This document shows positions 1-56,522 of a stretch of DNA of 56,522 nt, piece after piece. The number at the start of each line of letters is the position of its first letter. Position 1 is the stretch's first letter. This DNA is from Thermoplasmatota archaeon (GTDB lineage Archaea; Thermoplasmatota; Poseidoniia; Poseidoniales; Thalassarchaeaceae): NCBI GenBank assembly GCA_036154155.1, contig JAYZLP010000049.1:1-56522 (forward strand), in the 5' to 3' direction. The notes beneath the pieces are model-generated. The model did no database searches, was not told where the DNA came from, and saw only the letters and a program-made list of their open reading frames with translations. The position numbers and the translations under genes were made by a program.

Positions 1-21
1 TCCTCCGAGATTGACAACATC

Positions 22-468
22 ATGGGGATCATCAGGGAGCAAGCTGCATCTAGGAGAAGGAGCAGGACCGGAAGGGTCACCATTTCCAGAAGCGCCCTTC
101 TAGATGAAGACATACCTGTGGGCGATGACAGATTCAATGTCCTAAACCACCAACTCGTACCTCATCATGACCTAGTTCCGGAGGAAGACGAGGAGATGGT
201 CCTCTCTCCATGGGGCATGATAGAGAAGGACAACGACGGAAACACCCGTCTTGCCAGAGAACTACTTCCGAAGATCCTAATCACCGATCCAGCCGTCCAG
301 GCCATCAAGGAAATTGAGGAAGAGAAGAGGCGGATTGAGATCGAGGAAGGCACCAGGGAAGATGACTACCCTGCCGGTTGGCTGAGGAACAGAGTGGTCA
401 AGGTAGTAAGGTACAGCAGGTCAGCGGGCGCCAGCACCGCTTACCGACTAATCGTAGAGAGCAACTGA
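22..468 (+). CDS. rpoH: DNA-directed RNA polymerase subunit H (Rpo5), extended; may begin upstream of the window
   Basis: Motifs FNVLNHQLVPHH, LPKILITDPAV, VVKVVRYSRSAG..TAYRLIV; directly precedes rpoB; the frame is open back to base 1, so the N-terminus may be truncated. Confidence 0.93.
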   Translation: MGIIREQAASRRRSRTGRVTISRSALLDEDIPVGDDRFNVLNHQLVPHHDLVPEEDEEMVLSPWGMIEKDNDGNTRLARELLPKILITDPAVQAIKEIEEEKRRIEIEEGTREDDYPAGWLRNRVVKVVRYSRSAGASTAYRLIVESN

Positions 469-478
469 GGTGAAGTAG

Positions 479-3400
479 GTGAAGCAAATAGTAGAGAGTT
501 ATTTCGCGCATAGAAGCATGGTTAACCATCAATTGGCATCCTACAATGACTGCGTCCCTGGGGATGGAAGAACCAGCAGGATGGAGAGGATTGTCAGGAG
601 CATCAGGATCGGCAGCGACGACCCTCTTGCAGAGGTTCCTGGAGGGGAAGATGCAGGGGGCATGATCAAGCTCGACGTTCTTGACAAGGAGATATTCATC
701 AGGATGAAAGGAATCAGGCTTGGGGCGCCCACGGTAAGAGAGGCCAATGGCGCAGAGCACCCAGCAACTCCCTTGGAATGCAGACTCAGGAAGCTAACAT
801 ATTTCTCACCTATCTACATGGACTTCAGAATTTACAGAGACGACCTTCCCACAACCGATGGCGCCGACCTTGGTTTCATTGAGGAGGAAGGGGTCCATAT
901 CGGAAACCTGCCAATCATGGTCCGCTCCGCAAGGTGCAACCTTCACCCCGACCACATCGCCGGTACTCAGGAGAAGTCCAGAAAGCTATCTCCCACGACA
1001 ACACCCGAAGATGCAGATACTCTGAAGAAACTTCTGAGGAAGGCCGGAGAGGATCCTTTGGACCCAGGCGGATACTTCATCATCAACGGAACAGAGAGGG
1101 TCCTAATTTCTATGGAGGATCTAGCTCCTAATCGGGTAACTGTGGAGAAGAACAAGAAGTACGCTCACGAGACAGAAGTGGCGAAGATATTCTCACAGAA
1201 GGACGGCGTAAGGAAGCCAATCAACGTCGAGAAGCGAAGAGATGGCATGTTGATGGTCAAGATCCCAAGTGCAGGGACAACTGCAATTCCAGTAGTTCTT
1301 CTGATGAGGGCTCTAGGAATGGAGAACGATAGGGACATTTTCTCAGCCATAGCTGGGCCGGTGGAGGCAATGAAGTACACAGTTGCCAACCTGAATGATG
1401 TCAAAGACAATCCCGAATATGGAGTCGACAACACAGAGGAGGCAATGGCGTGGCTCGAGAAGAAATTCGCTGCGGGTCAGCAGAAGGAATACAGGGAGTC
1501 CCGTATCCAGAATCTGCTCGACAAGGAACTTCTTCCCCACTTGGGCTCTAACGATGAGGTCAGAACCAAGAAGGCAATTTTCCTAGGCAGAATAGTACGC
1601 CAGGTTCTCGAGATGGCAATCACCAATAGGGACCCAAATGACAAGGATCACTATGCCAACAAGAGGGTCCGTCTAGCAGGGGACCTGATGGAGGATCTGT
1701 TCAGGGTCGGCGTTCAGGGGCTTGCGAGGGACCTTAAGTATCAACTCGAAAGGCATCACAACAGAAAGAGGGAGCTCAAAATCAACTCCTGCCTAAGGCC
1801 TGATGTACTTACTTCCAAGATAATGCACGCACTTGCCACAGGCAACTGGGTAGGCGGAAGGTCTGGAGTCAGCCAGCTCCTAGACAGGACGACGTATCTG
1901 GCATCTCTTTCACATATGCGTAGAGTGACAAGCCCCCTCGTCAGGAGCCAACCGCACTTCGAGGCACGAGATCTTCATCCCACTCACTGGGGTAGGCTAT
2001 GTCCCAATGAAACCCCGGAAGGACAAAACTGCGGCCTTGTAAAGAACGCTGCCCAGATGATAGATGTTTCAGAAGAGGTGGCCGAGGAAGACGTCAAGGA
2101 ACTACTGGTTGAGGCAGGTGTAGATCCTAGTCCAGAGGGTTGGGCGGATGGTTCAAGAATCCACGTTAACGGTGACATCTTCGGCCTCCACAAGAGGCCG
2201 AACAAGCTCGTCTCCCAGTTCAAGCGCCGACGCCGTTCTGGCAGGATAAGGCCAGAGGTCAGCATCAGGCACGACACAGAAAACAGGGACGTCTACATCA
2301 ACACTGACAGGGGTAGGATAATGCGCCCCCTCCTAGTTCTAGAGGATGGTACATTGACACTTTCCAAGTTCCACTTGGAGGGACTAGAATCAGGAGAAAT
2401 AACATTCTCAGATTTGGTATCTTCTGGAGTTATTGAGTGGGTTGACGCTGAAGAGGAGGAAGACCTTCTGATAGCACCAAGGCCATTCGATCTACCAGAA
2501 GTTTCTCCAAAGAACAAGCGCCCAATTGACCCCTCAATGGTCAAGTGGCTGAATCTCGGGGACGAGGAGATTTCCAAGGCAAGGCTTTCAGTCGATGTCA
2601 AAATGCCTGACGGCTCTACTGTAACCGAGAAGTTTTCCCTCCCTCTCAATTACCATCAAGACAACGTCGATGACCTCAGGAAGAAAGAGAAGAAGGGCAA
2701 CACAGTTTTGGTTTACACGCACGTAGAAATCGATCCACAACTAATCCTAGGTGTCTGCGCTGCTCTCGTCCCCTATCCTGAGCATAACTCCACTCCAAGG
2801 GTCACTGGCGGGACTGCAATGGTAAAGCAGAGTCTTGGCCTCCCAAGCGCGAACTACCGCCTAAGGCCAGACACAAGAGCGCATGTGATGCATTACCCAC
2901 AGAAGTCTCTAGTCGGCACTCGTGCAATGGACACTACTAACTTCAACAGCAGACCAGGAGGTCAGAACCTTGTGGTCGCTATCATGAGTCACCACGGTTA
3001 CAATATGCAGGACGCTGTAGTGATGAACAAGGCATCAATAGAGAGAGCACTAGGAAGGTCGACCTTCATTCGAACGTACAATGCTGAGAATCGCAGATTC
3101 CCCGGTGGCCAGGAAGAAAGGATAGAGGTCCCTGGAACCGGTCTCGACGAGATCAAGGGAATGAAGTCCTTCGACAGTTACTCGCACCTAGAGAGGGATG
3201 GCCTACCCGTGCCTGAGGAGTTCCTCACAAGTGGGGGCTCAGATTCAGCAGTCCTAGTTGGGAAGACAAGCCCCCCGAGGTTCCTCGAGGAAGCACACGG
3301 CGCGTTCCTACAAGCACAGGAAAGAAGGGAGTCATCCATGATGGTTCGCCATGGGGAGCATGGATGGGTAGACAATGTGTTCGTCACCGAATCTCTTGAT

Positions 3401-4195
3401 TCTGGAAGGCTAGTGAGGATTACTCTGAGGACAAATAAGATTCCCGAACTGGGTGATAAATTCGCAAGCAGGCACGGGCAGAAGGGAATTATTGGAAGGA
3501 TTGTTGAGGAAAGCGATATGCCCTTCACGTCCGATGGAGTAGTTCCTGACCTAATCATCAACCCCCACGCAATCCCCTCTCGCATGACGGTTGCCCACGT
3601 CCTAGAGATGATAGGGGGCAAGGTCGGAGCCATGGAGGCAAGGAGAATTGACGGAACTGCTTTTACTGGCGAGAAGGAGGAGTCATTGAGATCAGGATTG
3701 CTCAGAAACGGATTCAACCACACTGGCAGGGAGAGCATGATCAGTGGAGAGACGGGTGAAGAATATCCAGTAGATGTTTTCGTCGGGGTAATCTATTACC
3801 AGAGGCTTCACCACTTAGTCAGCAGCAAACTACACGCTAGGAGCAGGGGAAGGGTACAGATCCTGACTAGACAACCAACTGAGGGTAGGGCAAGGCAAGG
3901 TGGCCTAAGGTTCGGTGAAATGGAAAGAGACTGCCTCATCTCGCACGGTGCATCAATGGTGATCAAGGACAGGCTCTTGGATGAATCAGATGGCTGGCCC
4001 CTAATGGTATGCAATACCCCTAGGTGCGGGCACATCGCGTACTATGACTGGAAGAGGCGAACTACGGTCTGCCCCTCCTGCGGTGACAGGGCTGATGTAC
4101 ACTCAGTGCAGACATCTTACGCATTCAAACTACTCCTGGACGAAATGAAGAGCCTTGGAGTCGCTATGAGACTTGAACTGGAGGACCGAAGATGA
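479..4195 (+). CDS. rpoB: DNA-directed RNA polymerase subunit B (Rpo2, unsplit)
   Basis: GGYFIINGTERV, GDKFASRHGQKG, NPHAIPSRMT, GGLRFGEMERD, C-terminal Zn ribbon; GTG start preceded by GAGGTG. Confidence 0.99.
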   Translation: MKQIVESYFAHRSMVNHQLASYNDCVPGDGRTSRMERIVRSIRIGSDDPLAEVPGGEDAGGMIKLDVLDKEIFIRMKGIRLGAPTVREANGAEHPATPLECRLRKLTYFSPIYMDFRIYRDDLPTTDGADLGFIEEEGVHIGNLPIMVRSARCNLHPDHIAGTQEKSRKLSPTTTPEDADTLKKLLRKAGEDPLDPGGYFIINGTERVLISMEDLAPNRVTVEKNKKYAHETEVAKIFSQKDGVRKPINVEKRRDGMLMVKIPSAGTTAIPVVLLMRALGMENDRDIFSAIAGPVEAMKYTVANLNDVKDNPEYGVDNTEEAMAWLEKKFAAGQQKEYRESRIQNLLDKELLPHLGSNDEVRTKKAIFLGRIVRQVLEMAITNRDPNDKDHYANKRVRLAGDLMEDLFRVGVQGLARDLKYQLERHHNRKRELKINSCLRPDVLTSKIMHALATGNWVGGRSGVSQLLDRTTYLASLSHMRRVTSPLVRSQPHFEARDLHPTHWGRLCPNETPEGQNCGLVKNAAQMIDVSEEVAEEDVKELLVEAGVDPSPEGWADGSRIHVNGDIFGLHKRPNKLVSQFKRRRRSGRIRPEVSIRHDTENRDVYINTDRGRIMRPLLVLEDGTLTLSKFHLEGLESGEITFSDLVSSGVIEWVDAEEEEDLLIAPRPFDLPEVSPKNKRPIDPSMVKWLNLGDEEISKARLSVDVKMPDGSTVTEKFSLPLNYHQDNVDDLRKKEKKGNTVLVYTHVEIDPQLILGVCAALVPYPEHNSTPRVTGGTAMVKQSLGLPSANYRLRPDTRAHVMHYPQKSLVGTRAMDTTNFNSRPGGQNLVVAIMSHHGYNMQDAVVMNKASIERALGRSTFIRTYNAENRRFPGGQEERIEVPGTGLDEIKGMKSFDSYSHLERDGLPVPEEFLTSGGSDSAVLVGKTSPPRFLEEAHGAFLQAQERRESSMMVRHGEHGWVDNVFVTESLDSGRLVRITLRTNKIPELGDKFASRHGQKGIIGRIVEESDMPFTSDGVVPDLIINPHAIPSRMTVAHVLEMIGGKVGAMEARRIDGTAFTGEKEESLRSGLLRNGFNHTGRESMISGETGEEYPVDVFVGVIYYQRLHHLVSSKLHARSRGRVQILTRQPTEGRARQGGLRFGEMERDCLISHGASMVIKDRLLDESDGWPLMVCNTPRCGHIAYYDWKRRTTVCPSCGDRADVHSVQTSYAFKLLLDEMKSLGVAMRLELEDRR

Positions 4196-7100
4196 GTGCT
4201 AGAAATGCAGCAAAGATCCCAAAGAGGATAGAGGCGATAAAGTTCACACTGATGGACCCAAACGAAATTAGGAAGATGTCCTCAGTAGAGGTCAAAACCG
4301 CTGACACATACAAAGACGATGGCCATCCATACAAGCAGGGCCTCATGGACCCAAAAATGGGAGTCATTGACCCGGGGGTAAGGTGCGAGACATGTGGCAA
4401 CAAGCACGACGAGTGCCCAAGTCACTTCGGGCACATAGCTCTGGAGCTTCCAGTGATGCATATAGGATTCACCAATCTGATCAAGACATCCCTCAAGTCG
4501 ACCTGTAACACGTGCAGCAAGATTCTACTGCACGATAAGCCTGACACCCATCCAGTTGACCCTGAGAAGTCTGAGCAGGACTACTACGAGGAGAAGGTAA
4601 AGGATGTCATGATTAAGCACGGGGTTGGATCTTCGGAATTCAAGAACGTAATCAAGGACATTGAAAAGGAGTGTTCAAGCAAAAAGAGGACAATTTGCAT
4701 GCACTGTGGTAGTGAGCAGGGCAAGATTATCCTGGACAAGCCCTCGACATTCAAGGAGAAGAAAGAAAACAAGGGTGAGCACAAACTCAACGCTCGCGAC
4801 ATCAGGGAGTGGCTTGAGAGAATTCCGGACGAGCACCTTATCTTCCTTGGGATGGACAAGGACGCAGCAAGGCCTGAGTGGACCATTATGAAGGTCCTTC
4901 CAGTGCCCCCAATAACTGTTAGGCCCTCAATAACACTGGACAGCGGCGATAGATCAGAGGATGACCTTACTCACAAGCTAGTCGACGTTCTGAGAATCAA
5001 TCAACGCCTCAGAGAAAACCGAGATGCTGGTGCGCCTCAGTTGATTGTCGAGGACCTTTGGGAGCTCCTGCAGTACCACTGTACAACGTATTTCGACAAT
5101 CAAACTAGTGGGATACCCCCTGCTAGGCATCGCTCAGGAAGGCCACTGAAGACCCTAGCTCAGAGGCTCAAAGGAAAGGAAGGAAGGTTCAGGAGTAACC
5201 TCTCTGGAAAGAGAGTAAACTTCTGTGCTCGGACTGTAATCAGCCCAGACCCCAATCTTGGAATTAACGAGGTTGGAATCCCCACTCAAACGGCCAAAGA
5301 ACTGACTGTCCCTATCCGAGTCACTAGCCGTAACAGGGAGCAACTAAGGCAGATGATCCTACGGGGGCCTGACGTCCACCCAGGGGTCAACTACATCATC
5401 AGGGGCGACAAGTTCAGAGTCAGAATCACCGATCGAACCAAGTTCATTTGGTCCGGTTTCAGATGCCTAAATCCAGAGTGCCATTCGGGAAGTGAAGATG
5501 AGCCCTACACTGGCTATAGGCCGGATCTGAATGAAGTCCTACCGGCTCCTAATTTCCTACCCGGATTGGAGCTAATGAAGCAAATGCGAAGAAATTCCAT
5601 CGGGGACCTGGAGGAGGAATGGGGCGTTGACTTAGAAAACACCCTCCGTAACCTAAGGGGGGAGGATGAAAGGGGCCTGCCCTTGCCAGAAGCCGACCAA
5701 AGAGCCTCAATTCACTATAGGTGGAAGTGGGAGATGGAGAATCCGGGAGAGTACCTCCCAGAACATCTCGAGGTCAAGTGCCCCCATTGTGGAAGCCCGG
5801 AAGTCGAAGACGACTACGGCAATGCATACAGTACCGACGTAGAAGACAGACTAAGCACACATGACTTGGATGGAAATCCAAAGCCCGGGGTAATTGTTGA
5901 ACGCCACTTAATTGACGGTGATGTTGCCCTGTTCAACAGGCAACCATCCCTACATCGCATGTCCATGATGGTTCACGAGGTCAGGGTGATGCCAGGTAAG
6001 ACATTCAGATTCAATCTTGCTGATTGCACCCCCTACAACGCGGACTTCGATGGCGATGAGATGAACCTTCACGTAATACAAAGCGAGGAAGCTAGGGCAG
6101 AGGCCAAGATTCTCATGCGCGTGCAGGAGCACATCATAACCCCGAGGTACGGTGGAAGCGTCATTGGCGGTATCCACGACCACATATCGGGTGCATACCT
6201 CCTGACTCACGGGGATAGGGTTCTACCAAAGAATCTGGTAATGCAGGTCCTAGGTGACACTAACTGGGACGGAGAACTCCCTCCGGAAGTTGAGGAGAAT
6301 GGGGTAATTGGGTATCGTGGAAGCGACGTCCTCAGCTTGATCGTTCCCGAAGGCTTCAATTTGGATTATGTAAGCAGAATTGGAGACAGCGTGAAGGTGA
6401 CCAAGGGAGACGTCTCAGGCACTATTGACAAGAGAGGCATAGGCGCAGAGGACGGAAGATTGCTAGACGCAGTTGTTCACACTCATGGCCCAGAGGCCGG
6501 TGCAGAATTCCTCGACAGGATGACTAGGATGACCATCTCCATATGCACTTCTATGGGATTCACCACGGGTATAGATGACGAAGACCTGCCCCCAGAGGCC
6601 AAGGCCGAGATAGCGAAGATAAACAAGAAGGGAAGCGACGCCGTCGACGAAGAACTGGCCAAGTTCGGTAAGGATGGGAGGAGGTATGAAACAAGACCCG
6701 GAAGAACCCCTGTGGAGACACTGGAGGAGAACATCCTGATGATCCTGGATGAGGCAAAGACAGAGTCAGGAAATATCGCCAAGACATATCTGGGATCAGA
6801 TAACGCTGCTGTAATGATGGCAACTTCAGGTGCCAGGGGGTCCATGGACAACCTAGCAATGATGGCCGGATCAATAGGCCAGCCCAAGGTCAGGGGTAAG
6901 AGACTAGAAAGGGGCTATCAGGATCGCGTATTGGCACACTTCCCACGAAATGCCAAAGGCGCGCAGGAGAAGGGTTTCGTAGGCTCGTCATTCAAGAGGG
7001 GTCTAGAGCCCACTGAATTCTTCATGCTTTCTGTCTCGGGCAGGGAGTCCCTCGTAGACACCGCTGTAAGAACGGCAAAGTCTGGTTACATGCAGAGGAG

Positions 7101-7284
7101 ACTGATCAATGCAATGGACGACTTGAAGGTCGCAAACGATGGAAGGGGTTCAGTAAGGAACACCGCTGACAGAATCATACAGTTCGAATATGGAGAGGAC
7201 GGAGTTGATCCGGCAAGAAGCCGTGGCGGGATGCCGTTCGACGTCTCTCAGGTTTTGGATGATGCTCTAGGGGGTGACAACTGA
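4192..7284 (+). CDS. rpoA1: DNA-directed RNA polymerase subunit A' (Rpo1N)
   Basis: Catalytic [37 protein letters not shown]-terminal Zn motif; ATGA overlap with the rpoB stop. Confidence 0.99.
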
Positions 7285-8855
7285 TGGTCGTCAAGAGTGC
7301 AACAAAGAAGAAACTGATGGATCTCCAGATAGACGAGGAATACGCCCACAAGCTCGCAGATGACAGAAAGTGGGACGATGTAAAAATCCTCACTGCGGGA
7401 CAGATTGCTCAAATCTGCGGAATCGACTCAGGAACTGCTCAGAGAATCCATGACCTCATGGCATCCTCATCCAAGTCCGCCAGATCTGCCGCCGCATCCA
7501 CTGAGAAGACCATGGTCAGGAGGAAGTCAGCTGCATCACGCCGAAGGCGTAAGACAATGTTGCCCCTTCAGTCCTATGACCCAGAGGACAAGATGGTTCA
7601 GGTGATGAGGGACATAGATCATCACGATGAGATTTACAAGCAACTCCAGACCGCTTGCGAGGAGGAAAACGTCAGCCTTACGCCTAGGATGGTCATGGAT
7701 CTGACAGAAGGAATCAGGGCTCGAGGAGAATCGAAAGTAACTCCTGCCAAGGCTAGGAAGGTGATTCAATCAGCAAAGAACTCCCTGAACAGGTCCAGTG
7801 CGGACCCCCACGAGGCAGTTGGAATAACCACTGCTCAATCCATCGGAGAGCCTGGAACGCAGATGACCATGAGAACCTTCCATTATGCGGGTGTAGCTAC
7901 AGTCAACGTGACACAAGGTCTACCAAGGATCATAGAGATAGTCGATGCAAGAAAATCCCCAAACACCCCAACAATGAGGATATTCCTAGAGGAATTCAAC
8001 AGCAAGGGCAAGCCCCTCAGGACGAATGAGAAGCTAGTAAGGGGCATCGCCGCAGGCTTGGAGGCTACTACAACCAGCGACATTGCAAACATAGACGTCG
8101 AGGTCGCGCAGCGATACTTGAGCCTCAAACTCGTAAATTCTAACATGCGACTGAAGAACATGAACGGGGCCGAGGTTAGGGACAAGCTGCAAAGAGCACT
8201 ACGACTATTCATCCAGGCCGATTCCGACGAGAAGCCAAAGGAACTCAAGATCATCCCCGGAGTTTCAAAGGAGGAAGATTTGGAGAATCTAGCCACTGAC
8301 CCTCCGACCTATACAGATCTCCTACAGTTGGAGGACAAGATAAAGAAATTGCAACTGAAGGGCATCAGGGGAATCGAACGCGCAAACGTTCAAGCTGGTG
8401 AGAACGGAGAATACTACATCTCCACAATAGGTTCAAACCTAGCTAAAGTCAGCGAGTTCGCAGGCATAGACCGTTCTAGAACATACACCAACAACATCAA
8501 TGAGATTCATTCCTACCTCGGAATTGAGGCTGCTAGGCAGGCTATCATCAATGAGATGAGTGACACACTTGAGGGAGCTGGCCTCGACGTCGATGTTAGG
8601 CACCTTCTGATGGTCGCCGATGTAATGACCAGCGAGGGTGAAGTCAGAGCGATAGGAAGGCACGGTGTCAGCGGTACCAAGCATAGCATATTGGCCCGTT
8701 CGGCGTTCGAGGTCACAGTTACTCATCTATTGAGGGCTGGAATTATCGGAGAGCGTGACGAACTTAAGGGAGTCACAGAGAACATCGTCGTCGGACAGCC
8801 AATCGCACTCGGCACTGGTAGTGTTGATCTGTTCTACATCCCTGAAGAGGCATGA
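7284..8855 (+). CDS. rpoA2: DNA-directed RNA polymerase subunit A'' (Rpo1C) with N-terminal extension
   Basis: [20 protein letters not shown] trigger loop, [21 protein letters not shown]; 1-nt overlap with rpoA1. Confidence 0.98.
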
Positions 8856-8873
8856 GGAAAAGGTGGAATTGAA

Positions 8874-9170
8874 ATGGACCTAGGTAGAAATCTGAAACAG
8901 GGCCTGAATACAGGAAAGATGCTGTTCGGCCAGAGGGAGACAATGGGCGCCTGCGACAAGGGGGAGGCTAGGCTAGTTATCGTAGCCGCGAACTGTCCCG
9001 AGGACTTCATCGACAGTATGTCCGAAAGTCACCCAAACATAACGATGCACAGAGTCGGCCTCGTCAATAGGCAACTCGGAGCCGCGTGTGCAAAGCCGTT
9101 CCCCGTCAGCGCACTTTGCGTAATTGACCCCGGACAGAGTGATTTACTTTCTCTGCAGTCCAACCTTTAG
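8874..9170 (+). CDS. rpl30e: 50S ribosomal protein L30e
   Basis: TGK..FG, ARLVIVAANCP, LGAACAKPFPVSAL.VIDPG.SD; canonical position after rpoA2. Confidence 0.95.
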   Translation: MDLGRNLKQGLNTGKMLFGQRETMGACDKGEARLVIVAANCPEDFIDSMSESHPNITMHRVGLVNRQLGAACAKPFPVSALCVIDPGQSDLLSLQSNL

Positions 9171-9255
9171 CCGTACGTGAGCATATTCCCACATTCCCCT
9201 CTCCCAAGGGGCTACTGGCCAATACCATTCAAGCGTACTACCCCTCCCTAGGCAT

Positions 9256-10197
9256 ATGGAAGAGGCTGTTCGCGCACTCCTCTCGTCCAGGGGAGTTAGA
9301 CTGGAGCCTCCTTCGGAGGGTATTGAAATCCCTGAGTTCAGATTATTGGGCATTGCAGAGAAGGTCCCAGAGATCGGCGTATCAGTAGAATCGGTTGTCT
9401 TCGTTTGGCATGTGGAATCGGGGCTGGTGCCGATTTCAGACGCCGATTTTGAGAGGTGGTGCGTGGATGCACCCGCTGGGAGGAATTGGATTCTTTGTGA
9501 GCGTGAATTACCAAAGGGATCCCTCAATAATTTACCATCCGGTGTCGAATTAGTGGCATGGTCGCCCGAGACTCTCTCAAGGTGGATAGGGGATGCAGTA
9601 ATTTCAGGAGAACTTGTTGCCAGTACTCCAAGCGCCAATAAGGTAGAGGATTCAGAAGCCCATGCTGGGAATGAGGCGGAAGACGATGACGAAACAATCA
9701 TTGTCCCAGCGATCGTAGATATCGAGTCATGGTTAATTCAATCAGGCAGAGAGGGGTCCCTAACATCCCCCGTCCTTCTCAAAGCGAGGCTTTTGGACGT
9801 TGACGGATCACTGATAGGTCCTGATGGAGATATAATACCATCTAATTGGAAAATAATTGAGGACCCGTGGTCTTCTTCACTGACCATCAGTGAATCCATC
9901 TTGGAAAATTCAAATGTGATGATCAGGATGGTCGAACCACCCGCTAGTAAGTGGTTATCAGAAGAATCTCTGTCGAACAAGCTTCCTTCAATCCTGGACA
10001 GGAAGATACAAGGAGGAAGCGAAGAGGGTGAAGGCCCAGTAAGAAGCATAATGCTCGAATGGTGGAGGGCAGATACTAACTCACTCTCGATGTCAAAACG
10101 TGTTGTCGGAATACCAGGGTGGATTATCGATACTCAAGGTAGAGAGAGCGTGATACTTCATAGCGGTAATGGGAGGACTTACCCGATTCCCGTCTAG
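9256..10197 (+). CDS. Hypothetical protein (313 aa, acidic)
   Basis: Long ORF with its own TTCAAG box 28 nt upstream; no family recognised. Confidence 0.75.
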   Translation: MEEAVRALLSSRGVRLEPPSEGIEIPEFRLLGIAEKVPEIGVSVESVVFVWHVESGLVPISDADFERWCVDAPAGRNWILCERELPKGSLNNLPSGVELVAWSPETLSRWIGDAVISGELVASTPSANKVEDSEAHAGNEAEDDDETIIVPAIVDIESWLIQSGREGSLTSPVLLKARLLDVDGSLIGPDGDIIPSNWKIIEDPWSSSLTISESILENSNVMIRMVEPPASKWLSEESLSNKLPSILDRKIQGGSEEGEGPVRSIMLEWWRADTNSLSMSKRVVGIPGWIIDTQGRESVILHSGNGRTYPIPV

Positions 10198-11069
10198 TCC
10201 CTCTGTAATGCCATCAGCTCATCAGTCGACAAGGTGTCTCCCGACATTAGCCTGGACATCAGATCAGTAACCTCTGTCTTACTTCCTCCTTCTGCCTCAC
10301 CGCCCTCTCTCGCATCGATTGCTTTCATTAGGTCCTGCATGGAATGAATGCACCGCAGTGAAACAATGTACAGATTATGAAGCGCATCAGCCTCTTTCTT
10401 CGACTTCGTAAGTCCTGAATGTGCCGAATTAGCGCGCTCTCTGAGCCTATCTACCTCGTCGGACAACTCCACCATTAGATCGTGCGCCTCTTGCGCTTCC
10501 GTAACTGCTTTCTCCACTCTGTTGTGGGCATCTTCCTGTAGCCTCTCAGCCTCTCTGACCTTTGTTTTCAAATCCCCTAGGCCACCGCTTGACTTGTTTC
10601 TCTCAACTGCCTCTGATAATTCCTGCTTGAGCTTCTTCATCTCTCTGAAGAATTTCTTCTCGCTAGCTCCTGTGAAGCCACCTCTCTCGTATTTCCTCTC
10701 CAACGCTTCCATCTTCGATCTAATTTTTGATGGTGGCGGACCTGATGGCCGCCTCTCTCTTTTGCCGTTTTGTTCGGCCTCAGCTAATCTCGATCGTAGC
10801 TCCGTTCTTACTACCTTCAGTTCATCTGATCTTTCGGATCTCTCTATCTTCAAATCCTTGACTTTGGAATTTGCCACATCTCTAATTTCCTTCTGGCTTC
10901 TGACCTCGGAAATCAGCTCCTTGACTTGCCTATTCACCTCATTTCTGCTATCTAAGTAGGTTCTAACCCTGGCATTGTACTCGTCCCTAACCTCCTTCCT
11001 TCCATCCAAATCTGACTCCATCGTCTGGCATAGGGGTTGGAACAACTCACGAACTTCCGAGTATTCCAA
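10194..11069 (-). CDS. Archaeal coiled-coil protein (COG1340-like), paralogue 1
   Basis: Charged heptad-rich helices, central break (KMEALERKYERGGFTGASEKKFF), C-terminal RLMSGDTLSTDEL; TTG start with AAGGAGGT ribosome-binding site. Confidence 0.8.
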   Translation of the reverse strand: MEYSEVRELFQPLCQTMESDLDGRKEVRDEYNARVRTYLDSRNEVNRQVKELISEVRSQKEIRDVANSKVKDLKIERSERSDELKVVRTELRSRLAEAEQNGKRERRPSGPPPSKIRSKMEALERKYERGGFTGASEKKFFREMKKLKQELSEAVERNKSSGGLGDLKTKVREAERLQEDAHNRVEKAVTEAQEAHDLMVELSDEVDRLRERANSAHSGLTKSKKEADALHNLYIVSLRCIHSMQDLMKAIDAREGGEAEGGSKTEVTDLMSRLMSGDTLSTDELMALQRD

Positions 11070-11131
11070 AGTATTACCTCCTTAATTCCGAGTTCGAAAT
11101 TCCATATAAGGGCATAGCAGGGCGATTACTG

Positions 11132-12097
11132 CTAATCCTCCCTCTTACTAGCAAGATTGCCCTTTCTTGGACCTCTCCTGGAAACTCCCAAACGCCTTCT
11201 TCGGCGACCAGGGGGCAACTGGTCCTTCTTCTCCTCTGACGGTTCTGATTTCGATGATGCCAGTTCTGAGAGACTGCCAGACCCCAGCAATGCGTCTAGC
11301 TCGATGGTGCTCAATGTACCACCAGTCTTTGCTTTGTCCTTAATTTCAGAGAAGCGCACCTTCCTGTTTCTGCCACCGGTAATTCTGCGATATGCCTTTA
11401 CTCTGCCAAGCTCCTTTCTAAGTCCCCTTCTTTCGGACTCAATTTTCTCTAGCTTCTTGTCAATCTTCGATATCCTTTTGCTAGTCTTCCTGACGTCAGA
11501 TCTGGAAATACTATCGGTCCCGACTCCCGACTCTTCCATGGCCTTACTTGCAACGCTCTTGTGCTCCTTCTTCCCCTGATCAAGCTTAGAGGTGATTTCC
11601 TTCATTTTCTTAACGCTAGTAACATACTCCGAGTGGGCTGTTTCGGACTCGGCCTTCATAACAATGGCAGCTTGAATTTCAAAGAATCTTCGAAACGCAT
11701 CAAGCTCCCTTGGAAGTGTGGGGACTGCTGTAAGGTCGTTGTCTATCGTTGTCAGCCTCCTGTATGTTTCTGATAACCACTCGTTTAGGACATCTACTGG
11801 AGGGGGGATGAGGACATTTACCCGATCTCTTTTCGTTCTGGACTTATCCGCCGTCTTCCTCGTCTCGTGGAACTTTCTCAGCAACTCTCTTCTTTCCGAA
11901 TTGGCGCCTTCAATCTGGCCTACTGCGCCACGAAGAATCTTAACTTGGCTGACTAGGTCCGCCCTCTCTTCCCTAAGGTCCCTCTTTTGCCTTTCTAGGG
12001 ATTTTATCTGCCTCTCAAGACCGCCATACATCTCCTGTAATTCGTGTCCGTCCAAATCCTCCAGGTCTTCGAAGGATGAATCCGATGAACTACTCAT
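11132..12097 (-). CDS. Archaeal coiled-coil protein (COG1340-like), paralogue 2
   Basis: Coiled-coil composition, C-terminal KAKTGGTLSTIEL, Arg/Lys-rich tail; ATGA coupling to the upstream gene. Confidence 0.72.
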   Translation of the reverse strand: MSSSSDSSFEDLEDLDGHELQEMYGGLERQIKSLERQKRDLREERADLVSQVKILRGAVGQIEGANSERRELLRKFHETRKTADKSRTKRDRVNVLIPPPVDVLNEWLSETYRRLTTIDNDLTAVPTLPRELDAFRRFFEIQAAIVMKAESETAHSEYVTSVKKMKEITSKLDQGKKEHKSVASKAMEESGVGTDSISRSDVRKTSKRISKIDKKLEKIESERRGLRKELGRVKAYRRITGGRNRKVRFSEIKDKAKTGGTLSTIELDALLGSGSLSELASSKSEPSEEKKDQLPPGRRRRRLGVSRRGPRKGNLASKRED

Positions 12098-12921
12098 TCC
12101 TCCTCGCCTCCTTCCTTCCCTTTCCTCTTCCCTTTCTTGGAGAACGAGGATGCCCCTCCTGACATGACTCTGTGCATGTCGGCCAGGAGGTCGTCATGAC
12201 CCGAACCGATATCTCCGAAACCCTCCTTCAATCGCCTCTCCCAGTGCTCAATCGCCCTGGAAGACTGCGACAGAAGCTCTTTGGCCCTATCCAATTGCCT
12301 ACGGACATCTCTGATTTCTTCCTGAAGTGAGGTCTTCTTCTCGTACAGTGGCTGTGCCTTCTTCACTGCCTCCAGCATCTTTGAATGAGCCCTCTCAGAA
12401 GTCTTGAAGTTGACCACCATCTCCCTTCTAGCCTCGACGTACTCAGCCATCTCAGGATTAGCGTCCTTTCTCTCTTTCAACCATTTCTCGTTTTCCTCAA
12501 TCAGTTTTTTTCTTCTAGAGATGAGCTTCCCCTCAGATTTATGATCAAGCGCAGAAGTCTCTATTTGCGACTCAATACCTTCCAATTCCTCCAGTAGCTT
12601 CTCCTTTTTCCAACCAGGGTCAAGGTTGACCATCCCTCCAGATTCCGATAAGCTATCCCCATATTCTCTGACCTTGGAAATCAATGCCCGAGCTCTTTCC
12701 TGGCTCTCATTCCTTTCCTTTTTCAAACTGGAAACAGACTCGTTAGCCGATCTATGGGTTTCTAGCGCCTTCTCCACCTTAGGAGAAAGGGCGTCTTCCT
12801 CCGCCTCGAGGTTCCTTATCACGCCCGGAAGCTGATCGTCTAGCACCCTCCATCTGGCAAGTAGCCCCTCGGCCAGCTCCTCGGGTTTGACCCTTAGTAG
12901 CCCTTCTGCGTCCATAACCAT
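12094..12921 (-). CDS. Archaeal coiled-coil protein (COG1340-like), paralogue 3
   Basis: ELEGIESQIETSALDHKSEGKLI central motif; start moved to ATG 12921, which has a TTTAAC box about 27 nt upstream. Confidence 0.75.
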   Translation of the reverse strand: MVMDAEGLLRVKPEELAEGLLARWRVLDDQLPGVIRNLEAEEDALSPKVEKALETHRSANESVSSLKKERNESQERARALISKVREYGDSLSESGGMVNLDPGWKKEKLLEELEGIESQIETSALDHKSEGKLISRRKKLIEENEKWLKERKDANPEMAEYVEARREMVVNFKTSERAHSKMLEAVKKAQPLYEKKTSLQEEIRDVRRQLDRAKELLSQSSRAIEHWERRLKEGFGDIGSGHDDLLADMHRVMSGGASSFSKKGKRKGKEGGEEE

Positions 12922-13008
12922 CCGGCCCACCCGGGACAGTCGGTTAAAGGTCACTATGTGACCTTGGCAGGGGTTTGATTGATACGGCCCCTTTTCTGAG
13001 CCAATACC

Positions 13009-14631
13009 ATGGGTGAGTACCCTGAGAGTGGCATATTGCGTTATCTCGGGCCATCTTTGGTCGCCCTTTTGGCGTTCCTAGCAACTCCCGGCCTCCCTAT
13101 CCAAGAGGCAATGACTCCTGATTCCGAATTACTTTCTGACAGCATCTCCTTCGATTCTGGGAACTTAAGTAACACAACCGAGCCTTCGTTCATACCTGCA
13201 GGATCCAATGAAGTTGCAATAGTTGGCGAACCAGCTCATTTGGGGGATTACCTAACAGCTTCCATTCTTGTACATAATCAAGGAAATTACTCTGGGGCAG
13301 TATCCATGGTTATTTCTTCAGATAACTGGCCATCCAACGTATCAGGCGAGGGCGTGGAAATAAGTCCAGGGTCAAGCCGTGATGTTTCAGCGGCATTCGC
13401 CCTGAACAGCACCGGGCAAGTCGAAATTCACTGGGAAATCGTCAGCTCCGAGTATGTAGTCAGTGATGATCTGTCTGGCATTATTGTGGTAGAATCTCTC
13501 CCTCCCCAGTCCCTCAGCCTCATAGTAGATAGTGAGAGCTGGACACTATCAGACGGACTCCAAGTTGGGATTTCTGTGCTACTTTCCGATGGCCATTCTA
13601 GGGATGTTGAGATTGTCGCCGATTTGTTCAGTATGGGTGCTCCAAGAGGCTCCCAGAGCCATACCGCCTCACTATCTCCGGGGATTAGGGGAATGTCCTT
13701 CGACTTTGGAAATCCTGATGCAGATTACATTTCATTCACCATACTGCCAATGGGATGGGTGCCATCCGACCAAATCAGCATCGATTACCAACTATCCCCA
13801 CCTGTCGTATCTCCCTCTGTTTCTACTTGTTCCACGGTGCCTGAAATTGCCATTCCGGGCGACTCATTAGTTATCGATTGCGTCATTGCAAACTCGGGAG
13901 ATTCGGCGAGCCTTTCCGGGACCATTTCAGCAATCAGGCAATCCGATGGACTAATACTCTCCACATCTGATACATCACCGCTCCAGCCAGATGATGAATC
14001 AAGCTATTCGTTAGTTGTTCCAGAGTGGCCAGATGACGGCGATGCTATCGTTGAGATTGCATGGTTTTCGGGAGAAAGCTACGCCATGCAGAGCATCCAG
14101 ATCCAGACCCGTGAACCTCCTGCAGAGGGATTCAAACTGCCCTTCGATACATCTGCCGCGCTTCTCGGCTCTGTAATTGGACTTGTTGTGGTAATGGTCG
14201 TACTTGCCGTTTGGAGGGTAATTTCCGAGAAGACTCCATCTACGGGGTCCGAGGACAACTTCAAACTTCGGAGAGAGTCAAGAATCGAGAGAAGGGCAGA
14301 GGTGCAGAAAATGGAAATTTCCTGTCCCTCTTGCGAGCAGAGACTAAGTGTGCCTAAATCGCATGTCGGAGGGGTCAAGTGCCCCTCATGCACCAACCAA
14401 TTCCAAGTCGGCATTTCAGAAAATTTGCAGGAAGAAGATGAAGATGTGAGTGAAACTACCCAAATAACAGACCCTTCACCAGGCCTAAGCTCAAGCTCCA
14501 CAGAAGAAATATTGAGTTGCCCATCCTGCGAGCAGAGACTGAAGGTTCCAATGGATAGAAGGCCTGTAATGTCTCGTTGCCCTGCATGCAGGGCCGAATT
14601 TATGGCATTGAGTGAGGAGGTGGCTAGTTGA
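13009..14631 (+). CDS. Membrane protein: N-terminal signal/TM, CARDB/Ig-like extracellular region, TM helix, two cytoplasmic Zn-ribbon repeats
   Basis: Hydrophobic N-terminus; V.N.G motifs typical of CARDB; TM LLGSVIGLVVVMVVLAVW; two CPSCEQRL-x-CPxC repeats. Confidence 0.75.
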   Translation: MGEYPESGILRYLGPSLVALLAFLATPGLPIQEAMTPDSELLSDSISFDSGNLSNTTEPSFIPAGSNEVAIVGEPAHLGDYLTASILVHNQGNYSGAVSMVISSDNWPSNVSGEGVEISPGSSRDVSAAFALNSTGQVEIHWEIVSSEYVVSDDLSGIIVVESLPPQSLSLIVDSESWTLSDGLQVGISVLLSDGHSRDVEIVADLFSMGAPRGSQSHTASLSPGIRGMSFDFGNPDADYISFTILPMGWVPSDQISIDYQLSPPVVSPSVSTCSTVPEIAIPGDSLVIDCVIANSGDSASLSGTISAIRQSDGLILSTSDTSPLQPDDESSYSLVVPEWPDDGDAIVEIAWFSGESYAMQSIQIQTREPPAEGFKLPFDTSAALLGSVIGLVVVMVVLAVWRVISEKTPSTGSEDNFKLRRESRIERRAEVQKMEISCPSCEQRLSVPKSHVGGVKCPSCTNQFQVGISENLQEEDEDVSETTQITDPSPGLSSSSTEEILSCPSCEQRLKVPMDRRPVMSRCPACRAEFMALSEEVAS

Positions 14632-15281
14632 TAGAACTGAGCGAGTATGAGGAAATGTACCTCAAGAGGATGTTCGAATTTTTCGACTCAAAGCCCGATG
14701 CAATCCTCAAGACCACACAACTAGCCGAGCTCATGGGTGTCAGCGCCGCATCAGTCACAGAGATGATCCAGAGACTAGCCTCTAGGGATCTTGTTACTCA
14801 TATCCCCTACAAGGGCTCAAGACTTACTCCCGCCGGATTTCATCAGGCAGCCAGAGTCAAGAGGAGGGAATGTCTTCTGGAGATACTGCTGTCGGAGGTA
14901 ATAGGCTACACAGGGGATCTAGAGGAGGCAGCATGCAAGATGGAACATGATATGGGCCCGGAGTTGGAAGCTGCTATCGATAAGATGTTGGGATATCCCA
15001 AAGAAACCCCCTCTGGGAAGAAGATCCCAGTAATAGAAAGAACCATTGAGATTTCCCAAGAGGGACTCTTACTTCCAATCAGCAGCATTCCATCCGGCAC
15101 AGAGTCTGTTGTTGAGGTAATCGCCCTAGAACCAGTAGACCGGAAAACATTGCAAGGACTGGGCATAGGCATTGGCTCCGTGATAAGCAAGAATGAGACA
15201 GAGACTCTTTGCGATGGGAATAGTATTGAGCTTTCGAAGTCAATTTCAACAAAGATACTTGCAAGAGTTAGGGGGGCGTAA
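14628..15281 (+). CDS. DtxR/MntR-family metal-dependent transcriptional regulator
   Basis: EEMYLK, HTH LAELMGVSAASVTEMIQRL, YKG..LT..G, ACKMEH, LGYP..P.G..IP, C-terminal FeoA-like domain. Confidence 0.9.
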   Translation: MIELSEYEEMYLKRMFEFFDSKPDAILKTTQLAELMGVSAASVTEMIQRLASRDLVTHIPYKGSRLTPAGFHQAARVKRRECLLEILLSEVIGYTGDLEEAACKMEHDMGPELEAAIDKMLGYPKETPSGKKIPVIERTIEISQEGLLLPISSIPSGTESVVEVIALEPVDRKTLQGLGIGIGSVISKNETETLCDGNSIELSKSISTKILARVRGA

Positions 15282-15282
15282 T

Positions 15283-16839
15283 TTGATTGATGAAGAAAGC
15301 CTAGATGATCTAGCCGATGAGATTTCGGACTTCACCCCCTCCGCACCAAATCTAGAGTCAACAACCCACAGATCATCCACTGTGGAAAGTGATTGGAAGG
15401 AGGCCGAATTGAGGCAAAGAGAGGGTTCGCTAATCACACTGGATAGGGTCCTGATAAGCGGAGGGGCACGCTTAATCCTCCTTCTACCACTTTTCGCAAT
15501 CGTGTTATTTGGAGTGGCTCAGTCATATGGCGAGACTGACAATCAGTGGTGGGACAGCCACCTCATGGAAGCCTCAGGGGGCCTAAGTCTGGTTACTGCA
15601 ACCTATGCATTGACGCTACTAATAATAATCGCAGACATCGCCCTCCTTTCGTCTCTTCTAAGGATGATGTCATACTCTCGCTCGATATTCCACCAGGAGG
15701 CAGAGTCATTGACCTCATCAGGAATTACTTTCCGCAGCTCTCACGGTTATGCTGAGATGAGGGCTACAATTGATGGCTCAATTAGACAGGTAACTGCCAC
15801 CTCTTCTCTGATGATAATTTCTGCATTACTTCTAGGCACCAGTCTATGGCTCTCGAATGATGACACAGGTATGCCGATACTGATTTCTTTCTCTACCGGC
15901 TCTCTATTGGCAGGTCAAGGCGTCCATCTAATTTCTCACCGGGCAAGATTCAATGCCTCTGAGCCATGGGGGATGCTAGAGGCCTTCTCGCCCCCCATCC
16001 ATCCCGCACTTCTTAACAGGCCGTTCAATGATGTCATAAAGGCGCACATTGATCCTCTCCTCACTATCAGGATTTCTGAGTACATCAAAACGGTAAGGGG
16101 CGGACTAAAGGAAGGAGTGGGAATTTCCGAACTTCAGGAATCCCTCCTCCACCTTCTACATCTGAGAAGGTCATCATTAATTTCAGAGTCTGAGTTCAGA
16201 GACTCACTGGGCGGCTTCGTCGAGAGCTCCGCTATTGACGGATTATTCAACCATCCAGAGCTGGGCGAAGAAACATGGGACAGGTTGCTAATGCACGCGA
16301 GAAACGAATGTAAGCCATTCTTCAGACTGTATGACCGGATGAGGATGAGGAGAGGGGTCAGTAAGTCCGATGGCGGATTCTGGTTTGATGTCGATATGGA
16401 GAATTTGGTAGTTGGCCAGGCGAACCTATTCGCCTTCGTCCTCAATAGGAGCGGAGAGCCCAGGGACCTATTCCTCAAGATTCAGACACCTGACTTCAAA
16501 CCCAATGAGTGCGTATACAAGCTCAGATCCCAGCCCCTGGATTTATCCTTCGATCCCATGTCATCCACCTCTCTCTCAACCGAGATGCAGGAAATGACTA
16601 ACCATACTGGAATTGTCTGGCAGAGTTTGCTTCCTTCGATCAAGGGTGAAGCAACTGTGACGGTAAGGCTCGAGGACGACTCCGGAAATCTGATTTCTGG
16701 AAGGGTGCTAAACGTACAAGTGGGAAATGACCTAGCCACTAGGATGAGGAGGGCAGTAGGTGCAATGTTCATGGCAGGAGCTGCAATAGTGGTGCTTTCC
16801 CCAATAGCTCCATTTGCTAGATCATTATTGGGCCTCTGA
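15283..16839 (+). CDS. Hypothetical multi-pass membrane protein
   Basis: About four N-terminal hydrophobic segments, a soluble region and a C-terminal TM; start moved to TTG 15283 just after the regulator stop. Confidence 0.7.
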   Translation: MIDEESLDDLADEISDFTPSAPNLESTTHRSSTVESDWKEAELRQREGSLITLDRVLISGGARLILLLPLFAIVLFGVAQSYGETDNQWWDSHLMEASGGLSLVTATYALTLLIIIADIALLSSLLRMMSYSRSIFHQEAESLTSSGITFRSSHGYAEMRATIDGSIRQVTATSSLMIISALLLGTSLWLSNDDTGMPILISFSTGSLLAGQGVHLISHRARFNASEPWGMLEAFSPPIHPALLNRPFNDVIKAHIDPLLTIRISEYIKTVRGGLKEGVGISELQESLLHLLHLRRSSLISESEFRDSLGGFVESSAIDGLFNHPELGEETWDRLLMHARNECKPFFRLYDRMRMRRGVSKSDGGFWFDVDMENLVVGQANLFAFVLNRSGEPRDLFLKIQTPDFKPNECVYKLRSQPLDLSFDPMSSTSLSTEMQEMTNHTGIVWQSLLPSIKGEATVTVRLEDDSGNLISGRVLNVQVGNDLATRMRRAVGAMFMAGAAIVVLSPIAPFARSLLGL

Positions 16840-16880
16840 GTGATAGTTCCATTCAATAGTGAGTCCCACTTCGACGACGC

Positions 16881-17876
16881 ATGCAGAGCGATGAGAGCGG
16901 CCCTGATGACGATCTCAGAACCAGGCTTCATGCCATGGAGACCCGACTGAGGAGGATGAGGGACCAGAGGGCATCTCATAACGAATCTGCTAGGAGGGCC
17001 GCCGACTCCCGAAACTCAGTCCAAGAGCAGGGAAAGGAGCTCAGAGCCTCCATTGAAGAGAGGCTAAATGAGCAGAAAGAGGTCAGAGCAAGGGCCAAGG
17101 CCCACCAGAATCAGAGGGACGCGATTCAATCAAGGATCAGGGAGATTATCTCCAACAAGAGGGGCAAGAAGGGAGATGAAGGAAAGGCGAAGACAGGCGT
17201 CGTAGCACTCTCTGAGACCATAGCTAAGATTAGCAGTATTGAGAATAGGCTAATGACGGACGGGAACCTTACTCTGAAGGCAGAGAACAGAATCCTTAGA
17301 GAGCTAAAATCGCTAATTGCCAGGAGAGATGAACTACTCCCAGCTGCAGCAGAGTTTGAGAGCATCAAGATAGACCTTGGCGACTTGGAGAGCACAATAC
17401 AGTCACTAAAGGCGGAGGCCGATGCCCAACATAATGCCATGACTGATGCGCATAAAGAGGCCGACGCCATTTGGGAGGAAGTCAAGCCCATGCTGGAAGA
17501 GAGGGATTTCCTCAGATCAGAGGGGGACAGGCTGCACTCGCTGTTCGTAGAATCCCGCGAGTCCGCAAATCACATTCACTCTGAGATAGAGATACTTCTG
17601 AAGGAGGTAAATGAAGCTAGAGATGAAATGAGGGCTAGGAGAGAGGAGAGGGAAAGGGTCATCAAGGACCACAATCAATCTGTGAAGGACGCATTGAGGA
17701 CCCCTGATCAGGACGAGGAATTGGCAGATTCATTGACCGAACAACTTCTGAGCCAAGGAAACCTAACCTTGGGAGGCTCGATGTCGGGGGATGCCCAAGG
17801 TTCACCAGTCGCTAAGGAAGAGAGGCCCTCTAGCCGTAAGAGGGTACGTAAGCCCAAGTCATTCAGGGGCCGTTGA
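16881..17876 (+). CDS. Archaeal coiled-coil protein (COG1340-like), paralogue 4
   Basis: Coiled coil with central KISSIENRLMTDGNLTLKAENRIL motif; C-terminal QLLSQGNLTL and basic tail. Confidence 0.78.
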   Translation: MQSDESGPDDDLRTRLHAMETRLRRMRDQRASHNESARRAADSRNSVQEQGKELRASIEERLNEQKEVRARAKAHQNQRDAIQSRIREIISNKRGKKGDEGKAKTGVVALSETIAKISSIENRLMTDGNLTLKAENRILRELKSLIARRDELLPAAAEFESIKIDLGDLESTIQSLKAEADAQHNAMTDAHKEADAIWEEVKPMLEERDFLRSEGDRLHSLFVESRESANHIHSEIEILLKEVNEARDEMRARREERERVIKDHNQSVKDALRTPDQDEELADSLTEQLLSQGNLTLGGSMSGDAQGSPVAKEERPSSRKRVRKPKSFRGR

Positions 17877-17880
17877 GGGA

Positions 17881-18885
17881 TTACCAACCTCGATCTTCCA
17901 GCCTTACCTCTAGGTCGTCCAGTTCTAGTCCGGGCATTGCTTCGCCGACCATCTTACAGGCGTCCCTAACTACCGATGGGTCATCAAAGTGGTGCGTTGC
18001 CATGACTATGGCCTCGGCCGTGTTCGTTGGGTCAGAACTCTTGAAAATTCCAGAACCAACAAAAATCCCATCCATTCCATGGCTCATCATCAGAGCCGCA
18101 TCGGCAGGAGTGGCAATTCCTCCAGCTGAGAATGTCACCACAGGGAGCCTCCCGGATTTAGATACTTCTTCAAGTATGGCCGAGACTTCTGCCCTTACTT
18201 CTTCCATAGTCCCGAATGGAGTATTCCCTAAGGGGGTTCTCTCCGCGATCAAATCAAACGAAGACTCACTGTTGATTCTCCTGAATCCTTCCATGATCAC
18301 ATTCACCATGTCCTCTCTCCCCCCTTCACTGACCAATTGAGCATGAGCAATTTCAGTGGAGACCAACCTGGCATGTTGCACAGCACTGACCACGTTTCCA
18401 GTCCCGGCCTCCCCCTTGGTCCGAATCATTGCCGCCCCTTCAGCAATCCTTCTTACCGCCTCTCCTAGGTTAGTACACCCACAAACAAACGGTATTGTGA
18501 AATTATTTTTCGCTATGTGGAAGAAGGGATCAGCTGGAGTCAATACCTCTGACTCGTCAACCATGTCAACTCCCATGCTTTCCAGGACTCGGGCCTCTTC
18601 ATCATGACCAATTCTCGCTTTTGCCATCACGGGGATACTGGTCGTCTCGATTATTTCGCTAATCATGTCCGGATGGCTCATCCTAGCCACGCCGCCCATC
18701 GAGCGAATATCCGCGGGAACCCTCTCCAGTGCCATTACAGAAACCGCGCCTGCATCCTCGGCAATGTGCGCTTGCTCCGGGGTAACTACGTCCATTACCA
18801 CACCGCCTTGCTGCATTTTGGCGAAACCCCTCTTGAGGAGCTCTGTGCCGTGTCGCATTTCGCCAAGGTCCACCGTGCGTGCCAT
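17881..18885 (-). CDS. pdxS: Pyridoxal 5'-phosphate synthase lyase subunit
   Basis: [56 protein letters not shown]; start moved to MARTV. Confidence 0.97.
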
Positions 18886-18946
18886 GCTGATGCCCCGCGC
18901 TAATTTCTTCATGAACCTATTTCCTCTTGAGGAAGGTGCGAAATCG

Positions 18947-19219
18947 CTAACCTAATACTGGCGAGTCGCCTTCTGCAATGGGTAGATCCGGGGCCTCGTC
19001 CTCATTTCTTTCTAGCCATTCTTCAAATTCATCAGGTAGATCGCTATCTGCAAATATTGCCTCAACAGGACACTCTGTGACGCACGCTGCACAATCTATG
19101 CACTCGTCTGGGTCAATCACCAGATAGGTTTCGGCTTCCCTAAAAGCCTCGACCGGACAAACAGCGACGCAGTCTTGGTATTTGTGGTCCACACAAGCAC
19201 TCGTTACTACGTGCGTCAT
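18947..19219 (-). CDS. Bacterial-type 7Fe ferredoxin (FdxA/FdI-like)
   Basis: Cx7Cx3CP plus [17 protein letters not shown]. Confidence 0.92.
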
Positions 19220-19280
19220 TTGCCTCGTCCCCCTCCCGATGATTGAGACATTTGAACTCTTGCTTATGTCCCGTCTACAA

Positions 19281-19721
19281 TCACCCTTCGGAGCACAATT
19301 TATTCACTAACCGTGAAGCCATTTCGACGGGGTCATCCCCTGGATATGCCTCAATCTTGAATGTCCCCTTCACAATTGAGCCACGGCTTTCCGAATCAAT
19401 CAGTGATACTCTCCCCCTGCATAGTTCGGACAGTGAAATCCTCACATGAATTGTTTTCTCCCCATCTATCCTCTTCTCAATTCCCTCTTTGGACAACTCA
19501 TTCAGAACTTCCACCCCGAGTCTGCCGAAACAGCTTACGGCATCCTTCTTTTTCTCGGTTCTAGCCATGGCCACATGCTGTGGAGAGCCGTGAAATGACT
19601 TATCTTTAGTCCATATCACCTCACAGCACCCCCCTGTGAGAAAATTAAGGCCGCTTTCGATCATTTCTAGATCATCAACACCACTTGCATGGACCCGCCA
19701 TGTCGCACTCAGTAGACCCAT
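19281..19721 (-). CDS. DUF54/COG1325-like putative RNA-binding (exosome-associated) protein
   Basis: RVHAS..DD, FHGSP, KRID....HVRIS, GTFKIEAYP; start at ATG 19721 (the longer ORF runs antisense to rps3ae). Confidence 0.7.
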   Translation of the reverse strand: MGLLSATWRVHASGVDDLEMIESGLNFLTGGCCEVIWTKDKSFHGSPQHVAMARTEKKKDAVSCFGRLGVEVLNELSKEGIEKRIDGEKTIHVRISLSELCRGRVSLIDSESRGSIVKGTFKIEAYPGDDPVEMASRLVNKLCSEG

Positions 19722-19857
19722 ATCTTGCTCCAAGCGACAGCATACCTTGAAGCCTCGCAGAGGAAGCCCAATCATTCCCGAAGGCTTTGCTTCAAATAGT
19801 AAGGGCAGGTCGCACGGCCTGCGAGCGGGGAAGCCCCCGAGGTACGAGGTTGTTGTC

Positions 19858-20763
19858 ATGGCAAAAGGCGCAAAGGCAAGGGCAGCAGCACGTAGGCAGA
19901 GGGACAAGTGGAAGTCCAAGCGCTGGTACTCAATCAGAGCACCTAGGAATCCCTGGTCTTTCAGGGTAATAGGGGAGACTCTGGCAGAGGAGCCAGAGAT
20001 GCTAATCGGGCGAAACTTTGAGATTATGCAGAACGAACTAGACGGGGACTTCTCAAAGATGCACGTAAAAATCAAGTTCAGAGTTGTCGACGTTCTTGGT
20101 GCAGACGCTCTAACCGAGTTCATAGGACACCAGATGATGCAAGATCACATCAGAAGGCAGATACGCCGTGACAGGGGAAAAATTGACGACACTGTAGACA
20201 TTGTTACCGATGACGGATTCTATGTCAGATTCAAACCATTGATCATCACTAGGGAAAGGGCGAAGTCCAGTCAGAAGAATGAGATCAGGGCAATCGCTAG
20301 GAATATCATTCTGAAGACTGGGGCTTCATCAACATGGGTGGATATGCAGAAGTCAGTTATGGACGGTGAGCTCGAAGCCAGGATTAAAGAGGGAGCATCC
20401 AAGATTACCCCTATTCGAGCCGTGATGATTCGTAGAACACAATTAATCCAATCCGGTGTAGTGGTGGAAGAAGGGCCGACACTTGAGGAGATCCACGCTC
20501 AGGAGAAGGCCGAAGCGGCTTCCGCAATAGAGGAGGAATCCGACGTTCTCGCAGCTGCGGAGGCATCTGCCGAAATCTCAGAACCATCCGATGACGATAC
20601 CGACTCCGAGCAGGAGGAAACAGATCCTCCTTCGGGAGAGGATACTGAAGAGGAGGTTGACTACAGCTCAATGAAGGTCGCCGAACTAAAGGAGCTGCTC
20701 AAGGCTGCCGGAAAACCAGTTTCCGGAAAGAAAGCAGACCTAATAGCGCGTCTCGAGGAGTAA
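19858..20763 (+). CDS. rps3ae: 30S ribosomal protein S3Ae (eS1) with acidic linker and C-terminal SAP-like domain
   Basis: RDKWKSKRWYSIRAP, LIGR, HVKIKFRV, TEFIGH, KITPIR; start moved to ATG 19858. Confidence 0.96.
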   Translation: MAKGAKARAAARRQRDKWKSKRWYSIRAPRNPWSFRVIGETLAEEPEMLIGRNFEIMQNELDGDFSKMHVKIKFRVVDVLGADALTEFIGHQMMQDHIRRQIRRDRGKIDDTVDIVTDDGFYVRFKPLIITRERAKSSQKNEIRAIARNIILKTGASSTWVDMQKSVMDGELEARIKEGASKITPIRAVMIRRTQLIQSGVVVEEGPTLEEIHAQEKAEAASAIEEESDVLAAAEASAEISEPSDDDTDSEQEETDPPSGEDTEEEVDYSSMKVAELKELLKAAGKPVSGKKADLIARLEE

Positions 20764-20767
20764 TCAC

Positions 20768-21529
20768 ATGCCCCGCATCGCGGTGCTATGCGGCACTGGA
20801 ATGAGCGCTTTGGCTAGTGAGATGTCAGACTCCACTGACTTCAAAATTTCAAGGGTAAGGATAGATACAGATTGGGGTAGCGTCCCATCTTCGATAGTTT
20901 CCACCGAATTTGGAGACATTCTTGTAATCGACAGACATCACTCTGATGGAACACTGCGGACCCCTCCTCACAAAATCGAACACAGGGCGAATGTTCAGGC
21001 TATTGTTAACAGCGATCCAGACATTGTGATGAGTATCAATTCCGTGGGCTCAATGATAGAAAATTTCCCACCGGGGACCATTGGAATTTCTTCGGATTTA
21101 CTAGATCTCGCAGTTAGACCATGGACTTTCCACGATAATGATGCCAAGCATGCCGACAGGACATCTCCTTTCGACGCACTCGCTTCGAAGATTTGCAGGG
21201 AGGTCCTGGAATCGGCCCAGGGTCAAACCCCCTCTGATCTCATTATCGCTCAATGCGTGGGCCCTCAATTCGAGAGTCCTGCTGAGATAGATGCTCTGGA
21301 GAAACTTGGCGCTCATGCTGTCGGCATGACGTTGGGCCCCGAGTCCAGGCTCATGTCTGAGACAGGAATCCGGCATGTCGCACTTGCCTGCTCTTCAAAC
21401 TGGGCTGCTGGAAGGGAGCCGGGAGACCCTTCGGCTATGATCGATCACCATGCCGTGGACTCGATGGCTTCTTCGATGAGAGGCAGTGTAACGAACTGCC
21501 TATTGGCGATTCTAAAATCAATTAATTAG
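20768..21529 (+). CDS. MTAP-family purine nucleoside phosphorylase
   Basis: IAVLCGTG, RH....TPPHKI.HRAN, NSVGS, GPQFESPAEI, VGMT, NWAAG. Confidence 0.9.
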   Translation: MPRIAVLCGTGMSALASEMSDSTDFKISRVRIDTDWGSVPSSIVSTEFGDILVIDRHHSDGTLRTPPHKIEHRANVQAIVNSDPDIVMSINSVGSMIENFPPGTIGISSDLLDLAVRPWTFHDNDAKHADRTSPFDALASKICREVLESAQGQTPSDLIIAQCVGPQFESPAEIDALEKLGAHAVGMTLGPESRLMSETGIRHVALACSSNWAAGREPGDPSAMIDHHAVDSMASSMRGSVTNCLLAILKSIN

Positions 21530-21585
21530 CCAGATAGTAATATTTCTGGAACTATGTTGATGTGTCTCCTTTCAGTCCGCCAACT

Positions 21586-21978
21586 ATGGAAAGGAAGGTC
21601 ACTGTGGAAGAATGGGTATCGACAGAGGCTTCATCAGCTCCTGATGGATCATGGTTCACGATGATGTCAAGGGTTGCTGCATTCCACCACAAACACGCAT
21701 TCTCATCTGAAGATAATCATGGTCATGATATGGGATACAGAATAGCCCTGACTGTGGAGGAATTGGGAGAGTTATCAGCTGCAATTACAAAGGCGAAGCC
21801 CCATTCCGAGGCAGCAGAGGAGTTAGCCGACCTATTGATACTCATATTGGGTCATTCCCTAGCTATGAAAGTTGATTTAGAGGCAGAATTTCATAAGAAG
21901 ATGGACAAAATTATGCTGCGAAAGGCAAGGAGGGGTAATTTGGGCATCAGAGTTACCGATTATGAGTCAGAAGATTGA
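21586..21978 (+). CDS. MazG-like nucleotide pyrophosphohydrolase
   Basis: LTVEELGELSAAI and AEELADLLILI EExxD motifs; start moved to ATG 21586. Confidence 0.85.
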   Translation: MERKVTVEEWVSTEASSAPDGSWFTMMSRVAAFHHKHAFSSEDNHGHDMGYRIALTVEELGELSAAITKAKPHSEAAEELADLLILILGHSLAMKVDLEAEFHKKMDKIMLRKARRGNLGIRVTDYESED

Positions 21979-22031
21979 CCACATTCCTACATCATGGCAA
22001 AATAAATGCCCTATACCCAAGTCGAAGCACT

Positions 22032-23513
22032 ATGCGCACAGGTGCTTTAGCCATCGCGCTCTTGATGGTGACAACCACTATTTCGGGATGCATCCACCTG
22101 GATGAAGCTCCCTCCGAGGTTGGCGATGAAGACGATTCCGAGCCACGATTCTTCGTCACGGGCCCTAGCGGCCTCCCAGTTGATGTCCCTCCCTTGCCCC
22201 TTAGTTTCGTATTCAGTGATGTGGGGGAGACTGGTAAGGAACCCAGTATCGGCATAACTTCGAGTGGTTGTATTTTCTTCATCGCCATGGAGAAAGTGAT
22301 GAGGTCTTGTGATCATGGTCAATCATGGGAAGAGACGCAGGATCCCGTGCAGTGTTCGCCTACTACCAGCGACCCTTACGGTTGGGTTGATCCAATTACG
22401 GATAGGATCTTCAACGTTCAGATGATTGGTCTTGAGACGTCATGGATATGTTGGAGTGATGATGATGGCGACTCATGGCTAGGCAATCCACATGATTCAG
22501 GAACCACCCCAATCAATGACCACATAAAATTGGCAAGCGGCCCTTGGACCGGCGAAGGTTATGGCGCGTTGGGACAATTCACTTCGAGCTTCTACGAAAC
22601 TGCCGTATATTATTGCTACAACAAATTAGTCGGGATATTCTGCTTCACAAGTTTTGATGGGGGCGCAACCTTTGAAGCTGGAGGGCAGATTATCGGTTTG
22701 GCAACTACCAACGGAGGCCTGCATGGGGCGATTTCCACCGCCCCGGATGGAACGGTATACGTCACACCTAGGGTAGAGACCCCTTCTGTCATCGTTTCCA
22801 AGGACAATGGCTTCTCATGGTTTCAGAGAACGATGGGCGAAGACGTCGGCACCCCCTATCCGAGAAAGAACTCCGAGGTAGCAACAGATAGCCAATCCAA
22901 TGCCTACCACGTTTGGACAGGTGCCGATGAAGGGGTCTACATGTCACGTTCAACCGATTCAGGTGAAACTTGGGAACAAGAGAGTATCCGAATATCCCCA
23001 GTTGAAGTTGTCTCATCGGTATTTCCCCAAACCGATGCTGGCGACCCAGGACGAATTGCAGTAATGTACCTAGGGAGTGAGGACTCTGAAATGCTAAATC
23101 AGTCAGATATCGACGGTAACCCTTGGGACGGGAATGCCCACTATGCACCGAACAATGTTACCTACCACCTCTACATTACCTTCAGTCTCAATGCTTTAGA
23201 CTCCAATCCTGTCTTCCACACCATGAGGGTGACTGACGATCCTGTACAGGTAGGGAGTATATGTCTCAATAGCGGGGATTGCCGTGATATCGGTGGTTCA
23301 AACAGGAACCTTCTGGATTTCAACGACTTACACATAGACAGAGAAGGGCGCGTTTATGTCGCCTTTGCCGATGGTTGTACTGGATCATGTGCAACGAATA
23401 ATAATTCCAGCGCCGAGGACTCCAGAGACGGTAGAGGTTCGGTCTACTATCTTGGTAGTGGCCCCAGCCTTTTCGAATCCCAAGGTAATCTAGCCGAGTT
23501 CTTTGTGGAGTAA
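22032..23513 (+). CDS. Secreted lipoprotein with BNR/Asp-box repeats (sialidase-like beta-propeller)
   Basis: Signal peptide with ISGC lipobox; Asp boxes SCDHGQSW, SDDDGDSW, SFDGGATF, SKDNGFSW, STDSGETW. Confidence 0.82.
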   Translation: MRTGALAIALLMVTTTISGCIHLDEAPSEVGDEDDSEPRFFVTGPSGLPVDVPPLPLSFVFSDVGETGKEPSIGITSSGCIFFIAMEKVMRSCDHGQSWEETQDPVQCSPTTSDPYGWVDPITDRIFNVQMIGLETSWICWSDDDGDSWLGNPHDSGTTPINDHIKLASGPWTGEGYGALGQFTSSFYETAVYYCYNKLVGIFCFTSFDGGATFEAGGQIIGLATTNGGLHGAISTAPDGTVYVTPRVETPSVIVSKDNGFSWFQRTMGEDVGTPYPRKNSEVATDSQSNAYHVWTGADEGVYMSRSTDSGETWEQESIRISPVEVVSSVFPQTDAGDPGRIAVMYLGSEDSEMLNQSDIDGNPWDGNAHYAPNNVTYHLYITFSLNALDSNPVFHTMRVTDDPVQVGSICLNSGDCRDIGGSNRNLLDFNDLHIDREGRVYVAFADGCTGSCATNNNSSAEDSRDGRGSVYYLGSGPSLFESQGNLAEFFVE

Positions 23514-23912
23514 ATCAACGTCGTCATCGAAATAACCCGCTATCCAGAGGCTCAATAGTATCCCTCCGATTTGTAGAAACAATCTGATCACGTGCCCCGT
23601 GGGGGATAGCGAGGCACCATCGCCAAGCTCTACGTCGTAAATCCACATGTATAGGTTGGCCGGATACAATAGCACCAGAAGGGCCGCGCTCGCATATCCA
23701 GCATCACTTCTGCTTCTCGGCAATATTAGGCCAATTCCAACAACCACCTCTGCCACTCCGCTAGCAAGGACCCAGAATGTAGCCGAACCAAGTATCGGAG
23801 GTACAATTGGCTCGAACCATGCTGTATCGGTGAAGTGCATGATTCCAACATACAGGAAGAAAGCCCCTCCAAAGATCGAAAGCGTGGCACGAATGAGTGG
23901 AAGTAGGCGCAT
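23490..23912 (-). CDS. DoxX-family membrane protein
   Basis: GIMHF, IVPP.L, SGVAEVVVGIGL, PANLYM, RL.LQ. Confidence 0.85.
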   Translation of the reverse strand: MRLLPLIRATLSIFGGAFFLYVGIMHFTDTAWFEPIVPPILGSATFWVLASGVAEVVVGIGLILPRSRSDAGYASAALLVLLYPANLYMWIYDVELGDGASLSPTGHVIRLFLQIGGILLSLWIAGYFDDDVDLLHKELG

Positions 23913-24422
23913 TCATACCCGCTTCCATACAGTGTAAGTGGTGGCGAACTCATCATTCGGGCCGACGTCCCCTTCATTGGATTCAGAGGGTTCCCACCCA
24001 TCCTTTTCCCACTCGGGGAAAGATACCTCGCCACTGTCGCTTGTGTGAACAGTGGTGACATGGATTTCTTCCACTCTGTCTAGGAACATCGAGTAAATCT
24101 CAGCACCGCCTATGACCCAAAGCTCGTCACTTCCTTCAGCGAATGCCAGCTCTATGGCTCTACCGATGTATAGCGCAGTCTCTGCGCCCTCCTCGGTCCA
24201 TGAGGTGTCTCTCGACATCACAATGTTGACCCTTTCTGGGAGGGGGCGAAATGAATCAGGGAGGGAATCCCATGTCTTCCTTCCCATCACTACTGAATTG
24301 AAACCATCTCCAATTGTCAACTCTTTGAATCTAGCCATATCCGTTGGGATCCTCCAGGGCAGGCCGTTGCCCTTCCCGATGAAACCATCTTCGTCCATCG
24401 CCACAATCATTGCTATCTTCAT
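23913..24422 (-). CDS. folA: Dihydrofolate reductase
   Basis: IVAM....IG.GNGLPW, VVMGRKTWDSL, RPLPER.NIV, VIGGAEIY. Confidence 0.97.
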   Translation of the reverse strand: MKIAMIVAMDEDGFIGKGNGLPWRIPTDMARFKELTIGDGFNSVVMGRKTWDSLPDSFRPLPERVNIVMSRDTSWTEEGAETALYIGRAIELAFAEGSDELWVIGGAEIYSMFLDRVEEIHVTTVHTSDSGEVSFPEWEKDGWEPSESNEGDVGPNDEFATTYTVWKRV

Positions 24423-24431
24423 TCAGACACC

Positions 24432-25232
24432 TCATACGGAAATTGGGGCAGGGATATGGGGGTGATGCTCATATTCCTCTATGATTATGTGCCCGTACTC
24501 GAAATCGTCAATCTTAGTCACACTATCGTCGAGGACCAATCTTGGCAACTCCTTCGGCTTCCTAGAAATTTGTTCTCTAGCCTGCTCTATGTGATTCATG
24601 TACAGGTGACAGTCGCCCCCGGTCCAAACAAATTCTCCCGGTTCCAGTCCGCATATTTTTGCCATCATGCAGGTGAGGAGGCTATAGGAGGAGATATTGA
24701 ATGGAACGCCCAAGAACGCATCCGCACTCCTCTGGTAAAGCTGGCAGGATAGTTTACCATCATTGACATAGAACTGGAAGAACGCATGGCATGGCATCAG
24801 AGCCATATCACCTAACTCGCCAACGTTCCAAGCAGAGACGATAATCCTCCTACTGTCGGGATTTCTCTTGATCATATCTATTGCCCCCTCGATCTGGTCA
24901 ATAATCCTGCCATCCGTTGCTTCCCACCTCCTCCATTGCTTACCATACACGGGTCCGAGATTACCATCTTGATCAGCCCACTCGTTCCAGATTCTCACTT
25001 TGTTTTCCTGTAGGTAACTGACGTTTGTTTCGCCGGATAGGAACCAAAGTAACTCGTGTATGATACTGGGCCAGTGAACCTTCTTCGTTGTAATGGCAGG
25101 AAAACCATTGGAAAGGTCGAATCTCATTTGATGTCCGAAAATTGACTTGGTCCCAGTCCCAGTCCGATCATTTTTGTCGACTCCCTCTTCCAATATCCTA
25201 GTCAGGAAGTCAAGGTATTGCTTCATCTCCAT
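24432..25232 (-). CDS. thyA: Thymidylate synthase (bacterial-type ThyA)
   Basis: [45 protein letters not shown]. Confidence 0.98.
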
Positions 25233-25273
25233 CGTTCGTTGGTAGGGAAGTACATCAAGGATGCGGAGGGCAA

Positions 25274-26050
25274 CTAGGGAGCCCCCATGAGCTCCAATGT
25301 CGCCATTAACTGGTCAGTGTACTTTCTGAACAACGCCTTTTTGATAGAACGTTGGCCATGCTCATCGACTCTCAGGAGGCTTGCAACCTCATCTTCGCTA
25401 AATGAGCCACCATCTTCCAAGGATAGCCATTGTGAGAATTTTATCGGGTTTCCGATATGAACATCAACCCTTTTCCAGAATCTCACCCCATTGCTCCCAG
25501 GGGGCATCACTTCCCTTGTTCCGATTACACAAATCGGGAATACAGGGACATCTGGGAATCGTGCTGACAGTCTGGCAACACCTGTCTTCCCGGGTTGGAG
25601 GAAAGGTGGATTTTCCCTCCTCGATCTGGTTCCCTCAGGAAACACCCCCACTGGATAACCAGCAGAAAGAACGTCCGATGCACGCGCTAGGGCATCCCTG
25701 CCCCCCGATTCCCTGTAGGTCTCGATCATCCCATTGCTTTTCATTATGAATTTATTTGGCTGTTTCTGAAAATGCTCCTCTTTTGCTAGGTAGAATACCT
25801 GCCTCCTAGCCGCTAGAATCTTGATGATGGGGTCTAGGTTGGAAATGTGATTGCCAGCTAGAATCATTGGTCCCGAGGAAGGAAGGCGTTCAACTCCGTG
25901 CATGTGCACATTGAACAAAGTCCTAACAATTGGAGATAGGAATCCTACTAGGAATCGGTATAGAAGAGGAACTCTGAATGGCTCCCCTGTGCCTTCTAGA
26001 TCGACGCTCTTCGAAAACGACCTCACGGCCTCTTCGGAGAGTTCTGGCAT
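25274..26050 (-). CDS. PlsC-family lysophospholipid acyltransferase
   Basis: NHISNLD (HxxxxD), YLAKEE, FPEGTRS, KTGVARL. Confidence 0.92.
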
Positions 26051-26129
26051 GCACTGACGTCGACCACGAGTGTTTGACTGTTTGCGACTCCATGAAAGCG
26101 TTCATTGCTTTCTTTGCAGTCCAAGGTCT

Positions 26130-27263
26130 ATGCGGAGGCGTGGCTCAGTGGCTGTTGCGATTTCCCTCATGCTTCTATTCCCGGTCTCCGCACCAGGTGC
26201 AGTGGGCGAATGGACCGACGACGGTTGGCTGAAGAATCTGATTGGCCCTGAGAGGTTGGAAAATGGGGATGAGTTCGGATGTCATGGTTTTGAGGGCGTT
26301 TCCACAGTCGAGGACAATTGGGTTATCGAGGCCTGTAAGGAGTACCTGACAGGAATGTCCGACTCCTCAAGATGGGGTACTGATCCAGTTTCATTTGGCG
26401 TACCCGGGGCCACAGTCGATCAAGATACAGCCGAATCATTGCTGGAGTCTGGTTTTAGAATCGTGGGAGATATGATCTCGGAAGCTCCCGACGAGCTGCT
26501 CGTCGTCAATAGAAATGGAGGTAGTCTTGAGAAGAACTCAGCGAACATCGATCTTCTAGAATCAGCCGAAAAGGACTCTCTTGTGAGTATTTGGTGGAGG
26601 GCTCGAATAGAGGATTTGAAGCTAAGGGAGGACAAGGACGCAATGTCATGGCTCGAGGAGCAAGATGTTTGGCTGACGACGTGGGGGGAATGGCATTTCT
26701 ATCAGAAATCAAGCTCTGAAATAGAGGTAAGTCTCGAGGGAGGATCCATTGTCGCAACTCTTCCTGATGATGGCTCACAGTGGTCTGTTCCCGGTTCCGT
26801 ACATATCCAATTCGATGGTTCTGTGTCAGAAATTTCGTATGATTCTGGGGCTGATTTTCCCGAGATTGGGATTAGCGAAAGGAAGCTCAAGGATGGGTGG
26901 AGGGACACTGAAACAGGACTTATCATCACGATAATGCCTGGTTCGACAGTCAACATAGTTTTGGAGTCCGGAACAGACTCAATCTCCACATCGCCCCTTG
27001 TCACGTTCAATGACTTGCATCATGCCGTGACCATAGTAGGGCACCACACGACGAACCTTTTCCAGTGGTCCTCGGACTTTCAGGAGTCCGAACTCACATT
27101 CACGTGGCTTATAGAGAGGCCCTCTGAGGAACCAATAAATTGGGCCCTGCCTGTCATTGCACTAGGGGTAATAGCCGCAGTTCCCATAGCGATTAGGAAG
27201 ATTGTGGAGATGGATAAAGAACCAAAATATGTAGAAACTACAAACCAACTTCCGGACCAGTAA
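26130..27263 (+). CDS. Secreted/membrane-anchored hypothetical protein
   Basis: MRRRG plus hydrophobic signal; C-terminal TM; DVWLTTWGE resembles the end of a NodB-like fold; start moved to ATG 26130. Confidence 0.7.
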   Translation: MRRRGSVAVAISLMLLFPVSAPGAVGEWTDDGWLKNLIGPERLENGDEFGCHGFEGVSTVEDNWVIEACKEYLTGMSDSSRWGTDPVSFGVPGATVDQDTAESLLESGFRIVGDMISEAPDELLVVNRNGGSLEKNSANIDLLESAEKDSLVSIWWRARIEDLKLREDKDAMSWLEEQDVWLTTWGEWHFYQKSSSEIEVSLEGGSIVATLPDDGSQWSVPGSVHIQFDGSVSEISYDSGADFPEIGISERKLKDGWRDTETGLIITIMPGSTVNIVLESGTDSISTSPLVTFNDLHHAVTIVGHHTTNLFQWSSDFQESELTFTWLIERPSEEPINWALPVIALGVIAAVPIAIRKIVEMDKEPKYVETTNQLPDQ

Positions 27264-28296
27264 TTTCTACTCTGTTCTCCCTCATCATATCGATTATCCC
27301 CCTCACCACCGAGGGGGAAAGGCTCTCCGGAGCATGAACCCCCGGAGGCAGCATCCCCGGGTCCCTTAGCCAAGCCTCCACGCATCCGACTGTGACGAGA
27401 CCGGTTGTTCGTGCCATTGATGAGCCGTCATCACCACCGTAATCACTGACTTCCCATCTGATATGGTTCCCGTCATGATCTGCAGCTACAACTTCTAGCC
27501 AAGTGAACTCTGGGGTTTTCGGATTGAACCACCAATCTCGAAGCAACTCATCCTCATCAAGGGTGCCTGCATCTCGCTCATCGATGAATTTCTGTATATG
27601 GCCAGGCCACCTTACTGTGTATTCTGACATTTCGACTGCCGGTATGGAACCAAGTACCGAGCGTAGACCATCCGTTAGGAAGGCCTCCATCTCGCCTCTT
27701 TCCGGGACCTCTATGGCGTGCCTCTCCGAGAGGGCCGGAAGAGAAACCTCCTCGCCGTCCCTCACAACTCTCGCGGGACGAGTGTATTCTGCGATAACAT
27801 CCTTCGGAGAAAACGGCGCCATGTAGTTCCATCCGCCTGTCGGGCCAGTTGGGTTACCCCCTACTCGCACTTCGGCCTTCTTCAATGGCCCCAAAACCCT
27901 GTATGCCTCGGCCAAAAGCATGTTGGATAGTCCGGGGGCTATGCCAACATCCCAGAGCACCCTTCCCCCCCAATCCCTGGCTTTCTGGTCATCACGATCA
28001 GGAGTGTGCTCGCTGAAGCTCAGGTCGACGGTCGGGTATCTTTCTTCGGCTAGATTCGTGGTCAGTGCGTGACCAATATCGCCTGGAAGCATATTCACCA
28101 CAATGTCGACATGTTCGAAATCCGACAGGTCCGTTTCCAATGCATCTCCCTCGTGGATGAAAATATTCTCATGCCCCATGATTTTCCCATTATACGGGTC
28201 AATATCGTGTACATGCACCTCATGGCCCCTGTCGGCCAGAGTCCTTGCGACGTAGGAACCGACAAGCCCGGCCCCAAAGCAGTGTATGACGGCCAC
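27238..28296 (-). CDS. Saccharopine dehydrogenase / lysine 6-dehydrogenase family oxidoreductase
   Basis: GAGLVG Rossmann motif, DVGIAPGLSN, EAFLTDGLRS, TVRWPGH, SMARTTG; start moved to GTG 28296. Confidence 0.88.
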   Translation of the reverse strand: MAVIHCFGAGLVGSYVARTLADRGHEVHVHDIDPYNGKIMGHENIFIHEGDALETDLSDFEHVDIVVNMLPGDIGHALTTNLAEERYPTVDLSFSEHTPDRDDQKARDWGGRVLWDVGIAPGLSNMLLAEAYRVLGPLKKAEVRVGGNPTGPTGGWNYMAPFSPKDVIAEYTRPARVVRDGEEVSLPALSERHAIEVPERGEMEAFLTDGLRSVLGSIPAVEMSEYTVRWPGHIQKFIDERDAGTLDEDELLRDWWFNPKTPEFTWLEVVAADHDGNHIRWEVSDYGGDDGSSMARTTGLVTVGCVEAWLRDPGMLPPGVHAPESLSPSVVRGIIDMMRENRVEITGPEVGL

Positions 28297-28394
28297 GAGT
28301 ATCCCTGCCCACTCGACTCTATTGCCCCTTCGGTCGGCATTTTGAGTGCAATTTTCAGCGATGACTTGATTGAGTGGCCCACAGGCCACGTTGC

Positions 28395-29780
28395 ATGGCA
28401 GGTGATGGCCTCATCGATCCATGGTCCTCAGATGATGAGACTGACTACTCACGTATCGTGGACAAATTTGGACTTGACATTGTGGACCCCTCGTCTCTTC
28501 CGAACCCCGGCATGCTCCATAGGAGGGGGATTGTTTTTGCTCACAGGGACCTCGATGTAGCCCTTCGTTGCATCAGGGACAAATCCCCTTTGGGAGTCCT
28601 CACGGGGCTCATGCCGAGTGGCAGGATGCATCTAGGGCATAGTATGGTAATTGAGCAGGTTAGGTGGTTTCAGGAGAATGGGGCCGACATTACAGTAGCC
28701 GTTGCAGACCTCGAGGCGCTAGCCACCAGAGGGACCTCCCTCGACTCAGGCAGGGAGACAGCAATCAATGAGTATGTGCACAATTATGCCGCCCTAGGCT
28801 TGGACCCGGACTCGACCAGTGTGTACTTCCAGAGCACAAGGCCCGATGTCCAGAGGCTAGGATTCACACTTGGCAGAAGGACTAATCTATCTGAATTCGA
28901 GTCTATTTATGGGTTCTCAGGAGACACAAACCTCGCTCACGTGCAAGCACCCCTTGTACAGGTCGGTGACATCGTGCATCCCCAACTGGAGGAATACGGA
29001 GGCCTGAGGCCCGTAGTCGTCCCCGTTGGAATTGACCAGGACCCCCACCTAAGACTCACCCGTGACATAGTAGGTAAAACCCATTGGTTCAACATCAACG
29101 TCAGGAAGTCAGGAGGACTCACCATCGCCCTTTCCGTTCGAGAAGACAACTCTTCAGTATTCGGGGTAGGTTCCGGTGGAAGGGTAGATCGGGAGGCCAG
29201 AGATGCAATTTTCAACCGCATCATTGATGCAATTTCCACTCTAGGTTTTGCTGATATCAATACTAATCCCAAACATGGTACTTTAGAGATTCCAGCAGCC
29301 ACACTGGAAGACAGATTCCCAATCAGGATGCGCCTTCTCTCTCTGGAGAGGTCGCTCGGGGGAATGGGCCTAATGCCCCCCTGCTCAACATACCACAGGT
29401 TCGCTTCTGGAATGACCGGGGGGAAAATGTCGTCATCCAAGCCTGAGACTACCATTTTCATGGATGACACAGCAGATGATATGGCTAGGAAGGTAAAGAG
29501 GGCGGTTAGTGGCGGCCAATCTACAGTAGAGGAGCATAGGAGACTTGGCGGTGACTGCTCTAAGGACATACCCTTCCAGTACCTACAGTTCTTCTTTGAG
29601 AATGACGACTCAGCACTCATTGAGGTTAGAAGGGAGTATGAGAGTGGGAGGATGCTTGCTGGAGAGATGAAGCAGCTCTGTATAGACAAGGCCAGTGAGT
29701 GGCTTCACGATATCTCGGAGAAGAGAGACGCATGGTCAGATAGGCTGCACGAATTCATGGCTCCTGATGCTAGTTCATAA
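28395..29780 (+). CDS. trpS: Tryptophan--tRNA ligase (archaeal type)
   Basis: TGLMPSGRMHLGH (HIGH-like), VPVGIDQDPH, GKMSSS; start moved to ATG 28395. Confidence 0.97.
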   Translation: MAGDGLIDPWSSDDETDYSRIVDKFGLDIVDPSSLPNPGMLHRRGIVFAHRDLDVALRCIRDKSPLGVLTGLMPSGRMHLGHSMVIEQVRWFQENGADITVAVADLEALATRGTSLDSGRETAINEYVHNYAALGLDPDSTSVYFQSTRPDVQRLGFTLGRRTNLSEFESIYGFSGDTNLAHVQAPLVQVGDIVHPQLEEYGGLRPVVVPVGIDQDPHLRLTRDIVGKTHWFNINVRKSGGLTIALSVREDNSSVFGVGSGGRVDREARDAIFNRIIDAISTLGFADINTNPKHGTLEIPAATLEDRFPIRMRLLSLERSLGGMGLMPPCSTYHRFASGMTGGKMSSSKPETTIFMDDTADDMARKVKRAVSGGQSTVEEHRRLGGDCSKDIPFQYLQFFFENDDSALIEVRREYESGRMLAGEMKQLCIDKASEWLHDISEKRDAWSDRLHEFMAPDASS

Positions 29781-30374
29781 CATATCTTTAGCATCGAAAA
29801 CAGGGTATACAGGCCCCGGGTCTAGGGCTTCCGCCTCTTCCTCTTCAATTTCCCTCGAAATAGCATCATCATGTAGAATTTGACTATGGCCGACCGGGTC
29901 TAGGAGCTCAAGAGTTACTGACATCACGCCCCTTTTAACAGAGTCGATACTATCCACCATCTCTTCGCATCGAGTCAATATATCGCCCCCTTCGTTGTCT
30001 CTTTCCGCCTGCCTGCGTATCGTTCCAACCGCATCCTCAAATCTATTCAATACGCCTTCAATGTTGGAGACGTATCCAGTGGAACTACCCCCTGGCGATA
30101 CTTCGAGTCCAAGCTCCCCGATTCTAATTGTGCACGACGATGAACGAACCACCCTGGTGCTCATATGCTCCTCGGAGTCGATCACGAGACTCCACGCCCC
30201 AGGCTTTTTTCCATCCGCAGGTATGAAGTCAGTAACCCTCCAACCGCAACCTTCGCAGATCATCGTAATTTGGGTATGTTCCCCGAAGTAAGGAATCTCA
30301 GAGCTGTGCGCAATCATTCTGAGGGTCCCCCCGGTGAAGCAAACAGGGCAGTCCTGCTCAACCCTACTCTCCAC
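29775..30374 (-). CDS. ZPR1-type zinc finger protein
   Basis: CPVC..EIPYFGE...CEGCGWR, RVVRS...TIRI.ELG, GYVSNIEGVL, DPVGHS. Confidence 0.93.
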   Translation of the reverse strand: MESRVEQDCPVCFTGGTLRMIAHSSEIPYFGEHTQITMICEGCGWRVTDFIPADGKKPGAWSLVIDSEEHMSTRVVRSSSCTIRIGELGLEVSPGGSSTGYVSNIEGVLNRFEDAVGTIRRQAERDNEGGDILTRCEEMVDSIDSVKRGVMSVTLELLDPVGHSQILHDDAISREIEEEEAEALDPGPVYPVFDAKDML

Positions 30375-30383
30375 AAGAACACC

Positions 30384-30773
30384 TCAGGATGCAATGCCGC
30401 TGGCGAAAGTCGGTGGAAGTAGAAGCAGCCTCCTTTCACCTAGCCTGACTACTTCTCCGGACATGTCGCCTTCGACAAACCTCTGAATCTTGTCAACGGC
30501 CACTCTAAGCTCCAACTCTCTATTGAGGATATTACTCATTTTAACAACAACAATATCGCCCTCTGAAACCCAGTCCATCAATGGCCCAATTCCCGTAAGG
30601 TCATCTAGGTCCGCCCTGTGTACTATGGCATCACTAGGGGCCCTCGGAACAGGGGCGTCCGGGTAGCTCTTCCCAAGATCATGGTAGTCCTGCCCAGGTT
30701 CTATGACCCCTCCCGGGCTATCGAACTCAGGCACTTCTATCCACTTGGGCTCTGACCTTTTCTGCCTCGCCAT
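30384..30773 (-). CDS. sepF: Cell division protein SepF (archaeal DUF552 type)
   Basis: EGDIVVV, VDKI....GEVVRLG..RLLLLP; conserved adjacency to ZPR1; start moved to ATG 30773. Confidence 0.8.
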   Translation of the reverse strand: MARQKRSEPKWIEVPEFDSPGGVIEPGQDYHDLGKSYPDAPVPRAPSDAIVHRADLDDLTGIGPLMDWVSEGDIVVVKMSNILNRELELRVAVDKIQRFVEGDMSGEVVRLGERRLLLLPPTFASGIAS

Positions 30774-30926
30774 GCCCCTCGTCGGAGCAGGCAACCCTTG
30801 AGTTATACGGTCCTCGCAACCATAAGAGCACGCTTACTGAGACTATTGCATTCCCCCAACCCCTCTCCCCGTCGGATTCATAAGGGGTCGTCATGAGAGG
30901 GTGCTGTCGGGGAGTTCTCTCGGCGG

Positions 30927-31562
30927 GTGAAAAATATGGACGCGACTACAGATGCGGTAAAGACTGGGACAAGCACTCTAGGCATCACCTTTGATGGTGG
31001 TGTAGTGGTCGGAGCTGATCACAGAGCTACAATGGGCCACTTCATTGCAAACAAGAGCGTCCAGAAGCTATTCGGAATCTCCGACTATGTCGCCTTGACA
31101 ACTGCGGGTCTTGTGGGGCATGCACAATCTCTCTCTAGAACACTCTCTGCCGAGCTCAGACTCTATGAGCTAAAGCATGGCAAACCAATGACTGTCAAGG
31201 GTGCTGCCACCCTTACGGCGAACATTCTGACTGGAAGGCCCCATTACGTCCAACTGCTAATTGTAGGAGTGGATGACTCAGGCTCAAGCGTTTACAGCAT
31301 AGACTCTGCTGGGGGATCAATTCCTGATGTCTACTGTGCAACTGGTTCTGGAAGTCCGTACATGTACGGGGTCCTCGAGGACCAATTTAGAGAGGCAATG
31401 TCTGAGGCAGACGCTCTGAAGGTTGCCGCCAAGGCACTTCTCGCATCGGCCCAGAGGGATGCAGCCAGTGGTAATGGAATGGATCTCGCTGTAATAACAC
31501 CGGAGGCGGGTTTCCGCCTACTATCAGAGGATGAGGTCTCAAACCTCCTCCAAACACTATGA
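30927..31562 (+). CDS. psmB: Proteasome beta subunit
   Basis: Propeptide KTG|TST, GADHRATMG, TTAG.VG.AQ, ATGSGSPY, RDAASG. Confidence 0.97.
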   Translation: MKNMDATTDAVKTGTSTLGITFDGGVVVGADHRATMGHFIANKSVQKLFGISDYVALTTAGLVGHAQSLSRTLSAELRLYELKHGKPMTVKGAATLTANILTGRPHYVQLLIVGVDDSGSSVYSIDSAGGSIPDVYCATGSGSPYMYGVLEDQFREAMSEADALKVAAKALLASAQRDAASGNGMDLAVITPEAGFRLLSEDEVSNLLQTL

Positions 31563-31589
31563 CACTCCCGCAAAGTGCCACCCGCCTAA

Positions 31590-33554
31590 ATGGCGGAGTC
31601 ATTCTCTGCGCGAGCAGAACAAGGAATTGAAACTATGAGACTGACATTCTCCGAGATAAAAAGCAAGATTGGGAAGATAATCCCCAATGGCATTGACTAT
31701 GATGTCGACCTAGAGGCCGGCTCAATAGCAATCATTACTACACAGCCTGAGTCATTCGGAGGGGCTGGAGGGGAGAATCTCACAGTGAAGATTGCCAAGG
31801 GAATAAAGAGAAGGGTGGTCATTAGGCCTCATCCCAGTATGCTTTCCGACGAGGAGGGGGTGAATGATGCTGTCAACAGGATAATTCCACCCGAGGCACA
31901 AGTTAGGAGAATATGGCTCGACCCAGCGCTTTCTGAGGTAACTCTCGAAGTAGATGATCCCCAATCTGCAGTAGGTCCCAGGGGGTCTATCGTACAGGCT
32001 CTAAGGGACGAAATAGGATGGCTCGTAAATGTGGTCAGAGCTCCTGCCAGAGAGAGTAGAACGCAGACAGACATCAGGAGATTTAGGAAGGAATTGGCCG
32101 AGGACAGAAAGTCCCTACTTAGGAAATTCGGAACTAGAATTTACAGACCTCAGAGGCCGGGAGAGAAGTGGGTCAGAGTCACTGCTCTTGGGTCCTACAG
32201 GGAAGTCGGTAGGGCTATGCACTTGGTGACCACAAACGAATCTAAGGTCCTAGTCGATTGCGGTGCCAAGCCAACAAACAATAGGAGTGAGGTTCAACCA
32301 TTCTTTGCAGCTCCTGAGATGCTCCCTTTGGATAATATCGATGCAGTGGTCATAACACACGCTCACGTAGACCACATAGGAATGCTGCCAGTTCTCTTCA
32401 AGTATGGATATAAGGGTCCAGTATACTGTACGCCCCCTACGAGGGACTTGATGACTCTTCTACAAATGGACTACATCAAGGTGGCCAAAGCTGAAGGGAA
32501 TGAGCCCCCATATTCAAAGGGCGATATACAAGAGTGCATTAAGCACGTTGTCGACATTAACTGGGGAGATAAAACAGACATCGCTCCCGATGTTAAGATG
32601 ACTATGGAAAATGCCGGTCACATTCTCGGCTCGTCAAGTGTGTATATGCAGATAGGAGAGGGCCGTGATGAGCACAGGCTACTATTTTCAGGCGATATAA
32701 AATACGAAAAATCATGGTTGTTCGATGCAGCAACTGTCCGATTCAACAAGGTAGATACATTGGTGATAGAGTCCACCTACGGGGGCCCTCAGAGCATTCA
32801 ACCAACTAGGCAGCAGGCAACACAGGATCTGCAGGACCTGATTGTCGACACCCTTGGTAGAAAGGGGAAGATATTCTGCCCGGTGTTCGCAGTAGGACGC
32901 TCGCAGGAGGTTATGATGGCCATTGACGAGCTATTCAAATCCGGAAAGATTTCGCCAGTTACAGTATGGCTTGATGGAATGATCTCCGAAGCTACCGCGA
33001 TTCACTCTAGCCACCCCAATTATCTGAATAGGGATCTCAGGAGTAAGATGCTTAGAGGGGGCACTGAGAACCCATTTAACTCCACTTGGTTCAAGCAGGT
33101 CGAGTCGAGGGAGCAGAGGGAGTCGATACTCCTAGACCCAAATCCATGCATAGTCCTAGCTACCAGCGGTATGATGACTGGTGGGCCAATTATCGAGTAC
33201 TTCAAACACTGGGCACCCGAGCCAGGAAACACGTTGTGTTTTGTTGGCTACCAGGCATCCGGTACACTTGGTAGAAGACTTCAGGATGGCCATTCGCAGG
33301 TCCCATTAGTAGACAGAGGACAGACTCTGATGGTGGATGTCAGGAGTAATATGGTCATCATAGATGGATTCAGTGGGCATTCTGACAGAAACCAGCTAAT
33401 GGACTATGTTTCGGCTCTTAACCCGACCCCCAGGAAGATCCTCTGCCATCACGGGGACCCACAGACATGCAACGCATTCAGAAAGGGTCTACGCGAGAAG
33501 TTCAAGGTGCAAACTTACGCACCGGATAATCTGGAAACACTCAGATTACTTTAG
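31590..33554 (+). CDS. fttA: Beta-CASP ribonuclease aCPSF1 / transcription termination factor FttA
   Basis: N-terminal KH domains, THAHVDH, AGHILGS, IESTYG, FSGHSD; conserved linkage to psmB. Confidence 0.95.
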   Translation: MAESFSARAEQGIETMRLTFSEIKSKIGKIIPNGIDYDVDLEAGSIAIITTQPESFGGAGGENLTVKIAKGIKRRVVIRPHPSMLSDEEGVNDAVNRIIPPEAQVRRIWLDPALSEVTLEVDDPQSAVGPRGSIVQALRDEIGWLVNVVRAPARESRTQTDIRRFRKELAEDRKSLLRKFGTRIYRPQRPGEKWVRVTALGSYREVGRAMHLVTTNESKVLVDCGAKPTNNRSEVQPFFAAPEMLPLDNIDAVVITHAHVDHIGMLPVLFKYGYKGPVYCTPPTRDLMTLLQMDYIKVAKAEGNEPPYSKGDIQECIKHVVDINWGDKTDIAPDVKMTMENAGHILGSSSVYMQIGEGRDEHRLLFSGDIKYEKSWLFDAATVRFNKVDTLVIESTYGGPQSIQPTRQQATQDLQDLIVDTLGRKGKIFCPVFAVGRSQEVMMAIDELFKSGKISPVTVWLDGMISEATAIHSSHPNYLNRDLRSKMLRGGTENPFNSTWFKQVESREQRESILLDPNPCIVLATSGMMTGGPIIEYFKHWAPEPGNTLCFVGYQASGTLGRRLQDGHSQVPLVDRGQTLMVDVRSNMVIIDGFSGHSDRNQLMDYVSALNPTPRKILCHHGDPQTCNAFRKGLREKFKVQTYAPDNLETLRLL

Positions 33555-33827
33555 TCATAGTATCGGGCTATCGAAGTCGGAGTCACCTACACTGGCAACT
33601 CCCTCGTTCTCTACGTCATCCCCATCCCAGTAGTCAATCGCTACTCCGTCATTATCAGAACTCTCCGCCCTAGTTGGTGCTAGTGCCAAGCCTAGGGTTA
33701 GGGGAGTCAGTAGCAGGAAGCCCCATGTCTCAGTGGTCACATAACCCTCTGAGACGAATGAAGTAATGGACAAAGAGAAAAGCGCCGCCGAGGACAGCCA
33801 ACCGAACGCTACCCGGCCCCCTCCCAT
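33555..33827 (-). CDS. Small two-TM membrane protein with acidic tail
   Basis: Two hydrophobic segments; fills the gap and converges on fttA. Confidence 0.6.
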   Translation of the reverse strand: MGGGRVAFGWLSSAALFSLSITSFVSEGYVTTETWGFLLLTPLTLGLALAPTRAESSDNDGVAIDYWDGDDVENEGVASVGDSDFDSPIL

Positions 33828-33889
33828 GACGCCGAATCGGCATTTCATACATCAGTCAACCTCTTGAACCGTGAACTGCAGCTAGTTAC

Positions 33890-34333
33890 ATGGACGATAA
33901 ATGGCTACTTCTCAGGTGCCCCTGTGGGAATTTTTTCGGCGCGCCTCTTGGGAGGAGGATATCGTGTACACGCTGCTCGAATAGTAATGACATTGTAACC
34001 GCCTCCTCATATCCTTCTCCCGAGAAGCTTGCAGAGGCCGTTTCGAGATCAAATTTGCCTAAGGAGCTGTCAGCTGAAGTCACCGAAAAAATATCCAAGG
34101 CAGAGTCCAGACACATTAGGGCCAGAAACAGGGGGTCGAACTCTTTCGAATCTATTATTTCGTCTATGAGGGGTGCCACTGGCCAAGATGGGATAATGAC
34201 TCTCGTGTCAGTAAGTGAGTCATTGGTTGAGAACGGCCTAACTGATGTAGACGCATGGGAACTCATCAATGATGCAGAGAGGGAGGGAATACTGCATCGG
34301 GCCGGCGAGGATATGTGGGCTTGGGTCCAGTAA
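33890..34333 (+). CDS. Zn-ribbon plus winged-helix-like hypothetical protein
   Basis: N-terminal CPC...CTRC; C-terminal LINDAEREGILH helix/wing pattern. Confidence 0.7.
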   Translation: MDDKWLLLRCPCGNFFGAPLGRRISCTRCSNSNDIVTASSYPSPEKLAEAVSRSNLPKELSAEVTEKISKAESRHIRARNRGSNSFESIISSMRGATGQDGIMTLVSVSESLVENGLTDVDAWELINDAEREGILHRAGEDMWAWVQ

Positions 34334-34367
34334 CCTTCATCCCATATGCGCCGTCCCCGGGGACAAG

Positions 34368-34445
34368 GGGCCCGTGGGTTAGTCTGGTCTATGCTAGATG
34401 CTTTGGGAGCATTTGACCCTGGTTCGAATCCAGGCGGGCCCACCA
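34368..34445 (+). tRNA. tRNA-Pro (anticodon TGG), CCA encoded, no intron
   Basis: Acceptor stem GGGCCCG/CGGGCCC+ACCA; anticodon arm GATGC-TTTGGGA-GCATT; T arm CCTGG-TTCGAAT-CCAGG. Confidence 0.96.
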
Positions 34446-35192
34446 CTAATCAATGGTCGAAATCGCTTCGATATCGAAAATTGAAACTGCAACTTCGAGA
34501 GCTTCTGTTTTGCTAAACCAACGAGCTTCTTCAATCTCATCGTCCTTGGGGACTATCTCGCTCTCTTCGAATTCACCTCTACATCGGTAGGTGAATGAAA
34601 CCCAGTTTATCCCGTCCTCATTGAACACTTCTTCCCTGATTATCGCACCGTCGTTTTCTCCGAACGCATCTCCAGTCTCGCCCTTTGGGTCATCTATTGC
34701 GATCTCTATGCCCAACTCCTCCATGGCTTCCCTGACAGCGGCTTCCCGGGGATGCTCGCCATAGTCGACGAAGCCACCAGGCAGGGTCCAGTAACCCGTG
34801 AAGAAACCACGAGACACCTTGGTCAATAGAACCTGACTCTTGGAATTCACGATCATCACTTTTGAGACCACTCTGTGCATGCTCCTGTACACACATTCCC
34901 GAGCCAATGGGTCTACACATCCATCCGAGATCAGTTTGTCTTTCCACGTCCAATTTTCGGGCCATTCAATCATGGGCAGTGCGTAGACCACCTCATGGAA
35001 AACCTCGCCAAATTTGATACGATTAACTCTACGTTCAGCCCACTCAATTCCCATTGAACGAACTTCGTCTTCGGTGGGCAATCTTAGGGTGACTTCGCCG
35101 ACTCGCCCCATGACTGCTTCGTGAGGCCCTTCCCCATTCGTATCCACGAGCAGAACTTTCCCATCATGCTCAAGGTAGAGCGATCGAGCCAT
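34446..35192 (-). CDS. NUDIX hydrolase with N-terminal extension
   Basis: Nudix box [24 protein letters not shown]. Confidence 0.92.
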
Positions 35193-35203
35193 TTTTCACC
35201 CCA

Positions 35204-36181
35204 TCAACCCAAAAGCTCGCTAACTGCGTCTCGCTCTTCCAAAAGTGCAGCGACATTCTCATCGATTTTTGACTGTGCAAAAGAGTCGACAGGAAGGCCT
35301 TCCACTACAACCACATCACCATTTTCACATCGACATGGGAAACTAAAAACAAGCCCTTCGGGAACCCCATACCAACCCTCCGATGGGAGGGCTACTGAAA
35401 CTATGCGACCATTCGAACCTTGCCACCAGTCACGCATGTGGTCGATGGCAGCGGAGGCTGCGGAGGCAGCTGACGATGCTCCTCTTGCTACGATTATCGC
35501 CTTCCCCCGAGTAGCTACAGTATCTAGGAAAGGCCCTTGGAACCACTCCTCCTCGAATAATTCTGTTGCCATTTTACCGTCCACGGTTGCAAATCGCGGG
35601 TCTGGGTACATCGTGTTAGAGTGATTGCCCCAGATGAATACATCATGAATCTTTGAAGCAGGAACTCCTGCACGCTCAGCTATCTGCCCCACTGCTCGGT
35701 TTTGGTCAAGGCGAGTCATAGCTGTAAATTGCCGAGAGGGTATACTCGGCGCGTTTGCAGAGGCAATTAGCGCATTGGTATTGCAAGGATTGCCGACAGT
35801 AATGACCCTCACACGGGGTGAGGCCACCGCATCGATTGCCTTTCCTTGGCCGACGAAAATCGGACCATTCGCAGCCACTAGATCTGATCTATCCATGTCT
35901 TTTGTCCTGGGCCGTGAACCGACCAGAAAAATTGCATCGGCCTTTTCGAATGCAATATGGGGGTCATCAGTGCCAACTATGCCATGAATCAGGGGGAATG
36001 CAGAATCCTTCAACTCCATAATTACTCCGTCTAAGCGTTGCATTCCAGGTGGTATCTCGAGTAGCTGAAGTGTAACTGGCTGATTTGTTCCAAAACAATC
36101 TCCACTGGCTATCCGCCATAGCAGTGCATATCCGATGTTACCAGCTGCACCAGTGACAGCAACACGAATCGGTTTTTTCAT
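35204..36181 (-). CDS. mdh: Malate dehydrogenase (dimeric, cytosolic/Thermus-like type)
   Basis: [48 protein letters not shown]; start moved to MKKPIR at 36181. Confidence 0.96.
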
Positions 36182-36412
36182 TTCACTAACCCCTGCTTCC
36201 AAGACTGCATTATCCCCCTCGCCCTTTCCCATCTGTCTCCCTCGTTCCCCGGCAATAGGATGGGAACTTAGCACTTTGTGATTCATCGCCTCCGAGAGAA
36301 TCATATTCCCCTGCCATTCTTTCTCCGAAACCTTCGCGCCGACGGCTTCAATAAGCGTCTTCTTCTCGAATGTGTATCTGATTGGGCCTATGGCCCAACG
36401 GGAGTGGTGACA

Positions 36413-37573
36413 ATGCGCTTGGGAGTGGTCAAGGAGCCAGAAGGAGAAAATAGAGTTTCCATAGTTCCAAACTCGGTTACGAAACTAACCAAGCTCGGTT
36501 TTGAGGTACTGGTTGAGTCCGGCTCAGGAAGTAGTGCCAACCACTCTGACGATGAGTACGAATCAAGAGGGGCGACAATAGTTTCCCGTGAATCCGCAAT
36601 GTCCTCTGACATCATCATTTCAATTAGGATGCCTGAGACTTCTTCCATGGATAGGGGCACCATACTAGCCTGCGTCGCCGACCCGTTCAGGAATCCAGGG
36701 AGGGTACGCGAGGCAATGGACGCAGGAATCACCCTGATGAGCATGGACATGATCCCTAGGAGGCTGTCAAGGGCCCAAGCAATGGATGTAAACTCCAGTC
36801 AAGACAACCTCTCTGGATACAAAGCAGTTCTCCTAGGCGCAGCACATGTGCCCAAGGGGATACCCATGATGACAACCAGCGCAGGAACAGTCAAGCCCGC
36901 GAAGTTCGTAATCATGGGGAGTGGTGTCGCAGGGCTACAGGCAATAGCTACCGCAAAGCGTTTGGGCGCAGTGGTATATGCATCCGACGTTAGGAAGTCA
37001 GCTGCTGAGCAGATCGAATCAGTGGGTGGAAGGTTCATCGAGGTCGAGGGCATGGATGACTTCGAGGACGAGTCAGGCTATGCAAAGCCCCTGACTCCTG
37101 AGTTTATTCAGAAGGTAAATGATACGGTCTGCGAGGTCGCAAGTGATGCGGATGTTATTGTTACGACAGCTCGTATTTTCGGTAGACCGGCTCCCATTAC
37201 GGTGCCTTCTACGGCAGTCGAGTCATTCAAACAAGGCTCAGTGATAATTGACATGAACGCAGACGTGGGTGGAAACTGCGAACTCACTGTTCCAGGGGAA
37301 GTAACCAGCGAGCATGGGGTCACAATTGTCGGAATCGAGAATCTAGCCGGAACTATCCCTGCAACCGCCAGTATGCTTTTCTCAAACAACCTCACAAATT
37401 TCGTCAGTAGCTTGGTGAAAGACGGCAAGTTGGAGTTGGACATCGATGACGATATCCTGGTCGGTGCGCCCGAAGGATCTGACTTCCACATTCCCGGAAT
37501 GGGAGGCGTTCTAATTTGCTCTGATGGCGCGATTCACCCTAAGCAGTCCCGATTGGCGGAGGTGCTCGGATGA
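36413..37573 (+). CDS. pntA: NAD(P) transhydrogenase subunit alpha part 1 (dI)
   Basis: [46 protein letters not shown]; start moved to ATG 36413. Confidence 0.95.
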
Positions 37574-37890
37574 GCCTTACTCTAGGAGCCTTGGTGGGCA
37601 GCATCACAGTTTTCGTATTGGCTATTTTCCTCGGATTTGAGCTAATCAGCAAAGTTCCCGCCACCCTGCATACCCCGCTGATGTCAGGTGCCAACGCCAT
37701 ATCTGGTATCACCATAGTAGGAGCCTTGATTTTGTCAAACTCGGCGTTCGATGGTGCGAACACCGATGTCGCAGCTCTGTTGGCTTTCGTCGCCCTTGTT
37801 ATGGCCACAATCAATGTGGTTGGCGGTTTTATGGTTACGAATAAGATGCTCGGAATGATAGCCGGACGACGTAGGAAGGGGGGTGAATAG
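37570..37890 (+). CDS. NAD(P) transhydrogenase subunit alpha part 2 (membrane)
   Basis: KVPATLHTPLMSGANAISG, INVVGGF.VT.KML. Confidence 0.95.
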   Translation: MSLTLGALVGSITVFVLAIFLGFELISKVPATLHTPLMSGANAISGITIVGALILSNSAFDGANTDVAALLAFVALVMATINVVGGFMVTNKMLGMIAGRRRKGGE

Positions 37891-39319
37891 AATGGTCGAT
37901 CCAGTTGTTTGGGATATCGGCTATCTGATATCGGCATCATTGTTCATTATCGGCATAAAGAGGCTATCGAGCCCTAGAACTGCACCTGAGGGGAACAGCC
38001 TAGGGGCAATGGGAATGCTATTGGCGGTGTTGGTTACACTGGCTAAGCTTCAGACCGAGGGAGTCATAGGTTGGGAGTTGATTGTCGGTGGACTACTGGT
38101 TGGATCAGTAATTGGCTACCTGATGGCTACTAGGGTAGAGATGACAGGGATGCCTGAACTGGTTGCGCTCTTCAACGGATTTGGCGGCGGTGCTTCAGCC
38201 TTAGTCGGACTTTCCGAGGCCATGAAGAGGATTCAAGAAGCGAATATCCCGGACCCCGGTGTCGAGCTCTATGCGATTTGGATCGCCATAGGGCTGTCTG
38301 GAATAGTGGGCTGGATTACCTTGACAGGAAGCCTAGTGGCCATGTACAAGCTCAAGGGGGGTTTCACAGTCCCATTCTCCGGCAAGTGGGTCAGATTCCC
38401 AACATGGGGCCCACCATGGCTTAATGCAGTTAAGGCGATCCTTCTAGTCACGTCATTCGTACTAATCTGGATGACTATCCAAGAGCCTTCCGATCAATCG
38501 TGGATTTACGCATTGGCCCTTTCCTCGGGACTACTTGGAATACTGTTTGTTCTGCCTATAGGCGGTGCAGATATGCCAGTTGTCGTTAGCTTGTTGAATT
38601 CACTATCCGGAATCGCTGCCGCGTTCACCGGATTCGTGATCGGAAACAACGTGCTCATCATAGCTGGCTCGATGGTCGGGGCGGCTGGACTAATTCTCAC
38701 ATTCATTATGTGCAAGGCGATGAATAGGGAACTTTTCGATGTTCTTTTCAAAGCCTTTGGAGGTTCAGGAGAGAAGGATCAACTGACTAGGACCAAGGTC
38801 GGTAGCGACCCGGAGGAGGTCGCGATGGTACTTGACGGCGTCCAGAGAGTAATCGTGGTTCCTGGGTATGGCATGGCTGTCAGTCAGAGTCAGCACGCAG
38901 TCAAGGAATTTGCAGATCTTATGGAGTCTGAAGGGTGCGAGGTCCTGTATGCTATTCACCCAGTCGCTGGAAGGATGCCCGGACACATGAATGTCCTTCT
39001 CGCAGAAGCGAATGTCCCGTATGAGAAGCTGATAGAGATGGATGACATCAATTCGGAGTTTCCCGACTGCGATGTGGCGTTGGTAATCGGTGCAAACGAT
39101 ACTACCAATCCCGCTGCTAGGACTGGCGAGGGACCTCTAGCTGGAATGCCAATTCTGGATGTCGATAAGGCAAATGTTGTGGTCATCATAAAGAGGAGCC
39201 TCTCTGTTGGATATGCTGGCGTGGATAATGATCTGTTCTATATGGATAAGACGATGATGCTATTCGGCGATGGTAAGAAAATGATGAACGACCTCAACTC
39301 GTCTATCAAGGACCTATAA
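37883..39319 (+). CDS. pntB: NAD(P) transhydrogenase subunit beta
   Basis: MPELVALFNGFGG, IGGADMPVVVSLLNS, VPGYGMAV, IHPVAGRMPGHMNVLLAEA. Confidence 0.97.
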   Translation: MNRMVDPVVWDIGYLISASLFIIGIKRLSSPRTAPEGNSLGAMGMLLAVLVTLAKLQTEGVIGWELIVGGLLVGSVIGYLMATRVEMTGMPELVALFNGFGGGASALVGLSEAMKRIQEANIPDPGVELYAIWIAIGLSGIVGWITLTGSLVAMYKLKGGFTVPFSGKWVRFPTWGPPWLNAVKAILLVTSFVLIWMTIQEPSDQSWIYALALSSGLLGILFVLPIGGADMPVVVSLLNSLSGIAAAFTGFVIGNNVLIIAGSMVGAAGLILTFIMCKAMNRELFDVLFKAFGGSGEKDQLTRTKVGSDPEEVAMVLDGVQRVIVVPGYGMAVSQSQHAVKEFADLMESEGCEVLYAIHPVAGRMPGHMNVLLAEANVPYEKLIEMDDINSEFPDCDVALVIGANDTTNPAARTGEGPLAGMPILDVDKANVVVIIKRSLSVGYAGVDNDLFYMDKTMMLFGDGKKMMNDLNSSIKDL

Positions 39320-39325
39320 TGAGAG

Positions 39326-40444
39326 ATGAGCATCATGAAACCAAGCAACGGTTATGAGTCTCTCACTGCCGAACATAGCTCGACAGCCACCATGAACTCA
39401 CCCGTGAAAAGACTCGCCGCGGTATTCATTGTAGTCGCACTATTGGCAGTCCCTGCGATGGGTATGAGCGCTGGCCCTAGTTACGAGAACGGCGACGGAG
39501 ATCCAACAGTCAAGTACGGGTGTTCATGCCATAACAATGGTGCGACATCTGCCAGAGCAGTAGTCATGGTCACAGGGGTCCCAGTAATGTACGAGGCCAG
39601 CCAATCCTATGAATTCACCATTACAGTAGCCGATGCACTAACTCTTTCCGGCGGAGACGGCAACAAAAAAGCTGGTTTCTTGATGACCTCTGAATCCAAT
39701 GGGGCCTTCAGCTGGGGCGATGATCAGGATATCAGGCAGGCCGATGGCGCTCCCGACGACATCTCCCATTCAGACCCTGACTCGGATGGCATCTGGAACG
39801 TCGTTTGGACCGCTCCCTCGGAGGACATTGGGCCGATCTATTTCTGGCTAGCAGGCAACTCTGTAGATGGAGCGGGGGTCCCTGACGAGTCCGACTACTG
39901 GAACATCCTGTCATTCTCAATCAACCCCCCTGGAACAGTATCGTCCGATGAATCAGGAGCTACCCTGGATACTAGGACAATATCTGTAGGTGACTATGAC
40001 ACTCTCTTTGTGGTGGAAGAGTCCGATGCCCAGAGGGAAGCAGAAAGACAAGAGGCCCTGTCTCATGCCGTTTTCTCGCAGGGCAATCTTTTCTTCTGGA
40101 CTAGTCTCGTGGCCCTCATTTTCGGAGCCCTTCTTCAACGAGAGATATTGGAGAGAAGATACGATGAGGGACCTGAGTTCCTCGCAATGGAGTTGGCATA
40201 CCCGCAGGCCATCCGCAGGTCGCTACTCAGCATCGCCTCATTCATCGTTGCAGTTAGATGGACCGCATCAGACTCCGCGATTTACTTCCCCCCTCAGGCT
40301 GTCGTTAAAGAGGGAACCAATGTCACTGAACTTACAGGTTTCTTGATAGGATGCGCCTTCTTTACAAGCGCGATGTTCGCCTACGGCGTATACAGAACAA
40401 TTCTGGCCGCAAGAGCCGAACAATCAGTCAAGGATCGCTTGTGA
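39326..40444 (+). CDS. Exported Reeler-like (choice-of-anchor V type) domain protein with three C-terminal TMs
   Basis: Signal peptide (start possibly 39392), GCSCH, W...WTAP.....PI.F..AGNSVDG, hydrophobic C-terminus. Confidence 0.68.
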   Translation: MSIMKPSNGYESLTAEHSSTATMNSPVKRLAAVFIVVALLAVPAMGMSAGPSYENGDGDPTVKYGCSCHNNGATSARAVVMVTGVPVMYEASQSYEFTITVADALTLSGGDGNKKAGFLMTSESNGAFSWGDDQDIRQADGAPDDISHSDPDSDGIWNVVWTAPSEDIGPIYFWLAGNSVDGAGVPDESDYWNILSFSINPPGTVSSDESGATLDTRTISVGDYDTLFVVEESDAQREAERQEALSHAVFSQGNLFFWTSLVALIFGALLQREILERRYDEGPEFLAMELAYPQAIRRSLLSIASFIVAVRWTASDSAIYFPPQAVVKEGTNVTELTGFLIGCAFFTSAMFAYGVYRTILAARAEQSVKDRL

Positions 40445-40445
40445 C

Positions 40446-41171
40446 ATGTCTGAATATTCATCCCCAAGGTCTGATTCGAACCCCTACTCCCATATCTCGG
40501 AACTCCACTCCGTTTTCAGGAAGACCGCCGTTCTACTGATTTTCTCAGCAGCCCTGTGGTCAACGACCTCCACTTCAATGATCAATGAGTGGATTTCTTC
40601 GCTCTCTCTTTCACACCCAGAGTCCGGTATGGCAATTTACTCTCCAATGGATTGGATAGAGGTTAGGTGGACGCTTATCCTCTTGTTCTCGTCTCTTTCT
40701 GTATTGCCCTTTTTCTCGATTCTCATGTACAGATTCGTGAGTCCCGGCCTATACAGGGATGAGAAGAAGTGGGTTTCTGTAGTCCTCATCAGTTTCTCAA
40801 TTATCGCACCTCTGGCTACAGTGGCCATTTGGACATGGGGAATCTCAGCATTCTTCTCCTTCTCAGAATCATTGGGCCCAATTGATGGGGTCGATGAAAG
40901 GTACGATATCACCCAAATTATCTCATTATCCATGGGAATAACATGGGTCGTTCTCATCTGCTCAATCACGGCAATTTCACTCTCAATGTCGAGATTATTC
41001 CTAGGACCGGAGGAGGGCAGTACCAGATTCAGAATTAGACTCCTGTTAATCTCCACAGGAATCCTAGTGTTGACCCTTCCCGTGATATATGACGGTCTGA
41101 GAATCGCTATCGCAGTGGTTGCAATATTTATTGCAGACCAGTCATCAAGGATAGTCCCTATTCGCAGATAA
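40446..41171 (+). CDS. tatC: TatC-family twin-arginine translocase subunit (divergent)
   Basis: HISEL, YSP, RFVSPGLY..EK, about six TM segments. Confidence 0.75.
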   Translation: MSEYSSPRSDSNPYSHISELHSVFRKTAVLLIFSAALWSTTSTSMINEWISSLSLSHPESGMAIYSPMDWIEVRWTLILLFSSLSVLPFFSILMYRFVSPGLYRDEKKWVSVVLISFSIIAPLATVAIWTWGISAFFSFSESLGPIDGVDERYDITQIISLSMGITWVVLICSITAISLSMSRLFLGPEEGSTRFRIRLLLISTGILVLTLPVIYDGLRIAIAVVAIFIADQSSRIVPIRR

Positions 41172-41246
41172 TTGGTCCCTGGGAAAATTACGTCAACCCA
41201 CTCAAATCTACATTTACTTGAAAGGCATGCCTGACACCGGAAAGTC

Positions 41247-43220
41247 GTGAAGTCAGTGAGATATGCGACCGCATTAGTCCTTATTCTGCTAGCGGCACTG
41301 ATCAATCTTAACCCGGATATCGTAGATCCATCCAAAGCCCCCCACGTGGACTCCCATGACGGAGAAACCGACCTTGTTGGCTTGCAAGAGAGTGAGGAAT
41401 GGCTCGTCCTAAGGGTCGCATTTCCAGATAAGCCACACGACGATTCAATAATTGACCAAATTTTCGACATCGATAAAGACGGCTCACCCCATTTGTCTGC
41501 TTCACAATATGTCGCTCAAATGTCGGGTGGATTGTCATCATTGGAGGTCACAATCGCGGATGGCACCTGGGTTTCCCAAATGGACGAAGGATTCTGGGGC
41601 GCAGACTCCTCAGGAATTAGGGACTCAGGACTAGATGGAAGAGGAGTAGAGGGACTAGTCGAGGAATCAGTTGAAGGACTCCTTGACGGAGTCAACCTGT
41701 CCAAATGGGACTACAACAATGATGGATTAGTCGATAGAATATTGATTCTACACTCTGGCTCTGCTCAGGAGTCAGGAGCTTCTTCAGACTCCATTTGGAG
41801 TCATTTTTCTGAACTACAGGAACCGATAGAGGTAGGAGAATGGGCAATCGGCCATTACACGATTTCATCACTCGATTCAGGAATGGGGACCGTTGTTCAC
41901 GAGATGCTTCACCAGATGGGGGCACTAGACCTCTACGACGTCCACTCAGAGCTCCCCTCCAGCACGTGGAATGGGCTGGGTGACTGGGACATCATGGCTA
42001 GTGGCAATTGGAATGACAATGGAAGAACCCCTTCCATGCCAGGATCCTCCACACTGGATTTGATTGGTGCACATGGGGTCATTGATGTAGATACAAAGAT
42101 CGATGGAACATACGAAATAGCCCCCATTAGTAGTACTTCAGGAGGAACCAGGATCCTTTCTCTTGAAACAGCCCCGGGCGAGAGGGTGCTAATCTCGTTC
42201 CGCTCTGACATTGGTTTCGACTCAGCATTGCCAGGCCATGGCATATTGGTAGAGTATCAAGACATGAATAACGGGAACTCCGCTGACAACACAGTAAACC
42301 ATGACCCAAACAATGCATGGGCTAGAATCATAGAAGCAGATGGTGACGATGCACTTCTCAGGAATAGGGACTCTGGGAGCGAGGGAGACACCTTTTCATT
42401 GAACGACACATTCGGAAACACAGGTATCAGAATCCAGGATAATAGGGGTAGATTTGTTCACTGGACAGCCACAGTTTCTCAAATCTCCAATGATTCGGCA
42501 TCAGTAGAAATATCCACACCATCAACCCAAACGACCTCCGTACTGACTCAGAGAAACCCCTTGCAACTTCTCGATGGAGAATCGTCCTATGCCACTGTGT
42601 TCACTCCCGTTCAATGCAACCTTATCGTCAATGTCAGTGCAGATCTCGGGACTTCAACAGCGGTTGAGATTGACCTACCTGCAGGAACGTCAGATGTCCC
42701 CATCTTACGCTATTCGGACACATCTATGTCATTGGGGACATTGTCTGGTACTATTGGCTGCGAGGGCGACACGCCTGTCACAATAAGATCAGATTGGCAG
42801 AAGATAGGGAACCGAATACCCCCGCAATCACTCGAGGCCGTAATTAAGTGGGATGAGCCATCCTCTATTTTGCTAGATTTGGAATTTGAGGGCGACGGCC
42901 CAAGAGAGTATGATATTGGAATAGAGGGCGCGGCTAGTAGAATAGCCACAATTTCTCAACAGGGAGAGATTTCCCCGGGCGACCATCTGATCGTTGAGAT
43001 TGAACCAATGGGCCTGATGGAATCAGGGATGTACGCTAGAGGACAGGTCGTATTTCAGGATGAATTTGGCCTGGAGCAGAGGATAGACATACTCCTGATT
43101 GCAGAATCACCTTTCACTGGAGATGGTTGGTTGGCATGGCTATCGACACCCTCTAATGGACTTCCTATTGTCTGCATCCTTCTGGCAATATCTGTGATTA
43201 CAGGCTCAAAAAGGGAATGA
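41247..43220 (+). CDS. M6-family (immune inhibitor A-like) metalloprotease, membrane anchored
   Basis: HEMLHQMG..DLY zinc motif, WDIMASG Met-turn, WDYNNDG.VD, IWSH; N-terminal signal and C-terminal TM. Confidence 0.88.
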   Translation: MKSVRYATALVLILLAALINLNPDIVDPSKAPHVDSHDGETDLVGLQESEEWLVLRVAFPDKPHDDSIIDQIFDIDKDGSPHLSASQYVAQMSGGLSSLEVTIADGTWVSQMDEGFWGADSSGIRDSGLDGRGVEGLVEESVEGLLDGVNLSKWDYNNDGLVDRILILHSGSAQESGASSDSIWSHFSELQEPIEVGEWAIGHYTISSLDSGMGTVVHEMLHQMGALDLYDVHSELPSSTWNGLGDWDIMASGNWNDNGRTPSMPGSSTLDLIGAHGVIDVDTKIDGTYEIAPISSTSGGTRILSLETAPGERVLISFRSDIGFDSALPGHGILVEYQDMNNGNSADNTVNHDPNNAWARIIEADGDDALLRNRDSGSEGDTFSLNDTFGNTGIRIQDNRGRFVHWTATVSQISNDSASVEISTPSTQTTSVLTQRNPLQLLDGESSYATVFTPVQCNLIVNVSADLGTSTAVEIDLPAGTSDVPILRYSDTSMSLGTLSGTIGCEGDTPVTIRSDWQKIGNRIPPQSLEAVIKWDEPSSILLDLEFEGDGPREYDIGIEGAASRIATISQQGEISPGDHLIVEIEPMGLMESGMYARGQVVFQDEFGLEQRIDILLIAESPFTGDGWLAWLSTPSNGLPIVCILLAISVITGSKRE

Positions 43221-44300
43221 CTACCTTTTGCTTGGGTTGCTCCATCTCGAGTCAGCAGGAGGCCTCGATATCTTGAGGAATCCCCAGTCGCCAGCATCCG
43301 CATCTATCGGACAAACCCAATGCTTGTTTACGCCAGAGGCAAGTCTGGAAGTCAAACATGCCCTAGACCAATTTCCCACCACCTTCTCCTTGTCGTCTGG
43401 GTCGTTGATTAACCATGGAGCATGATCCTCCCCTACAGAACCAGTATAGCACCTCCAGGTTGTTCCGAATTTGAATCCGGGACGAGTATTGAGGCCTCTG
43501 TCCCATAGTTCCTTCAACAAGCTAGCAGTCCTAGTCAAACCGAGTTCCGGATTAGTAATTCCAGTTGAGTAACTTTCAACGTGGAAGTCCTTTGAAGGGC
43601 GACCTAGGAAATGCACTAGCTCCCTTTCAACCCAATCCAACTGACGCCCGCCGTGAATGGAAACTCCGATGGTTTCCGATGGCCACATCTGGATATCTGC
43701 GAAGAACGCACCACCAGTGTGGGTCTCAGCGTAGCTGTAGGATGAGATTTCCTCAAACACGTCATCAGATGGAGGGACTAGATGCCCAGTAGGATCGGCT
43801 ATTGACAGGTGGTATGTGACTACTGACATCTCTTCGTCGATAACTAATGATTCAGCTACCCTTCCCCTTTTCTCTACCTCTTTCGTCCACTCATAAAGCT
43901 CGCTCCCATCGAAGACCTCTTCCGATGTGAACCATCTTACTTCTGCAACCGGTGGACCATCCCTTGGATGCATATCAGACTCCCACCTAAGGCCCCATGT
44001 TTCCTCTGAGCATTCAAGCCCCATATTTTCGAGGTTGCCCTTGAGAACGACCTTGTTTCCAGGTACCCTAAGGGCCTCCATGATCGCACCTTCGGCTATG
44101 ACCTCACTGTATTCATTCGTTACACTGAGTATCCAATCATCGCTGGGTAACTCAACATGCCTATGGTCCCTGCAGAAAATCAACTCACACGCCTCTAGAA
44201 CCAGCCCCCCTCCTGCGATGGGCCTGCCAATGGCCGACTTATGCCACAACCTCTCGGCTGCGGGACCATCGTAGATCCAACCCCCCTCGGCGCGTTCCAT
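43221..44300 (-). CDS. endA: tRNA-intron endonuclease (two-unit type)
   Basis: RPGFKFG..WRCY (Tyr), DHAP (His), RLASGVNK (Lys); VIDEE..V.TY at the end of the first unit; start moved to ATG 44300. Confidence 0.88.
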   Translation of the reverse strand: MERAEGGWIYDGPAAERLWHKSAIGRPIAGGGLVLEACELIFCRDHRHVELPSDDWILSVTNEYSEVIAEGAIMEALRVPGNKVVLKGNLENMGLECSEETWGLRWESDMHPRDGPPVAEVRWFTSEEVFDGSELYEWTKEVEKRGRVAESLVIDEEMSVVTYHLSIADPTGHLVPPSDDVFEEISSYSYAETHTGGAFFADIQMWPSETIGVSIHGGRQLDWVERELVHFLGRPSKDFHVESYSTGITNPELGLTRTASLLKELWDRGLNTRPGFKFGTTWRCYTGSVGEDHAPWLINDPDDKEKVVGNWSRACLTSRLASGVNKHWVCPIDADAGDWGFLKISRPPADSRWSNPSKR

Positions 44301-44376
44301 GGCATTACGATGGCATCCTAAACTTGATTCCGTCGGTCTAGTAAGTATCATTCGCCTTGACCCTCACGCAGTAGCC

Positions 44377-45435
44377 ATGGGGTCGACGGAAGAAGGCAGA
44401 TCGGAGGCTGAGACATTAAGGAGACTCAGCTCCTTGATTGAGGATGTTGAGGGGACGAGAGTGACACTCATAGGAGATGTGATGCTAGATAGATACCACC
44501 ACGGGTATGCCAACAATCTCAACTCAACGTCCCCTGTTCCGGTACTGCGTATTATCAGATCAGAAGAATCTCCGGGTGCGGCAGCTCACATTGCTAGGGG
44601 CCTAAACTCGCTTGGAATGGATGTCGATTTCTTCTCTAGTGTGGGTGACGATGATGAGGGAGAGAGAATTCTTGAGATGCTTTCTGGAGATGGGATTTCC
44701 ATAAAGGGAATTTCAGTTGTTCCAAATCGCAAGACTCTGACAAAAATTAGATTTTATGGAAGTAGAGAGAGCCTTCTGGATCAAAGTCAGGTCTTACTAC
44801 AGGCCGACAGGGGGCCACTGGATGAATTGAGTGAGTCGATAAGCGACCGGCTAATTAGTGCCGCCTTGGAGTCTATGTCCAACAGTAGAGCAATTGTGTT
44901 GTCAGATTATCACAAGGGCGTGATAACAGAGTCGGGCGCATCGATGTTGATATCCAAGGCCAAGGAATTGGAACTCCCATCCATAGTCGACCCCAAATTA
45001 ACGGGCCTATCTAGGAGCAAGGGTGCTGATGCTGTGATTTTTGGTATGAGGGGACTAGAACTTCAAAGGAGGAGGCTAATGATGGATAATTTCTCAGATA
45101 CAGCTTCTGAACTAATTTCAACATATGATTGGGGAGCGATATTGGTTCTGGGAGGAGTAGATGGCATTAACCTCTATCTCCGCGAGGGGGAGGAGCTATC
45201 CATTCCATGCCGTGCAAATGCTCCACGTCAGCAGATCGGACTCCACGACGCTGCTGCTACAGCCTTAGCTGCCGCTCTCGGAAATGGCCTTGACATATAC
45301 GATGCCGCTTCTCTTGCAGCCGCTGCCTGTGAATGTGTTCTCACGGCCGAGTCTAGTCATGAGTTCGTCAACAGGGACACTCTAGGAATCTGGTTAGAAG
45401 AGCTATCCTGGAAGCTACAGATTTCTGATAGGTGA
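44377..45435 (+). CDS. PfkB-family carbohydrate kinase resembling RfaE/HldE domain I (divergent)
   Basis: IGDVMLDRY.HG, PVPVL, PGAAA, VLSDY.KGV, VDPK; start moved to ATG 44377. Confidence 0.8.
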   Translation: MGSTEEGRSEAETLRRLSSLIEDVEGTRVTLIGDVMLDRYHHGYANNLNSTSPVPVLRIIRSEESPGAAAHIARGLNSLGMDVDFFSSVGDDDEGERILEMLSGDGISIKGISVVPNRKTLTKIRFYGSRESLLDQSQVLLQADRGPLDELSESISDRLISAALESMSNSRAIVLSDYHKGVITESGASMLISKAKELELPSIVDPKLTGLSRSKGADAVIFGMRGLELQRRRLMMDNFSDTASELISTYDWGAILVLGGVDGINLYLREGEELSIPCRANAPRQQIGLHDAAATALAAALGNGLDIYDAASLAAAACECVLTAESSHEFVNRDTLGIWLEELSWKLQISDR

Positions 45436-45483
45436 GGAACATGAACCCAACGGGTTCAAGACATATCCTATAGGGCCACGGAC

Positions 45484-46938
45484 GTGAATAGGAAGTCCCT
45501 GCTTGTGGTCCTAGCAACAGCACTGGCACTCGCTGCAATATCCAATGTGGTGTCAGCTGAGGATGGCGAAGCCTCTTTCCTGGGGTTCGATGATGATAAT
45601 GGGGTACACATTTCCGAGCATACATCAATCACCGGCTTCCTAGTTTCATCAGCGGAGCCATCTACTGACTCTACATGGTCAGTCCTCGATCAGTCACGGG
45701 AGGAGACAACACCTCTTGGTAGCGGTATGATTTCGTTTGGGGAACCCCATGAATATGGAAACTTCATGAAATGGTCATGGGAGGTCACTATAGAACCAGA
45801 TAATATCGGGGACTGCTCATGCGTTCTGCAGATGACAGTTTCCTATGATAATCAGAGCAGCATTACCTCGAGTCTTGCAATATTTATTGGAAACCCATCT
45901 GGAGTAATTTTGCTGTCCGATGCTCCATCAGAGGATTCACGGGCAAGGGGCGAAATTGAATTCTCTGGATGGTCGGATTCCAACGGATCGTCAGCAACAC
46001 TAGGCTTCTCAGTTAGGCCAGCAGGCTCTCTTACCGAAACATGCCTAGAAAGTCCGGAAGACGACACATTGACCTATCTCCTCACCTCTCCTGCCACTGG
46101 CTCATACTCCTCGATGGTCGACGTGTCGGAATTATCCGATGGCTGGTATTCTGCATGGACATCAGCGACATCAGGGACGGAAACTCTGAACCATTGCGTC
46201 TCAATTGCGATCGATAACTCTCCCCCTGTTTCGGTGATTTCCGGATCTAGTGAGGCTCAGGAGGGCGATGAAGCGTTACTATTCGACGGCGGATCTTCGG
46301 ATGACGGATATTGGGGCAAGGGCGACTTACTCCACATTTGGACTGTTTTGGATAAATCGAGACCCGGTTCTGCACCAATCTCCGTCAGCCAAGGAGCAAG
46401 CACGTTCTCCATGGAAACGCACACATCGGGAGAGTTCGAGATCACGCTCAGGGTTGTCGATCCTAGCGGACTATACAGCTCAACTTCCAGAACTGTGTCC
46501 ATTACCAATGTGATCCCATCAGTTAAACTGGTTGTCGATGGGAAATCAGTAGCACATGGTGAGAGCATCAGGCTCTCTTCCGGTTCATCTTGGGAAATAG
46601 ATGCCTCTGAATCGATGGACAGCTCCAATGATGTCAACGGCCTGAGGTGCGTTTGGAAGATTGACAATAACGCTGTTTACGAGGGCTGTCAGAGGTCACT
46701 CTCATGGCCTGAAAATGAATCACAGAAGATTATTCTCACAGTCGAGGTAATCGATGATGATGATGAATACTCATTCATTTCTGTGGAACTAGTACATCCT
46801 GACTATTCCGATGACCTCCCTCTTGGGCTCATAGTGTTAGTAGTGTCAGCGGCTTTCCTTGCTTCAGCGATACTTTTCAGGAGGAACTCTTCGTCTGGGG
46901 GCGACATACCCAAGTGGCAACCAGATGAACAAAACTGA
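45484..46938 (+). CDS. Cell-surface protein with PKD/Ig-like domains and C-terminal TM anchor
   Basis: Signal peptide; FDGGSSDD..W, G.FEITLRVVDPSG, IDAS.S.D...W, LTVEVIDDD; C-terminal TM followed by RR. Confidence 0.78.
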   Translation: MNRKSLLVVLATALALAAISNVVSAEDGEASFLGFDDDNGVHISEHTSITGFLVSSAEPSTDSTWSVLDQSREETTPLGSGMISFGEPHEYGNFMKWSWEVTIEPDNIGDCSCVLQMTVSYDNQSSITSSLAIFIGNPSGVILLSDAPSEDSRARGEIEFSGWSDSNGSSATLGFSVRPAGSLTETCLESPEDDTLTYLLTSPATGSYSSMVDVSELSDGWYSAWTSATSGTETLNHCVSIAIDNSPPVSVISGSSEAQEGDEALLFDGGSSDDGYWGKGDLLHIWTVLDKSRPGSAPISVSQGASTFSMETHTSGEFEITLRVVDPSGLYSSTSRTVSITNVIPSVKLVVDGKSVAHGESIRLSSGSSWEIDASESMDSSNDVNGLRCVWKIDNNAVYEGCQRSLSWPENESQKIILTVEVIDDDDEYSFISVELVHPDYSDDLPLGLIVLVVSAAFLASAILFRRNSSSGGDIPKWQPDEQN

Positions 46939-46991
46939 GATTTACCTTACTACATTTCAAGAACATGAGCCTCAGCGGAGGGTTGAGAACA

Positions 46992-48299
46992 ATGTCAGAC
47001 TTGCCCTTTGATTTGTCAGAGTACCGTAGTAGGCAGCAGGAATTTTTGTCAATAATGCCCCAGGATTCCCTTGTAATTATTCCAAATAATCCAAAATCAG
47101 TCAGATCCAACGACACCCATTATCGATACCGCGCAAATTCCTACATGCTATATTTGTGTGGCTGGGGAGAGCCAGAATCAATATTTACAGCCCAATTTTC
47201 AGACAGCAAATGGACAACTTCTCTCTTCGTCAGGCCTAGAGACACCAACTCTGAGATTTGGGAAGGAAGGAGAGTAGGCCCAGAAGGGGCAGTAGAGGGA
47301 TGGCCGGTCGACGAATCATTTCCCATCGGAGACGTAGAGGAGTATCTTGCCAAAGCTCTTGAATCTGGCCTCAGGCCTTCAATAATCCCAGGATTAAATC
47401 CCTCGATCGACAATATTTGTTCACAATGCGAAATGTCAGAAATTCAGGATCCAAGGGAAGTTCTGGATACTATGAGGACGGTTAAGTCAGAATCTGAAAT
47501 AGAGCTAATGCAGCAAGCTGCCGATATCGCATCTTCGGCCCATGTAAAGGCAATGGAGGGAACATTCCCCTCTGTCGGTGAGTGGCAGATCCAAGCTATT
47601 ATCGAGGGACACTTCATTGATTCCAAGAGCCAATGGAGCTACCCTTCCATTGTTGGAGGGGGCGATAATGCGACAATCTTGCACTACTCTAGCAACTCAG
47701 AAACTGTTGGGGATGGCGACCTGGTTCTAGTTGACGCAGGGTGCGAAGTTCATGGATATGCATCTGACATCACGAGGACATGGCCGGTCAATGGCAAGTT
47801 TACAGAAGCCCAGAAGGAGATATACAACCTAGTTCTTGAGGCCGAGTTGGCTGGGATAGATGCATGCAGAGCGGGCTCACCATGGAGGTCCATGCACGAA
47901 GCCTCGTCAACCGTTCTAGCCAGGGGGCTAGTCCAATTGGGAATCCTCGATTGCACTGTTTCCGAGGCTCTGGGGCAGAATCTGGACGGGCCCTTCAGAA
48001 ACTACTTCATGCATGGTACCGGACATTTGTTGGGATTGGATGTTCATGACGTCGGAGGCGGTAGGAAAGGCGACAAAAAGCCCGGCCCGGTACTAAGGCC
48101 AGGAATGGTGGTCACTGTTGAGCCAGGTCTCTACTTCGCAAGTTGGAGGGACGATGTAGAAATTCCCGAGAGGTATGCTGGTATCGGAATCAGAATTGAA
48201 GACGACGTATTGATTACGGAAGACGGACCTGTCGTGCTATCCTCAAGTTGCCCTAAATCAGTGGATGAGATAGAAGCCATAGTAGGAAAATCAAGGTGA
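46992..48299 (+). CDS. pepP: Xaa-Pro aminopeptidase (M24B)
   Basis: RSNDT.Y.YR, LVDAG.E..GYASDITRT, HGTGHLLGLDVHD, TVEPGLY, GIRIEDD. Confidence 0.93.
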   Translation: MSDLPFDLSEYRSRQQEFLSIMPQDSLVIIPNNPKSVRSNDTHYRYRANSYMLYLCGWGEPESIFTAQFSDSKWTTSLFVRPRDTNSEIWEGRRVGPEGAVEGWPVDESFPIGDVEEYLAKALESGLRPSIIPGLNPSIDNICSQCEMSEIQDPREVLDTMRTVKSESEIELMQQAADIASSAHVKAMEGTFPSVGEWQIQAIIEGHFIDSKSQWSYPSIVGGGDNATILHYSSNSETVGDGDLVLVDAGCEVHGYASDITRTWPVNGKFTEAQKEIYNLVLEAELAGIDACRAGSPWRSMHEASSTVLARGLVQLGILDCTVSEALGQNLDGPFRNYFMHGTGHLLGLDVHDVGGGRKGDKKPGPVLRPGMVVTVEPGLYFASWRDDVEIPERYAGIGIRIEDDVLITEDGPVVLSSSCPKSVDEIEAIVGKSR

Positions 48300-48303
48300 T
48301 ACA

Positions 48304-49467
48304 TTGTCTTGGTCTGCGATTCTTGAAATTCAGGCTTCCAGAAACCCCCCGCGCCTGTCGGTGGAAGAAGCAACCCTGATCTATGAAGAGGCCGACTTGA
48401 ATGAGCTAATGCATGCTGCACATATTAGGAGAAAACAAATGGTTCCGGGCAATGAGGTGACGTATCTTGTTGACAGAAACATAAACTACACCAATGTTTG
48501 CACTATAAATTGCCAGTTTTGCTCATTTTACAGGCCACCTGGACATCCAGAGGTCTACACTCAGACAATCGACGAGATTAGTGAAAGGATTTCCGAGTTG
48601 GAGCAACTTGGCGGCTCTAGGATCCTGATGCAGGGAGGCGTCAATCCAGAACTGCCACTTTCATGGTACACAGATTTGCTCGCCGAACTTAGGTCGAGAC
48701 ATCCAACTATCGATTTGGACTGTTTCTCGCCCATTGAAATTGAGGGTATTGCTGACGTTTGCGGACTAAGTACAATGGAGGTGTTACAGAAACTGAAGAA
48801 GGCTGGAATGCATGGTCTACCGGGAGGGGGGGCCGAGATGTTAGTAGATGACGTCAGGATGGACATTTCCCCGTTGAAGGGCTCTGCAGAAAACTGGCTT
48901 AGAGTCATGGGCGAGGCCCAGCAGCTCGGCCTCACAACGTCAGCCACGAACGTGTTTGGATTTGGAGAATCCCCGGCTAATAGGGTAGAACATATGGACA
49001 GGATTAGGGAGATGCAAGACGATGCAACATCCGAGGGAAGGACAGGTTTCACTTCATTCGTCTCATGGCCTGTTCAATTGGAGAACAACGCGTTTGGAAA
49101 GAGAAATAGAGGATCCAATAGAGTGGAACTAGGAGCTTCTTCAAGCGAATACCTCAGGCACATAGCAGTCTCACGACTTTTCTTTGACAACATTGGCCAT
49201 ATTCAGGCGTCATGGCCCACCATGGGCCTTGAGATAGCCCAGATTGCATTACTGGGGGGTGCCGATGACGCTGGATCAACAATGATGGAGGAGAACGTCG
49301 TTTCAGCATCCGGGACCGATAGGACAGAGGCTACAGAATTTGAACTTCATAGGATAATCTCAATGGCAGGCTTCTCCCCAAGAAAAAGAGACTCTAGATA
49401 CAATATCATGGAGACTGCTAGACTATTCGAAATCGAAGCTGGGTCGCCACCGCCGGTTCAGATATGA
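48304..49467 (+). CDS. mqnC: Cyclic dehypoxanthine futalosine synthase (CofH/MqnC-family radical SAM)
   Basis: DRNINYTNVCTINCQFCSFYR (CxxxCxxC), QGG.NP, FSPIEI, PGGGAE, GSTMMEENVV. Confidence 0.82.
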   Translation: MSWSAILEIQASRNPPRLSVEEATLIYEEADLNELMHAAHIRRKQMVPGNEVTYLVDRNINYTNVCTINCQFCSFYRPPGHPEVYTQTIDEISERISELEQLGGSRILMQGGVNPELPLSWYTDLLAELRSRHPTIDLDCFSPIEIEGIADVCGLSTMEVLQKLKKAGMHGLPGGGAEMLVDDVRMDISPLKGSAENWLRVMGEAQQLGLTTSATNVFGFGESPANRVEHMDRIREMQDDATSEGRTGFTSFVSWPVQLENNAFGKRNRGSNRVELGASSSEYLRHIAVSRLFFDNIGHIQASWPTMGLEIAQIALLGGADDAGSTMMEENVVSASGTDRTEATEFELHRIISMAGFSPRKRDSRYNIMETARLFEIEAGSPPPVQI

Positions 49468-50541
49468 CTATCCTTCGACTCTCCCGCTTCTGACGGGCAG
49501 GTCATCAATGGATACTTCCGCACTATTCTCTATATTGATGGGCCTGACCCATTTCATCTTCGTTCCTGAGTCTGTAACCCCTTCAACAACAATCTCCCAG
49601 TGAACAGCGATCATTGCAGAATATATTGAACCAGGCCATGCATCATTAGGCCCTTCTAGAACTATATTACTCGATGACATATCATTCCATGGTCCGCTAC
49701 ATTGGACTCTCATAGGTTCTAGGAGCAGTACCCGGCCCCTGCTAACAGTCATCGGCAGTGACTCTCCAACGCCCGTGCCGTGTTCGTCAGCTGTCGACAC
49801 CCTTCTTTCAGGAAGTGCTGTGGACATTCCAGGAGCAGGTTGACCAGTTTCACTAGTATTGGTGGCCTCCAGTAGAGCCCTCCTCTCGGGAACAGCAACA
49901 CCGACCTGAATTCTACATCTATCCGCCCTGAAACCCTTTGGGGATTGGAAACTCAGGATCTCGATAGAATTTGGACCACGATCCCCAATTTCCATCAGGG
50001 GGCTACCAAGTGGTTTGGAGATGTAATTTTCCTGCCTCCTTATGTCCCTGACATTGGCAACTATTCTGACAATTATGGGCAGTATGAAGATAGGGAATGA
50101 AACTAGGATCAGAAGTGGGTAGTCAAGAGGCCCTATCCTAATCGGTGTGTAGATTATTTCTGCTATTGGCCCAACTAACTCAATCAATGCAGGCTCTAAT
50201 GCATGAAGAATCAGAGAAACAGTTAGAATAATCACCGAGGGGAGAATCATCCGTCTAGCCAGAGAGTGTATCGGATCTGGCTCGATGTACCAACCATTTC
50301 TGGTTCTCATCAGGAATGGAAGAGTCTCTCTAGTTACCTCTGTATGAATCTCAGGTAGATTCCCATCACCCTGCTTCTCATCCCTCCACTCAACCATCCA
50401 GCCATTTTCCGCTCCTAGTTTGAATTCAGACGGAGGCTCGTTTTCAGATATCAATAAGACCTCTACCAATGGGATTTCCTCGGGATTGGTATTGTAGTGC
50501 TCGAATGGAGGATACCGCACTCTCTGAACCGATCTATGCAT
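49468..50541 (-). CDS. Hypothetical membrane protein (two TMs, large C-terminal domain)
   Basis: Long ORF co-oriented with the reductase gene, 3-nt gap; two hydrophobic segments. Confidence 0.7.
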   Translation of the reverse strand: MHRSVQRVRYPPFEHYNTNPEEIPLVEVLLISENEPPSEFKLGAENGWMVEWRDEKQGDGNLPEIHTEVTRETLPFLMRTRNGWYIEPDPIHSLARRMILPSVIILTVSLILHALEPALIELVGPIAEIIYTPIRIGPLDYPLLILVSFPIFILPIIVRIVANVRDIRRQENYISKPLGSPLMEIGDRGPNSIEILSFQSPKGFRADRCRIQVGVAVPERRALLEATNTSETGQPAPGMSTALPERRVSTADEHGTGVGESLPMTVSRGRVLLLEPMRVQCSGPWNDMSSSNIVLEGPNDAWPGSIYSAMIAVHWEIVVEGVTDSGTKMKWVRPINIENSAEVSIDDLPVRSGRVEG

Positions 50542-50544
50542 AGC

Positions 50545-51759
50545 TCAACCCCAAATTAGTGCCTTAGCAGCCTTACCCGCTACCTTGCGGAACTCTGGAA
50601 CTTCCTTCAATAGCCTTATTCCGAGGGGAATGGGGTTGTCTATCTCCCCAGTTTCATTAATTATTTGTATAACATCTTCCTTACACCAAATAGAGAATAT
50701 TTCATCGAGCTCTTCATCACTGGATTCGGTGACGAAGGCGTCTCTGAGGGCCTTGGCTTTGCCATGCTTCCTCCTCATCGAATCAAGAATTTTTGAAATT
50801 CTGGCCATATTTTCTTCCGAGTGGTTTCCCGTTTCAATAGCCTTTGAGATCTCAGGTACTAGCAGGTCCACCTGTTCAAAGCCCGGCCCGATGCCACCTC
50901 CTGTTGTTGGCTTGCAAGAGCCCGCAGCATCACCGAATAGAGCTACTCTCGGACGAACGGTTTTCTTCAGCATGCCACTCGGCACTGGACCTCCAAATTT
51001 CCCGACAATTTTACAATTAGCGAATCTCTCCGACCAAATTGAATCATTCATGAGTTTTCTCAATAGGGATTCACATGAGGCCCCCTCGAGGAGATCGGGG
51101 CGACTCCACATGCCGACTCGGGTGGTACTGCCTGATGGAATCGCCCAAGCGAAGAAACCCGGTGCAATGCTATTGCCAGTGTACATATCCAGAACACCAT
51201 CCACTCCCGGATATCCCGTAACCTCAACTTGAAATCCGACCATCATCTCCTTAGGTCTGCCAAATTTGAACTTCTTTCTGACCCAGGAGTGCGCTCCATC
51301 ACACCCGCAGATAACCTGACAGTTTACTATGGCCTGTTTACCGTTCTTATCAACCCTGATCAAGGCATGTCCATCCTTGATTTCAGCATCTACAGGGGTG
51401 CTATCAAGCCAAATATCAGCCCCAGCATCAATAGCGCTCCGAACCACACTCTCGTCAAACTTCTTTCTACAGACGGACCACGTCCTAATCCTATTTGGGT
51501 TACCTATCTCTACTGGTTCACCCGATGGGCCATGTATTCTAGCTCCCCAAATCACGCTCAATGCAGTGTTCTCAAGTGACACCTTGCTCATCGCATCGGG
51601 ATTTACCAATCCAGCGCATTGGAATGGTCGGCCAATTTCACCGTGCTCCTCCATCAGAAGCACTGTGCGCCCCTCCTCTCGTAACTTCAGCGCTAGATAA
51701 CCGCCGACGGGACCAGCTCCCACTATGGCCACGTCATAGTGGAACTCCATCATGCTCAC
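50545..51759 (-). CDS. Geranylgeranyl reductase family flavoprotein (DGGR-like)
   Basis: DVAIVGAGP.G, IG.P.QCAG, R.KFD, DGA.S, APGFFAW, GDAAG..KPTTGGGI. Confidence 0.88.
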   Translation of the reverse strand: MSMMEFHYDVAIVGAGPVGGYLALKLREEGRTVLLMEEHGEIGRPFQCAGLVNPDAMSKVSLENTALSVIWGARIHGPSGEPVEIGNPNRIRTWSVCRKKFDESVVRSAIDAGADIWLDSTPVDAEIKDGHALIRVDKNGKQAIVNCQVICGCDGAHSWVRKKFKFGRPKEMMVGFQVEVTGYPGVDGVLDMYTGNSIAPGFFAWAIPSGSTTRVGMWSRPDLLEGASCESLLRKLMNDSIWSERFANCKIVGKFGGPVPSGMLKKTVRPRVALFGDAAGSCKPTTGGGIGPGFEQVDLLVPEISKAIETGNHSEENMARISKILDSMRRKHGKAKALRDAFVTESSDEELDEIFSIWCKEDVIQIINETGEIDNPIPLGIRLLKEVPEFRKVAGKAAKALIWG

Positions 51760-51767
51760 TACCCCAG

Positions 51768-54047
51768 CTACTTTCTATTGCCTTTTCCCTGCTTTCTTCG
51801 CATACCTTTCAGCTTTGAAATCAGGTCGCTAGCTTCTGACTTCGTCACCTCTTCCTCTGTAGCAAGGTCAGCAATTGCGAGTGTATCTGACATCGATATT
51901 CCCAATTGCTCGGACATGTTCCTAATCAATTCCATCTGTGGTTCCGTAGCAGGCATTGAGGAGTTGGAATCCCTCATCTTTCCGATCAACTCACTAGCAG
52001 TACCCTCACGGCCACCTGAAAGCTCGCTCAAATCACTGACCCCGACAAGCGACAAGGCATCGGAAACAGACATTCCAGACTTCTCAATTAGTGACATGAG
52101 GTAACTCATCTGTTTCTCACTGGCCGGAGGGCCTCCGTTGGTTTTCGACAATTCAGTAAGTGTACCAATTAGTTCGCTGGCCTCTTCTCCACTGAGACTC
52201 TCGATTTCCCTGTCCCCCAGAAGGGATTTGACCACATCTTCATCAAGCCCAGTAATCCTACTCTCGATGAATGATTTTTGCTTGGGCGTGGGTGTCCTCC
52301 TGCGGTATTCAATTGCCTTGTTATGGGCTTCCTTGAAGTCTCCCGAGAAGTCCTCCCAGATTGAAACTGCGTCAGTAGTTCCCATTTCAATACCATCCAA
52401 GCTAGCCTCCATTTTCGATGTGAATGAGGCGGATAGAATTTCCATCCCTCCGGCCTTGGATCCGTAAATAGGAGCCACATCTAACCAGAGTACCCTACCG
52501 CTGACCGTTGGAACCAAAGAACCACTGTCATTCTCCACATATCCCCTGTCCTGGATTCTCTGAACGATGCTGACATATGTCGAAGGTCTACCAATCCCAG
52601 CAGTTTTCATCTGTTTCACTATAGAACTCTCTGAGAACCTTCGTGGTGGCTTTGTCTCATCAATAGTTAGTAGTGGGTTTTCATCCCCCTCGTCTAGTTT
52701 CCACTCGGAACCAACCTGTAAATCGAACTTAGGTTGGCTTCTCCGGGGGTCCGGCAAAAATTCGGAGGAGGCCTCCTCCCATCCCGAATGTACAAGCCAG
52801 GACGCTGTTCCGGCCAATTCCTGTTCGATACCATCTACAGATGCCCGCAAGTCTCTCCTTTCCCTAATTGAGTCCGACATCTGACTAGAGGCAAAGCGAC
52901 TCCAAACTAATCTATACAGCCTCTTGTGGTCGGCCTCAACTCCGTCGACTTCCTCAGACGCTGGGGAAGTAGGCCTAATCGCCTCGTGAGCGTCCTGCAC
53001 ATTCGACGAGCCCTTTTTCGCATCAGCTCCAAGTGAGCCAGGACCTAGGAAGTCTTCTCCATACTTCTCCTTGATCAGTTCCTTGACCGCGTTTCTCGCT
53101 GACTCACTCGTCCTTGTTGAGTCAGTCCTGATGTATGTGATATGCCCGGCCTGGTATAGATCGGATGCGATTTTACTTGTTTTCCCCATAGACCACCCGA
53201 GTGAAGAACTGGCAGCCTGTAGGAGAGTATCGGTAGTAAAAGGGGCAGGGGGCTTCCTCCTATTCTTCCCATCCCTGATGGAAACTACCCTCAATATTCC
53301 TGAATCCGCAATGGCTCTATGAACTGCCTCGGCATGTTCACCATCGAACGTTCTATCGGGGAAATGTTTTCCATCGTCATCAAACCAGGCGCCCTCCTCT
53401 TCTTTCTCGTGAAATCTAACTTTGAAATTATATCCATCACTGGTTGCACGAACACTGTGGAATGGTATCGGGACATGTGCTTCTCGCTCCAACTCCCTTT
53501 CGACTATGTATCCTAGAGTCGGGGTTTGGACTCTCCCCATCGATTTTAGATTCCAACTCCTCGCGAATTTTGAGCACCTGTATCCTACAAGTCGATCCAT
53601 GAACCTTCGAACCTTTGCCGCATCTACAAGGTTTGAATCGACATCCTTGTGATTGGCAACGGCCTCTTCAACAGCGAGTTTTGTTATTTCATTGAAGGTC
53701 ACTCTTCTGACAATTGGGAACTCAGAGAAGATTATGCTGAGCCTCCAAGCAATGAACTCACCTTCTCTGTCAGGGTCAGTAGCAATGTAAACCTCTTCCA
53801 CGCCCTTACTGTTCGCCTTTCTTATAATCCCAGAAATAATCCCCTCGGCCCTATCAGTCCATTCCCATGGAGGATCAGGCAGTGTAGATCCATCTGATGC
53901 CCACATTGCCTTGGATCCCTGCTTACCGCTTTTTCTAGTGGGAAGGTCCTGAACATGTCCATTGCAGGCTTCTACAATCCAGTCCTTTCCAAGGTACTTC
54001 TTTACTGTCTTTGCCTTGGTTCCCGACTCCAGTATCATTAGCTTCAT
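51768..54047 (-). CDS. topA: DNA topoisomerase IA with C-terminal triple repeat and no Zn ribbons
   Basis: Toprim ILES..KAK and ATDPDREGE, GRVQTP, catalytic ITYIRTDS, AHEAIRPT, GIGRPSTY; start moved to ATG 54047. Confidence 0.95.
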   Translation of the reverse strand: MKLMILESGTKAKTVKKYLGKDWIVEACNGHVQDLPTRKSGKQGSKAMWASDGSTLPDPPWEWTDRAEGIISGIIRKANSKGVEEVYIATDPDREGEFIAWRLSIIFSEFPIVRRVTFNEITKLAVEEAVANHKDVDSNLVDAAKVRRFMDRLVGYRCSKFARSWNLKSMGRVQTPTLGYIVERELEREAHVPIPFHSVRATSDGYNFKVRFHEKEEEGAWFDDDGKHFPDRTFDGEHAEAVHRAIADSGILRVVSIRDGKNRRKPPAPFTTDTLLQAASSSLGWSMGKTSKIASDLYQAGHITYIRTDSTRTSESARNAVKELIKEKYGEDFLGPGSLGADAKKGSSNVQDAHEAIRPTSPASEEVDGVEADHKRLYRLVWSRFASSQMSDSIRERRDLRASVDGIEQELAGTASWLVHSGWEEASSEFLPDPRRSQPKFDLQVGSEWKLDEGDENPLLTIDETKPPRRFSESSIVKQMKTAGIGRPSTYVSIVQRIQDRGYVENDSGSLVPTVSGRVLWLDVAPIYGSKAGGMEILSASFTSKMEASLDGIEMGTTDAVSIWEDFSGDFKEAHNKAIEYRRRTPTPKQKSFIESRITGLDEDVVKSLLGDREIESLSGEEASELIGTLTELSKTNGGPPASEKQMSYLMSLIEKSGMSVSDALSLVGVSDLSELSGGREGTASELIGKMRDSNSSMPATEPQMELIRNMSEQLGISMSDTLAIADLATEEEVTKSEASDLISKLKGMRRKQGKGNRK

Positions 54048-54111
54048 GATTTCACAACCTATCCCCAATTCGAATCGAGTACTACGTTTCCATCGGGCCA
54101 AGTGAGACCCG

Positions 54112-54117
54112 TATAAA
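54112..54117 (-). promoter_or_regulatory. Putative TATA box for topA (TTTATA on the minus strand)
   Basis: Only canonical TATA hexamer in the intergenic region; about 65-70 nt upstream of the topA ATG. Confidence 0.5.
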
Positions 54118-54141
54118 CATGAGTGAGCACAGTTCGTTCCA

Positions 54142-54179
54142 ACGCGCGCGCGTGCATGTGTGTGTGACGCGCGCGCGTA
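54142..54179. repeat. Alternating purine-pyrimidine tract containing two identical palindromes ACGCGCGCGCGT (Z-DNA/cruciform-prone)
   Basis: ACGCGCGCGCGT at 54142-54153, spacer GCATGTGTGTGTG, ACGCGCGCGCGT at 54167-54178. Confidence 0.9.
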
Positions 54180-54192
54180 AGGAGACGACTAA

Positions 54193-54600
54193 TTACGAGA
54201 CCAATCTTGACACATTTTCATCCCATATTTCATCGGATCCGGGACCTCCGCAGCCAAGACAGCCCGGATATCCAGCACGAGCTAGATGCATTGCAACTTC
54301 TGAAAGATCATTCCAGAGTTTTCCAATTTCATTCGATTCTGATTTTATCCAACATGTCTCCATTGCAGGCTCATTAATTCCAATCATAAACTCGATCTTA
54401 CCATCGCAATCATAGAAAATCTCGTCTATGGTTCCAGAATTCACTGTTGGCTCTGTGATTATCGAGGGAATCTCATCTGAAATTCCTAGAATCAATAGTT
54501 TAGCAGAATCAAAGCATGAATCTGGCACATATAGAGCCCCACCCGACGTCCTAAGTAGCCTTCTCGCCGCTTCGTACATAGACGGGGGCCAATCGTCCAT
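54193..54600 (-). CDS. Hypothetical protein with a C-terminal CxxC motif (GYPGCLGCGG)
   Basis: 135-aa ORF; TTCAAG box 29 nt upstream of its ATG. Confidence 0.68.
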   Translation of the reverse strand: MDDWPPSMYEAARRLLRTSGGALYVPDSCFDSAKLLILGISDEIPSIITEPTVNSGTIDEIFYDCDGKIEFMIGINEPAMETCWIKSESNEIGKLWNDLSEVAMHLARAGYPGCLGCGGPGSDEIWDENVSRLVS

Positions 54601-54623
54601 GTGGGCGCGTGGGGTACGTAACT

Positions 54624-54630
54624 CTTGAAG
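54624..54630. promoter_or_regulatory. Putative bidirectional TATA-like box CTTGAAG
   Basis: Reads TTGAAG 29 nt before ATG 54654 (+) and TTCAAG 29 nt before ATG 54600 (-). Confidence 0.5.
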
Positions 54631-54653
54631 GGTATAGCATCGCGGCTCAGTTC

Positions 54654-55757
54654 ATGGGGATTGGATGGAGCATGTTTGCTCGTCCGGTAATTAGCCGCAT
54701 GGATTCAGAGAGGGCCCATGGACTAGTCATCAAATCCCTTTCGGGTTTCGGACAGTCATCTGTAGGACTTAGGACGCTCAATACACTATACCAGTCACCA
54801 GAGCTTCCAACCCATGTGTTTGGTAGGCTTTTCAGACACCCATTAGGTCTTGCAGCAGGAATGGACAAGGGAGCATCGGCACTTTCTGCATGGCCTGCTA
54901 TGGGCTTCTCCTGGGTAGAGTATGGCGGTATCACGCGGTTCCCTCAGGATGGGAACCCGAAACCTAGGATGTTTCGAGCAGATGCTGAACAAGCGCTAGT
55001 AAACAGCATGGGGTTCAATAATCCTGGGGCATCTTCAATCAGGGATCAGCTGATTCAGAGAAGAGCAACGGGTAAGTGGCCAAATGTCCCTGTCGCTGCA
55101 AACATTGGAAGGTCGAAGAAGGTGGACAATGAACAGGCCCCCGCCGATTATTCTGCGACGCTCGAAACTCTTTGGGATCATGCTGACATATTCGTACTCA
55201 ATATTTCATCACCCAATACCCCGGGTCTCAGAGATTTGCACGAAGACACTAGCCTAAGCTCAGTTCTGAAGGCATGCAATTCGGTCAAGGAAATGAAGGG
55301 CGGGGGAAAGCCCATGCTTCTCAAACTGTCCCCAGATGCTTCTGATGAGGAATTGCGCTCATCCTCTGAAGAGGCCCTAAGAAACGGAATTGACGGCTTC
55401 GTTGCTACCAATACCACACTGAGGAGGCCAGTACCGAAGAATACGAAGTCACGCCACGCCTTTGCTCAGAATGGCGGCGTCTCAGGCAGGCCACTTCAAG
55501 AGAGGTCACTAGAGGTCGTCTCTATGCTGTACGAGTCAACTAATGGCAAGGTCCCAATCGTCGGTGTGGGCGGCATAGACTCGCCAGATTCCGCTTGGAA
55601 CTCACTGACTTCCGGAGCCTCACTGCTGCAGTTGTATTCCGCTTTGGTTTTCAGGGGTCCATCTGTGGTTTCTGACATAGTAAGAGGCCTGAGGGCCCGA
55701 GTCAGGGAGAATGGATTCTCTGGAGTAGAAGAGGCCGTCGGCTACAATAACTCCTGA
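54654..55757 (+). CDS. pyrD: Quinone-dependent dihydroorotate dehydrogenase (class 2)
   Basis: E.AH, PLGLAAGMDK, Q.GNPKPRMFR, NSMGFNN.G, NISSPNTPGLR, KLSPD, TNTT, GGVSG.PL. Confidence 0.95.
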   Translation: MGIGWSMFARPVISRMDSERAHGLVIKSLSGFGQSSVGLRTLNTLYQSPELPTHVFGRLFRHPLGLAAGMDKGASALSAWPAMGFSWVEYGGITRFPQDGNPKPRMFRADAEQALVNSMGFNNPGASSIRDQLIQRRATGKWPNVPVAANIGRSKKVDNEQAPADYSATLETLWDHADIFVLNISSPNTPGLRDLHEDTSLSSVLKACNSVKEMKGGGKPMLLKLSPDASDEELRSSSEEALRNGIDGFVATNTTLRRPVPKNTKSRHAFAQNGGVSGRPLQERSLEVVSMLYESTNGKVPIVGVGGIDSPDSAWNSLTSGASLLQLYSALVFRGPSVVSDIVRGLRARVRENGFSGVEEAVGYNNS

Positions 55758-55802
55758 ACTAACAATCAGAAATATCATCAAGCATAATCCCGAGGAATCG
55801 GC

Positions 55803-56204
55803 ATGACGGGCTCTTCCAGTTTCTCACTGTCCAGGAAGAGGAGGCTTCTAATTGTCGGTTTTTCAATGGCGGTATTGCTTATCCTAATGTTCGTCTCAAT
55901 AGAGCCCGAGGTACAGCATTCGATCGACGAGGTGATGGATGACCCCAGTGTCTTTGAGGGTCAATTGCACGTCAGGGGTGAAGTTCTGATTGGAAGTCTG
56001 GACACAGAAAATTTCAGTTTCTCGATAACAGGTCTTACCCATGTTCTGCACGTCGACTACTCAAGTACTGTGATACCGGACGGATTCGACGAGGGTAATA
56101 TGATAGCAATAAAGGGCGATTTGCTACATTTAGACGGGCATTGGCAAATGGAAGCACATGAGATCCAGACTGGTTGCCCCTCAAAATACGAGGCTTCCTC
56201 GTAG
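55803..56204 (+). CDS. ccmE: Cytochrome c maturation heme chaperone CcmE (CxxxY variant)
   Basis: N-terminal TM, VRGEV..GS, IPDGF.EG, C-terminal GCPSKY. Confidence 0.88.
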   Translation: MTGSSSFSLSRKRRLLIVGFSMAVLLILMFVSIEPEVQHSIDEVMDDPSVFEGQLHVRGEVLIGSLDTENFSFSITGLTHVLHVDYSSTVIPDGFDEGNMIAIKGDLLHLDGHWQMEAHEIQTGCPSKYEASS

Positions 56205-56252
56205 TTACACACATCCCGATTCTTTGAAAGGGGAGCGCTCCCCGGTCATGTT

Positions 56253-56522
56253 GGGCTAGGGGGGGTGTTGACGTGCTCTGTTATTCACAAATCGTCGATA
56301 ATGGTGACCTGAAGTCCGAGGGCGGCGTAGACGAGCCGCTGGCGACCCGCCGGTTGACGTCGACGCCTCGTCCCCAAGAGATGCAGGTTGTTGGAATTGG
56401 CTCCCGGAGGGGAGTTATGACCATCCTATGCCCGGGAACCAGGTCAGGCGCGGAAGCGAGCAGCCCGACCGGGGATGCTGGATGCCTTGGGATAACGGGG
56501 CTGAGGAGATCGGTGACTTATC
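56253..56522 (+). ncRNA. ffs: Archaeal signal recognition particle (7S) RNA; 3' end lies beyond the window
   Basis: 5' GGGCTAGG; helix 6 CTCCC-GGAG-GGGAG; helix 8 GGTCAGGCGC-GGAA-GCGAGCAGCC (SRP54 site); TTGAAA box 29 nt upstream. Confidence 0.9.

What the first reader, a model, noticed from the sequence alone, without database searches (positions are those of the whole stretch)
54112..54192. Z-DNA/cruciform-prone element directly upstream of the topA promoter: candidate supercoiling-sensing switch
Seen: ACGCGCGCGCGTGCATGTGTGTGTG (54142-54166, 25 bp of perfect purine-pyrimidine alternation), one phase break, then ACGCGCGCGCGTA (54167-54179). The two 12-mers are identical palindromes, so they are both direct and inverted repeats (12-bp stem, 13-nt loop). 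I saw nothing comparable elsewhere in the 56 kb. The tract starts about 25 bp upstream of a TTTATA box that precedes topA. Established: (CG)n and (CA/TG)n tracts flip to Z-DNA, and inverted repeats extrude cruciforms, under negative supercoiling; Topo IA relaxes negative supercoils and is homeostatically regulated in bacteria; Thermoplasmatota generally encode gyrase. Inference: a DNA-structure-based feedback sensor for topA expression. Alternatives are a protein- or histone-positioning site, or an RNA hairpin at the 3' end of the upstream gene.
Basis: partly seen in the sequence, partly recalled or inferred. Interest (0 to 1): 0.85.

Follow-up and report, generated by a model that had tools for sequence, protein, structure and literature searches.

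The report
Conserved Z-DNA-prone tract upstream of archaeal topA
A 38-bp stretch of strictly alternating CG/CA bases sits 24 bp upstream of the TATA box of the topoisomerase I gene in a marine archaeon, is unique in that genome and is kept at the same place in about a hundred related species, which makes it a strong, testable candidate for a DNA-shape sensor of supercoiling.

Summary
Window 54142-54166 is a 25-bp perfect purine-pyrimidine alternation, and 54167-54179 is a second 13-bp block. Both hold the palindromic 12-mer ACGCGCGCGCGT. It is the longest such run, the only (CG)5 and the only (TG)5 in the whole 1.30-Mb genome. Two independent DNA runs contain it unchanged.

topA lies on the minus strand (51768-54047). 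The tract ends 24 bp upstream of its TATA box (54117-54112).

In 82 of 123 topA loci of the family (6 genera), a CG-rich tract lies directly upstream of a fixed TTG-N21-23-TTTATA anchor. It alternates at 86% of steps, against 51% in the flanks. By a Z-propensity ranking, 95 of 123 loci hold a window better than anything else in this genome.

The sequence and length of the tract change between lineages, and the 12-bp cruciform arms are not kept. The alternation is kept. The tract also stays with topA where the upstream gene is absent.

Best reading: a conserved promoter-upstream element selected for Z-DNA-prone alternation, probably a supercoiling-responsive module. That function is inferred, not shown. 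A B-form protein operator remains a serious rival.

One genus carries a similar tract upstream of orc1/cdc6.

The parts
54142..54166 (.). TATA-proximal block of the tract. It is 25 bp of perfect purine-pyrimidine alternation, made of (CG)5 plus a CA/TG run, and contains the palindromic 12-mer at 54142-54153.
   Evidence: longest R/Y run in the window and in the 1.30-Mb genome; best Z-propensity window in the genome.
54167..54179 (.). TATA-distal block. It is a 13-bp alternating run holding the second copy of ACGCGCGCGCGT (54167-54178), out of phase with the first block by one step.
   Evidence: Present in subgroup A of the genus (L001-L007) and absent as such from subgroup B.
54140..54142 (-). 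TTG (read on the minus strand) at the proximal edge of the tract. It is a fixed anchor 21-23 nt (22 here) upstream of TTTATA.
   Evidence: TTG-N21-23-TTTATA found in 82 of 123 topA loci (g1 17/17, g12 14/14, g6 19/19, g4 11/11, g10 20/23, g13 1/2).
54118..54141 (-). 24-bp spacer between tract and TATA. Its sequence varies except for the last 7 nt, ACTCATG (54124-54118 on the minus strand), which sits where a BRE would.
   Evidence: spacer columns variable in 13 of 23 (subgroup A) and 8 of 23 (subgroup B), with length fixed at 24 (25 in L003 and L021). ACTCATGTTTATA occurs once in the genome.
54112..54117 (-). TTTATA, the presumed TATA box of topA.
   Evidence: Conserved in all 82 anchored loci. 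Its role as TATA box is inferred from sequence and position. No transcription start site was mapped.
54048..54111 (-). Region between TATA and the topA ATG, the presumed initiation region and about 40-nt leader.
   Evidence: TATA-to-ATG distance is 70 nt here and 44-80 nt in other genera.
51768..54047 (-). topA, a type IA DNA topoisomerase of 759 aa.
   Evidence: Pfam Topoisom_bac 1.9e-91 and Toprim 1.9e-13; orthologs in relatives.
54193..54600 (-). Conserved 135-aa gene of unknown function, with the C-terminal motif GYPGCxGCGGPG. Its stop codon lies 13 nt before the tract.
   Evidence: (no Pfam). Model pLDDT 86.8. No specific fold match.

Best explanation
The tract is a conserved cis-element of the topA promoter region in one family of Poseidoniales (marine group II archaea). 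What selection keeps is not a fixed word but a property: a CG-rich, strictly alternating pyrimidine-purine run of about 18 to 50 bp or more. In six genera its edge sits at a fixed distance, TTG plus 21-23 nt, from the TATA box.

Such DNA is the most easily converted to left-handed Z-DNA by negative superhelical stress. The most likely mechanism is as follows. When unconstrained negative supercoiling rises, through too little Topo I, gyrase excess, or the negative supercoils left behind RNA polymerases leaving the topA promoter, the tract flips from B to Z. It absorbs about 5 turns. This changes what the adjacent BRE/TATA region offers to TBP/TFB or to a bound factor, so topA transcription is coupled to superhelical state.

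Shown: the anatomy, the uniqueness in the genome, the conservation, the fixed spacing, and that alternation rather than sequence is conserved.

Inferred: Z-DNA formation in vivo, the sign of the effect on transcription, and homeostasis.
For: 1. Uniqueness. It is the longest R/Y run, the only (CG)5 and the only (TG)5 in 1.30 Mb, and the best of 1.29 million windows in a Z-propensity ranking. CGCG is under-represented genome-wide (observed/expected 0.78). A survey reports Z-DNA-promoting patterns as generally suppressed in prokaryotes (PMC4060949, abstract and passages).

2. Conservation within the genus. All 17 of the 17 genus loci examined carry the tract. In the 22 genomes of the genus, every R/Y run of 21 nt or more is the topA tract (11 genomes, 25-27 nt). 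The only other runs of 19 nt or more are 8 runs of 19-20 nt.

3. Conservation across the family. In 82 of 123 loci the 24 nt upstream of the TTG anchor alternate at 1622 of 1886 steps (86%) with GC 82%. The spacer alternates at 51% and the region downstream of TATA at 51%. There are 58 distinct proximal 24-mers. In 95 of 123 loci a 24-bp window scores better than the runner-up of the whole G000 genome. This includes loci in AT-rich surroundings (37-42% GC).

4. The property is conserved rather than the word. Subgroup A has 38 nt with two 12-mers, subgroup B has a single 25-bp alternating block, and genus g6 has composite tracts of about 50 nt or more. In subgroup B, 5 of 7 variable tract columns are transition-only. 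In the flanks 4 of 37 are (Fisher p = 0.002). Tract columns vary less than flank columns: 3 of 38 against 29 of 63 in subgroup A (p = 5e-5), and 7 of 25 against 37 of 63 in subgroup B (p = 0.017).

5. The tract belongs to topA, not to the upstream gene. In L024 the upstream neighbour is a divergent 373-aa ORF and the tract, spacer and TATA are kept. Many other g10 loci show no trace of the 135-aa gene's conserved C-terminal coding sequence within the 190 nt upstream, and also keep them.

6. Gyrase is encoded, so negative supercoiling is expected. The gyrB upstream region has no such tract.

7. A rough calculation with recalled parameters gives a critical superhelical density of about -0.032 to -0.034 for the 24-bp blocks, which is in the physiological range.
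Against: - No experiment or read-level data shows Z-DNA, a transcription start site, or any supercoiling response.
- The TATA-proximal edge (GCGCGCGCGTTG) and the 5' edge (CTCGCG) are nearly invariant in the genus, and the spacing to TATA is fixed. These are also the hallmarks of a sequence-specific protein site.
- The transition bias could be partly mutational, for example CpG to TpG/CpA decay of an ancestral (CG)n. It is not seen in subgroup A, where there are 1 transition-only and 2 transversion columns.
- Several lineages interrupt the alternation with phase breaks (subgroup A members L004-L007, genus g12).
- Five genera show no clear tract at the threshold used: g8 0 of 5, g11 0 of 3, g2 0 of 2, g13 0 of 2, g7 0 of 10, although g7 is borderline at 17.9-20.1. 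The element is therefore dispensable.
- In genera g5, g7 and g9 the tract sits in a different arrangement relative to the TTTAT motif.
- In other genera alternating runs are not unique to topA. G094 had 32 and G151 49 forward-strand matches of a 16-nt Y/R pattern, and the G094 topA tract was not among the matches listed. That listing was truncated, with 90 matches not shown.
- One RNA-library contig (174 nt, 54061-54234) spans the tract, so it may be transcribed.
- The sign of regulation needed for homeostasis does not follow from the anatomy.
Confidence: 0.45

Rival explanations
1. The tract is a B-form operator or upstream activating site. A sequence- or shape-specific transcription factor binds the CG tract, with conserved edges CTCGCG...GCGCGTTG, at a fixed distance from BRE/TATA. 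It activates or represses topA, and in genus g6 also orc1/cdc6. Z-DNA plays no part.
For: - The proximal edge and the TTG anchor are near-invariant, with fixed spacing to TATA in 82 of 123 loci.
- The two palindromic 12-mers in subgroup A would suit a dimeric binder.
- In 23 of 24 g6 cdc6-upstream regions read, a similar tract with similar flanks (ctCACGC...GCGCGC-TGCA) precedes orc1/cdc6. That looks like a small regulon.
- The sister family has a classical palindrome, ACAGATAC-TATA-GTATCTGT, at the equivalent place.
Against: - Tract length ranges from about 18 to 50 bp or more, and its inner sequence turns over (58 distinct 24-mers in 82 loci), while alternation is kept at 86%. That is unusual for a fixed-length operator.
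- The 12-mer pair is not conserved in subgroup B.
- Spacing to TATA differs between the topA tract (24 bp) and the g6 cdc6 tract (7 nt).
- No candidate factor was found. The adjacent conserved 135-aa protein shows no helix-turn-helix or other DNA-binding fold (Foldseek: nothing at E <= 0.001; VIA best Z 6.5, generic alpha/beta). That is weak evidence only.
Confidence: 0.3
2. The tract acts at the RNA level. It is transcribed as the 3' end of the upstream gene or as part of a bicistronic RNA, and forms a GC-rich hairpin that terminates, stabilises or processes the transcript.
For: - The tract starts 5-17 nt after the stop codon of the co-directional 135-aa gene in the genus. In g6 the cdc6 tract likewise follows the stop of the diphthamide-synthesis gene.
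- All orthologous tracts can fold as RNA hairpins of -12 to -29 kcal/mol. In the window the 153-nt stretch gives -57.2 kcal/mol, z -3.6.
- One contig of an RNA library covers 54061-54234, across the stop codon, tract, TATA and leader.
Against: - The tract is retained with the same spacing to TATA where topA's upstream neighbour is divergent (L024) and in many g10 loci that show no trace of the 135-aa gene upstream. It is anchored to TATA, not to the stop codon: the stop-to-tract distance varies from 5 to 17 nt while tract-to-TATA is fixed.
- No T-run follows the hairpin. That archaeal intrinsic terminators are oligo-T tracts is my recollection, not a tool result.
- Any alternating C/G/U run is self-complementary, so hairpin potential is not independent evidence. 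Z-scores against dinucleotide shuffles are near 0 in subgroup B.
- The two variable arm-end columns in subgroup A are not compensated.
- Rfam gave only chance-level matches, best 19.7 bits against a gathering threshold of 85.
- The RNA contig is single, and DNA carry-over in the library cannot be excluded.
Confidence: 0.1
3. The tract is a cruciform switch. The two identical palindromic 12-mers extrude a cruciform under negative supercoiling, and this, rather than Z-DNA, is the sensed structure.
For: In the window the arms form a perfect 12-bp stem with a 13-nt loop.
Against: - The arm pair is confined to subgroup A (7 of 17 genus loci). Subgroup B and most other genera lack a comparable inverted repeat.
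- In L004-L006 the arm ends change without compensation.
- By recall, (CG)n adopts Z-DNA in preference to a cruciform, and a 13-nt loop is unfavourable for extrusion.
Confidence: 0.05
4. The tract has no function. It is a neutral dinucleotide microsatellite or an assembly artefact.
For: Dinucleotide repeats arise by slippage, and tract length varies between lineages.
Against: - Two DNA runs of different studies hold it unchanged.
- It is kept at the orthologous place in 95 of 123 species-level genomes spanning topA identities down to about 50%, in genomes with very short intergenic regions.
- Tract columns vary far less than flank columns.
Confidence: 0.02

Closest known systems
[quoted passage not shown]
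   Same: Both are archaeal promoters with an alternating purine-pyrimidine element near the TATA box, in gyrase-containing archaea, linked to supercoiling-dependent expression.
   Different: I saw only the title, in the reference lists of two papers. The paper itself is not held. The detail that the box is about 11 bp and lies at the TATA region is recalled. Here the tract is 25+13 bp, much richer in CG, ends 24 bp upstream of TATA, controls a topoisomerase gene rather than a rhodopsin gene, and is documented by phylogenetic conservation, not by experiment.
Supercoiling-sensitive promoters of bacterial topA and gyrA/gyrB (homeostatic control: Menzel & Gellert 1983; mycobacterial topoI autoregulation, PMC4770202; Streptomyces topA, PMC5055605)
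   Same: The logic is the same: expression of a topoisomerase gene is coupled to superhelical state.
   Different: By recall, supercoiling sensitivity in those bacterial promoters lies in core-promoter features such as the -10 element, discriminator and spacer, not in a Z-DNA tract. I saw these papers only as citations or search listings. The system here is an archaeal TBP/TFB promoter.
Engineered (CG)n tracts used as in-vivo reporters of transcription-driven negative supercoiling upstream of promoters in E. coli plasmids (Rahmouni & Wells 1989; recalled, not looked up)
   Same: Both are (CG)n-type tracts of similar length placed upstream of a promoter, where the twin-domain model predicts negative supercoils. 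Z formation depends on topA activity.
   Different: Those tracts were artificial inserts. This one is natural, conserved, and sits at the topA gene itself.
Eukaryotic promoter 'flipons' (Z-DNA-forming CG/TG repeats near transcription start sites; concept in PMC11293857, seen as search listing and abstract start)
   Same: Both are promoter-proximal alternating CG/TG tracts proposed to switch conformation with transcription-generated torsion.
   Different: Eukaryotic cases involve nucleosomes, remodelers and Z-alpha readers. No histone fold and no Z-alpha domain (where the control genomes gave no signal either) were found here.

Membership tests
Z-DNA-forming sequence (flipon) | Alternating pyrimidine-purine run of about 12 bp or more, dominated by CG and CA/TG steps | tested here: met
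   25-bp plus 13-bp runs made of (CG)5, CA/TG steps and (CG)5. Best Z-propensity window of the genome (recalled energies).
Z-DNA-forming sequence (flipon) | B-to-Z transition under physiological negative superhelical density, shown by 2D gels, antibody or Z-alpha binding, or chemical probing | not testable with these tools
   Only a rough calculation with recalled parameters: critical superhelical density about -0.032 to -0.034.
Z-DNA-forming sequence (flipon) | The alternation itself, not the exact sequence, is what is conserved | tested here: met
   86% alternating steps over 58 distinct 24-mers, against 51% in the flanks. Transition-only variation in 5 of 7 tract columns against 4 of 37 flank columns in subgroup B. 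Not seen in subgroup A.
Supercoiling-homeostatic topoisomerase promoter | Transcription of the topoisomerase gene changes with superhelical density | not testable with these tools
   No expression data under altered supercoiling exist for this uncultured lineage. RNA contigs show only that parts of topA occur in an RNA library.
Cruciform-forming inverted repeat | Inverted repeat with a short loop, maintained across relatives | tested here: not met
   Present in the window (12-bp stem, 13-nt loop). The arm pair is absent from subgroup B of the same genus and from most other genera.
Intrinsic terminator or 3'-end RNA hairpin of the upstream gene | Hairpin tied to the 3' end of a co-directional gene and followed by a T-run | tested here: not met
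   No T-run follows. The tract is kept where the upstream neighbour is divergent. Spacing is fixed to TATA, not to the stop codon.
Known RNA families (Rfam 15) | Match reaching a family's gathering score | tested here: not met
   Best match 19.7 bits against a gathering threshold of 85. All 8 matches had E >= 0.34.
Dispersed repeat (REP/MITE/CRISPR-like) | Several copies in the genome | tested here: not met
   The 12-mer, (CG)5 and flank motifs occur only here in G000.
Transcription-factor operator | Fixed-length motif with conserved bases at fixed distance from the core promoter, and a cognate binding protein | tested here: inconclusive
   The edges and the spacing are conserved, but length and inner sequence are not. 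No binder was identified. The neighbouring 135-aa protein gave no DNA-binding fold match.
Halobacterium bop-type RY box | Short R/Y alternation at the TATA region of a supercoiling-stimulated archaeal promoter | tested here: inconclusive
   R/Y alternation near an archaeal TATA box is met. Position (24 bp upstream) and length differ from what I recall of bop. The defining paper could not be read.

The most novel reading that the evidence does not exclude
Poseidoniales carry a lineage-wide, protein-independent DNA-conformation switch. It is a Z-DNA 'flipon' placed at a fixed distance from the TATA box. It senses unconstrained negative supercoiling and sets transcription of topoisomerase I, and in one genus also of the replication initiator orc1/cdc6. 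That would make supercoiling homeostasis in these archaea hard-wired into DNA structure.
Probability: 0.33. Interest if true: 0.9.

Novelty: new variant of a known kind. Interest (0 to 1): 0.78.

Why it matters
Whether Z-DNA has any selected regulatory role in prokaryotes is an old open question. [quoted passage not shown]

Here one tract per genome is kept against that trend, at the one gene whose product removes the negative supercoils that drive the B-Z transition. It persists across roughly a hundred species-level genomes of an abundant marine archaeal order.

This gives a concrete, short, clonable sequence and natural variants: alternation-preserving changes, phase breaks, and lineages that lost it. 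With these, a structural supercoil sensor can be tested in vitro and in a gyrase-containing model archaeon.

A 2024 review of archaeal DNA-topology regulation does not mention Z-DNA at all (0 occurrences). My searches found no paper that links a Z-DNA tract to a topA promoter.

Tried and rejected
**Rfam.** A scan of 53900-54700 at E <= 10 gave only chance-level microRNA-like matches.

**Repeat family.** The 12-mer, (CG)5, ACTCATGTTTATA, GCGCGTTG[GT]A and TTTATACGGG each occur only at this locus in G000.

**gyrB upstream region in G000.** It has a TTTAAA box and no alternating tract.

**The neighbouring 135-aa protein as a possible Z-DNA or DNA binder.**
- No Pfam family.
- The Atlas gave nothing above 0.77.
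- AF2 model pLDDT 86.8.
- Foldseek against PDB found nothing at E <= 0.001.
- VIA wide gave a best Z of 6.5, generic alpha/beta.
- So there is no support for a DNA-binding fold, though weak or missing matches prove nothing.

**Z-alpha and histones.** The Z-alpha (PF02295) search of G000 found nothing, but nothing matched in the control genomes either, so it is uninformative. The histone fold (PF00808) was not found in G000, which is 92.8% complete.

**S60 metric.** The summed R/Y runs in 60 nt proved noisy, with 1.6% of control windows at 18 or above, so I replaced it with the energy ranking.

**Hairpin z-scores.** Scores against dinucleotide shuffles are uninformative for CG repeats.

**16-nt Y/R pattern in five genomes of other genera.** The matches were many and the listing was truncated (90 not shown), so per-genome uniqueness outside the genus could not be established.

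**RNA runs.** Only contigs were available, so no transcript ends or strand could be read. RNA run X18 covers parts of topA only, and X19 gave the single intergenic contig. Parts without cover say nothing.

**Other limits.**
- Supplementary files of papers were not consulted and may hold per-genome Z-DNA maps, for example for the bioRxiv survey.
- Yang et al. 1996 could not be read.
Full report
**What is in the sequence**

On the plus strand, 54142-54166 reads ACGCGCGCGCGTGCATGTGTGTGTG, 25 bp of perfect purine-pyrimidine alternation. After one phase break, 54167-54179 reads ACGCGCGCGCGTA. The two 12-mers are identical palindromes. As single-stranded DNA the stretch folds into a 12-bp stem with a 13-nt loop (-23.9 kcal/mol, z -4.5).

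The genes around it are all relevant on the minus strand:
- topA is 51768-54047 (Toprim plus Topoisom_bac).
- A conserved 135-aa ORF without a Pfam family is 54193-54600.
- pyrD (DHO_dh) runs divergently from 54609.

Read on the minus strand, the order is:
- stop codon of the 135-aa gene;
- 13 nt;
- the 38-nt tract;
- TTG;
- 22 nt ending in ACTCATG;
- TTTATA (54117-54112);
- about 64 nt;
- the ATG of topA.

**Is it more than chance?**

In the window the next-longest alternating run is 15 nt.

In the whole assembly (1,296,316 bp, 60 contigs, GC 52.5%) there are 100 runs of 12 nt or more. This is the longest, at 25, and the next are 19, 18, 17 and 16. Of 12 places with (CG)4 or more, only the two in the tract reach (CG)5. 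The only (CA/TG)5 or longer is here as well.

I ranked all 24-bp windows with a ZHunt-like sum of B-to-Z dinucleotide energies. The energy values are recalled and were used only to rank. The tract scores 12.6, the runner-up 17.6, and the genome mean is 38.0 with sd 4.1. CGCG is among the six most under-represented tetranucleotides (observed/expected 0.78).

**Is it an assembly artefact?**

Seventeen DNA runs from at least 8 studies hold 88% or more of the sampled words of 53600-54700.

I laid contigs from two of those runs, from different studies. Each covers the whole stretch in one piece, with a single difference at 53940 and none in the tract. Either run could be the source of the assembly. 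The stronger argument is that more than a hundred other assemblies, including one whose record title indicates a single-cell isolate (AG-422-I20), carry homologous tracts.

**Taxon and topoisomerase set**

Record titles of close relatives (topA 95-50% identical) read 'uncultured Candidatus Poseidoniales archaeon' or Euryarchaeota/Methanobacteriota MAGs.

G000 encodes gyrB and gyrA side by side, so negative supercoiling is expected. No histone fold was found.

**Conservation in the genus**

The topA protein matched in 57 of 61 relatives.

In the genus, 17 loci were read. Four further genomes gave no topA match and one partial hit was not read. All 17 carry the tract.

They fall into two subgroups:
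- Subgroup A (L001-L007) has the 38-nt form with two (CG)5 blocks around a CA run.
- Subgroup B (L008-L016, L018) has a single block, for example CGCGTGTGTGCGCGTGCGCGCGCGT, 25 bp of perfect alternation with no pair of 12-mers.

Both end in GCGCGCGCGT-TG. A spacer follows that varies in sequence but is 24 bp long (25 in L003), and then comes ACTCATG-TTTATA-CGGG.

A pattern search for alternating 19-mers over the 22 genomes of the genus found the topA tract in 11 genomes (runs of 25-27 nt). It found only 8 other runs, all of 19-20 nt. The other six topA tracts that were read are broken into runs of 11-18 nt.

**What is constrained**

| Region | Subgroup A: variable columns | Subgroup B: variable columns | Subgroup B: transition-only among variable |
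|---|---|---|---|
| Tract | 3 of 38 | 7 of 25 | 5 of 7 |
| Spacer | 13 of 23 | 8 of 23 | 2 of 8 |
| Downstream of TATA | 16 of 40 | 29 of 40 | 2 of 29 |

The tract varies less than its flanks (Fisher p = 5e-5 in A, 0.017 in B). In B its changes are biased to transitions, which preserve alternation (5 of 7 against 4 of 37, p = 0.002). In A there is no such bias, with 1 transition-only and 2 transversion columns.

Two caveats apply. The columns come from related sequences. And CG to TG/CA decay is also the expected mutational path of a (CG)n tract.

**Conservation in the family**

A search with the N-terminal 200 aa found topA in 179 of 226 genomes of the family. I fetched 93 further upstream regions. 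With the first 30 loci, that makes 123.

The anchor TTG-N21-23-TTTATA is present in 82 of them:

| Genus | Loci with anchor |
|---|---|
| g1 | 17 of 17 |
| g12 | 14 of 14 |
| g6 | 19 of 19 |
| g4 | 11 of 11 |
| g10 | 20 of 23 |
| g13 | 1 of 2 |

In those 82 loci, alternation by region is as follows:

| Region | Alternating steps | Share | GC |
|---|---|---|---|
| 24 nt upstream of the anchor | 1622 of 1886 | 86% | 82% |
| Spacer | 882 of 1725 | 51% | 49% |
| 24 nt downstream of TATA | 958 of 1886 | 51% | 55% |
| Next 24 nt upstream (distal) | 1051 of 1886 | 56% | 54% |

In g6 the distal window alternates at 83%, because tracts there reach 50 nt or more. The 82 loci hold 58 distinct proximal 24-mers.

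Using the energy ranking, 95 of 123 upstream regions contain a 24-bp window better than the runner-up of the whole G000 genome:

| Genus | Loci below 17.6 |
|---|---|
| g1 | 17 of 17 |
| g12 | 14 of 14 |
| g6 | 19 of 19 |
| g5 | 13 of 13 |
| g10 | 21 of 23 |
| g4 | 8 of 11 |
| g9 | 2 of 2 |
| g3 | 1 of 1 |
| g7 | 0 of 10 (borderline, 17.9-20.1) |
| g8 | 0 of 5 |
| g11 | 0 of 3 |
| g2 | 0 of 2 |
| g13 | 0 of 2 |
| f2 (one locus) | 0 of 1 |

The tract persists in loci whose 5-kb surroundings are only 37-42% GC. In g8 (34% GC) an A-run stands at the same place.

In g5, g7 and g9 a CG tract is present but arranged differently relative to the TTTAT motif.

**Does it belong to topA or to the upstream gene?**

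The 135-aa gene precedes topA in 29 of the first 30 loci.

In L024 (genus g10) it is missing. The neighbour is a divergent 373-aa ORF, and the tract, the 24-nt spacer and the TATA box are all kept. Many other g10 loci show no trace of the 135-aa gene's conserved C-terminal coding sequence in the 190 nt upstream, and likewise keep the tract.

The distance from stop codon to tract varies from 5 to 17 nt, while the distance from tract to TATA is fixed. The element is therefore part of the topA promoter region.

**The sister family**

In 15 loci of family f3 the same 135-aa gene precedes a different, roughly 930-aa type IA topoisomerase, 26-30% identical to this one. No alternating run longer than 10 nt lies in the 260 nt upstream.

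Instead, about 11 of the 15, judged by eye, carry a palindrome of the type ACAGATAC-TATA-GTATCTGT.

**RNA**

Every orthologous tract can fold as an RNA hairpin (-12 to -29 kcal/mol). Any alternating C/G/U run can do so, and z-scores against dinucleotide shuffles are near zero in subgroup B.

One 174-nt contig of a metatranscriptome library spans 54061-54234, with two differences. This may mean read-through from the upstream gene, or DNA carry-over. Contigs cannot show ends or strand.

Rfam gave nothing.

**A second target**

I checked other long alternating runs in two g6 genomes. In both, a CG-rich run of 20-25 nt (25 nt in G091, 20 nt in G094) lies between a diphthamide-synthesis gene and orc1/cdc6 (Pfam Cdc6_lid and AAA_22, plus Cdc6_C in one).

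Across the genus, orc1/cdc6 was found in 24 of 27 genomes. Of the 24 upstream regions read, 23 carry at least one alternating run of 8 nt or more, typically two blocks such as CACGCGCGCGCGT-cacag-ACGTGTGTATGCGCGCGCGC. These end 7 nt before an AAATAT motif. L173 has none.

G000 itself has no such tract upstream of its orc1/cdc6.

So in one genus the same kind of element stands at a second DNA-topology-dependent gene, at a different distance from the presumed TATA box. This fits either a structural module or a small regulon of a CG-tract-binding factor.

**Mechanism**

Established knowledge, recalled or taken from the passages: (CG)n and (CA/TG)n tracts convert to Z-DNA under negative superhelical stress.

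With recalled parameters, the 24-bp blocks would flip at an unconstrained superhelical density of about -0.032 to -0.034 and absorb about 5 turns.

The tract lies upstream of the topA promoter. The twin-domain model places negative supercoils exactly there: behind polymerases leaving that promoter, and, in the divergent g10 arrangement, between two promoters.

My best reading (0.45) is a supercoiling-responsive structural element that tunes topA initiation. How the flip is read out is open. Possibilities include:
- eviction or recruitment of a factor;
- a changed helical phase or torsional state at BRE/TATA;
- access of Topo I itself to the junctions.

The main rival (0.30) is a B-form operator. 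The invariant edges and fixed spacing favour it. The variable length and inner sequence argue against it.

**Literature**

- A 2024 review of archaeal DNA-topology regulation has 0 occurrences of 'Z-DNA' (passages only).
- A 2025 preprint mapping Z-DNA across the tree of life has 0 occurrences of 'topoisomerase' (passages).
- A 2026 review of alternative structures in microbes has 0 occurrences of 'topA' (passages).
- Searches combining Z-DNA, topA, promoter and autoregulation, the RY box and bop, alternating purine-pyrimidine with archaea, promoter and supercoiling, and Poseidoniales with topoisomerase listed no paper describing such an element.
- The closest precedent, the Halobacterium bop promoter (Yang et al. 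1996), I know only from its title in reference lists and from recall.

**Verdict**

- The Z-DNA-prone character and its conservation at topA are shown.
- The cruciform idea is not supported.
- The regulatory function is inferred.

Noticed in passing
window 54193-54600 (-); loci L001-L030 and L032-L047: A 135-aa protein precedes the type IA topoisomerase gene across the order. Its invariant residues include E10, R13, R14, W84, W96, GYPGC114xxC117xG and W126xE128. It has no Pfam family. In the sister family the topoisomerase it precedes is a different, roughly 930-aa type. The confident AF2 model (pLDDT 86.8) has only generic alpha/beta matches (best Z 6.5). It may be a topoisomerase partner or a redox CxxC protein.
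   Followed up: partly
L170-L194 (genus g6), e.g. L163:1027-1051 and L168:976-995: A second conserved CG-rich alternating tract lies between a diphthamide-synthesis gene and orc1/cdc6, ending 7 nt before an AAATAT motif. It is present in 23 of 24 g6 upstream regions read and absent upstream of orc1/cdc6 in G000 (C60:16236).
   Followed up: partly
L032-L047 (family f3), about 60-90 nt upstream of the topoisomerase start: In about 11 of 15 loci, judged by eye, a near-perfect palindrome of the type ACAGATAC-TATA-GTATCTGT, followed by a conserved GGTTCAAGTAG, occupies the place taken by the CG tract and TATA in the window's family.
   Followed up: no
L115-L126 (genus g5), L026, L127 (g9), L023, L025 (g2): Other palindromes stand between the CG tract (or its position) and the TTTAT motif upstream of topA: GGGGTTAC-GTA-GTAACCCC in g5, GGGGACGTAGTCCCC in g9 and GACCCTACGGGTC in g2. 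An ACGTAGTA-like word also occurs in the leader of the window's topA (about 54083-54090).
   Followed up: no
L022, L111-L114 (genus g8): In these AT-rich genomes (locus GC 34%) the CG tract is replaced by an A-run of about 10 nt directly upstream of ACTCACATTTATAC.
   Followed up: no
L012 (G002:C20:68750-71020): The topA ortholog of this genome has one in-frame TAG. This could be a sequencing error, a pseudogene or a recoding event.
   Followed up: no
window 54600-54609: The 135-aa gene (minus strand, start at 54600) and pyrD (plus strand, start called at GTG 54609) are divergent with only 8 bp between the called starts. At least one start or promoter must therefore lie inside the other gene.
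   Followed up: no
G000 C23:68579-68597; G014:C46:36889; G005:C1:3635: The second-longest alternating run of the genome, ATGTGCGCATATATGTGCG (19 nt), recurs at what appears to be the orthologous place in two sister genomes. By its surroundings it seems to lie inside coding sequence.
   Followed up: no
L024:1343-1500 (G030): Where topA and the divergent 373-aa ORF face away from each other, the tract sits roughly midway. It lies about 26 nt from a TAAATA-like motif on one side and 24 nt from TTTATA on the other. That is the position where divergent transcription would concentrate negative supercoils.
   Followed up: no
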